A DNA stretch of 64,000 nt, taken from Octopus vulgaris (lineage: Eukaryota). The notes below the pieces were generated by a model that saw only the letters and a program-made list of their open reading frames with translations, was not told the origin of the DNA and did not search any database. The position numbers and the translations under genes are program-made. Below, piece by piece: positions 1-64,000 of this stretch (positions within the stretch are counted from its first letter, which is position 1; every line of letters begins with the position of its first letter). The stretch covers positions 73,780,001 to 73,844,000 of the forward strand of contig OX597823.1 of the NCBI GenBank assembly GCA_951406725.2, given 5' to 3'.

Positions 1-11214: not shown

Positions 11215-12889
11215 TATATAACAGATAACTTAGTTCAGAGCTAGCTGCTATTCCTTTCATTCACGGGAGAAGGCCTTTGACAGGGTGATGATTAAGAAAA
11301 ATGTGAAGGTTAATGGTTTATGAAAGCCATGAAACCCATTTCTTTACTACCCACAAGGGGCTAAACACAGAGTAGATAAACAAGGACAGACAAACGGATT
11401 AAGTTGATTACATCGACCCCTGGTACTTATTTAATCGACCCCGAAAGGATGAAAGGCAAAGTTGACCTCGGCGGAATTTGAACTCACAACGTAACGGCAG
11501 ACGAAATACCGCTAAGCATTTCGCCCGGCGTCCTAACGTTTCTGCCAGCTGTCTGTGAGTTATGAGTTGATAATGAGTTAGGTGAGAAATTTAGCATACC
11601 AGTTTTGTGTCCATCAGGACTTGATTCTCAGCTCTCTCTTTTGTATATAAACATCTCTGGGTGATAACAGGAGTTACAGACTGGCTATGAAATCTCCTTT
11701 ATATTGACACTCATTTGGAGAGAACTCTCAAGCATGGATGCATGTGAATCTGACTCAACTTTGGAGAGAAATGGATGCAAAGCCTAAAAAATAAACCTAA
11801 TGAAGACAGCATTTTTAATGATTATTTGCATAATTATTCTCAATATGTCCTGGCAGGTTTGAATGCAAAGTATACTGGTTGCAGTTTTGCATGCACTACT
11901 GGGATACACAATCTGCAGAAAAGGAATTAGTATGAATTCCATATGATGACCCAGGTAGGCTGATCATCATCATGATCATCGTTTAGCGTCCGCTTTCCAT
12001 GCTCGCATGAATGGTGCTCTTTATGTGCCTGGCTTCAACCTCGACTGGCTTCCGTGTTGGTGGCACATGAAAAGCACCATCCGAATCGTGGCCGAAGCCA
12101 GTGCCGCCTCAACTGGCTTCCGTGCAGGTGGCACGTAAAATGCACCAACCCGACCGTGGCTGATGCCAGCCTCGCTTGGCTCCAGTGCAGGTGGCACATA
12201 AAATCACCCACTACACTCTCGGAGTGGTTGGCGTTAGGAAGGGCATCAAGCTGTAGAAACACTGCCAGATCCGACTGGCCTGGTGCAGCCTTCGGGCTCC
12301 CCAGACCCCAGTTGAACCGTCCAACCCATGCTAGCATGGAAAATGGACGCTAAACGATGATGATGATGATGATATATATATATATATATATATATATCTT
12401 GGCTAGCATGGGAGTGTGTATGGAGAACAATGAAGAGTAGCATCTGAAATGTCGTTGAAGATCGATCCTCAAGCTGTAGTTTCAGTACATATGTGTCATC
12501 ATTTAACATCCATCTTCCGTACTGGCATGGGTTGGTTGGTTCAACAGGATCTGATGAGTTGGAGGGCTGCATCATGCTCCAGTGTCTGCTATGGCACAGT
12601 ACCTCCGACTGGATACTATTCCTAATGCCGACCGCTTTACAGAGTAATACTGGGTGCATTTTTGAGGCACCTGCACCAGTGAGGTTACCATGTAACTTGC
12701 AAGATTTGCAAGTCCCTCAACTGAGTGAGAATATAGTGGAGAGGAAGGTGGCCTTATATTAGGTGTTGAGAGGTTAAAGTATGAAAGAAGAGACAAGAAT
12801 GGGTTTATCACAAGCAGAAAAATTGTTCAGAGGGCAATTTTTCGAGTAGAAGTATTATTTCTAAAATTACCACATGTACACCCATTTTA

Positions 12890-13448
12890 TTGGGTTGTCT
12901 GGAAAGTTCGTGCTGATTTTTAAAGGAAAGGAAAAGGTCAATAAATACTTGCCATTACATCTTTAATCAACCAAATATGAACCATTTTGTTGCACAATGC
13001 ATCTTCATCTTTCCTTTAACTTGAAAATACCCTCTCCCCAGAATTGAGGTGGTTTCATGGCAATTCATCAGGGTATCTTTTTATGTCATCCAAGGAATTG
13101 AAATTTTTACCATTAAGACTATTCTGTTGAGACCTGAATAAGTAGAAATCTGAAGGAGCAATATCTGGTGAATATGGAGGGTGGGATAACAAATCCCAGC
13201 CGAGCTGCAATTTTTGTCTGGTTCCCATAGCATCAAGTGCCGAAAATGAACTGCCTTATCTTCCATTTTAAAGGGTTACAGAATTAACACAGGTTATAGG
13301 AACATAAACCTTCTTCCATGAAAAGGTAGCTTAAACTGTGCTCTAAATGGAGGTGTAGTCAAATTCTATTTTATGAACTCAACCATGTTCTAAAATAAGT
13401 CGAAAGGTAAGCTACTATAAATCAACATGAACTTTCCGGACAACCCAA
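12890..13448 (-). mobile_element. Internally deleted mariner element
   Basis: TIRs TTGGGTTGTC(T/C)GGAAAGTTC with TA TSDs; minus strand has N-terminal MEDKAVHFRHLML and the mariner HPPYSPDIAPSDFYLF motif. Confidence 0.92.
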
Positions 13449-14321
13449 TACTTTTTGATTCATCTTCATGGAGGTGGGAGTAGTTGATTGAATCAACCTA
13501 GCCAAAATACCTGCAAAAGAGTGGATTCTGCTAAAACCACTCAAGGACCAGGTTAAACTGAGTGACAGTCTGCCATTCTATAAAAGATGAAGTTCATCCA
13601 ATGAATTTCTATACAATTTCCATCTACTCAGTTTCATGCACTGGGCTTCTGTTTACTTTTTGGTGCATTATGGTAGAAGTCACATGTCCAAGATGCTGTG
13701 AAATAGGATTAAACCAAAAACCATATGATTGTTTTCTATGTGGTATTTTAAAATTTCTGTATTGGATCCTGTGGGCTGTGTTTTCATCTATCTTTTTATC
13801 ATTTTACTTGTTTCAGTCATTAGACTACAGCCATTCTGGGGCTTTGCCTTGAAGAATTTTTAGTCATATGAATCTATCCCAGTACTTTTTAAAGCCTGGT
13901 ACTTATTCTGTTGATCTCTTTTGCTGAACTGCTAAGTTACAGGGATACAAACACACCAACACCAGTTAAGTGGTGGTGGGGGACAAATACACACACATGC
14001 ATACACATACATATGACTGGCTTCTTCTAGTTTCTATCTATCATATCTACTCACAAGCTTTTGGTCAGCCTGAAGCTATAGTAGAAGTCACTAATCCAAG
14101 GTGCCATGCAGTAGGACTGAGCCTGGAACCATGTGGTTGGGAAGCAAGCTTCTTGCCACACAGCCACACTTGTGAGGATCTGGCTGGACGACAGCTTGTG
14201 TTGGTTGGTCACATACCATATGGTCATGATGGATGATAAAGTATTAATATCTCACATGAACTGAAGAGAAGAGGTGAGTAGAGCCCATGTGGTGCAAAGG
14301 AGTGAAGAGAGAAGATTAATT

Positions 14322-15786
14322 TCACTTCACAGCAAAGGTGGGAGTGTAGATGGTCCTGCACAAAGATAGTCCGAACACAAGCTGATGTTGTAGCAAATGA
14401 CCGGTAGAGCGGAAATGGTGTGAGACCGGGGTGTCATTGTTGAGTCTGATGTCTTGGAAGTGCTTCGTGAACTGGTCAGCCAAGCAAAGTCCTTTTTCAC
14501 CGATGTACAGGGAAGGACAGAGAAAGCAGGAGATACAGTAAATGACATTACTAGAAGTGCAGGTAAAGGAGTTGGTGATGTGATAGGGACAATGATGGGT
14601 ACCTGTGAGGATAGTGGTGTTGGAGAGGTAGGGGCAAGTGTGACAGCATGGGTGGGAGCAGGGGAACATGCCAGGTTGAGAGGAGGTGGTTAGGTAAGAA
14701 ACTATGGACCAGGAGGTCACATAGGTTCTGGGCTCGTTTGAAGGCGAGAAGGGGTAGGTTGGAGAAGATATGTGAGGTGGAGTGGTGGTAGGTGAGGGAA
14801 GATGAGCAATAGTAGGATGGGTGCGAGGAGAAAGAGCAGAGACATGGTCCATAGGTTATACACTGGCTAGGGCAGTGTGGACAGTGGTGGACATGTAGGA
14901 TGAAATGGTAAGCCATGAGTTGAGACTGAGCCTCAAAGTCATGGTTGTCATTGCAGAGCCTGCACAGATGGAGAGCTTGGTGTGGGTAGGGTGGGAGGAG
15001 GAGAAGTTAATGTAGGAGTGTGAGTCAGTGTGGATGGAGTTAGTGAGAGCAGAGTGGTGTATTCTGACAGAAATGTCAAAAAATTGAGATAGTCTGGAGA
15101 ATTCGAGGGCAGGATGGAAGGATTGGACAAAAGAGAGGACGTAATCTAATTGTTTGTGGGAGAGTGAGGTCATGCTGATATAGTTATCAATATAACGACC
15201 ATATAGTTCGGGAGTGGGACCAGTGAATTGTGAGAATATTTGGGCCTCAACATAGCCAACGAACAGGTTCGCATAGTTGGGGCCCATTCTTGTTCCCATG
15301 ACCACTCCTGAGAACTATTGGTAAAAATCCCTCGTGAACAAGAAGCAGTTGAGAGAGAGAACAAGTTCGACCAGACGAAGTGTGGAGGTGTCAGGTTGAA
15401 GGTCCAGAAAGTGTTTCAGTGCAAGAAGTTCTTCATTGTTTGGGATCACCGTATATAAACTCTTGATATCAAGAGTGAATGGAAATTTAGAAAAGCCAGA
15501 AGGGAAGGAGAAAGAGTTAAAGAGACAGAGAGCATGGTTAGTGTTGTGGATGTGGGAGGAGAGGGAAGCCACTAGGGTGGGGGTGGGCAAGGATACAGTT
15601 GAGGTATTTAGAGATCATTTCCATGGGGTAGTTGCAGGCAGAAACAATGGGGTGGCCAGGATTGTTGGGCTTGTGAATTTTGGGAAGAAAGTAAATGGTG
15701 GGGGTGCGTGGAGTGCGGACATTGATGTTGCAGGCGGTGGGAGGGAAACAGGAGGAGGAAATGGGGTCATGAATAGTGGAGGACAT
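14322..15786 (-). mobile_element. Degenerate Penelope-like retroelement (Neptune type): RT + Zn-finger linker + GIY-YIG endonuclease
   Basis: IYFLPKIHK, TLDIKSLYT, MGTRMGPNYANLFV, YGRYIDN (RT); PCSHPCCHTC linker; NVIYCISC..C.SLYIGE (GIY-YIG); multiple frameshifts, 5' truncated. Confidence 0.92.
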
Positions 15787-16152
15787 AATATGCTGAGACC
15801 CTCTTCGGTCATGACTGACCGTGGGATTGCACCTAGAGAGTTACCCTCCCAGGCACAAGTCCGGGCAAGGTTGTTTTTATGGAAGACCAGCAGTTGCCCA
15901 TGCATACCAGCCTCCCCTCTCCACACCACTGATGTTATCCAAGAGAAAGGCAAAGGCCGATACAGCTTGGCACCTGTGACGTTGCAACTCATTTCTACAG
16001 CTGATTGAACTGGAGCAATGTGAAAGAACACAACACGCAGCCTGGTCCAGGATTCGAACTCACAACCTCACAATTGTAAGCTTGACGCTCTAACCACTGA
16101 GCCATGTCCCTTCACCGGACATAATATATATATATATATATGTGTTTGTATA

Positions 16153-17964
16153 CAGTAATCACTTGCCATATCACAGTTCCCCTAAAGAACCCTCAGTACA
16201 TCACAGATTTTTCTAGCTAAAATATGTAAGTTAATATCACAGGTTTCTGCAGCGGATAGGTATTTATATTTTTTTAGATTTTAATTATTTCTGTGGCAAA
16301 ATAAGTATTTTCACGCCTAAAAATGAGTAAATTAATAAATAAAAATGCATTACAGTACTGCACTGTATAACACATTAATTAAAATATATTAAATGAAAAT
16401 ATGTAGTGTACTATAGATTAGTAAACAAAGAATTGCTCATACAGTAACTCAGGAAGTGAGTGAGTGGTGTTTTGCATTTGTGTGTAAAATTGCAAATTTA
16501 TTTCAAGCCCTATGGTGTCACCCAAATGTTCTGCACCTTCTAAGGCTTCTGACAGTGAACCCAAGTGCCAGAGGAAGATACTTACTCTAGCAGAGAAGGT
16601 GAGACTCCTCGACATGCTTAATGAATGGAGAAGGTATGCAGCCTATCACTAGAACACCTGTCATCTCTAGTAAAAATGGCAAAAGAACTTCAGAGAATGG
16701 CAGAAGATTGGGACACCTGGGTGACTTGTGCATTGCAGTTCAGAAATGCAATCGACAGAGCTATTGAAGTTTATAAAAAGGCAGCACCAGCAACTACCCA
16801 CCACTATGTTCCTCATCTGCAAAAAAGGAGAAGACACTCCTAAGTTCTGGTATCAAACTCCTTCATCACTCATGGCTAACAGGAGGTGATGCTTGTGATA
16901 GTGGGGCACTTTACTCACTCTAATATCTCTCCCAAAATCAAAATCACATTCGATGACTGGCATCCGTACTAGTGGGGTGCAAAGAGCACCACACGAGCGT
17001 GATAATTGACAGAGTGGCTAACCGGCTTCCATGCAAGTGGCACTTAAAAGGCACCATTCGAGTGTGATTATTACCTGTGTCGCCTTACTGGCACTTGTGC
17101 CCGTGCTAGTAGGGTGCCAAGAGCACCATTTGAGCGTGATCGTTACCAACGTTGCCTTACTGGCACCTGTGCTGGTGGCACCTGTAAAAAGATTTGAGCA
17201 AAGTCGTTGCCAGTACCGCCTGACTGGTCCCAGTGCCAGTGGCACATAAAAAGCACCCACTACACTCTCAGAGTGGTTGGTGTTAGGAAGGGCATCCAGC
17301 TGTAGAAACTCTGCCAAATCTAGATTGGAGCCTGGTGCAGCCATCTGGTTCGCCAGCCCTCAGTCAAAATCGTCCAACCCATGCTAGCATGGAAAGCGGA
17401 TGTTAAACGATGATGTATTTATCTAAAATATATGGCTGAAGTAACTGTCTTCTTGTATGTAGATGAGATCAACTCATTGGATTAACATAACAGCAGAATG
17501 ATAATGTGCTATAGATTATGAATGAAACAAGACAAGAACAAACCATTTCCAGTAAATACAGCGCAAAAAAAGAGAAGACACTCCTGGGCAGAGTTTATAA
17601 AAGCTTGAATCATCACCATCATCATTTAACGTCCGTTTTTCATGCTAGCATTGGTTGGACGGTTCGACTGGGGTTTGGGAAGCCAGGAGGCTGCACCAGG
17701 CCCAGTCTGATCTGGCAGTGTTTCTATAGCTGGATGCCCTTCTTAATGCCAATCACTCCGTGAGTACAGTGGGTGCTTTTTACATACCACCAACACAGGG
17801 GCCAGAGGAGGCTGGCAACGACCATGATGGGTTGGTACTTTTTAAGTGCCACTGGCAAGGACATAAAAATAATTAAAAAAAATATGCAGTACTGTTTCTA
17901 CTTTGCAAATTTTCACTTATTGCAGGGGTGTTTGGGAACGTAACACCTCCGATAGTTAAGGAAT

Positions 17965-17969
<5 letters not shown>
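16153..17969 (+). mobile_element. Degenerate Tigger-like element with nested RTE 3' ends
   Basis: TA-CAGTAATC...GAATTTCTG-TA imperfect TIRs; CENP-B-type N-terminus PKCQRKILTLAEKVRLLDML (~16560-16620) joined to a C-terminal remnant, DDE core missing. Confidence 0.7.
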
Positions 17970-18003
<34 letters not shown>

Positions 18004-18988
18004 GCCTTCAGTTTCTGTCTATCACATCCACTCGTGAGGTTTTGGTTGGCTCGGGCTGTTGTAAAAAAAAACCACCTTCCCAAGGTGATGCTGTGCAGTG
18101 GAACTGAATCCAAAACTACATGATTGGAGAAATCAAGGTTCTTAACCACACAGCTAATTGTGTACCAACAAACCATTTTAAAGTTGTCGATTCACTTGAG
18201 CAAAAAAATCAAGAATTAACAATAAATAAGTATATTTATCAGACAGACAAATAGGATTTTGTGGATTTTATTAAGTTGTACTAACAGGTATCAAACCGTT
18301 TGTTGTTTTGTTTGTGATCAAAAGTACATTTCACTGTTTTGTTTTGCTTGTCTTATTAGCTCAGGCTAACTTGTGTGTAAAAATTTTCTTGAAGTGTATG
18401 TATGCTGTAATGTGAAAAGTATTGGTTGTGTGTACTGGAAATGGTTTGTTCTTGTCTTGTTTCATTTATCTCTTATATAAAATCCATTCTGTCTGTCTGT
18501 GTGTGTGTGTCTTCTCGGTTCTCGGGCATCCTCCATCCGATTGCGCTCAAATTTGATATGTAGATACCGATGGTATCAGGGCGTGTATAAGTCTTGAAAA
18601 AATTACAAAAATCGATTCCAGGTGAGAATGCGATCGATAAAGCCGTTTTTGTCCTGCTTTTCTTCCATCAACCTCTACATAACTGCGCCTTCCAATTTTT
18701 GTTGTTTTTGTACTGTTTAAAGGCACGTTTCTTTCCTGCCAAGCTTACTGTTTAAACCGTGTTTGTGTTCTCCCAGTCAACAGCCTTATCATTACTGGGG
18801 TCGATATAATCGACTCAATCATTTTGTCTGTCCTTGTTTAGCCCCTTGTGGGGCAATAAAGAAATAAGAAGGGCAAGCATGAGTGTCTTGCTATAGAGGA
18901 GATACATAGATATAAAGCTATCCTGCTAACAACATTGATATCACATCTTGGAAACAAATTTGTTTGATTCCTTTTGTTATTCAAGAAC

Positions 18989-19614
18989 AAGCTGCGAGCT
19001 GGCAGAATCGTTAGCATGCTGGGCGAAATGATTAGTGGTATTTTGTCTGCTGCTACATTCTGAGTTCAAATTCTGCTGAAGTCCACTCTGTCTTTCATCC
19101 TTTTGGGTCGATAAATTAAGTACCTATTTCTTTATTACCCACAAGGGGCTACACACAGAGGGGACAAACAAGGACAAACGGATTAAATTGATTACATTGA
19201 CCCCAGTGCGTAACTGGTTCTTAATTTATCGACCCCGAAAGGATGAAAGGCAAAGTCAACCTCGGCGGGATTTGAACTCCCAACGTAACGCAGAGGAAAT
19301 ACCGCTAAGCATTTCACCCGGCGTGCTAACGTTTCTGCCAGCTTGTATCAGTTACGCACTGGGGTCGATATAATCGACTTAAATCCGTTTGTCTGCCCTT
19401 GTTTGTCCTCTCTGTGTTTAGCCCCTTGTGGGTAGTAAAGAAATAGGTATTTCGCCTGCTGCTACATTCTGAGTTCAAATTCCGCTGAAGTCCACTTTGC
19501 CTTTCATCCTTTTTGGTTGATATATTAAGTGCTACTTGAGTATTGGGGTTGATGTGATTGACTGCCCCCCTCCCCACAAAATCCAGACCTTGTGCCTATA
19601 GTAGAAAAGATTAT
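18989..19614. mobile_element. Nested SINE family 1 cluster (minus copy inside an internally duplicated plus copy)
   Basis: Plus copy broken at AAGTAC (~19123) by a minus copy (~19124-19343), resumes at CAGTTACGCAC, then repeats from GTATTTCG at ~19447. Confidence 0.8.
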
Positions 19615-20631
19615 TCAAGAACTATGTTGATTGATATTCGGCTACGTTGGTTCCTACATCAGTTGTTTTATTACAATCTGTCTTAATAGTCTTTCAAAGT
19701 TTGAGGGGCTGATTCTGTCTTTTGCTCACAAGCAGTATTATGCTATGGCTTATTTCATCTGTATGAGTTAATTATACTCTATTCACTCTGAATTAATTCC
19801 TGATTGAGATATCAGTCTAACCTGGAGTGGTTCATAATTTCTTCTATGTCAACACCAAATTAGAGCTGCGGTTAGTTTCATAAGCCATTGTTATTAATTA
19901 TTGTATTTGTCTGCCCATTGAATTGAATGAACTAAGACATTTTCCTCCTGAGCGAGAGATTGTCTGTTAACTCAAAGCATGTGACACGAATGTGCATTAA
20001 TAGAACCTTTATTTTAAGCTCATTTTAACATATATACTTACTTTACTTACACTTGTTTCAATCATGTGACTGTGGCCATGCTGGAGCACCGCCTTTAGTC
20101 GAGCAAATCAACCCCAGAGCTTATTCTTTGTAAGCCTAGTACTTATTCTATCGGTCTCTTTTGCTGAACCACTAAGTTACAGACGTAAACACACCACCAT
20201 CAGTTGTCAAGCAATGTTGGAGGGGGGGGGGAGAAACACAGGCACACAAACATATACACACACACATACATATATATATATATACATATATGCGACAGGC
20301 TTCTTTCAGTTTCCATCTACTAAATCCACTCACAAGGCTTTGGTCGGCCCGCGGCTAGTAGAAGACACTTGCCCAAGATGCCATGCAGTGGGACTGAACC
20401 CAGAGCCATGTGGTTGGTAAGCAAGCTACTTACCACACAGCCACTCCTATGCCTATGTGACTATTCTTTCTGCAATTCCATTTGATTTTGGAAGTAATTT
20501 CATTGGTTTACATTCAATCTTACCAAGTTGGTATACAAGTCATGGCAAAATTCACAGGAATTGTCAGACACTGATATTTCTGGAGTGCTCTTTCTGGCAA
20601 ACAAAGTTCTTAATATCTGCCTAACTGTTTC

Positions 20632-21325
20632 ATCATCATCATCATCATCATTTAATGTCTGTTGTCCATGTTGGGATAGGGTGGATGGTTGGACCAGGGC
20701 TGGCAAGCTGGGCAGCTGCACCATACTCCAGTCTGTTTTGGCATGGTTTCTATGGCTGGATGCCCTTCCTAATGCCAGCCATTTTAAAGAATGTGGGTGC
20801 TTTTACTCCATGGCACCACCCAGGTGCATTTACGTGACATCGCTTGGGTGCTTTTATGTGGCACTGCACAGGTGCTTTTACATGGCACCACCACGAGATT
20901 TATATCACCCGCAGGATTGGTCTTAGCACTTCAGCTGTATGGTACGGGTCTTCTTGAGTATGGCCAGGCACCAGGTATCTCAGTCCTTTGCCATCTTGCC
21001 TGAAAGGTTCAGCTTCCTGAGGTCACTCTTCAGCACTTCATCCCATGTCTTCCTGGATCTCCCACTTCCACCTGTTCCATCCACCTTGAGAGACTAGCAC
21101 TTCTTTATGGAGCTGTCAGCGTCCATCCACATCGCATGACCAAACCAGCACAGTCTTCTCTCTTGCAGACAGCAACCATTTCCTCTTATACCTCACATCT
21201 CTCTCAGAACACTGGCACTCTGTCAAACATGTACACTTACATTACACAACCAGCGGAGGATACGAGTCACATTCCTTTCTAACCTTTGCATGTCCTCTGT
21301 ATTCTGGGCCCACATCTCACTACCA
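20632..21325 (-). mobile_element. 5'-truncated RTE-clade LINE
   Basis: Decayed ORF C-terminus (RRLCWFGH-like) plus 3' UTR and (GAT)n tail homologous to 32401-33165. Confidence 0.8.
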
Positions 21326-22362
21326 GTTGCCCTGGAATATACCTGTTGATAGCTTAACTTTGTTTGTAACAAAAGGTTTTGTATTAATAGTTGTCAGTTA
21401 TAACTGTGTGGACCATGTGGTCAGTCTTTCAATGGCATTCACTATATCAACTGTTACTTTGGCCAGGTGTAGTAACTCTTTCATGCTAGGTATGTCGCAG
21501 TGTAATTATCATCGCCATTTCTTCATCACTGTTTAACGTCTACCCTCCTTGCTAGCCTGCACCAGACTTCTGTGACTGTTTTAGCAGGATTTTTACAGCC
21601 GGTGTTAGAACAGGCATCCAGGTGTAAAAATCCTGCCAAAACAGTCACAGAAATCTGGTGCAGGTTTCTGCCTGGCCATCTCTTGTGAAACTGTCCCACC
21701 TATGCTAGTATGAATGGTGGACATTAAACGGTGACGATTACACTCTGACACATCTAGCATCGTCTCATGGTACACCAATGGGATACACTCACAAGCGTAC
21801 TGGTTGCGGTGCACTGGTCTAGAATAGTGCTCCACAACCTTTCTGCAATTGCAGTACACTTATAAAGGTTACCACTATAGACGCAAATCTCTTTCCTGTT
21901 GTAAAGAATGCTATGCTGTCTCCTATATGTCTTTCCCAAATTTCTTCTATTTCTTCCTGTGGCACGTGTTCAATTCTTCTGCTTTTATTCGAAAATGTTC
22001 TGAATATGACCGTCTTCTTTTCCATTTTCACTTTTTCCTCCTCTGGCAGGGTCATTTTTTATATTTGACTCTTCCTTCTCTACCATACTTACTATATTTC
22101 TTTATCAGTTCTCCATTCCACTGTAACATCTGTTTCAGCACACTTGGGTCTAGGGGAACTCAGCCTCCAATAGCTTCTGCATAACTTCTCATTTTTCTCA
22201 ATTATTCACTACCACCCAACAATGGTGGTTTCACATAAAAAAATTCGGCTAGAGTTCTTCAAAAAATCAACAACAAAAAGTGGCTTGGTAGCTGTCGATG
22301 CCTATCTACCTTTGAAAACATATATATTTCAAGTGAAATACATTCATTGATTTTTAAAAATA

Positions 22363-22720
22363 GAAATAATACATTTCTATATCTCTCAGAGAGATTTATG
22401 CAGTAGCAGCATGATAAAGTGCTAGTATGTTGTCAACTTAATGTGACATACAGTCTGATGATGAGCAATGAGTCTGAAACTAGTCTCTGAATGCTGGCTT
22501 TGCTGGGTGGAGGTGCTTGTCTTCACTTTGAAAATATAAGGACACAAGAAATGTGTCAAGTTTAACAGGAAATGATGTTTTCTAGGGCTAAATAACAGTA
22601 GTATTCTTCCCAATAAGTATTCTTCCCTTTCATGGGACTGTCACATTAAGTTGACAACATACTATCACTTTATTGTGCTGCTTCTTTATCATGCTGAGAG
22701 ATTTAGGAACGTATTATTTC
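22363..22720. mobile_element. MITE with long bipartite TIRs and TA flanks
   Basis: GAAATAATAC...GTATTATTTC termini flanked by TA; inner 44-bp inverted repeat ~22405-22448 vs ~22639-22682 with 3 mismatches. Confidence 0.75.
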
Positions 22721-23305
22721 TATAGGGTTGATTTGTTTAACTAAAACCCTTCAAGTCGGTACCCCAGTATAGCTGCAGTACAGTGACTGAAACAAGTAAT
22801 TGATAATAGATAATAGAAGGTTTGATAGGTACATGTTAAAATATTAGTCAAACAGTAATACAAAGACTAGGATTCCTCTTTTGAGTCAAGAACTACTTTA
22901 GTCTTGATCAGTTGGTAAATCTCTGCAAAGTTCATGTAAGACCGATATTGAAGTACTGCTCACAAAATCTGTAGGCTAATATCATTGCTGTACACACTGA
23001 CACCTGGGCTCGAATCCAAAAGAAATCCGTCTGGCTGAGCAGCGAGAATTCTTACTGCATATTGCCTACAGTCAAACCCACTAATCTTACCTATCTTTCC
23101 TCTATCACCTTTACTGTATCTCACTGCTGACACTCTGCACTGGTCACTTTAGTTAGTCCCTCAATTCTTCTTTTTGAGATTGCAGCCCTCTGAAATTTCA
23201 TTCTGTACATCATTATCTATTGTGTTGTTCTTTTTTTAAGACAGTAAAATGTGATTTGAGGGATATTTGGCTGTTGTTTTTAGCAGGTTGAATGATTATA
23301 TAGAG

Positions 23306-23542
23306 CAGTGGTTCTTCAACTATTTTTGCTTATGGACCTCTTTGATTCTTATTTTACTCCTATTGGGCTTCCATAGCCATTTGATGTACATAGGAAGACA
23401 AAATCCTACTTTTTTTTATAATGAAATACTATTAGGAATTATATTAAAAAAAAGTATTTTATGTATTGTAGAAGTACTATCAATTTATAGCCCATAAATT
23501 TTAACAATAAAATCTTACATGGACCCTGGTTGAGAACCACTA
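23306..23542. mobile_element. hAT (Charlie-like) MITE
   Basis: CAGTGGTTCTTCAAC...GTTGAGAACCACTA termini; 8-bp flanks ATATAGAG/ATGTGGAG (6/8). Confidence 0.7.
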
Positions 23543-24759
23543 ATGTGGAGGCTCATGGATGGGTGGAGTTCTTATGGCATGGACTCATGTGAAAGAAGTT
23601 TTGATTGTTCTCTTGGCAAACTGACTTAGCCATAAAGAGTATAGAACAAAAGTATGTGTCTTTTAATGTTGAGGTAACATAAAATATTGCCAGATGTTAT
23701 ATTGTTGATAAAAATAGACAAATGCTTTTTAGAGTTTTCCAAAATATTTAATGGTAGATCTCATGACTCAGAATCATATTAGAATTTTTTTTCTTTTTTT
23801 TTTGCAATTTGATTCAAAAATTTGTTTTTCTTCAATTTGGAAGTTTTTTTAAATACAAAAGTAATCTTGAATGCATTTTTAAAATAACACAAAAATACAC
23901 CAGTAAAATATTGAAGATGGCCTAGCTTCTTAGAATGCGAAAAAGGAATTAAATATATTCCTTTTTTGCATTGTAAGAAGCTCTCCGTTTTCACTATTTT
24001 GCTATTTTTACTTTTTTTTTTATCTCAATGCTTCAAGCAAGCTCTAATGCTCTTCCAACACAAATATATATTGTATTCCTACGTCATGTAAACAGCTACT
24101 CTACTTTGCTAGAATTAATAGACTATTTTTAGTTGTGTAGAAACTGGCAGACAACATGGGAACCTATACACATCACATGTCCTGCATAAAATAGGAGCCA
24201 AAAGTCCTTCAATAATACACTGTCTTATTACAGGAAGAACACATTAGATAATCTTTTCTACTCTAGAGAAAAGGCCTGAAATTTTGGTGGGAGGGAGTCA
24301 GTCGATTAGATTGACCTCCAGTCTGCAACTGGTACTTAATTTATCGACCCCGAAAGGATGAAAGGCAAAGTCAACCTTGGTGGAATTTGAACTCAGAACA
24401 TAAAGACAGATGAAATGCCACTTAGCATTTCATCCAGCGTGCTAATGTTTCTGCCAGCTCGCCGCCTTTGGATAATGTGACCCTTATGTACTTTGTTCTA
24501 GAAAAAGATGTGATGGTCAAGATTGGAATGCCTTTAATCATTAAATCTCTTTGATTGAGGCCTAGCTTGCATTAATCCTTTAGCATTGAAACTGGCCGTA
24601 TCCAGCCAAACTATTGTACTTGTTTTATATTCAAACTGGTCAGATCTGGCCTCTCACACTCACCATACAATGTCCTTGTAAAAATAAACAATCACATCAT
24701 TGAAATCTTGAAGCTACAATATCATGCATGATTATTCCATCAAATGTATAGCTTATTTA

Positions 24760-25153
24760 CTCTCTCTCTCTCTTTTACTCTTTCACTTGTTTCAGTCATT
24801 TGACTGTGGCCATGCTGGAGCACCACCTTTAGTCGAACAAATCGACCCCAGGACTTATTGTTTGTAAGCCTAGTACTTATTCTATCGGTCTCATTTGCCG
24901 AACCACTAAGTTATGGGGACGTAAACATACCAGCATCGGTTGTCAAGTGATGTTGGTGGGGACAAACACAGACATACAAACACACACACGATGGGCTTCA
25001 TCAGTTTCTATCTACCAAATCTACTCACAAGGCTTTGGTCGGTCCAAGGCTATAGTAGAAGACACTTGCCCAAGGTGCCATGCAGTGGGACTGAACATGG
25101 AACTATGTGGTTCGTAAGCAAGATACTTATCACACAGCCATTCCTACGCCTAT
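24760..25153 (-). mobile_element. Full-length SINE family 2 copy (3' part of tRNA-SINE chimera)
   Basis: Begins ATAGGCGTAGG like copies ending near 20455 and 26635; ends in GAGTAAAAGAGAGAG tail; TSD TAGCTTATTTA at 24749-24759 and 25250-25260. Confidence 0.9.
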
Positions 25154-25168
25154 AAAAAAAGTCATTTG

Positions 25169-25241
25169 AGGTTCCAGTGAGTTTTGAACTCACGACCTTC
25201 TGTGTGTTAAGCAGATGTGATAGCCACTACACCATGGAACC
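25169..25241 (-). pseudogene. tRNA-Val-like retrocopy (AAC anticodon), fused to a SINE
   Basis: GGTTCCATGGTGTAGTGGCTATCACATCTGCTTAACACACAGAAGGTCGTGAGTTCAAAACTCACTGGAACCT: perfect 7-bp acceptor and 5-bp T stems, one anticodon-stem mismatch, T discriminator; lies inside a TSD with the SINE. Confidence 0.85.
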
Positions 25242-25511
25242 AGCTATATTAGCTTATTTATTCACATTGTTTTGAATTAATCTGAATGCTAAATCATTAG
25301 AGATGCTTTAGCATTTAAACCAGACATATCTGGCCAAAATAATCTAACTGGCAAGATCCGGCCTCTCCCATTTACCCTACAATATTATTCTAAAAAGAAA
25401 TAATGGCAACATTTAAATCTCAAAGCTACAAAGTGAGGCATGACTAATTCATATCAATCTGAATAAACAAGCATTACATTTAACAAAGAAATGTAAATAC
25501 TGTAGGGTTAA

Positions 25512-25725
25512 CCCTTTCGTTACTGTATTTATTTTGAGATGCTCTGTGTTCCTTTCAATTATTTTAAATATAACAAAGAATTTAGTAAAATAACTTAGCA
25601 ATCATTAAGCTGGTGTTAGGAACATAAATTGTGACTAAGGTTTGGTGGGAGATTTTAATTCAAAACTTATGAAAACAAGACATTTGTATTCAGAGCCGGT
25701 TTCAGCCGGGTTGGTAATGAAAGGG
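25512..25725. mobile_element. piggyBac-type MITE
   Basis: TTAA-CCCTTTCGTTAC...GTAATGAAAGGG-TTAA; second copy in opposite orientation at 45392-45611. Confidence 0.88.
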
Positions 25726-25904
25726 TTAAACAGCTACAGACTTATTTGATTGCTGAATTTTAGTTAATGTACCAAAGTGTAAGCTTTGGGTTTCCATTTG
25801 CATTCTACTGATTTCTCATATCCACGATTAATCTGTATTAAAATACATAAAAACTGTTTTCCCAGTAACTATTTTCTTAATTTTTTTTCTATTTTTTTTT
25901 TCAG

Positions 25905-25952
25905 CCAAGAGAACAGATCAACTCTGATCAAAGATTGAAATATTTGTTTGAT
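25905..25952 (+). CDS. SF3A3: SF3A3 coding exon 2
   Basis: Poly-T tract + CAG acceptor; PREQINSDQRLKYLFD; donor GTAAGT; 48 nt, phase 0/0. Confidence 0.95.
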
Positions 25953-26205
25953 GTAAGTTAACATTTACTCTTTTACTCCTTTACTTGTTTCAGTCATTTG
26001 ACTGTGGCCATGCTGGAGCACTGCCTTTAGTCGAGCAAATCAACCACAGGACTTATTCTTTGTAAGCCTAATACTTATTCTATCGGTCTTTTGCTGAACC
26101 GCTAAGTTACGGGGACGTAAACACATCAGCATTGGTTGTCAAGCGATGTTGGGGGGACAAACACAGACACACAAACATATACACACACATACATATATAT
26201 ATATA

Positions 26206-26462
26206 TCTCTCTCTATATAAACGGCAGTTTGTCTGTGCGTGTTTCTGTGTGTCTGTTTTCTCGTACCCTCACTTTGACCACGGCTTTCAACCGATTCTGA
26301 TGAAACTTGACACACACATAGCCCAATGTCATAATTCAAAACTAACGCAGCGAAAATTTTGAAAAGTTCCCATTTTTTTGCTATTTTTTGGCTATAACTC
26401 TCTAAAAATGCTTTATAGTTATTTCCCTTACAAACCTGAGCAACGCCGGGCGATACTGCTAG
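26206..26462 (+). mobile_element. Non-autonomous Helitron inserted in a SINE
   Basis: 5' TC, 3' CTAG, subterminal hairpin CC(T/C)GAGCAACGCCGGG, inserted between A and T with no TSD. Confidence 0.8.
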
Positions 26463-27022
26463 TATATATATACAATGGGCTTCTTTCAGTTTCCATCTAC
26501 CAAATCCACTCACAAGGCTTTGGTCAGTCCAAGGCTATAGAAGACACTTGCCCAAGGTGCCACGCAGTGGGACTGAACCTGGAACCATGTGGTTGGTAAG
26601 CAATCTACTTACCACACAGCCACTCCTACGCCTATATTTTCATTTTCATTCTGTTTTAATTTCATTGGTTTGTTGTATTGAAAGTTGGATCATTACTGTA
26701 ATCCTGATTACCTAATGAATGAGGAACAAGCCATATCGCATCGCTAGTGCTACAGAGTCTGTAATCAAAATATTTCATTCTCAACTAGCTGCTGCTGCTG
26801 TCTTGTAATGTTAAGTCATCTCTAATCCAGCAGAGTTTTAAGAAACAGATAGTCAGCTAATAACCAGGCTCTACCTACAAATTCGTTGTTCTAGATTTAC
26901 TATGCCTCTGTCAAGATGAGGATTATACTGCACACTTTGGGTTGTAGTGTTGCAATCTAGACATGTGCTTTTATCTAAGTCCAGTCTGCTTTTGTGTGCT
27001 TTGCAGAGGTGATCAATGTATA

Positions 27023-27510
27023 TCATAAATCCTTGAGTATAATCTGCATTTTTTCCCCAAAATTTAAAGGTCAAAATCCCTAGTGCATACTATATACGAG
27101 GTTAAAAATGAAAAATATTTTCTGAGCAATGTCCGAATCTCTATTTGCTGTCCGGCAATGTTTATTGAGATGCATTTTGTGATGTTGGGCGCGAAAATAC
27201 CTTAAGCTAAGCCTGAAAGCAATGAAGTCATAAAAGAATCATCCATATTTATTAAAATAAAAGTATTTAGAACACAAAATAACATGTAACAAAAACAATT
27301 TGCAAACATATTTACATTCCCATATAACAGTTAAGAACATCACCATTATTGTATTACGCATGCGCAGAAGTGTTTGTTCGACTAGGTGCTGCTGGCTTAA
27401 TTATGCACGACTCAAGTTAGAGAAGGGGTGCATATTATACACAAGGTTTAAGTTTTTCAGAGGTACAGCCCCCTAAAAATCCCCTGCGGATTATACTCGA
27501 GGATTTACGG
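27023..27510. mobile_element. Tc1/pogo-superfamily MITE
   Basis: TAAATCCTTGAGTATAATCTGCA...TGCGGATTATACTCGAGGATTTACGG, TA flanks; left TIR CpG-decayed. Confidence 0.8.
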
Positions 27511-28150
27511 TACTCAGTCAGAGTGTATCAGTTACTCTTCCTTTTCAGTTATCATTGCTCATGAAAATCCTAACTTTGTGTTTAAGGTTAATGAGGCTAC
27601 CACAATTTTCCTGGACCCTCACCAGTGGCTTGTGTGCTCCACGTTGGGAATCACTGATCTATTTCATACTGTTTGTTTACAACTAGATGGACTTGTTCAG
27701 ATTTTGTGTTTAGTGTCTGGCTATGATATCTGAGCAGGGCTAGTTTGACTGTACAAGCATTATTGACACCCAATCAATTTAGCTGTTTGAGATACACTAG
27801 TTGTGGGAAAGATATTTGGAATAATTTATGAAACTAAAACTAATTGATTTATCTTTCTTCATGTTAACCTTGAAGTATCTTTACTCTTTTGAACTCAGTG
27901 TAACTCTTACTTCATGGTCCATCCTCATTGTCCGTTTTCCATACTGGCATGGGTTGGATGATTTGACCAGAGCTGGCAAGCCAGAGAGCTGCACTAGGTT
28001 CCAGTCTGATTTGGCTTGGTTTCTGTAGGTGGATGCCCTTCCTAATGCTAACTGCTTTACAGTGTGTTCTTAGTGCTTTTAACATTTTAATGAATAATAA
28101 TCATTTTGTAAACTATGAACATTTGGGTTTTTTTCTCTTTCCTTTTGCAG

Positions 28151-28203
28151 AGATCTGTTGCTTGCACCAATGAACTAAGGGAGCTTTATGAAGATAAAGA
28201 TGG
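28151..28203 (+). CDS. SF3A3: SF3A3 coding exon 3
   Basis: TTTTGCAG acceptor; RSVACTNELRELYEDKD(G); donor GTATGT; 53 nt. Confidence 0.95.
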
Positions 28204-28313
28204 GTATGTTTGCTACAAGCTGATTTACTTTATTCAAAATAATTTTTTCTCCTGTTTTGTTCTTTTGACACTTTTAATGCTTATGTTACTGCAAGAATAT
28301 ATCATTGTAAATA

Positions 28314-28711
28314 TCTTTATATATAAAAGATAAGTTGTGTGTCTGTCTCCTACGATTTAGATTCCTAACTACTCCTACATTTTGCGGTGCAGTTTAACCA
28401 AAACCGGGTATCTTATAGCCGTGATTCATATCGAGCCCTTCTGGGTATTAGCGCGCGTCTACGATGAGTCTACGATTTAAAAAAAAATTTAACATCATTG
28501 TTTTCCATTTTAATGCATTTTTTCGCTAATATATAAGGGAAGTAACTCTCTGAATATGTCTACGATGAGTCAACGATTTAAAAAAAAATTTACCATAATT
28601 TTTTTCCCATTTTTAATGCATTTTTGGGCTATTTTTGGGCTATAACTCTCTAAAAATGCTTAAATAGTTATTTCCCATACAAACCCGAGCAACGCCGGGC
28701 GATACTGATAG
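28314..28711 (+). mobile_element. Non-autonomous Helitron
   Basis: TCTTTATATATAAA start; CCCGAGCAACGCCGGGCGATACTGATAG end; internal ~100-bp duplication. Confidence 0.78.
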
Positions 28712-29253
28712 TTGTAAATAAAAAGCAAAACAAGGCCACTACCTCATTCAGTAATCTAAAGAATTAAGTAATTAAAACCTAAGCTGCACTTTTATTTTAA
28801 TACATATTTTAATATATAAATGAAGTGAGTTCATGGCTTGCAGGACGGCCTGCTGTGCTAACCTTGGATCGTAGATTGACTCACTGCCCTTGAGGAGATC
28901 TATTGAGTCAAGTACATCAACATCAAAATAAAAATCAAATGGAAATTGTAATTATGATACCTGTGCTGGTGGCACGTAAAAAGCACCATCTGAACGTGGC
29001 TGATGCCAGCGGTGACACGTAAAAAGCACCAACCAATTGTGGCTGTTTGCCAGCCTCCTCTGGTCCCTGTGCCGGTGGCACATAAAAAGCATCCACTACA
29101 CTCATGGAGTGGTTGGCATTAGGAAAGGCATCCAGCTGTAGAAACACTGCCAGATCAGACTGGAGCCTGGCACAGCCTCCTAGCTTCCCAGACCCCGGTC
29201 GAACTATCCAACCCATGCTGGCATGGAAAACAGACGTTAAACGAGGATGATGA

Positions 29254-29960
29254 GGTGTTCAGGCTAAATTTGAAAGTTTGCATAAAAGGTAAGGAAAACA
29301 CAATATCGCATGCAAAAATAAAAGTATTTTGAAAAAATAAAAAAATAACAAGATTATGGCTAGGAGATAAGTTACTCAAAGTAGCTGCCCTCAGCTTCCA
29401 CCTCAGCTCTAAGATAACTCTGGAACCTGGCACATGTGTACCTCATTTTGTACCTGGGAAGATCTTTGAACTTTCCTTGATCTTGGCCACCAACTCAGCC
29501 TTGGCAGTTGGTGTCTTTCTTAACCATGTGCCACATATAGTAATCCATGGGATTACTATCAAAGGGATTAGGAGGTTAGAAATTGCAACTGGTGAAATTG
29601 TAAAAATTCTCTGACAACCACTTCTCACTTCCAGATGTGTGGCAAGGAGCCAAATCCTGCTGCCACACACATATGGCCTTCCAGCAGCACCCCTCTCCAC
29701 AGTCTCCAGCAGCTTCATATGGCTGTCAGACTTGGATCTAAATCCCTGTTCAAAGATGTGGGGATGAATACCAGCATACAGGCACAGTCTGAACACTTGC
29801 TGTGTTCTTTGCTGCTGGTTATGGTTTCGTAATCTCTGTTGCAGTCATCTGCGTCACATCTTGAAACTTTTACTGTATTCACTGAGCAGCTGTCTTGATG
29901 TTGGCTTTTGATATCCAATATGAATCATCATGATGTAGGTGACTCTCCTAATATTCAAAT
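29254..29960 (-). mobile_element. Tc1/maT-like transposase relic
   Basis: Minus-strand PPNPFDSNPMDYYMW resembles the WPP.SPD.NP.D motif; TIR-like GGTGTTCAGGCTAAATTTGAAAGTTTGCATAAA also at ~53479; boundaries approximate. Confidence 0.6.
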
Positions 29961-30669
29961 GGCTTCCTGTCCTCTATGTCAGCTAACTTGTTCTCAACTA
30001 CAGCTTTAATCTTTATGCTCTCCAATGCCATTGACTCTTCGATAATGCTGCTCCTGAAAAAAAAAGAAACATAAAAAATTCATTAGATTTAGTTCACACA
30101 CCACTTGTACCTTGAGAACCCACCCTGACATCTTGCCTTCACCATTTTATCTTGATTTCCAACTCCACCGCAATTTCTTCTACTTACTCCTACCTGTAGG
30201 TGTGGCTGTGTGGTAAGATGTTTGTTTCCCAACCACATGACTTTGGGTTCAGTCCCACTGCATGGCACTGTGGGCAAGCATTTTCTGTAGCCCACCCCAA
30301 GCTGACCAAAGCCTTGTGAGTGGATTTGGTAGATAGAAACATGACACTGGCATCGGCCGCAATATATTTGTACATTGCTTGTACAACTCTGATAAGTGCA
30401 TAGGCTGTTTAGCTATGTGTGTATCACTGTATCAACCAGACCATCAGATGTTTTGTTGCACTCAGCATCATCATTATCATCATTGTTTGAACGTTTGCCT
30501 TCCATGCTGGCATGGGTGGGACGGTTTGATAGGAGATGACCAAGCAGAAGCCAGCACTACACTTCTGTGTCTTTTTTGGCATACAGACACAAAAGTTTTG
30601 TGCAGGCTTCTGCCTGGCCAGCTCCTGTTGAACTGTCCCACAGGCGGACGTTAAACGATGATGATGGTG

Positions 30670-31520
30670 CTGGTCACATTGCACTTCCATTTCTGTCTTG
30701 ATTGCACCACTCTTTTCCATTTTAACCCAAATTGCTTGACTAAATCATCTTCTCATCATTGGAAAGGCCTTTCAAGTGGTCCTTTTTGATCTCTTGGACA
30801 CCACTTGGCAACTGCACGTGTGCACCTGTTGTCTGTGAACATTGTGACATGTCCGACCCAGCAGAACTTGTGCTTTTGGTATTCTGCAATCACCTCATCC
30901 ACTCCACTCTGTTTTTGAACTAAATCATTTCAAATGTGCTCTTAGTGATGTTCCTAGCACGGATCTTTCTGTGGTACTTTGCGTCACCGCAATTCAATGT
31001 TCTATCCTCTTTATAGTAGCCCACATCTCACTTATAAGAGTGCATGTTGGATGGTGCTATTGAAGAGTTTAGCTCATATGGTATTGTCTATTTTTGTTTT
31101 TAAACTCATCCTTTATTAAGGTAAACACCTTCCACCCTGCTCTTATTCCCTGGGAGATTCCAACATCCATATCACATCGCATATTCACTGTGTTCCCTAA
31201 GTAGGTGTAGTCTTTACCTCTTCAATTTCATCACTTCCCACCTCTATTTGATCTTATGCTACATCTTCCAACCGCATATATTTTGTTTTCATGCGGTTCA
31301 TTTTAAAAACTAGTGCTAATCTATGAGTGCCCAGGTCTGTCAGCATGGTCTGCAGCTGGTCTGTGGTTTCAGTGATGAGTACAATGTCATCTGTGAATCA
31401 GAGGTGTGTTAGTTGCTAGCCATTGATGTCATGTATCCAGTTGATATTCTTGATAACTATTTCTAGGCATGTAATGAAGAGCTTTGTAGAGATGATCCCT
31501 TCTCAATTGGGATCTTTACT
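30670..31520 (-). mobile_element. Degenerate RTE-like LINE reverse transcriptase fragment
   Basis: Minus strand STKLFITCLE...QLTHL*FTDDIVLI (RT F.DD motif) with stops; boundaries approximate. Confidence 0.7.
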
Positions 31521-32121
31521 GGTGGTGATAGCAGAGCTATCCTTTATTTGATATTTATTTGCCACCAGGTTGAAGGATGAGGGGTACAATACAAAACAGT
31601 GTTGAGATTTACATATAATTAAATGATTAAATAAATAGATAATGATAATAATTATAATAATAATAAAAAGTATACAGGGCATACAGTGAAAAGAAAGAGA
31701 AATTTACATAATATACAAAGGTTAACAAAAACAAAAAAGTTGAGGAATGACAGAGATGTAGTCCTCCTGATACAGGATGACTTCTAGGGATAATCGAAGA
31801 ACCCCACTGTCCAAAATCTCCCTGAACAACCAAGGGCAAGTGCCCTCTCCAGTTCCCTTTCTCTGACTCACAAGTTTACACTTGGAGAGCGACCATCCAT
31901 AGTAATAACAATGAATTGTTACTTTATAACTCCCTAAGAATTGCTTTCTTTAAAAATAAATTGTTCTACTTTCATTTTACTAACAACTCTCTTTTGTGCC
32001 ATTATTGTTGTTGAACATGTCACCAAAGCATGGTTACTGTGTATATTACTGTTTGAACAACTGTAAATTTTCTAACTCTTCTACTTGTAACTAGTCAGAC
32101 ATATAATCATCCTTATTTTAG

Positions 32122-32227
32122 GCAAAGGAAAGAAGAGGTGGCTGCCCTGTCTGGCCCTAATGAGTTTGCAGAATTTTATGCCAGGCTGAAAACCCTTAAA
32201 GATTTTCATCGGAAGCATCCCGGCGAA
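32122..32227 (+). CDS. SF3A3: SF3A3 coding exon 4
   Basis: TTTTAG acceptor; (G)QRKEEVAALSGPNEFAEFYARLKTLKDFHRKHPGE; donor GTAAGA; 106 nt restores frame. Confidence 0.97.
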
Positions 32228-32400
32228 GTAAGAATTTTTTTTTCTTGTACTAACTACCCATAGCTTACAGTACTTTCATGAGCTCTCATATGTATCATCG
32301 TATATCCTGCAATATCTATAAAATATTTACATCTTTGTTCTACAATAAGGCACTTACAGAGAAAAGTTGGACCTGATGCTTCTTAGGTCCAACTTTTCTC

Positions 32401-33165
32401 TGTAAGTGCCTTGAGAGAAAAGTTGGACCTAAGCAGCATCAGATGTGGCGTGCAAGAGAGGCGTCTATGCTGGTATGGACACGTAGTAAGAATGGATGAA
32501 GATAGTTGTGTGAAAAAGTGCCACACCCTAGCAGTTGAGGGAACCTGTGGAAGAGGTAAACCCAGGAAAACCTGGGACGAGGTGGTGAAGAACGACCTTC
32601 GCGCTTTAGGTCTCACCGAGGAAATGACCAGAGACCGAGACCTTTGGAAGTATGCTGTGCGCGAGAAGACCCGGCAGGACACGTGAGGCCATAACCCATG
32701 GCCCCTACCTGGGACGTAGTCAGTCCACCTGTGCATACCTTCCTTCTTGGGACACTTGTGAAGACCTGTTGAGACAAGTGAAAATCAAATAAAATCAAAT
32801 CAAATCAAAATCGATGAACATCAATGGAATTTGTATTTTTGTGGTACCAGTGCTGGTGGCACATAAGAAAACCATCCGAACGTGGCCATAGCCAGTACCG
32901 CATCGACTGGCCTCTGTGCTGTGGGCACGTAAAAAACACCATCCGAGCGTGGCCGTTCGCCAACCTCGTCTGGCACCTGTGTCGGTGGCACATAAAAAGC
33001 ACCCACTACACTCACGGAGTGGTTGGCGTTAGGAAGGGCATCCAGCTGTAGAAACACTGCCAGATCAGACTGGAGCCTGGTGCAGCCTTCGGGCTTCCCA
33101 GACCCCAGTTGAACCGTCCAACCCATGCTAGCATGGAAAGTGGACGTTAAACGATGATGATGATG
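32401..33165 (+). mobile_element. 5'-truncated RTE-clade LINE (ORF C-terminus, 3' UTR, (GAT)n tail)
   Basis: RRLCWYGHVVRMDEDS...GRGKPRKTWDEVVKND...DRDLWK typical RTE end; short 3'-end copies also near 12010-12372, 16955-17415, 17610-17860, 28840-29252, 34530-34767, 40462-40719, 43610-43847, 49684-49852, 53580-53890, 62316-62455, 63500-63640. Confidence 0.92.
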
Positions 33166-35429
33166 ACTGCCTGAACTATTCATAATTTAGTTTGAGTGTA
33201 TCAGTCTGTTATACAGTTATAAAGCCCCGATAATCTAACAATAGGAACACATACAGTAGAGTAGGTATGCTGTTTTTCTTTTGACATACTCTAAACACCC
33301 GAGGATTAACACATCTGCTCATAAGCTGGCTTTTACAGAAAAATGTAATTTTCTAATAGTTATTGACAGATTGTCTTTTCAGTAAAAGTCAGCCATACAA
33401 GATATTTTCTTTAATGCAAAAAATTTTCCACTACTTTTTATTTCAATACTTGTCTCTTATATCAATTTTGCGAAAACATTTTCGCACTGTTTGAGGCTAT
33501 GCTTTCTTACCAATTCACTTCTAATGCCTTGTCATGGAAGTACCAAAAAGCCTCTTAAGAGTCTTAAAATTTCACCCACTCACATGCTACCGTAAATGTT
33601 TCTTGTGTCAAAAACACTTCTTGTGCTGTGAGATGATTGAACATTTCTTTGATTTTGTTCTTGAAGTACACAAACATTCCATTTATATTGATTGGATGAG
33701 ATCAAACTTGGGGAAGTTTTCACTTTGTTATTAGTTTTTAGAGAGTAGAGAAGATGGAAGAAGAGAAAAGAACCTGTTGCCCAGAAGCAGTCTCATGTTC
33801 TTACTTTGTCTTCAGCATTTCCATGATAAATTTCATTGATCTTGGCATATAACAAACCATATTGAATGTAAATATGTAGCCTGGCTTAAAATTTTTGCTT
33901 TCATTTCCTTATATTTTCATTGTGATTAAATATAAACGAAGAATGGGCAAAATTGTGCTTTTTTTGTTAGTTTTGAACTTAAAATTTACAGTTTGCAAAG
34001 CTGAAATATTTCAAAAGCCAAACATAAGGAAGGTAATAAATCAAATCTCCCAAAATATTTGAAACTTGAAAATGCAATTTAAACATAAATTGAAATTCAA
34101 TAATGATTGAAATGAAGGGCTAGTCTATAGACCACAGGGCCATCAGTTATTGTAATCTTGTTATAGACATCTTGTTGTGGTGCTAATAAAGGAACATAAC
34201 TTTACTTGCTTCAATTTACCTGTTTGGCAGAAGATGGGTTCCTTTTTTACTTTGTGGTGGTGGGTAACACATCCAATAATTTATGATTTTGTTTTATGGT
34301 TGTTCAAAGAACACAATTCTATACATCGTACACAAATCTGATATACAAGTTGTAAGCAAAAAATAAAAATCTAACACAATGTAGAACTTAACCATACATC
34401 CCCTGATCAGTAATTATCATGAGATATGGTTTCAAGTTCTAATTAGTACTTTTGTATTTCTCCTTCTGTTGAAATCCTATCTATCCAATGACTACATTTA
34501 CATTCAGTATTTGGTGTCATATATTCTTCATGTAAAAAACACCATCCGAGTGTGGCCGTTCGCCAGCCTCGTCTGGCACCTGTGTCGGTGGCACATAAAA
34601 AGCACCCACTACACTCACGGAGTGGTTGGCGTTAGGAAGGGCATCCAGCTGTAGAAACACCGCCAGATCTGACTGGCCTGGTACAGCCTTCGGGCTTCCC
34701 AGACCCCAGTTAAACCGTCCAACCCATGCTAGCATGGAAAGCGGACGTTAAACGATGATGATGATGATACTGGTCTAATAAACAGTTATGAACTATGAGC
34801 TATAACTGGGAATCGATCTTCTGATGCAGATGCTTAGCGAGCACTTATTTTCTCTCTCTATTTCAAATATGCACTATTTGTATATATCTAAAAATATATG
34901 TAAAATTATCTAAAATGTAAACATATATTTACCGTTCGGTACTGGACTAAGAACCAATTAATTTGACATTAGGAAAATACAGATTAATCTCACATTAACT
35001 TCACATTTAAATTATTGGAACTCATCTCTTTGATACACTAAATTTGTTTTGAATAGCATTGGCAATTGAATAAATGTAAATTCTCATCAAGCTGAGTTAT
35101 GTTCACATTAAGCTAAATTCCAATCAAGACAGGTCTAGGATCTGGTTTCAAAAGTTAGACTATAGACAGATGTGAATAAACACTGCATTTTCTCCAGTGC
35201 TTGATCAGTTTTGCTTGTTAGTCTGTAAATTTCAAGCTATCAATACAGAAAGTATCGAAATACATAATGTAGCCTTCTGTTGTTTTGGCTGTCTGTGGAT
35301 TGGCATTCATGCCTTTACATGGCTAATGAGATTAATTTACAAATTGTAGTTGTTGTCTATGTTGCTGTTATAAAAATTGATTAATATTTACCATGTTCCA
35401 TGTTGACTCTCTTTGTTGTTGTTCTTCAG

Positions 35430-35502
35430 ATTAATGTTCCTATGTCTGTAGAGTTTGAAGAATTGGCTAAATTACGAGAAAATACTTCAGAAGAAATGCA
35501 AG
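35430..35502 (+). CDS. SF3A3: SF3A3 coding exon 5
   Basis: TTCTTCAG acceptor; INVPMSVEFEELAKLRENTSEEMQ(D); donor GTACCT; 73 nt. Confidence 0.95.
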
Positions 35503-35928
35503 GTACCTAACTTTTTCTTTCCTTTTTACCCTCTTTTACATTATCAGAACACTACTTGTATAAATTATTTAAGCTCACTATATCACTGGTATAATGATAA
35601 TTGTCTCAATTGTATTTTATTTAATATAAAGAGAGCCAGCCTCAGTAAAACAATAAGAGAATTAATATTTTTAATGTTCCATAGTGTTGATGTATTTTGT
35701 CTGTACATATGTAGAGGTCAGTTTTTAACATTTATCTTTCTCAGTTAAATATTTCAATATCATAACTATCATAACTTTACTGTCCTTTTGTCTATAAATA
35801 TCAGGCTTAATGCCAAAGGAAGACACAAGTTTTTAAAAGGGAAATGAATTTAGAAAACTGGACTTGTTTCTGCCTCATTGTTTTGAGTTCAAATTGCTGT
35901 AGAGTACATTCATCTCTCAGAGAAAATT

Positions 35929-36386
35929 AAATAGATGCCAGTTGTACGTATAAATAGATTCTAGTTATATATATATATCATATATATATATATATATAAA
36001 ACGACTCTCCCCAGACACAACAAAATATGCTTTCGTTTTGGGATTTGGTTTGCAAGATTCTTTATGTGAGTTCGTGTGTTGAAGCATATACTGTTGTGTC
36101 TGTGGAGAGTCATTCTCTTTTAGTGCCTTATAATTTAACACATTCACCGGTAAAATTTCCACTTGTTTCCTTCTTTATTTTTTTAAAATTTTCATTGCGC
36201 CTTGCAACCTTTTTAATCTATATATATATAGATGCTAGTTCTATATATAAATAAATGCCAGTTGTACATATAAATAGATGATAGTTGTATATATAAATAG
36301 ATGCTAGTTGTATATATAAATAGATGCTAGTTGTATGTATAAATAAATGGTAGTTTTATATATAATTAGATGGTAGTTATATATAA
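35929..36386. repeat. 23-bp minisatellite (ATAAATAGATGCTAGTTGTATAT) interrupted by a ~230-bp insertion
   Basis: Units at ~35929-35966 and ~36225-36386. Confidence 0.8.
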
Positions 36387-37660
36387 ATTTAAATACCTAC
36401 ATACCCTCCCTTTGAAAATTAATTTTGTCTCTATGTGAAAACATTTTAAAAACTAGATTTCCTCTGAATTATGTGTTTTACAAATGGTAATTAGTTGGCA
36501 GGGATGTTAAATCTTACAGTTTTATCAACTTAACTCTGTATTTTCATAATTCAAATCCTGTTGGGATTGACTTTTATTGTTGTCCTTCATTAATTGATAT
36601 AAGTACCAGTAACATACTGGTAAGAATTCAGTTAATAGTATCCTGTCTTTATAAAATTTAACCTTGTACCCTGTCATTATGAATCACTTACAGATTCTGC
36701 TAAGGTCCCAAAGATTTAGTTGCTATGTCCTTATTTACAATAATTAGAGGGTTTGTGAACCAAGAGCTATCTGCTTTTGGATCTGTTCCGTTTCTAGTTC
36801 TTTACAAAACATATTACATAATCCTGTTTAATAAGCATGAACATTTCAAAATTTTATCTTGTGGACAGAAGTTGAAAAGTTGAAACTAAGGTGCTGGTTA
36901 ATAATAATTGACTTAATGAATGCTGTATATAGAGCTAACAATTTTATAGACATAATGAATAATGTATATGGAGCTAATGATGGTACTGTATCTTTAGACA
37001 ACTGTGCTAGATGTTTAGAGATCTTTTATCTCCTTTGGATGATAAGCTTTTCCTCTCAGTACCCAATGGTTGATTATGTGATGTGTAGGAGAAACGTGAT
37101 ATTCTTTTATGTTTTATCTTTTACCTGTTTCAGTCATTAGACCGCTGCCATGCTGGGGCATCACCTTGAGGAATTTTAGTTGAGAAAATTGACTCTGGTA
37201 CTTCATTTTTAAAAGCTCCTCCTCTGTTTGTCTGTCTTCCATGCTGGTATGGGTTGGACAGTTTGACAGAGTCAATGAGCCAGAGGACTGCATCAAGCTC
37301 CAATCTCTTCTTTGGCATGGTTTCTACTGCTGGACAACCTTCCTAATGTTAACCACTTCACAATGTGTGGTGGGTGGGTGGGTGCATTTTTCATGACACT
37401 GGTGGTAGCGAGATCACCAAGTAACTTGCAAGACAAAGGGAAAAAAGAAGCACCCTCACAACTGAATTGGATTGTAGTAGATACCACATGGTAGGGGTCA
37501 CATTTGGGATGTCATGCAAACTTCTTAACCATTTGCTATGCTGTGTCCATACATTAATACTTAGACACATACAATTTCAAGGATAAAAGCTGGCAAAATA
37601 GATTTAGATTATTAGATTTGATTGGTTGTTGTTGATGTAATTTTTCTTTTTCCCTTTTAG

Positions 37661-37752
37661 ACATGGTTGATTTTACTGACGAAGAAGGATATGGAAAATA
37701 TCTGGATATGCATGAATGTTACGAGAAATTCATCAATTTGAAAGGAATTGAT
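37661..37752 (+). CDS. SF3A3: SF3A3 coding exon 6
   Basis: CCCTTTTAG acceptor; (D)MVDFTDEEGYGKYLDMHECYEKFINLKGID with the conserved FTDEEGYG motif; donor GTAAGC; 92 nt. Confidence 0.97.
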
Positions 37753-38421
37753 GTAAGCCTTCTATTCACTAAAATTTTCTCTCTTTTTATTTCTGTCTGG
37801 TCTTTCCATTTATCACCATAAAATAGTGAAGTGGTTTCTATCTTAAACATTTTTTCTTACATGTAAAATGGAATAGCTAATTCTTCCAACAAACAGAAAA
37901 CCTTGATTCAAAGAGAGAACCTGCATGTGGTTGCTTGATCTTCTAGGTATAGCAGCCAGATTTCCGTCAACTCACACCCTACCTTCCTGAAAAGGGTTTT
38001 ATAATGTAATCTTGCTTAGCAACCACCTGTTTTCAGTTCATGTTGATGTAACCTTTGGGTTTCCATAGCTTTATGCTAACCAGTGACTTGTGAGTAGACA
38101 GAAAATGTATGGAAGCCCATTGTGTATGATTGTTTGCATGTGTGATGTGTGTACATGCATATATTTATATGTATATATATATATATGTGTGTGTGTGTAT
38201 TTATATATATATATCTACCTCTGTATGTGTATAAATGTATATATGAACACATACATGTGTAGATGAAACAGGGACAACTGATGAAGGGGAATATTCTTTA
38301 TATTGCATGTCTCGTTTCTCTGTTTTTTTCATTGTTTGAAAAAAAGTTCATTTTCTGTGTTTTTGTTTCTCATTGTGTTCAACGTTTTTTGAACCCATAT
38401 ATGCATGTATATATACATATA

Positions 38422-38455
<34 letters not shown>

Positions 38456-39782
38456 AATGTATATTCTTATACAAGAATGCTGTTGCAGTTACTAACACCA
38501 TACAAATTATTTTTATCTTTTACACCTTATGCAGAATTTATTTCTCTTTCAAATGATGCAGACAATAACTATTTTTATACAATTTGAAGAATTCCAATGC
38601 TAAATTAATATACACGTTTCAAATTTACCGGCAAAATTAGTTTAAGACTGTATCGTTATAATTTTATTTAAAGCTTAAGATTTTAGCAAAAATTAGCAAC
38701 AAGAACGAAATACATATTAGTACTTTGTGCCATAGCCTTTTTTCTTAATAACGGCTGAGCAACACCAAGTAATGATTAAACAAAGCAAATGATTTTAAAA
38801 TCTTGACAGTTAATCTTATTTGTTAGGACTAAAAACAATGATACAACATATCAAACAACACAATCACAACCTTGGATGTTCTCCCCTATGCATGAAAAAT
38901 AGACAAAACTAACTTAACTAATTTCACTTTTTATTTATACTAACTTTAATGAGCCAACCTCAATGTCAGGCATGGACACTCTTTACCATGAAATATGGCT
39001 CATCATCACATTGGCCACGCTATTAAAAAATTTTGTGATAATATTTTGTTAGGCATGCCTTTCAGAAAGTCCTGTGGGCTGCACGTTGCCCACGACTGCT
39101 TTGTGGTTGCACAACCTGCTAGAAATAGCAGCTGAATCTCTTTCAAATAACATCCAACCATCTTAAAAATTATCAGCTATATTGGATAATGTATTCTTAA
39201 ATATAGTATGTCTGATTAAAGATGTGTTGGTCATGACTGGGATTGTTTTTGATCAAGGCTAATAAAAAATAAAAAAGTGCACCTGAAAACTTTGTGCAAA
39301 TATTTCATTAAAACCTCAGTACCTAATCAGAATTATATCACAAAAGTGTTTTTTTCTTCGTTAATCTAGATACAACATATCTAATTTTATTTTTCTTCCT
39401 ATTATTTACTTTTATCAACCTCAGTATATTACTGGTAGTTATTTTATTGACCTAGTCGAAATTGAAAGTCAGAACATGTTTTTGACATTTAGATTGAGCT
39501 GATGTATGATCAAAGATGTTCCAGATGTGACCATCCCATTTTTGTTTATCTAGAACTACATTACCCTATGTCTCATTCAGAGTGTGATTATTGAAGGATT
39601 TGGCTGTAACTAATATCAAAGTGCTTGTTACTTGTAGGCCTTATTGTTGACTCAAATCTAGTTTATAAGTTATTAACTCTACCACTCTATATTAGCTAAG
39701 TCTTCAAATTCTTAACATCTATAGTTTGAGTACTGTGAAAGATTATGGAAACTAATACTTTTGTTCTCTGTTGTTATTTCAG

Positions 39783-39865
39783 AAAATTGACTATATCACC
39801 TATCTGTCCACATTTGATCAGTTTTTTGATATTCCTAAAGACAAGAAAGGTGGCGCCTACAAAGA
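39783..39865 (+). CDS. SF3A3: SF3A3 coding exon 7
   Basis: TATTTCAG acceptor; KIDYITYLSTFDQFFDIPKDKKGGAYK(D); donor GTAAGT; 83 nt. Confidence 0.96.
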
Positions 39866-42800
39866 GTAAGTTATTTGAGAAATTTTGCTATTCTTTGTCT
39901 TTTACTTGTTTCACTCATTAGACAGCAGCCCTGCTTGAGCACCACCTTGAAGAATTTTTCTCAAATGAATTGACCCCTATACTTAATTTTTCTTTCAACC
40001 TGATACTTATTCTATCCTTTTCTGCTAAGCTACTGTATTTCAGGGACATAAACACACCAACACTGGTTGTCAAGTAGTAATGGGGACACACACTCACACA
40101 CACATGGCAGGCCTCTTTCTGTTTCTAACTAACAAATCCACTCACAAGGCTGTTGTTGACCTGAGGCTTTAGTAGAAGATACTTTCCCCAGATGCCATGC
40201 AGTGGGATTGAACCCAGAATAGTGGTTGAGAAGCAAACTTTTTAACCACACAACCACGCCTCTGCCTAATTTGGAATATTTTGTTTATTCTTGTTGGTGT
40301 TGTTGTGGTGATCTGGCACATTGTTAGAGCATTGATAAAACTGCCCTTGCAGTATTTGTTCAAGTACTGGAGTTGGTAGTATCAGCTAACTCCTTCCCTT
40401 TAAAATTACAACAACAACAACAACAACATTAATGATAATAATAATAATAATAATAATAATAGAACGTGGTCGATACAAGCGCTGCCAGTGGCACGTAAAA
40501 AGCACCAACCGATTGTGGACATTGCCAGCCTCCTCTGGCACGTAAAAAGCACCCACTACACTCATGAAGTGGTTGCCGTTAGGAAGGGCATCGAGCTGTA
40601 GAAACACTGCCCGATCAGACTGGGCCTGGTGCAGCCTCCTGGCTTCCCAGACACCGGTCGAACCATCCAACCCATGCTAGCATGGAAAAATGGACGTTAA
40701 AACGATGATGATGATGATGTGGCAGCACACATGGAAACCATGCTTGTTTTATGTTGTTAGGAGTAAGCGATAGGTTGGAGACTGTTATAGACTGTAGTGC
40801 ATACCTTGACAGTTAGCCATGGCTTTTGGTTCAAGAGGCAAAACACTGTGAAAGGTCAATTACAGCAACTGAGAGAGAGAGGTGGTTGTGTGCAGTGGTA
40901 CAAGGGGCAAATTTGCTCAGTTTGAATGGTGTCCTGTATGAATTTTATAGTTATATGCCGGACTTGTTTGCCCCCCCCCCCCACACACTCTTAGCAAACG
41001 CCTACTGCAACTGATAGCAGATCGGGAGAATTATCAGTTCTGTAAGCTGAGGGTGTGTTAATGTTATTGAGAGAGATATCAATAAAGGTGATATTATAGA
41101 TTATTTCTCGCACATAACAATACTAAATGCAGAAATTAAGATTTTGGCCAAAACGTTAGCATAGAAGTTATGTGCAAGAAATAATGCAGTGTTTAGCGAT
41201 ACTGATTCTGTTGTCCGAATAAATGGCCACTTCATCTATTAGAACCATTTTGCATCACACTCTTGATCTATCAAAGATGTTTCCTTTTCTCTCTCTCGTA
41301 CATTTTGGCACTGGAATTATTGTGAAGTTTGGAGACTGAGAGAAGTACCCCATCCATTTGAACTGGAACTGATAAGAGCTGTGTCTGCTTGTGCATTCAG
41401 TGCCAGAGACATCGGAAATCGAGGTAGTTGGCAGGTACATATCAACTGGGTCAAGTCTTTGGGCTTGCTACTCAGTATTTAGAGAAAAAAATTGATGCTG
41501 ACCAAGCATTGAATCTCTCTCTATGCTAGACCTGCTGGTGGAAAAAAAAATGAAAATGGTCATAAGGAGGGTGACTTGTAAGCATGTACTGAAGCTGACA
41601 TGGCTGATGAGATTCCTGGAGTACTGAGTGACACTAGTAACTGAATAAATTTGGGCACCTTCCATATAATAGATCTTTTTACAGTCCATCTTGACCAAAC
41701 TGTTGTTCATACTCCAGAGCTTGGGCAGTTTCATATCTTGGATACTACCAAGCACAGTTGGACAGTGCAGTTAGTTTGTAGTCTGTAGATAGTAGGGTTC
41801 AAGTGATGATGCTTAGGAACAGTCTGAACTATCACTTCTGGAGGACTCTCAAATCTAGGATTATGGACAATTTTCAAAAGTCTTTGGCCTTGCATTACTA
41901 CTGGTGAGCATTGCTTGCTTGGGATAAATGTACAGACATAGAAGTGCTCCGACCAGAACTAATCTGAGATGCTTGCAAGATGACAAAAGTACATTGTCCT
42001 GACTTACACTGAACTAGTATAATAGTGAGGGAAAGCTGTACCTTATAACCAGCCTTGCTCTGTTATCTCTGAATTGCTTGACTAGTGGCAAGGCAGGCCA
42101 TGATAACTGGAAGTATACCAGAAATGCAGTGGGATGACCAGGGTGGTCTACATGTCTTGTACACATCCTGCAGTGATGTTGTTAGATATTGTCTTTCTGC
42201 CTATTGAAACGTAACCACTGTCAGTGAGGTTTTTTTGTGTGTTCAGTATTTGGAAATCTGGTCTTGGGTGACAAGTCCTTACCAAATTTCACTGAGATTT
42301 AAAAACTTCTTGGCTACTCTGAAACTAGTTTAGGGTGGCATACAGTAACATGCAGACAGTTTATTAAACTACAGGTAAGAGCTGGGTGTCAGGCTTGAAT
42401 CAATGGTAGATAAACTGTCTTGAAGAAGAATTGACAGGACTCCTGCCAAACATGCTGTCCTTCCATCATGCTGTTTAATGATGTGAAACCAGTGCTAAGG
42501 ACTTGCCTTCAAGAGGCCGTAGGAGTTCTTGATAGTATTTGCATTGACTTACATGAAACTTTGTGTTTTTGTCCACAGCTTGGTATCCAACTCCCCCAGT
42601 ATCAAAGTTTAACCAGGCCATCACCAATTTCTTTGGGTTCCATACTTCACCCAACTTCTAATTCAATCATATATGTTCTCATCCCCTCTTTAAAAAAAAT
42701 TGATTTTGTATTTGTATTTTGAAGGAAACAAGGCTTCAAGCCATTAGTTCATATCTCATTATATTATGATTTATTCTCTGACAAAAATACTTAGTTCTTC

Positions 42801-43077
42801 TTAGGTTTAGCTTTACCTTTTTCTCTATATAGTATCATGATTAATATTCATTAGAAGAATCTTTTTCCCACTGATTGTTACCTTTCCTATCACTATGAAC
42901 TCAATCTGAATTAGGAAAGGAGTTGAATCTGTTTTTTTTTTTTTATGTTCGGCAAGATGCAAATAGAGAGTGCTAAAGCTTGGTAAATTCTGTTTATGAT
43001 CTGAAGTTCTCCTGGAGTTAAATTTGTTTTACACGTCACAGTTGTTGCTAATATTTGAACAGCAAATATACTGAAGT

Positions 43078-43394
43078 TTGGAGGCGCAATGGCCCAGTGG
43101 TTAGGGCAGCGGACTCGCGGTTGGAGGATCGCAGTTTCGATTCCCAGACCAAATGTTGTGTGTGTTTATTGAGCGAAAAGTACCTAAAGCTCTTCGAGGC
43201 TCCGGTAGGGTGTGGTGGCAACCCCTGTTGTACTCTTTCACCCCAACTTTCTCTCACTCTTCCTGTTTCTTGAGTAATGCTGCGATGGACTGGCATCCCG
43301 TCCAGCTGGGGGGAACACATATGCCAAAGAAACCAGGAAACTGGGCTCATGAGCGTAGCTAGGCTTGAAAAGGGTGCATAAATAATAAAAAAAT
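43078..43394 (+). mobile_element. tRNA-derived SINE family 4 with TSD
   Basis: Head GGAGGCGCAATGGCCCAGTGGTTAGGGCAGCGGACTCGC; TSD ATATACTGAAGT 43066-43077 and 43395-43406; ends ~80 nt upstream of exon 8. Confidence 0.85.
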
Positions 43395-43477
43395 ATATAC
43401 TGAAGTAGTTTTAATCAACTGTATCTTTCTTATGGCCTGATTCTTTAAAAAAAATTTTTTCTTCTTCTCTTTGCCAG

Positions 43478-43550
43478 TTATCTTCTGATGCTCCTTGAAT
43501 ATCTTGAAAGTTACATCTACAAAGTGAAACCACTGCTTGATATGAATGAG
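43478..43550 (+). CDS. SF3A3: SF3A3 coding exon 8
   Basis: TTTGCCAG acceptor; (D)YLLMLLEYLESYIYKVKPLLDMNE; donor GTATAT; 73 nt. Confidence 0.93.
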
Positions 43551-44262
43551 GTATATTCACAGTACTTTTTTTCTTACCCTTTTTGTAGTTTTTAGCTCAG
43601 TTTTGTCTCGCACGTAAAAGGCACCATCCGATCGTGGCCGTTTGCCAGCCTCCCCTGGCACCTGTGCCAATGGCACGTAAAAAACACCCACTACGCTCAC
43701 GGAGTGGTTGGCGTTAGGAAGGGCATCCAGCTGTAGAAACACTGCCAGATCAGACTGGGCCTGGTGCAGCCTCCTGGCTTCCGAGACCTCAGTTGAACCG
43801 TCCAACCCATGCTAGCATGGAAAGCGGATGTTAAACGATGATGATGATCTTAAAACTTTTACAAATGAGGTGACTGGATAGAGACTAGCTCTTATAACTT
43901 TTGAATTCAAATCCACTGAAGGCATTTTGTTGTTTCTGGGTAAGGAACTCTACTTTACATGCCTTGTTTCATCTAGCTGTCAGAAACAGGAAATGTAATT
44001 CTGTCAAAATTTTCTACATTTGACTAACATCTTGTTCAGGAGGGGAATTACCTGGTCATTCATAACAAAATATTGTGTGTGTTGATTACCATAAATCGTT
44101 CTATGCTACTGTGAATGGAATGGTTTTGTTGGATCAGTTATTTTAATAACTGGTTGCCTTTCATTGAGAACTATCATCATCATCATTGTTCGACCGTGGT
44201 CGAGACTTTCATAGTCTTTTCAAATGGTTAATAATGTGTGCGCGCGCCACTTGAGACAAGTT

Positions 44263-44368
44263 GATTTTGCTTCGGCAATACAAATACTAAAATTGGAACG
44301 ATACAAAGAAGATTAGCATAGCCCCTGCGCAAGGATGACACGCAAATTCGTGAAGCGTTCCATATTTT
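44263..44368 (+). pseudogene. RNU6: U6 snRNA retrocopy/pseudogene
   Basis: Near-identical to U6 over ~106 nt (GCTTCGGC...ATACTAAAATTGGAACGATAC...GCCCCTGCGCAAGGATGACACGCAAATTCGTGAAGCGTTCCATATTTT); ACAGAGA box reads ACAAAGA and ATGG reads ATAG. Confidence 0.95.
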
Positions 44369-44375
44369 CTAAAAA

Positions 44376-44785
44376 GGCGACGAACTGGCGGAAACGTTAG
44401 CACGGTGGGTGAAATGCTTAGCGGTATTTCGTCAGCCGCTACTTTCTGAGTTCAAATTCCGCTGAGGTCGACTTTGCCTTTCATCCTTTCGGGGTTGATT
44501 AAATAAGTACCAGTTACGCACTGGGGTCAATGTAATCGACTTAATCCGTTTGTTTGTCCTTGTCCTTTCTGTGTTCAGCCCCTTGTGGGTAGTAAAGGAA
44601 TAGGTATTTCGTCAGCCGCTACTTTCTGAGTTCAAATTCCGCCGTGGTCGACTTTGCCATTCATCCTTTCGGGGTCGATTAAATAAGTACCAGTTACGCA
44701 CTGGGGTCGATATAATCGACTTAATCCGTTTGTCTGTCCTTGTTTGTCCCCTCTGTGTGTAGCCTCTTGTGGGCAGTAAAGAGAT
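44376..44785 (+). mobile_element. SINE family 1 (internally duplicated), 3' part of U6-SINE chimera
   Basis: Starts at the family 5' end 7 nt after the U6 oligo-T; segment from GTATTTCG repeated at ~44604. Confidence 0.9.
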
Positions 44786-45059
44786 AAGTCGATTTTGCTG
44801 AAGTCTATGACGATAGCTGTAGTAGCAAGGTTCAGATTAACAATTCAGTACCTCGGGATCCATCATTTCAATTTTCCAGCTATTGTGAGTCTATATTCAT
44901 GGTATCTGTTTGTTATCCTCAGAGAAAGTTAGAAAACCAGTGCTTGGTATTGTAAATTTGGGATATATTGAGTACAGCTTTGGTTCGAATATCTGTTAAA
45001 CAAATTTGATTTTCGTTGCTATTTATTATCTTGCTCCCTTATTTTTGTCTGTTTTTCAG

Positions 45060-45125
45060 GAAATGGAATCTGTTATGAAAGATTTTGAGTGGCACTGGAG
45101 TGAAGGCACATTTATCGGATGGCCT
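45060..45125 (+). CDS. SF3A3: SF3A3 coding exon 9
   Basis: TTTTTCAG acceptor; EMESVMKDFEWHWSEGTFIGWP (conserved W..GTF.GWP); donor GTAAGT; 66 nt. Confidence 0.94.
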
Positions 45126-45391
45126 GTAAGTTGCTTCTAATTTGCTTTCTTGGTTTTAATTCGCTATTTGCAAAATCCTTAGTTTATTCTATATACATAA
45201 TGTAAAAAAATTACTTATTGAATGAATGAATGCTATTAGACAAAATACAACTGTATAACTTTGAGGCTTCCATGATAGTATACCAGTATAATATTTAAAA
45301 ACGAAATTAAGAAGTGATTTTGTCACTATGGCTGTTTGGAATGCTATAAGCCTTATAATAACTGTGATTGCTGATATTTCTAGCACATTAA

Positions 45392-45611
45392 CCCTTTCGT
45401 TACCAAACCGGCTGAAACCGGCTCTGGCTCTGAGTACAAATGTCTTGTTTTCATAAGTTTTGAATTAAAATCTTCCACCAAACCTTAGTCACAATTTATG
45501 TTCCTAACACTAGCTTAATGATAACTAAGTTATTTTACTAAATTCTTTGTTAGATTTAAAATAATTGAAAGAAACGCAGAGCATCTCAAAATAAATATGG
45601 TAATGAAAGGG
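45392..45611. mobile_element. piggyBac-type MITE (second copy)
   Basis: TTAA-CCCTTTCGTTAC...GTAATGAAAGGG-TCAA; reverse complement of 25512-25725. Confidence 0.88.
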
Positions 45612-46361
45612 TCAAATGTGCTAGGATTACCTCAAGTTTCTTTCCAGGTATATTACAACTATGATAAATTACTGAAAGTAATATTTACTAAGCAAGTGAG
45701 ATTTTTTATGAATTGAAGTTTTCAGGAAAATTTACTTTTTGAATTTCCTGTCATTATTGAATATTTCAAGTTCGCAAATTTAAATATTCAGTTCAAGATA
45801 TTTTGGCATTCTTTCTCTTGAACCCACACACTTTGTTAATTTCTGTAAAAAATTTATTTATTTATTTACTTTTTGTACACCACGTTCAGTTCTGTGTATT
45901 TGTAGTCAGTCACACATGCACACGTGTTTTTGTATGTACATTTGTATACATTTATGTATGTTTGTGTGTGTGTGTGAGAAGGGGTGTGTTGTCATGTATA
46001 GGTACGTACATAAATACATATGCATACATCTTTTTGGTATGTATGTGTGTGTATGTGAGACAGCAAAAGAGAGAATGATGTCTAAGTGGCACTCACTCAC
46101 TCACACACACACACACACACACACACATATGTCCATTTCATATACACTTACATACATCTTTTACTTTCTCCTCTCTTTCACTTTTAAACAAAAGTAAATA
46201 AGTAAACCTTTTTTTTACGAAAATTAATAAAAAAAATCAGCTGTTCATTTTGGCATTTCTGAGAGTTCAACCCAAAGAATGCCGTTAGTTTTCACTTATC
46301 CGATTTTTTTCATTTCATGTTTATTTCATTTATTGTTTTCAATGTTCTCCCCCCCCCCACA

Positions 46362-46560
46362 CACACACACTGTCTCTCTAATATAAACACACACACACAC
46401 TCTCTGTAATATAAACACACACACACTCTCTCTATAATATAAACACACACACATTGTCTCTGTAATATAAACACACACGCATTGTCTCTGTAATATAAAC
46501 ACACACACATTGTCTCTGTAATATAAACATACACACTATCACTGTAATATAAACACACAC
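46362..46560. repeat. ~28-bp minisatellite CTCTGTAATATAAACACACACACATTGT
   Basis: About 7 tandem units ~125 nt upstream of exon 10. Confidence 0.85.
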
Positions 46561-46684
46561 ATACACTCCAGGTTTGACTAGCAGAAATCTACCTGGAGGG
46601 TGGTCTTTCTGCTAGTATGATTTTATGATAAAAAGTTAAACATGCCATCACCTACTGAACTTAATTTGATATATTTTTCTACAG

Positions 46685-46753
46685 AAAGAAACTACTGGTG
46701 CCTTGACTCATGCTGGTGCTCATTTAGACTTATCTGCTTTTTCATCATGGGAG
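46685..46753 (+). CDS. SF3A3: SF3A3 coding exon 10
   Basis: TTTCTACAG acceptor; KETTGALTHAGAHLDLSAFSSWE; donor GTGAGT; 69 nt. Confidence 0.97.
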
Positions 46754-47155
46754 GTGAGTTGTGTTTTCAAATGTCAAGTTACATTAGTGTTTATGACCTT
46801 TCGTTCTGTATGCAGTCTGCTTAATTATTTTACAAGTTGGACAGATCTTCATGCAGATCCCCAACCCACTCAATGATGTATTGCATGACAAACAAGTTAT
46901 CATGGATAGATCTGCAAGACTCAAACAAGTTTGTGCATCTCAGACTACAGTGCTGACGACACCCAACAACCATTTATACTAAAGATCTAGGGTTTTCTGA
47001 GGGGGTTTTTTTTTGTACTAAAATGATGTATCAGTTTGTTATAGTTTCTTCACCTAGATGCAGAAATCATTGTATTATGTCAGAAATATAGAGTTCACCT
47101 CCCGTAGAGTTTATGCCAGCTAACTTAGTAGACAGCTAGGAAAAATTTATGTAAT

Positions 47156-47444
47156 ATAATAATAATAATAATAATAATAAAATTATTGTATACAGTGCTC
47201 AGGTGCACCACAACTTGTCAAAAGTGCAAATAAAGCATATGCAGTAATGTAGAAATGTCTGGAAAGCGAACAGTGTATGAGTCAGATACATGCTTGCGTG
47301 TGTATGGAGGGGAGAAAATCAGGTGTAGTGTTGGCGAATCTCAGAAAGCATGGAAGTTTTGAAGGATGCAGCACTCCGACAACTAACAACTGATGCCGGC
47401 AGTTTGTTCCATGCTTCAGCAACTCTTAGCGTGAAAAAATGTTT
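47156..47444 (-). mobile_element. CR1/L2-like LINE 3' end
   Basis: Minus strand HFFTLRVAEAWNKLPASVV, typical CR1/L2 ORF2 end; (TAT)n tail; second copy ~62910-63210. Confidence 0.8.
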
Positions 47445-49148
47445 AGGGAGGTACTCAAATCGATGTTTGAGTACCTCCCTAAAGGACAAGAAGAATCGAT
47501 ACAGGTTAAATGTTTACTTATTTGGTTTGAGATAAGGTGGGAAAGATGTTTACAACACTCACTAGGTTACTCAAAGCATACATCTATATGACCCATCTCC
47601 AACCTAAGTTAGATCCTGTGTTTAGCAGGTTCATATTTAACAGTACGGTGAAGGCCAGTAACCATGGAGTAGTTCACGACTAAATGTCTTTTGGTTATGG
47701 GTTGTCTGTATTTTGACCCTAAAGAAGTGCTTTGACATAGAATCGTGTTTGGTACTAACTCAACGAAAATCCAGGAAAATGTCAATAATGAAAGAAATCA
47801 CCTTATACTAGTTAAAACCATTTAGCTTGGTACCGTCATGAATACTTGTAGGAATAATTTGAAAAGATGATCAAGCTGGGAATACTCATGTATTGGGTGA
47901 ATTTTGTAAACATACACACTGAACTTACAAAATGTGTACTAGTAACCAAATAAGATTATACACTGCTAGACTAGAGTTTTGTTGATGTTTTGACTACTGA
48001 CAAATTTCCTAATACTTGTGAAGATATATATGGAGCTTTGTAATAACCAGCTGCAAACATGCAAGAAGGCCTTTTGCCTAGTCTGAGGATTAGACTAGCA
48101 AAAGGTGCAATATTGATTGCATTCAGTAAAAGTTGGAGTGAACATATTAATAACCAGAAAATTGCTCATTGATAAGAAATTCAATGTATGCCAGTCTGAA
48201 GGTAAATACTTGGGCTGTACATTGTTAGTTGAAGGTAGTAAACTAGATACTAGTGCCATTAAAAATCTCCAGAAACTTTACATCTCCAGCTTTTTTCCTA
48301 ATGTAACTGACTTTACTAAATCAAAGAAACAACCACTTTACTCACAGTCATATTTTAATATGAAAGATAAATATATTGTCAATGTTACATATATTGTTTT
48401 GTAGATTACGAAAGTTAATCTCATCTGACTTTGATCCATCTAAAGACATTGTTCTGCAAATATATGTTTACAATTATGGTCATGGAACTATTCTGTCATA
48501 GAATGCTAGACTTGCATCTTGCACATCAACTCAATCCTTTTGAAATAAATGACACTAAGATTGTAAAAAATCTGATGTTAGGGTATAGGTAATTCACTTA
48601 GTACATATATGAATAAGTGGTACTTGTTTCGCCAGACCTTTAGTATCTTTAGTTCCTTGTGTTGCATTAGCATTTGATTTTGTGGTTGTTGAGGTACTAC
48701 GCAATTTGAAACTTGTTCAATTACCAAGGAAGTAGTTGTGTGGTAGGAAGCTTGTTTCCCAACTGTGTGGTCTTGGGTTCAGTCCCACTGCACCGTGCCT
48801 TGGGCAAGTATCTTCCATTATAGCTCTGGGTCAACCAAAGCAGTGAGTGGATTTGGTAGATGTAGACTGCCTGGAAGCACATACTATATATGTATATTTA
48901 TGTGTCTTTATGTTTGTCCTTCACCACCTCTTGACAACTGTTGTTGGTATGATAATATCTCCATAAATTAGAAGTTTGGCAAAAAGGATGTCCCACCAGA
49001 TGTTAAACAATGATGATGGTGATGATGATGAAACCAGTAGAATAAGCACCAGGTTCAAAACTAAGTACTGGGGTCTATTTGTATGGTTGAACCTTTCAAG
49101 GCAGTGCCCCAGCATGGCCACAGTCTAAAAACTGAAACAAGTAAAAGA

Positions 49149-49440
49149 TCATCATCATCATGTATTGTATGTCTGCATTGGATTGATAACACTACAATGA
49201 AAGTCTTCCCTATTAAACATGAGTTCTCCAACTGCCTTACCACTCTTATTTGGCCTGCTGGTGATATTGTCCATTCATTGCGTTCTTTGCCTACCTCTTG
49301 ATCTACTACCCTTGATCTTCTCTTCCATCCATGGTAATATTTTCCAGACCTTTGCTTCTTTGAATATGGCCATAATAAAGGAGCTTTTGTTTTTTCAAAA
49401 CAATGTTCAGGAGTGGTTATCTTCCACCTACTTGTAAAAA
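49149..49440 (-). mobile_element. RTE/BovB-like LINE 3' fragment
   Basis: Minus strand KLLYYGHI...RSRGRQRTQWMDNI and (TGA)n tail. Confidence 0.6.
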
Positions 49441-50511
49441 ATAAAATACGGAGTCTGTAGTACAAGATGATGATCATATCAATAGTTATTGCCTGTTTGG
49501 AGAAACGTATCTGAATTGAGTTGGCAATCAATACCGGAGAACTGGAATTTTTATTGATGTGCCATCATGTGGTGAATGGTCCCAAATTGAAAAGTTAAAC
49601 AATTGCTTATTCACTGTGACCTTAGAAAGGACATGTTATAAAGGACTTTATGCAGGACATATTGGTGTTGAAAGTACACTTAATCATCATCATCATCGTT
49701 TAACGTCCGCTTTCCATGCTAGCATGGGTTGGACGATTTGACTGAGGTCTGGCGAATTAGATGGCTGCACCAGACTCCAATCTGATCTGGCAGAGTTTCT
49801 ACAGCTGGATACCCTTCCTAACGCCAACCACTCCGACAGTGTAGTGGGTGCTCAGTTTTGAAAGTAATTTGGTAAACTTTAAGCAGTCTTCGCATTTTTA
49901 TAAAATTCCCTCAGTATCATGTTTAGTGTTTACTTCCAATTTATCTTGGGATAACAAAGAGTTTAGCCTTCTTATTATAGCATTTTATACTAATAATATT
50001 ACAATAATCGTAATGTAAAGACCTATATGTAACTTCTCTGAAAGACCTGTTTGTTAGGCCAATGTTAGACTTGATTGAGCACATTTATTTTTGAGTTCCA
50101 ACCATGCTTATTCCATCTTTTATTAAGCTTAGTTTATCTTGGACCATATTTTCCAATGTATCCTGCCTTTTTCAAAAAGGGTAGAATATGGCTTGAGGAG
50201 ATTCGGCTGCTATTTCTTTTAATTTGAGCAACCACATAAAAGCTCATAAATTTACTACTTTTGCCATTCCACTCCTAAATTCATCTGGCTGATGGAAATC
50301 ATAAGTCTAACTATCAGTAGTATCTCAATGTGATCAGTGGCCACTTAATAGTGATAGGCTTTTTATTAACTGCAGTAACCCATCTATTGAAGTCTCTTAT
50401 GTTATTCAGTGAGAGATCAGTAGCTGCTCAACCGCTACGCATGTAATATATACTGCAATGGATCAGCTCACAATTGCAGTCTTCTAACACTATTCAATCA
50501 GAGATCAGTTA

Positions 50512-50893
50512 TCTTTATATATATAAAGCTGAGGTTGTCTGTGTATGGCAGGTTTGGTAGCCTTCAACTAACACTATCTCCTCTGAGACCCTGCGGCGCA
50601 AGTTGACCAAAATTGAGAGTATGATAGAAGAAGGCTTGCTCTTCATTCCATAGAAGATAAAATTCAAATCGGACCATGTTAAGACCATAACTTATTTACA
50701 TCAAAAAGGTGCTTTTTTTCTATGAAAATCCCTATTTTCTGACTGCTGTGTTGCCATTTTTTGGTGTATTTCAACCAGAAAAATGTTCACTTAAAGAGAA
50801 TAACAAGCTATATAATGCAAAATTTTTACTTTTCAAAAATTCCAATTCTAAAGGGTTGAAACAAATCCGAGCAACGCTGGGTGATACTGCTAG
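50512..50893 (+). mobile_element. Non-autonomous Helitron
   Basis: A|TCTTTATATATATAAAG start; CCGAGCAACGCTGGGTGATACTGCTAG|T end. Confidence 0.8.
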
Positions 50894-53800
50894 TAGTAAT
50901 TAAAACCTCGTCTTGAAATCACTTTTATATTTCCTTTACTGTAGAAACTCTTGGTGGATCTGTGTACAGGAGAAATAGATAGTTTCTTAGAAAAATGAAG
51001 CTCCTTAGCACTGTAGAGTGTACCCCAAGCAAGAGAAGACTACTGAATCTCAACCGTGAAAGCTTGTTCTTTTTCCTAGTCTAAATTTCCTATATTTCAT
51101 TAATCAACCATTTGTTATTCAATCTTTTTGTTGTAACATTACAAACAATTCAATCAATGTTGTTACATTTAATAGAATGTTTATGTATTTTTGGCTGTAA
51201 GTGGTTGAATATCATTTATAATAATACACACTAATAGGAAATGGAAATTGTTCTTTCATTAGTATACAAACTTATAAAAAAAAATATTTCAATAATAAAA
51301 CAATTTTTAACAATGCTGAGCCCCATTAGTTTCCCTAGGTTCTGGAGTATGGTTATTGTGGGCCAGTGTAGTGTGTTACAATTGGAATGTAGTTTATTGA
51401 AGAAATTTTCTCTTTCCAAAAGAAAGGTAATAGCACTAAATACTATGTTATATTAGAATTACTTCCCTTGGATTATAATTGGAACATGCACGTTATTCCA
51501 TTAGATTATTGCCTCATATAATGTGTCTTTCCTAAATCTTTGTGCTACTTTGGTGTCATTATTTCTGCAAGTCACAAGCCAAATAACATTACAAATGTTC
51601 CCGTATTAATTTTAATATTTCTTTTGTTAAGTTTTTGATAACTGAAATGTTTATATTAGAAACGAAATTCATTAAAAAGTACTGGCATTTTATTAAGTCA
51701 TTAAAGTCCTTTCATTGACTGCAGTGGTTGTTTGATTCAGTGGCTATTTCTTGTAACTGTAGTGTAAAATAGATGAAAAATATTTATATGTTCTTGGATG
51801 TCAGCCTATTGCATGTGAACTTCTTGGAGTTTTGATTTGAATATCAGTGTTACAAGCTAATGGCCCACTCATCAGTACTGCTATCAGCAGGGAATGATGC
51901 ACATCTGTGGTACTTTCTTCCAGCTTGGTGGATTATTCTGTCCAAAGTCATTTCCTTGCTCATGGATACATCTTAATGCTGGTAACAACTTGTAATCTGT
52001 AGGCGACTTAGATGATTGTCTGGTACCCTATTGACTTTGCTATCCTCATCTTGTCTTGATAGTAAGATATTTTAAACAGAAACTGAGCTGTAATTGTTGA
52101 TGCTATTAGCACTGTAAAATTGTGCTTCTAGTTTTGAAGTATACTAGAACATATATCATCATCATTGTTCGATCGTGGTCGAGGCAATGGAATTTACTAT
52201 GTTACGCCAGACTTCACAGTCCATCATTGCATTACGGAGGTCCTGTTGCTGGATGCCTGTATTCCTGGAGATTACATCAGGGTAGGAGAGTGTGTGGCCT
52301 CTGGTATCGCAAGCAGATGGCTTCCAGAGGAAGAACATATGTAGGAATATTTCAATTACAGATCATTAAGGAACCACTGATTTTGGCATGCTATTTTCAC
52401 CCCTTTTTAATCTAAGTTATACAAAGTACATTTTCATTCATAACATTCATATTTAACAGGCAGCTTGTATAAATATAGATTATTTGAAACATTTGTCAGA
52501 GGAATGTTATTAACTGACAGTGAAAGATCTGAAGATATAAACATAAGATGATCAATATTTGTTTAGATATGCTGTGTCAAACATAGAGACAAATTGAATT
52601 TGCATAATTGATGATGTATTGAAAAATTAAATAGCCTGGCAATTACAGTAGAGAATATGTGTTTAGAGGAAAATGATTATGGTGGTATGAAACCCCTTCC
52701 ATTTTAATGTTTGAGGGTTGGAGACCCTGACCAAAGCCATGATATACAGAAGCAGACATATGGCTGAAACTAGTGAGGTTGATCTACAAGAGACTCCCAT
52801 ACAAGTTGAACTCTGCTCTGCAGGTCAGTGCTGTTGAGCGCCAAGCAGTTTAGCTGTAAGCAATAGTTACAGGGGTTTAGCTATTTATCTGTTATTCTAG
52901 ATATTCATAGTTATTGGATAATATAGCCTAACTTTTGTAAGTTGACATGATATCGATATTTCTGAGTTGTATTTATTTAGTAAGTGACTTAAATACATCA
53001 ATATGCAATACACATGGGAGAAAAGAAAGAGAGGAATTGAATTTGAAAGTGATTATAAACAGGTTCAAATTTTAGCAAAATTAATCAATGTGTAGAGAAA
53101 ATGTGTTTACATATTAAACTGATAATGCTGAAAGTAAAGAAGAAAATAAACAAATAAGAGAAATGAAAAGGAAATGAAAGGAAGGAAAAGCATGATGATA
53201 GAAAAGAAATGAAATTTCTAAAAACACCTCAGTGACTGATTTCCAGTAGATACATTGGAATTGTGTCAGCGAGCAAGTGGTACAAATGTGATGAAACCTT
53301 TTGACACTTTATAATATACTTGACTATTAGGAAATATATGGAAAGTGATTATAACAGTCCTGGGGGTCAATTTGTTCTACTAAAACCCATCAAGGTGGTG
53401 CTCCAGCATGTCTGCAGTTAAATGACTGAAACGAGTGAAAAATAAAAGAATGTGTGTGTGTATATGCTTATGTATATACAGGGTGTTTCGCCTAAATTTG
53501 ACAGTTTGCATAAAAAGAAATGAAAACTTAATATACCGTCCCAAAATAAAATTTATATAAAAAAATCCAAATATCAACTAGATCGAGCGAGGTCATTGCC
53601 AATGCCTCTGGACTGGCTCTTGTGCAGGTGGCACATAAAAAACACCATTTGGGCATGGTTATTGCCAGTACCGCCAGACTGGCCCTCATGCCAGTGGCAT
53701 GTAAAAGCACCCACTAAACTCTCAGAGTGGTTGGCGTTAGGAAGGGCATCCAGCTGTAGAAACTCTGCCAGACCGGACAGGAGCCTGGTGCAGCCACTGG

Positions 53801-53971
53801 TTCTCCAGACCTCAGTCAAATCGTCCAAACCATGCTAGCATGGAAAGCAGACGTTAAACGATAATGATGATGATGATGGTGATGATAATGATTTCCATGT
53901 TTTTGACTTGTTAAAAATGAGTCTTCCACTCTGTTTCTCTTTGTGATTGATAACTTGTTTTATTGTTGCAG

Positions 53972-54039
53972 GAATTAGCTTCTCTTGGTTTGGATCGATT
54001 GAAGTCAGCTTTGATGGCCCTTGGTCTCAAGTGTGGTGG
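53972..54039 (+). CDS. SF3A3: SF3A3 coding exon 11 (SAP-like domain)
   Basis: TTGTTGCAG acceptor; ELASLGLDRLKSALMALGLKCG(G); donor GTGAGT; 68 nt. Confidence 0.97.
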
Positions 54040-57000
54040 GTGAGTGTGCTTTTTTTTTTTTGTATCTATTTCATAAAAATTCTTTCAACATCTATTTTTC
54101 TTTGCATTTGTTTCTTTTTGGTAATTATACCAACTCATACCAGATCTTATTTGGCTTGTTCTTCATTGTCCACATTTCTGTACAATGGCTTGTCAGATGT
54201 TCCATTGCTAATTGAAAACTCAGAAGTCGGTAAATAGAAGGTCACAGACTACGTGCAATGTAAATATAAAGAATCTTTTTAACCTCAGTGGACGTTTAAG
54301 AATTGGTGCTGCAGCTTTATAGTGTTGTTTGTGTATGAGGTAAATCTTCCTTTCGGCAAAATGTTGGATTTTGTGGCTTATGCCCTCATGTTCTTACTCC
54401 TGATCACTAAGTGTACTGAGGTGTGTATTACTCTGGTACATCATGAAACATCTGTGGTGGAATTAAACTCATAAACTATGAGTTGATATTCCAATATTGC
54501 ATCAGTTCAGTCATTTAATTTTTAGTGACTGTGTGGTAAGTAGCTTACTTACGAACCACATGGTCCCAGGGTTCAGTCCCACCGTGTGGCACCTTGGGTA
54601 AGTGTCTTCTACTATAGCCTTGGGCTGACCAAAGCCTTGTGAGTGGGTTTGGTAGATAGAAACTGAAAGAAGCCTGTCATATATATGTATATATATGTGT
54701 GTGTATATGTTTGTCTCCCCAACATCGCCTGATAACCGATGCTAGTATGTTTACGTCCCTGTAACTTAGCTGTTCGGCAAAAGAGACTTATAGAATAAAT
54801 ACTAGGCTTACAAAGAATAAGTCCTGTGGTTAATTTGCTCGACTAAAGGTGGTGCTCCAGCATGGCCACAGTCAAATGACTGAAACAAGTAAAAGGGTAC
54901 ATACTATTCGTGTCAATGTACTCAGCATCTTGTATGCAAGATGCTTTGTTTTGCATATTATAAAACAGACAAGACTTTACAATACAAGGGCATATAATAT
55001 ATGTAGCAACATCATCCTCATCTTAATGTTTGTTTTCAGTCTTGGCAAAAGCACATTACATCCAGCTTTGCTTTACTCATTGGATGAAGCCTGACTTTGG
55101 TTCTGCTTTTCATACGGTTTAACATTTTAGATGGCCAATGGGTCATATTTGTCTTATTTTTTGCGAGTCTTCACGGGCTTTCTACATTTAATGTCCATAT
55201 CTGTGGTGCTGGTTCAATGTAAAATGCACTTAGTCCACTCTGTAAGGCAGTAGGCGCTAGGAAGGGCATCCAACCATAAAAAAGGACATGCCAAAACAGA
55301 TAGTGAAACCAGGTACAGTCTTCCGGCTTGTAGCTCTTGTTAAACAATCCAACCCATGCCAGCATGGAAAACAAACATCGTGATGTTGTTAATGATGATG
55401 ATGATGATCATCATCATCTCACTACCAACCATGCAACATTGCTCTTCTTAAACATGCTTTTCAGAGCTTTTATACAGAAAGAATAACATTTTGTTGCTAA
55501 AAGTGATAACACTTTGCTGAACTTCTTCCCCTTTGCTCAGATTACTATACTTTCTCTATAGCCACTCCTATTAGATCTCATAGGTCACTGAAGCTATGAA
55601 TTGTGTTTAGTCAACTGTTTAGTAGCCCATGGACTTTATTTCATGGTGTTAACCACTTCCATGCATTTATCCCATCTGCTTGTCAGATGTCTTGCAATTG
55701 ACTTGCACATGCAAGTGCTACCAGTCAAAAACTCCGCATACCAGAAGTCAGCAAGTGTATGGGGTCATCAGGAGAGAATGCACGCCGTTTCGGGGCCTAC
55801 CTCTCGACGGCATCAATGCACACTGGCCCCCCTCACTGATACGAGGCCCCGCTTGCTAGATCAGCTGGTTATCAAATAAAGCTCAATACTAATGCATTTT
55901 TTTATGTATTCATTGCTTGCTTTCAGCATGCAGTATTTAGTTCTTATTGACGTTTTTTTTTTTGGAGTTGTTGGACTCAACATGGTTCTTGATTTGAAGC
56001 ATTTTCTCAAAACCTTCAGTCATCAGAATGTAGAGGTTCTCAAAATAAAATACTCTTGAATTCTTAAATTCATTAACTTCAATGAATAGACAGGGCTGGA
56101 CACTGAGCTCTGGTTTACCTACCTGTTCATTAAATTTCTTGCTGAACTTGCAACCGACTTTAACCTCGCTAACTGCAAACCAGTTAACCATACTTTACTT
56201 TCTGAATGTCCACAAGCCTGCTCATCATGTACCCAGTCACTGGTATAACCCAAATCAACAAATGTAAATTAGAGTGGTTTGTTTTCAGCCAAAGACTTTT
56301 TTCTAGTTGTTATTTTACTAGAAAGATGGAATCCAGTTTTATTAATTAGTACAAATCCAAACTCTATTTTATCCAAGCTAGCTTGTTGATACTCCCCTAA
56401 CTTTGCTAAATCTCATTCAGTTTCCTTGTAGTTTCGTTTTACCAGTTCTACTCTCAAGACATTGATTGTCCTGTGGTTATAGTAGACGATGTCCACATTG
56501 TTGCATAGTAAGATAAAACTCAAAAACCATGTGGCTACTAAGATAACTCTGTATTCACATGATTATGACTGCACCCATTAGGACTAAAGAACCTTTTTTT
56601 TTTTTGTTAATGATTTTCTTTAGGATGTCCAAATTCCTCAATGGGTCAACTACACAGTTTCTTGTTTTTTTCGAGAGAAGGGGATAGCAAGATGGGTAGG
56701 TTATATGTCAGTACTACTGAAGGAGTGGGAGAATTACCAAGGCAGATTGGATGGTCTAGTAACAACATTAAAAGAAGTTGGAGGGCAAGTACATGTGAGG
56801 TTCATTATTTAAAATGAAAGGGAAGACACTCCTTAGTGTTTATTGACACTTACTTGCAAATCACATAAAAAGATGAAATTTATAGAAATTTATTCAAGAT
56901 CACATATAACCAATAAATATTAAGGGATTTGCATTTGAACCAACAAAGGACTTGTTGGTGACTTGATCTGCTAAGAATAACAACCAAATCTCACTCAAAT

Positions 57001-57059
57001 TATGCTTTATCATCTTAAAAATGGTAAAGATAGCTAGGTAACGGAAGCTGCCAAGTCAG

Positions 57060-58375
57060 TAATGGGGGTGGATGCTCTGAGAGCGTAGCTGCTAGAATAA
57101 GAATAGCCTGGGCAAAGTTCAGAGAGCTCCTACCTCTGCTGGTAATAAAGGGTCTCTTGCTCAGAGTGAAAAGTAGACTGTATGGTGGCTATGTGTGAAC
57201 AGCCATGCTACACAGCAGTGAAGCATGGACTGTGACTGCTGAAGACATACATAGGCTTGAAAGAAATGAAGCTAGTATGCTCCGCTGGATGTGTAATGTC
57301 AGTGTGCATATGCGACAGAGTGTAAGTACCCTGAGAGAAAAGTTGGACATAGGAAGCATCAGATGTGTGCAAGAGAGACGACTGCATTGGTGTGGTCATG
57401 TGTTGTGTATGGATGAGGACAGCTGTGTGAAGAAGTGTCATACCCTAACAGTGGAGGGAACCTGTAGAAGAGGTTGAACCCAGGAAGACACAGGATGAGG
57501 TGGTGAAGCACGACGTTTGAATGTTGAGCCTCAGAGAGGCAATGACAAGCAACTGAGACTTTTGGAGATATGCTGTGCTTGAGAAGACCTGGCAAGCCAA
57601 GTGAAATCGTAGTTGTGGCCAATGGTGCTGTCACATAACTGGCCCATTTAAAAGCACCCTTTAGTCATCAGGCAATATGCCGTGCTTGTGAAGACCTGTT
57701 GAACCAAGTGAAATTATAGTTGTGTCTGATGGCAGTGCCACCTGACTGGCATGTAAAAAGCACCATTTGAGTGTGACCAATGCCAGTGCTGCCCGACTGG
57801 CACCTGTGCTGGTGGTACATAAAAAGCATAGTTCGAGCATGGCTGATGCCAGTGCCACCTGACTGACACTCGTGCTGGTGGCACATAAAAAGCACCATTC
57901 AAGTATGGCCAATGCCAGTGTTGCCTCACTGGCACCCATGCTGGTGGCACATAAAAAGCATGATTTGAGTGTGGATGATGCCAGTGCCTCTTGACTGGCA
58001 CCTGTGCTGGTGACATCTAATAGGCACCATTCAAGCATGGCCGATGCCAGTGGTACGTGACTGGCATGTAAAAAGTACCATTCGAGCATGACCGATACCA
58101 GTACTGCTTGATTGGCACCTGTGCTGGTGGCACATAAAAATCACCATTCGAACGTGGTTGAAGCCTGTGCCGCCTGACTGGCTCCCATGCCAGTGACATG
58201 TAAAAAGCACCCACTACACTCTCGGAGTGCTTGGCATTAGGAAGGGCATCCAGCTTTAGAAACCTTTACAGATCAGATTGGAGCCTGGTGCAGCCTCCTG
58301 GCTTGCCAGTCCTCAGTCAAACTGTTCAACCCATGCCAGCATGGCAAGCGGACATTAAACGATGATGATGATGAT
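57060..58375 (+). mobile_element. 5'-truncated RTE LINE with expanded ~60-bp tandem repeats in 3' UTR
   Basis: SEAWTVTAEDIHRLERNEASMLRWMC...RRLHWCGHV; repeats of TGGCACCTGTGCTGGTGGCACATAAAAAGCACCATT at ~57730-58210; (GAT)n tail. Confidence 0.88.
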
Positions 58376-59297
58376 ACATTATATAATATAGTCCTGGATA
58401 TTCTATTTTGAAAACAAGGCAGAATGTGGTCATAACTAGAATACCTTTGATCGTAGGTCTTCTCAGTCAGGCATGACCAAGGGCTAAACATAAAACATTA
58501 AGAATGTTATTCTTGCAATGATCAAGAGAGTATATAATATGTAACTATGGATTAGTGGTGTAAACAGTTTGGTATCTTGATATCTTCCTGATCTTGCCCT
58601 TCCATTGACTATTTGGATTCTTCTCCCAGTAGACTAATTCAAATAAGTTGCAGCAATATCCTGACCTTGATTCAACCAACTTCACTCTCCCTTCTTTATA
58701 AACATTGGCATTTTTTGATGACCTAATGGAAATCATTATGGTTATGGGTATGAGAGAGAAAGGGAAAGAAAGAGAGAGAGAGAGAGATTGAATTATGTAG
58801 ATTGCTTTTTGTTTAGACAATGAGCATTCAGTTGTTCAACCAACTGAATTAGTGTGTAAGTGGCTGAGTATTTCACAGACATGTTCCCTTTATGTTATTC
58901 TCAGATAAAATCTGTATAACACAGTGTAATGACATGGTCAGGCCAGGCCTTTGAATCTCAGGTATCATCCATCCCACAAGAATTCCATCTATTCAGTTTT
59001 CACTCACAAGGTTTGCGCTGACTTGAGCCTATAAGGAAAGAGATCTACTCAAAGATGCGCCTCTATGGGATCAAACCCGAGGATTTGTCAATATGTAGCA
59101 AACATTTTAAGCATTTGGTCACGCCCTGATTATAGAGCTGAAGTCCTGCTTTACTGATTGTACCACCATCAAAAAAGACTGTGTAGTCATTAAACCTGCT
59201 AGAAATAGCAGCCATAGCTTCTCCACAAATTTGACAACAATAATAATGAGTCTGCATTTTGCTTGGCTGTTACTATTATATCTACTATTATATTACT

Positions 59298-59510
59298 TGT
59301 TGTAGAGCTGTAAACGAGGTAATTTCTACTCTTCTCCTCTGGAAGCCATCTACTCACGATACCAGAGGGCGCACACTCTCCTACCCTGATGTAATCTCCA
59401 GGGTTACAGGCATCCAGCAACAGGACCTCTGTAATGCTATGATGGACCGTGAAGTCTGGCGTAACGTAATAAATTCCATTGTCTCGACCACGGTCAAACA
59501 ATGATGATGA
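59298..59510 (+). mobile_element. 3' end of a second RTE-like LINE family
   Basis: LLLWKPST...NAMMDREVWRNVINSIVSTTVKQ* followed by (ATG)n; other copies ~52155-52335(-) and ~44174-44205(-). Confidence 0.7.
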
Positions 59511-60017
59511 CTATTATATGCCGAATATTACATCCTCTGTGTCTTAATTTACCTAGTTGTGGAAATATATTTCAGGCGTGACTATGTGGTAAGAAGCTTG
59601 TTTCCCAACCACATGGCTCCAGGTTCAGTTTCACTTTTGCAAGTGTCTTCTATGATAGCCTTGGGCTCACCAAAGCGTTGTGTTTAGGTTTAATAGATGG
59701 AAACTGAAAGAAGTCGTATGTATATGTTTGTATATGTGTGTGTCCATCCTCCAGTACCTCTTGGCGACTAGTGTTGGGATGATTATGTCCCTGTAACTTA
59801 GTAGTTCGGCAAAAGAGACTAACAGAATAAGTACCAGGCTTAACAAAATGTAAGTAGTGGGGTTGATTCATTCCACTAAAATTCTTCAAGATGGTGCCCC
59901 AGCATGACCTCAGTCTAATGACTGAAATAAGTAAAAGATAAATGGTAAAATATTGAAAATGTTATTGGCAGTGGACTATCATATTTATTGGTGGCAGAGA
60001 AATATATCTCTAATCTG

Positions 60018-60325
60018 TTTGTTTTGTTGTTCCTTCTCGAGCCATGCCTGGCCCATAAGGGCTGGTTTCCCGGTTTCCTTGGCGTATAAGTTCCCCACCT
60101 GGATGGGATGCCGGTCTGTCGCAGGTGAGCTGCAAGATGCAGGAGGAAAGAGTGAGAAAAAGTTGTGGCGAAAAAGTCAGTAAAAGTTCGCCATTACCTT
60201 CTGCCGGAGCTGCGTGGAGCTTAGGTGTTTCGCTCATAAACACACACATCGCCCGGTCTGAGATTCGAACCCGTGATCTCTTGACCGTGAATCCGTTGCT
60301 CTAACCACTAGGCCATGTGCCTCCA
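60018..60325 (-). mobile_element. SINE family 4 copy with TSD
   Basis: tRNA-like head with GGTTCGAATC B box; TSD CTCTAATCTG at 60008-60017 and 60326-60335. Confidence 0.85.
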
Positions 60326-61998
60326 CTCTAATCTGATTAACCCAGTGTGATTAACTACTGCGAGGCAGCATTCCCATTAACCCTCCGGAGCTTTTTGCAT
60401 ACTTTTTAATCCTGCATGACCATTTAACTTCCATTTTTCATGCTGGTATGAGTAATATGGTTTAACAAGCACTGATGAATCAAAGGTCTATTCCAAGCTC
60501 TAATATCTGGTTTAGCTTGGTCTCCCAGCTTACAGTAGATAGCATCACGCCTAGCTTTGAGAGGTTAAATATGATAGAAAGATAGGAACAGGCGTTTTGC
60601 AGTAAGGGAGATACATAGTTACCCCCACCACTTTTTGAAACACCTTCTGCTCTCTGATACACTTTCCTCTATACATTACTTCCAATTTTTCAAACTGTTC
60701 ACATTTTCTACCCATGAAAGTTCCTATGATTATAGAAAATCATTATTCTCTTTTGATTTGAAAATGTCTGATACTGACAGCTTTCTCTTGCCTTATTTAC
60801 AATGCATGTAGTTTTTTTTTCCTCCATAGATTAACAATTTTCCATAAATTTTGTTTGTTTACTAGGTAAAATTATTTAAGAATTACAATTCTAATTTATC
60901 CATTTGTAATAGATGGACTTTGGAAAATTTTTTTAAGAGAGGTGTTATTGGTGACAATCTCGAGTCTGCTGTATATATATACATAGTACTTATTTTATCA
61001 AACCCTAGAGGGATGAGTTGACTGCATTTAGACTTGAACTCAGAATGTAGAGGGATGAGGTTACCATGATTTATTTAACCAGTACTTAATGTTTCTCCTT
61101 TTTGTTTATTTCATATTTGTTTTTACACTTTCTCATTTGTCCTTTTTCTGATCACATTTCTTTCTTGTGAAATACACTAAATACGACATTCACCTCATTT
61201 TGAAACTTAACTCAAAAGTTTCTTTAATAAAGTTATGATAGAGGGCTTCTTTTAATCTGATATGAACACAGCCATCATCATCATTTAATGTCCATTTTCT
61301 ATGCTGGCATTGGTTGGACAACTTGACAGGAACTAGCAGGGCCAGGGGCCACATTAAGTTCCATAGTCTGTTTTGCTTTGGTTTCTATGGCTGGATGCCC
61401 TTCCTAATGCTAACCACTTTACAAAGTGTACTGGGTGCTTTTTATGTAGTACCAGCACCTACACCAATGCTTTTTACATGGCATCTTGGTTTTAGGATCT
61501 CAATTCTGTTGTGGTATAAAGTTGGTAATTTTCTAGCATAGAACTAGTAGAAGTTTAGTGCGGGGGTCATACCTGAGGTATCACTATATCATTTCAACAC
61601 CGACATTAGAACATTAATGATTATTTTCTTGTGGCTAAACAAACGATCATGATATATGATTCTCATATATAAGATGTTTAAGCCTCATTATTCAGTCTGT
61701 AATCACCCATCATCTCTTTACTTGTGGAGGTTGGTGAAGAGGTATTTATATATTCAGATGTTAAATCATGTTCTTTGCATTAACAACAGAAGAGAAATTC
61801 TTGGCAATGAGATTTGGCTGTTACATTGAGCAGGTTGAGTATTTACTCAGCAGCTTTTTTTTTTGTTTATAACTCAATTTCAATGATTATTAACTTTATT
61901 GTGAGAATTGTTTAAAGATTTAGATCTGAAAAAAAAAAAATGTTTATTCATTGTAGTAATATTAAGATTTCTCAAAATGTATTCTTTTGTAATTTCAG

Positions 61999-62109
61999 TA
62001 CTTTAGAACAAAGAGCTCAACGTCTGTTCAGTACCAAAGGACTTCAGTTAGAAGATCTTGATCCATCTTTGTTTGCTAAATCAAAACCTGGTAAAACTGG
62101 TAAAAACAG
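61999..62109 (+). CDS. SF3A3: SF3A3 coding exon 12 (gene continues beyond window)
   Basis: AATTTCAG acceptor; (G)TLEQRAQRLFSTKGLQLEDLDPSLFAKSKPGKTGKN(R); donor GTAAGC; 111 nt; C-terminal zinc-finger exons not found in window. Confidence 0.96.
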
Positions 62110-63672
62110 GTAAGCTTTTGTTGATGTTTTTCGTCTATTAGACACCTCATACAAACTTCAGTTCCAATGTAGAAGTTTTTTAAATTTACCTGTATATTGT
62201 ACCCATTGTTGTCAGGCATTTAACTCACCTGAACATGAAGAGTGATATGTATGAATCCTATAAGCTAGTTGTTGAGGTGTAGAGACATCATTCAAAAACT
62301 TTCTCTTCAAGTAGTCATCATCATCATCGTTTAACGTCCGCTTTCCATGCTAGCATGGGTCGGACGATATTGACTGAGAGCTGGTAAACCAGATGGCTGC
62401 ACCAGGCTCCAATCTTGATCTGGCAGAGTTTCTACAGCTGGTTGCCCTTCCTAATGTTAGGTTACATTACTATTTTTATCATTAGTAAGTTTGCATAACT
62501 GAGGAGTGAATCACTTTGTATTAATTCACTTGAGGAAAATGAAAATACGAGAATCTGATAGAAGCTATTTTTGTATCTTTTCCAAACTCATTAATCCTTA
62601 TTGAAACCAGTGGATGTGAGGTTAAGATTGGGTGATAGCCTTAATCAGAGACCCACTTTCAGAACATAGCTGGACCCTAGAATACTTTTAATGTAGTCTA
62701 CTCTGTTACATGTATACAGACTAGGTTTCTGGTTTGGAGATAACACGAATTGTAGTTTCTTCCTCATATTTAGTCTCGGAAGCCTTTGCAAAAAAGCTTG
62801 TGTGTTGCCCTTTCTCTTCTGATTATGTTATAAAAATTAATTAACCACTAGTAATGAGTTCCAACTTTTTCTGTTACTAACTTATTTATATTTTGAATAG
62901 TTGTTATAAAAAATAAAAATAATGAAATTACTGTGTATAGTGCTCAGATGCACTACAACCTATCAAAGATGCATGTATAGTACTTAGAATTATGTACAGA
63001 AGTCAGGAAAGTGAACAGCTTATAAGTCATGATATACATGTGTGCATACGCATGGAGTAGGGGATATCAGGTGTCATGTTGGCGAATTTCAGTAAGCATG
63101 AATCTTTTAAAGGATGGAATGTCTTGGCAACTAACAACTGATGCAGGTTGTTTGTTCCATGCTTCAGCAACTCTGAGTGTGAAAAAATGTTTCTGAAAGT
63201 CATGGGAGCTGGATTCCATCTTCATAAATAAAAATGTTTTAATTATGTTGAGTAACACTTCTAAAATTTATTTGTAATATCTCCATTAATAATTATAATA
63301 GTTTGGAGATGCATGTAACAGTATATCAGGAGTTTTGAATAAGATTTAAGCATGAAACATCATCTAAATATCTTTTATGTAATTTTTAGTCCTAAAAGTG
63401 TTCCTTGAATTAATAAATATTCTTTGGATTAACTTTGATACATTTTTTTATGCCACATACCTTCTCTGTATTTCAAGTATAGTCCTTCCCACTTGACAGT
63501 GAAGTGGTTGGTGTTAGGAAGGGCATCCAGCTGGAGAAACAGATTGGGACCTGGTGCGGCCTCCTGGCTTGCCAGTCCCCAGTTAAACTGTCCAACCCAC
63601 CCCAGCATGGAAAACGGACGTTAAACAATGATGATGATGATATATATGTATGTGTATACAAACACACACATA

Positions 63673-63846
63673 CAAGGGGATGCTGTAAAGTTCCTGGTTT
63701 TAAAGGTGTTACCAAAGCCTGGTTGGAGGCCTGTCCTTCTGAGTTCTTTTACAGGGCTTAGAAAAACTGAAGGACCACTACAATAATTAACTGATCCTCC
63801 TGTATTTTCTTTTATCCAAAGCCAGGAACTTTTCAGAACCCCCTCA
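63673..63846. mobile_element. Mariner-type MITE
   Basis: TA-CAAGGGGATGCTGTAAAGTTCCTGG...CCAGGAACTTTTCAGAACCCCCTCA-TA imperfect TIRs. Confidence 0.7.
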
Positions 63847-64000
63847 TACATACATAAATATATATTTAGTGTTCCAACTGTGATCATTGTCTTTTGTATT
63901 AAGTATGCTGTGTCCTGGTTTGCACTGTCCATTGAGTTTTATTCTAAGCATGGTAGTGTGCAATTTGAGGAAGACTTAGATACTAATTCTAGCAGGCTGA

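Follow-up and report, generated by a model that had tools for sequence, protein, structure and literature searches.

A putative pre-tRNA-Val joined to a full-length SINE in the octopus genome, and its genome-wide counterparts

How does an apparently unprocessed tRNA come to lie directly against the 5' end of a complete SINE? The question is raised by a locus in the stretch of DNA analysed here, a window of 64,000 nucleotides (G000:C10:73,780,001-73,844,000) in a 2.8-Gb genome. The sequence-only reading of this locus had listed a target site duplication (TSD), a leader, a 73-nt tRNA-Val without CCA, a trailer, TTTTTTT, a SINE and the second TSD copy, and all of these parts were found where it had placed them (Table 1). 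The SINEs of the window are taken by us to resemble octopus SINEs, and two families are concerned. Family A is ~235 nt long, with 34,230 exact head motifs genome-wide, and family B is ~390-410 nt long, with 56,388.

Table 1. Parts and flanks of the tRNA-Val/SINE element, and the companion U6 chimera, in window positions.
Feature	Position	Strand	Evidence
TSD, upstream copy, TAAATAAGCTA	25250..25260	-	Sequence; single copy in 6/6 paralogous host repeats
8-nt 5' extension ATATAGCT, likely pre-tRNA leader, part may be untemplated	25242..25249	-	Sequence
tRNA-Val(AAC) retrocopy, 73 nt, no CCA, 4 substitutions	25169..25241	-	ARAGORN (Val-AAC); Rfam (RF00005, 57.1 bits)
3' trailer CAAATGAC, common to chimeras at C22, C5 and C7	25161..25168	-	Sequence, genome matches
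T7, copied Pol III terminator / oligo-U end; fusion junction	25154..25160	-	Sequence
Family B SINE, full-length, from the usual ATA+GGCG start to a AAAAGAGT-type tail	24760..25153	-	Head-motif matches
TSD, downstream copy, TAAATAAGCTA	24749..24759	-	Sequence
Older host repeat, upstream flank	25261..25300	.	Paralogue alignment
Older host repeat, downstream flank, colinear with upstream flank in paralogues	24700..24748	.	Paralogue alignment
Companion chimera: U6, T4 and family-A SINE with internal duplication	44258..44799	+	Rfam, sequence

The element joins two different RNAs in the same orientation, and its 3' part is a retroelement with a normal tail. The SINE head begins ATA+GGCGTAGG at 25153 (minus strand), directly after T7. 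Compared with the intact gene copy L002, the tRNA has changes at 4/73 positions, three of them CpG to CpA, and is therefore regarded as a decaying retrocopy. It does not have the features of a functional tRNA gene: besides these changes, its upstream sequence is host repeat, unlike that of the tRNA-Val genes in clusters. The last 4 nt of the leader are the bases that precede the tRNA-Val genes L002 and L006, and the 8-nt extension is likely a true transcribed leader. The predicted fold of the pre-tRNA gave a z of -1.2, which is uninformative.

The 11-bp TSD needed testing, because family-B copies nearly always lack a TSD and because the tail repeat of the SINE is similar to the first four bases of the duplication. 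The tail could be located in 23 of 30 family-B controls, and a TSD was present in 0-1 of these 23 ordinary copies; the sole one with a duplication match of at least 10 sits in a TA microsatellite. The 11-mer TAAATAAGCTA has two sites only on the plus strand of the 64-kb window, which are the two TSD copies. When the unit and one 11-mer were removed, the flanks aligned gap-free over the junction with 6/6 paralogues of the older host repeat, all of which carry the 11-mer once. The 501-nt unit therefore went in as one insertion, and the 8-nt extension belongs to it and not to the target. Judged by these paralogous empty sites, the tRNA and the SINE are shown to have come as a single retro-insertion within one TSD, as the first reading had it. 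In four public read runs over 24450-25700, repeat reads dominated and no informative joint was obtained.

A second Pol III RNA, U6, had been described as joined to a different full-length SINE within 20 kb, and it is present. The U6 (44263-44369, Rfam) is followed by T4 and the family-A head, and the chimera is flanked by duplications that match at 13/14 positions (44258-44271 and 44786-44799). The window also contains a tRNA-Trp (8713-8784, minus strand) with a trailer and T5, AT-rich upstream sequence and no retroelement at its terminator. It is likely a real gene and served as a local negative control.

Similar joins were searched for genome-wide with a pattern composed of T-loop, gap, T4 and SINE head, which gave 39 matches for family A and 105 for family B, 100 of the latter being listed and examined. 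Matches for Rfam (19/39 and 55/100, respectively) were chosen by eye. At gathering score, a tRNA was found directly upstream of the head in 14 family-A and 27 family-B matches; one of the 27 was reclassed as a tRNA-like cassette, which left 26 and a total of at least 40 Rfam-confirmed tRNAs adjoining SINE heads. The remaining family-A matches were sorted into 12 SINE pieces, 1 cassette and 12 background matches without assignment. The remaining listed family-B matches comprised 13 more tRNAs recognised by BLAST to the 26, 20 SINE pieces, 13 hammerhead-type donors, 5 cassettes and 23 background matches without assignment. Assuming 2,000-20,000 tRNA loci, chance adjacency would yield 0.07-0.7 tRNAs (family A) and 0.2-2.2 (family B), against the 14 and 26 found. 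These counts are lower bounds, and the window element itself was missed by the pattern. The T-runs of the confirmed chimeras are T4-T8 long, T4 being built into both main patterns. The donors span ~15 amino-acid types (ARAGORN labels, some corrected by eye), and six of them have Rfam spans of 92-119 nt that correspond to retained introns (L088, L089, L141, L143, L148 and L162). A direct pattern found 51 U6-head fusions in the genome. With tRNA and U6 fusions far above chance, and 5S and 7SL fusions also present (see below), the suggested general capture route for Pol III RNAs and the expected enrichment over chance adjacency are both supported.

TSDs of at least 10 bp enclose tRNA and SINE together in 8 of 15 family-A tRNA chimeras (the 14 and L005), and in none does the TSD end at the T-run; the null for this test was 2/210 swapped pairs. 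Ordinary family-A copies had a TSD ending at the head in 11/30. Family-B chimeras other than the window element mostly lack a TSD, as do the controls. That these structures arose in two events, a SINE being inserted later, by chance or target preference, into the T-run of a pre-existing tRNA gene or retrocopy, is hardly credible. The host repeat in the window is colinear when tRNA and SINE are both taken out, the family-A TSDs enclose the tRNA, and the downstream flank of the parent repeat resumes after the SINE in 0/20 chimeras whose donor repeats have known flanks. Moreover, T4 lies just upstream of only 2/30 ordinary heads in each family, and one of them is in fact part of a chimera. What the two-event reading can claim is that most family-B cases are beyond TSD testing, since that family as a rule has no TSD, and that 23/100 listed family-B and 12/39 family-A matches are unassigned background.

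The trailer CAAATGAC occurs four times in the genome, before family B in the window and at C5 and before family A at C22 and C7, and its four carriers have four different 5' ends. The C22 chimera has a tRNA without its first bases, a family-A SINE and a 16-bp duplication enclosing both, and those at C5 and C7 each have the tRNA 3' end alone. Genome-wide, the exact 19-mer matched twice and a 17-mer with one mismatch 10 times (control, 7). The exact trailer with T4 occurred twice, on different SINEs. A source tRNA-Val locus with the same leader and trailer had been proposed as a check, and no such gene was found in the assembly: of the 10 17-mer matches, 4 were chimeras and 0 were genes. A 10-mer common to the trailer and the family-B tail was considered as a cause of the fusion and rejected, because family-A SINEs also follow the trailer and real genes have related ones.

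These data bear on the read-through route that the sequence-only reading had offered, in which a SINE inserted behind the tRNA-Val terminator, Pol III passed the T-run and the two were retroposed as a joint transcript. A single read-through locus is rejected, because one trailer sits on both SINE families. Donor and partner are not adjacent at the trailer-matched likely sources for L028, L344, L341, L342, L004 and L343. The likely source genes L347, L348, L349 and L350 run into sequence that is not the chimera partner. No partner lies downstream of the likely sources, which map to C25:19.02-19.03 Mb and C23:14.45 Mb. A family-A-like remnant lies behind L346, whereas the matching chimera L343 has a family-B tail. 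In addition, T7 is a strong terminator and the SINE parts of same-donor pairs are not closely related. Although the source of the window trailer is missing from the assembly and some gene-like tRNA-Val copies (L002 and L346) are closely trailed by decayed SINE heads, read-through is considered very unlikely. The latter two loci (G000:C25:19905073 and C25:19019900, respectively) are intact tRNA-Val copies with heavily decayed heads 1-10 nt past the terminator; either the heads were inserted behind genes long ago, or the loci are old chimeras in which the tRNA was kept as a gene.

Samples of Pol III RNA copies were also taken regardless of partner. Exact tRNA-Val 5' ends numbered 107, of which 100 were listed and 10 lay outside clusters. 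Eight of these 10 dispersed copies consist of trailer, T-run and retroelement, the other two being gene-like; the partner is a whole family-A SINE in two, a truncated third SINE in one and a tail in five, and all 8 copies are sense and whole to the terminator. The U6 sample (the first 30 of 196 3' ends) contained 7 copies in a tandem array, 1 gene-like copy, 8 joined to a whole head, 12 to a tail and 2 to another U6. Hence 22/23 non-array copies were fused, and a full head followed the U6 end in 8/30, compared with 0.00016 per site by chance. Among the best Rfam matches outside arrays, 11/12 5S copies (4 heads and 7 tails) and 10/12 7SL copies (9 tails and 1 truncated SINE) were fused. The usual join is thus to the 3' part of a retroelement, mostly its last 50-60 nt with a near-constant start, and whole SINEs are a large minority; the idea that a full-length SINE is the rule does not hold for these samples. 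It follows from the same counts that the sampled dispersed 'tRNA, U6, 5S and 7SL genes' are mostly retrocopies, which would inflate gene counts. Large arrays of these RNAs were noted at C25:30.58-30.70 Mb (more than 80 tRNA-Val copies among the matches listed), C1:139.42 Mb (7 U6 copies), C4:35.2-35.3 Mb (~35 5S genes among the matches listed) and C5:143.07-143.12 Mb (14 7SL genes among the matches listed).

At least four related 50-60-nt tails with CCAGCATGGCC-like cores were distinguished (L250, L255, L266, L272, L343-L345 and L356-L378). They have nearly the same start in chimeras and also stand alone, as on the minus strand of L323 (~3495-3540). Nine of their bases are identical to part of U6. 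The short tails are either discrete ultra-short retroposons or the product of a fixed stall site of the reverse transcriptase (RT). None of the 30 best RT loci has a LINE that itself ends in a family-A or family-B tail, and no LINE ORF lay upstream of a family tail in the further loci inspected. A tail match near L323 was considered as the partner LINE and rejected, being a separate short insertion.

The donors had been characterised as nascent Pol III RNAs with oligo-U ends. When T was forbidden at the junction, 15 family-A and 25 family-B matches were obtained, in which most tRNA-like donors still end in at least three T's and the SINE begins a few bases earlier. The Asp donors L287 and L352 end without a T-run, several 5S donors have just one terminal T, and the 7SL join L372 has no T. 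A pattern for CCA ends gave 10 matches, one of which is a real tRNA piece (tRNA-Ile, L174). The near-constant feature of the donors is thus a terminal U and not a long run. The description as U-ended nascent Pol III RNAs was borne out, but a long oligo-U is not obligatory, given the single-T 5S and CCA-ended tRNA donors.

For the window element, we favour, at a probability of roughly three in four, a reading of these sequences in which a LINE RT finished copying the SINE RNA and then jumped end-to-end, in the nucleus, onto a U-ended nascent pre-tRNA. Directly visible across the set are single insertions, independent events, several partners, sense orientation, variable loss of the donor 5' end and serial joins, and the suggested jumping of the RT onto oligo-U 3' ends appears to be the best reading of them. 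Target-primed reverse transcription would begin on the SINE tail that the RT recognises. On reaching the 5' end of the template, the RT would add one or two untemplated A's; alternatively, it may stall just past the tail stem-loop, giving the common tail-only partners. The untemplated A's would pair with the terminal U of a nearby Pol III RNA, and copying would proceed to or towards the donor 5' end, which would then be joined to the target, sometimes by microhomology. Since nascent and even unspliced pre-tRNAs appear to have been captured, the jump would be placed in the nucleus. The chimera would usually be a dead-end pseudogene, because the copied terminator parts the tRNA from the SINE. 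The untemplated bases added by the R2 RT are mainly A's, and its jumps succeed best when a 1-2-nt overhang can pair with the acceptor 3' end; overhangs of at least 3 nt, the majority under balanced dNTPs, are unproductive (PMC8857657). R2 belongs to another LINE clade, and its jumping data are from in vitro work.

The main competitor to RT jumping is that RNA ligation came first, a ligase joining the 3' end of the pre-tRNA to the 5' end of the SINE RNA and the chimera then being retrotransposed. Nascent pre-tRNA, pre-5S and 7SL are expected to have 3'-OH ends, intact SINE heads a 5'-triphosphate, and full-length U6 a cap. Because the expected ends are, by general knowledge, 3'-OH and 5'-triphosphate, RtcB ligation is a poor fit, and the downstream U6 in U6-U6 joins would on the same grounds be capped. 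In human U6/L1 chimeras the RtcB route was shown to use a cyclic-phosphate donor and a 5'-OH acceptor, with a 5'-truncated L1 as partner, and joining was largely lost when the donor had a 3'-OH or the acceptor a 5'-triphosphate (PMC6789731, Moldovan et al. 2019). As in the octopus, the terminal U-run of the donor is there joined to retroelement RNA in one unit (PMC6789731). U6 is among the commonest donors here, tail-only partners could be 5'-OH cleavage products, and an RNA ligated and then copied leaves an identical genomic structure. The donor range, however, extends beyond U6, and ligation as the first step is judged unlikely.

A further alternative is that the pre-tRNA was copied separately, at the opposite end of the break, by a second priming like that of twin priming or by repair-type capture. 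Such an origin has been proposed for human tRNA/L1 and 5S/L1 chimeras, and yields antisense fragments, mostly tRNA halves (PMC11838501, Law and Burns preprint). One octopus chimera, L005, does have a jumbled tRNA 5' end that restarts repeatedly inside the TSD. With 8/8 fused dispersed tRNA-Val copies sense and whole to the terminator, we regard this explanation as most improbable.

Several donors had joined serially, with pre-tRNA-Lys, a truncated U6 and U6 in a row at L268, and U6, U6 and a LINE tail at L275. The LINE tail that ends one U6-U6 chimera is that of the abundant CR1-like LINE. A 5S-5S tandem without a retroelement partner was seen at L357. The last five bases of the L028 TSD are identical to the leader of its likely source gene L350, and the 5' join of L028 reads as one made by microhomology. 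The 5' halves of family-A SINEs ending at an internal T-rich tract were found as donors onto whole SINEs (L038, L039, L056, L058, L060, L066, L079 and others), with a 13-bp TSD around both parts at L060. To judge from their structure, these are SINE-SINE dimers made by the same route.

A hammerhead-like repeat was the donor in 13/100 listed family-B matches (L064, L071, L075, L078, L083, L085, L094, L095, L099, L100, L120, L129 and L135); the repeat is represented by L305-L310 (e.g. G000:C1:62960582). It has CTGATGA...GAAA with a short palindromic stem III, which we take to be a minimal type I hammerhead-like core. Minimal type I hammerheads are typical of Penelope-like elements and retrozymes. 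The donor stops at a T-rich point ~15 nt beyond the predicted cleavage site, and the flanks of its parent are left behind. Two donors of this type, L094 and L120, had no Rfam match at gathering score. Another repeat with conserved flanks (L295-L304) contains a tRNA-like Pol III cassette with A and B boxes, complementary ends and a T-run. Its cassette alone was captured as a donor (L034, L081, L106, L122, L127, L149 and L284), which suggests that it is transcribed as a ~95-nt RNA. A vault-RNA identity of the tRNA-like donors was rejected: no vault match was found among the matches listed (150 of 217), and their parents are the repeat with conserved flanks. Further tRNA-like donors with A and B boxes fit standard tRNAs poorly (L156, L286, L166, L093, L041, L051 and L107), and are candidate unannotated Pol III RNAs; complementary ends and TSDs are present in some of them (L166, L286 and L051).

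Copies of precursor tRNAs have been described elsewhere. Schmitz and colleagues (2004) reportedly found pre-tRNA retropseudogenes mobilised by L1, with nuclear recruitment indicated, and these copies are said to be tailless, primed directly on the RNA and without a retroelement partner. The octopus tRNA chimeras likewise are genomic copies of a precursor tRNA, and add the retroelement partner. Chimeric U6 retrogenes are known as U6-L2 and U6-Mon-1 in platypus, U6-L2/RTE/AnolisSINE2 in anole and U6-RTESINE1 in opossum (PMC4476161, Doucet et al. 2015). As in the octopus, a sense Pol III RNA lies 5' of a LINE or SINE piece in one insertion; the donor is often 5'-truncated, the partner short and the TSD short or absent with L2-type partners, and template switching was invoked (PMC4476161). 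That survey, as described, concerned snRNAs in vertebrates. The octopus set goes beyond it in its donors, with unprocessed pre-tRNAs for ~15 amino acids, trailer-bearing 5S, 7SL, half-SINEs and unannotated RNAs, and in having serial joins and many fusions to SINEs whose 5' end is intact. Primate tRNA/LINE-1 chimeras also have a tRNA and a retroelement in one TSD, and 5S and 7SL chimeras are known as well (PMC11838501). They comprise 21 loci, mostly of antisense tRNA halves ascribed to twin priming, and the main text of that preprint does not mention a trailer, pre-tRNA or precursor; the octopus tRNAs, in contrast, are sense, whole or 5'-truncated, and keep trailer and introns. A search of main texts, with thin coverage of subscription literature, listed no paper that describes chimeras of sense, unprocessed pre-tRNA with SINEs as a class or in a cephalopod. 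The window element is a well-supported member of the chimeric-retrogene kind. U6/SINE chimeras were already known; the octopus chimeras are new in donor range, scale and, by general knowledge of RNA ends, end chemistry.

New SINE heads had been suggested as an outcome of such captures. Head gain by template switching has been proposed for SINEs (Kojima 2015, PMC4494074; Kojima 2018, PMC5786205; Matetovici et al. 2016, PMC4758252), and resembles the present case in that a small RNA is added 5' of an existing element, there as the presumed opening step towards a new or dimeric SINE. The published cases are amplified families, whereas the octopus chimeras are single events in which a terminator parts head from body. 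In a comparison of 55 tRNA chimeras, no combination of donor, junction and SINE was amplified. In the sole pair whose donor ends are identical, the SINE parts are only 93% alike, and a pair with different donors is identical in the first 150 nt of the SINE. Young SINE copies therefore captured different RNAs, and no chimera spread. A captured T4-T8 should halt Pol III before the SINE, and a new family must therefore first lose the T-run. The birth of new heads did not show among these 55, and their origin from such chimeras would be plausible. The same copied terminator could let a captured tRNA act as a gene.

The route by which such chimeras form is contested, template switching having long been the standard explanation and RtcB ligation having been shown for U6/L1 (PMC6789731). 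The octopus offers a large natural set with serial joins, a near-constant terminal U and ends expected to be unsuited to RtcB, in which the jumping route is directly testable. The chimeras mark Pol III units transcribed in the germ line, with their starts and stops, and have brought to light both a tRNA-like cassette and a hammerhead-type RNA, neither of them named in Rfam. They are the raw intermediates assumed by models of SINE head exchange, from which the copied terminator must go first. More broadly, and only tentatively, any U-ended nuclear RNA of this genome, among them unspliced pre-tRNAs, pre-5S, SINE transcripts terminated early and unannotated Pol III RNAs, might be captured by ligase-independent serial jumping; the chimeras would then be a fossil map of where Pol III starts and terminates in the germ line and, having a terminator of their own, may seed working tRNA, 5S and 7SL genes at new sites and supply ready-made SINE heads.

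What the first reader, a model, noticed from the sequence alone, without database searches (positions are those of the whole stretch)
44253..44799. U6 snRNA-SINE chimeric retrocopy inside one target-site duplication
Seen: an essentially full-length U6 (44263-44368, ending TTTT) is followed after 7 nt (CTAAAAA) by the 5' end of SINE family 1; the whole unit is bracketed by GAGACAAGTTGATTTTGCT (44253-44271) and GAGATAAGTCGATTTTGCT (44781-44799), 17/19 identical, and the left copy overlaps the U6 5' end (TTGCT microhomology). Known: U6/L1 and U6/Alu chimeras occur in mammals by template switching or RtcB ligation. Inference: U6 and the SINE were integrated in one event by a non-L1 (RTE or CR1/L2-like) machinery in an invertebrate, and the partner is full length rather than 5' truncated. 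The ACAGAGA box is mutated, so it is unlikely to be a working U6.
Basis: partly seen in the sequence, partly recalled or inferred. Interest (0 to 1): 0.85.

Follow-up and report, generated by a model that had tools for sequence, protein, structure and literature searches.

The report
Octopus U6–SINE chimeric retrocopy
A damaged copy of the spliceosomal U6 RNA sits directly in front of a two-bodied short mobile repeat (SINE) in an intron of the octopus SF3A3 gene, and the two were likely pasted in together in one reverse-transcription event, a rare accident of a kind already known in vertebrates.

Summary
U6 (44263-44369, 100.7 bits), a 7-nt linker and a SINE lie inside a 17/19 direct repeat, in an intron of SF3A3 of an Octopus species.

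The right repeat copy overlaps the SINE's own tail, as the left one overlaps U6's 5' end. Neither part has a duplication of its own, whereas 3 of 5 other family copies show 11-15-nt ones.

Contigs of three coded relatives carry the SINE tail at this flank; a fourth, more distant one does not. Its upstream letters were not shown, so an empty site is inferred, not read.

Best reading (0.75): one target-primed insertion, with a jump from the SINE's intact 5' end to U6. Main rival (0.15): an A-tailed U6 retrocopy later hit by the SINE.

U6/SINE chimeras made by non-L1 machinery are already reported in platypus and anole (PMC4476161). My searches found no mollusc case. This scan earlier noted similar U4/LINE chimeras in other genomes. 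Ordinary by-product, new taxon.

The parts
44253..44271 (+). Left copy of the 19-nt target-site duplication; its last 5 nt (TTGCT) double as the start of the U6-derived part (5' microhomology)
44263..44368 (+). U6 snRNA pseudogene; first about 4 nt target-derived, 5' stem broken, ACAGAGA box mutated, ends in four T
44369..44375 (+). 7-nt linker CTAAAAA (origin open: SINE transcript leader, U6 oligo(A) tail or untemplated)
44376..44605 (+). SINE head (A-box-like 44386-44397, B-box-like 44450-44458) and first body, ending in the family tail
44606..44789 (+). Second SINE body without a head, restarting at the internal GGT|ATTTCG point; its tail overlaps the right duplication
44781..44799 (+). Right copy of the target-site duplication; first 9 nt in register with the SINE tail (3' microhomology, inferred priming site)
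43551..45059 (+). Host intron of SF3A3 (between exons 43478-43550 and 45060-45125); the insertion is in the sense orientation

Best explanation
This is a mutated U6 copy joined to a two-bodied SINE inside one target-site duplication, likely made in a single target-primed reverse-transcription event by the LINE machinery that serves this SINE family. Inferred steps: (1) the SINE RNA tail annealed to the nicked target (7 of 9 nt match) and primed cDNA synthesis. (2) The reverse transcriptase ran to the SINE's intact 5' end and continued onto the 3' end of a U6 RNA. An end-to-end template jump is preferred, about 2:1 over prior RNA ligation, because an intact Pol III 5' end would carry a triphosphate, not the 5'-OH that RtcB needs. 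(3) The cDNA was joined to the upstream target strand through the 5-nt TTGCT microhomology, losing U6's first 4 nt and leaving a 19-nt duplication. The second SINE body is a habit of the family, not of U6: it came either from a two-bodied source RNA or from a later in-register insertion of another copy. The insertion falls after the split from organism C and before the split from organisms B, D and E.
For: One 17/19 duplication encloses everything. The best duplication around the SINE alone is 5/5 or 6/7, and around U6 alone 6/8, whereas 3 of 5 other family copies tested show 9/11, 13/15 and 14/15 duplications. In those 3 copies the tail also overlaps the right duplication, and one has 19 extra nt before its head, so tail microhomology and junction filler are normal for this machinery; orthologous contigs from organisms B, D and E align from 44771 through the tail and duplication into the flank (13-14 other letters in about 440). 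The organism-C contig aligns only from 44786 (20 in 372), has zero depth on 44762-44782, and carries a non-matching arm of 147 nt (63 if the record coordinates are read the other way). A 147-nt arm would have to hold all of U6 if U6 were there; such a contig would probably have been broken by words shared with true U6 genes or dropped by the tool's human-DNA filter (inference). U6's three changes at conserved positions and the duplication's 2 mismatches fit an age of 1.5-2.7% per lineage (P 0.07-0.30 computed for 4 U6 changes, 0.11-0.27 for the duplication). Precedent: PMC4476161 section 10.
Against: The letters of the organism-C arm were cut from the output and the stretch laid held no U6, so 'neither part present' is inferred, not read. 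A short AAA duplication around the SINE cannot be excluded from sequence (6/7 match). The linker's five A's look like an oligo(A) tail, and A-tailed snRNA retrocopies with duplications are a known class (PMC4476161 section 7 passages). The 19-nt duplication is longer than the 11-15 nt of the 3 other copies. The two bodies differ by 8.7%, more than the locus age predicts (P 0.0002-0.045), so the SINE part has its own history and the unit need not have arrived whole. The partner LINE was not identified.
Confidence: 0.75

Rival explanations
1. Sequential insertion: an oligoadenylated U6 was retroposed first by an L1/Tx1-like enzyme (making the 19-nt duplication). The SINE later primed on the A-tail/duplication boundary and left only an AAA-sized duplication.
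For: A-rich linker. The TT|GAGA boundary and the 19-nt length suit L1 (6-19 bp duplications in PMC6789731 passages). The SINE tail would match such a boundary at 10 of 12 nt (read). A 6/7 repeat flanks the SINE alone. PMC4476161 treats a U6atac/Alu case with an extra A and no duplication as two events.
Against: This family makes 11-15-nt duplications where they can be seen (3 of 5). The tail match to the target start is explained directly by one event. The organism-C contig argues, indirectly, for no U6 there. No age gap between U6 and SINE is detectable, though the test has low power.
Confidence: 0.15
2. The unit is one copy of a propagating U6-headed SINE family (like crocodilian SINEU with U1/U2 heads), copied from a master that already had U6 in front.
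For: Intact SINE tail and head behind a near-complete snRNA. SINEU shows that such families arise (PMC4494074 passages). The genome could not be searched.
Against: Only 1 U6 hit in the 64-kb window, and none of the other family copies has U6 in front. A run of four T at the U6 end would stop Pol III before the SINE, and the internal boxes would start transcription downstream of U6 (established Pol III behaviour). No look-alike in this scan's index.
Confidence: 0.06
3. A decayed true U6 gene with a SINE inserted just downstream; the 19-nt repeat is coincidence or later conversion.
For: A TA-rich hexamer lies about 30 nt upstream of U6 position 1.
Against: The 5' stem arm is replaced by letters identical to the right repeat copy. 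The repeat is far beyond chance. The stretch 60-90 nt upstream is the tail of an unrelated repeat.
Confidence: 0.03

Closest known systems
U6/SINE and U6/LINE chimeric retrocopies made by non-L1 machinery: U6-Mon-1 and U6-L2 in platypus; U6-AnolisSINE2, U6-L2, U6-RTEX in anole (PMC4476161, section 10 read whole, other passages)
   Same: Sense U6 at the 5' side of a non-poly(A) SINE, one duplication around both, U6 clipped at its 5' end.
   Different: Mollusc host; 19-nt duplication against 1-9 bp for 72.5% of 40 platypus chimeras; U6 almost complete; partner has an intact head and a doubled body.
Mammalian U6/L1 and U6/Alu chimeras; RtcB ligation model (PMC6789731 and PMC11838501, passages)
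   Same: U6 ending in 4 or more T, sense orientation, duplication of 6-19 bp.
   Different: Partner has no poly(A) tail and is not 5'-truncated; a 7-nt linker intervenes; U6's first 4 nt are lost at a microhomology.
Tripartite chimeric retrocopies (Magnaporthe, human, mouse; as summarised in PMC4476161 conclusion passage; PMC2104539 seen only as a search listing)
   Same: Three RNA-derived pieces (U6, body 1, body 2) under one duplication; double jump versus later insertion is left open there too.
   Different: Here the second and third pieces belong to the same SINE family, and the same junction recurs in copies without U6.
SINEU of crocodilians (PMC4494074, passages)
   Same: snRNA-derived 5' part on a SINE-like 3' part.
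   Different: SINEU are multi-copy families with U1/U2 heads; here a single U6 copy is seen, with a Pol III stop between the parts.
Octopus tRNA-derived SINEs OR1/OR2/OK (Ohshima and Okada 1994, not read; named in PMC4824008 and PMC4758252 passages; the name OK is recalled)
   Same: High-copy octopus SINE with A/B-box head.

Membership tests
snRNA/retroposon chimeric retrocopy | snRNA copy 5' of, and in the same sense as, a retroposon 3' end | tested here: met
snRNA/retroposon chimeric retrocopy | One target-site duplication enclosing both parts | tested here: met
   17/19
snRNA/retroposon chimeric retrocopy | No separate duplication around either part | tested here: met
   best 5/5 or 6/7 for the SINE, 6/8 for U6; an AAA-sized duplication cannot be excluded
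snRNA/retroposon chimeric retrocopy | Orthologous pre-insertion site lacks both parts | tested here: inconclusive
   SINE tail absent in organism C; absence of U6 only inferred, arm letters not shown
non-L1 (L2/CR1/RTE) mobilised chimera | SINE tail shared with a non-L1 LINE 3' end | tested here: inconclusive
   no poly(A) tail; tail hits only SINE copies in the 64-kb window; no genome held
RtcB-ligated U6 chimera | U6 ending in 4-8 T joined directly to a 5'-OH (cleaved) partner | tested here: inconclusive
   four T present; partner head intact; the 7-nt linker could be source-locus flank of a cleaved transcript
functional U6 gene | Intact ACAGAGA box and 5' stem | tested here: not met
tRNA-derived SINE | Interspersed copies with duplications and A/B boxes | tested here: met
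   (box patterns recalled, one mismatch allowed)
tRNA-derived SINE | Head homologous to a specific tRNA | tested here: inconclusive
   no Rfam tRNA match at E up to 10 in the focal copy or the copy at 6261-6494
snRNA-headed SINE family (SINEU-like) | Many copies sharing one snRNA-body junction | not testable with these tools
   no genome; 1 copy in the window; 0 SINE-motif hits in metagenome and viral collections

The most novel reading that the evidence does not exclude
Octopus has recurrent U6-headed copies of this SINE, either a propagating U6-headed SINE family or many independent jumps onto intact SINE 5' ends. That would be the first U6-headed SINE, or a natural in vivo series separating end-to-end template jumping from RtcB ligation outside vertebrates.
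Probability: 0.1. Interest if true: 0.65.

Novelty: new member of a known kind. Interest (0 to 1): 0.3.

Why it matters
It extends U6 chimera formation, documented in mammals, platypus and lizard, to a mollusc; my searches found no molluscan or other invertebrate U6/SINE report, but they cover open-access text only. The intact SINE 5' end bears on a live question, template jump versus RtcB ligation, because an uncut Pol III transcript should not be an RtcB substrate. One locus cannot settle that; a genome-wide census could. The copy itself is likely inert, and its place in a splicing-factor gene is probably coincidence.

Tried and rejected
No genome is held, so no U6 census or source-locus search was possible.

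A SINE head motif found 0 loci in metagenome and viral collections. Earlier-findings look-ups by place and sequence were empty.

A hidden snoRNA at the target was considered: only chance-level Rfam hits at 43900-45100. The right flank as an old repeat was rejected: one contig per run over 44804-45139 and no long window hit.

Supplement searches for the SINE family's identity found nothing; file 1 of each paper could not be searched and may hold consensus sequences. A recalled silkworm Bm1-U1 link was not confirmed by the listing (no paper opened), so it is not used.

Of the 24 runs listed only 4 were laid; the shares of the other 20 are not used as evidence. The loose-end table was filled by a repeat at 45153-45361 and did not print the one arm that mattered. 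Pfam gave no family for the LINE-like frames at 14322-16067 and 32408-32647.

Full report
Setting. No genome is held for this window. Exon searches found SF3A3 on the + strand: Pfam PF16837 and PF12108 hit three exons. The best database relative of one exon is an Octopus vulgaris SF3A3-like protein at 100% identity, and that protein matches the window's exons letter for letter within their bounds from 9366 to 62110 (the exon at 43478-43550 comes). The host is therefore an Octopus species. The feature lies in sense in the 1.5-kb intron 43551-45059.

Observation. Rfam U6 matches 44263-44369 over the full model at 100.7 bits, with three conserved positions changed, one of them in the ACAGAGA box. 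Only 4 bp of the 5' stem can form, because positions 2-4 match the right repeat copy instead of U6. After four T and the linker CTAAAAA, a SINE head with A- and B-box-like motifs begins at 44376 (box patterns recalled). The direct repeat 44253-44271 / 44781-44799 is 17/19. 11 of 5000 random pairs did as well, all in microsatellites, T-rich runs or repeat copies by my inspection.

The SINE has one head and two bodies with a 180-nt period. Of 8 true family tails in the window (12 rows printed; 4 dropped as chance A-rich matches), 3 run straight into the internal GGT|ATTTCG point, and 2 of those 3 have no U6. The doubling is thus a family habit. The two focal bodies are each 10 of 187 from a six-copy majority line that includes them, 8.7% apart, and share two private changes, both within about 21 nt of the restart point. 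That pattern would fit a later in-register insertion into an older copy, or a two-bodied source locus; I cannot choose between them. Also, the first 9 nt of the right repeat copy are in register with the family tail, which ends in GGT in 6 of 8 copies. The event has microhomology at both ends.

One event or two, from the window. No duplication flanks the SINE alone (best 5/5 or 6/7) or U6 alone (6/8). Of 5 other family copies tested, 3 show duplications (14/15, 13/15, 9/11) that overlap their tails, one with 19 extra nt before the head; 2 show none that I accept. So this family's machinery makes long duplications with tail microhomology and junction filler, as seen here, though 19 nt is longer than those three.

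One event or two, from relatives. One search listed 24 runs from six coded organisms; I laid 4 (organisms B, C, D, E) on 44762-45390, a stretch without U6. Single orthologous contigs from B, D and E align from 44771 through the tail and right repeat into the flank, with 13-14 other letters in about 440; B and E look nearly identical and may be one lineage. The organism-C contig (582 nt) aligns only from 44786 to 45157 with 20 other letters in 372, and depth on 44762-44782 is zero, so no SINE tail adjoins the flank there. Its unaligned upstream arm is 147 nt if record coordinates run in the record's own direction, which three apparently orthologous contigs elsewhere in table 8 suggest, or 63 nt otherwise. 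The arm's letters were not printed. A 147-nt arm would need to contain all of U6 under the U6-first model. Such a contig would probably be broken by words shared with true U6 genes, or removed by the tool's human filter, since U6 is nearly invariant among animals (recalled). An empty site is therefore likely but inferred. The clip at 44786 also suggests that the ancestral target differed at 44785, as the left copy does, so that the right copy's letter there came from the SINE tail (inference). The insertion dates between about 1.5% and 2.7% divergence per lineage.

Mechanism. Shown: the parts, their order, the single duplication, both microhomologies, SINE presence in B/D/E and absence in C. 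Inferred: tail-primed reverse transcription on SINE RNA, continuation onto the U6 3' end, and 5' joining through TTGCT (0.75 in all). Within this I prefer an end-to-end jump to prior ligation, about 2:1. RtcB needs a 5'-OH partner (PMC6789731 passages) and an intact Pol III transcript has a triphosphate (established knowledge); template jumping is the R2-derived model discussed in PMC2912911 (passages). Ligation stays possible if the linker is flank of a cleaved longer transcript. The main rival (0.15) is an A-tailed U6 retrocopy later hit by the SINE; A-tailed snRNA copies are a known class (PMC4476161 passages). A U6-headed SINE family (0.06) is disfavoured by the T run between the parts and by a single copy in the window. 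A decayed true gene (0.03) fails on the 5' stem. The claim of non-L1 machinery rests only on the missing poly(A) tail; no partner LINE was found.

Comparison and novelty. PMC4476161 section 10 (read whole) reports U6 chimeras with L2 and Mon-1 in platypus and with L1, L2, RTEX and AnolisSINE2 in anole, so neither a SINE partner nor non-L1 machinery is new. Differences here are the mollusc host, the long duplication, the near-complete U6, and the intact, two-bodied partner. Searches listed no invertebrate U6/SINE case; the word invertebrate does not occur in PMC4476161, PMC4494074 or PMC11838501. Subscription papers, including the 1994 octopus SINE paper, were not searchable, and one supplement file in each of two SINE papers could not be opened. 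SINEs with extended internal duplications are described in reptiles (PMC10702118 passages). Verdict: real, probably one event, a new member of a known kind; interest 0.3.

Noticed in passing
window 801-1232 (-), 18995-19614, 44376-44789: 3 of 8 tails of this SINE family run directly into the family's own internal GGT|ATTTCG point, giving one-head, two-body elements; in two cases the second body belongs to a different tail subtype. Suggests self-targeted insertion or template switching by GGT microhomology.
   Followed up: partly
window 18995-19614: Nest of SINE copies: a + strand two-bodied element interrupted by a full reverse copy inserted at another internal GGT; the 5' part and second body share about six private changes over 70 nt.
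   Followed up: partly
window 6261-6528 (-): SINE copy with a 14/15 duplication and 19 extra nt before its head that partly recopy the target sequence.
   Followed up: partly
window 8713-8784 (-) and 25169-25241 (-): tRNA-Trp(CCA) about 600 nt upstream of the SF3A3 start codon and tRNA-Val(AAC) in SF3A3 intron 1.
   Followed up: no
window 44173-44206: A 34-nt tail of another repeat family (copies at 52146-52331 and 59335-59510) lies just upstream of the left duplication.
   Followed up: partly
window 32387-32686 and 14322-16067: LINE-like and Penelope-like broken reading frames (labels recalled); Pfam gave no family. Not linked to the SINE tail.
   Followed up: partly
window 44762-44791, table 2: Paralogous contigs matching the focal tail variant were laid for organisms B, D and E but not C, hinting at a tail subfamily restricted to the A/B/D/E group.
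   Followed up: no
window 45153-45361: A high-copy AT-rich repeat present in all four organisms laid that has no strong second copy in the window's self-search.
   Followed up: no
window 57661-58140: 66-nt tandem array (4.8 copies) inside the other, ATG-tailed SINE family.
   Followed up: no
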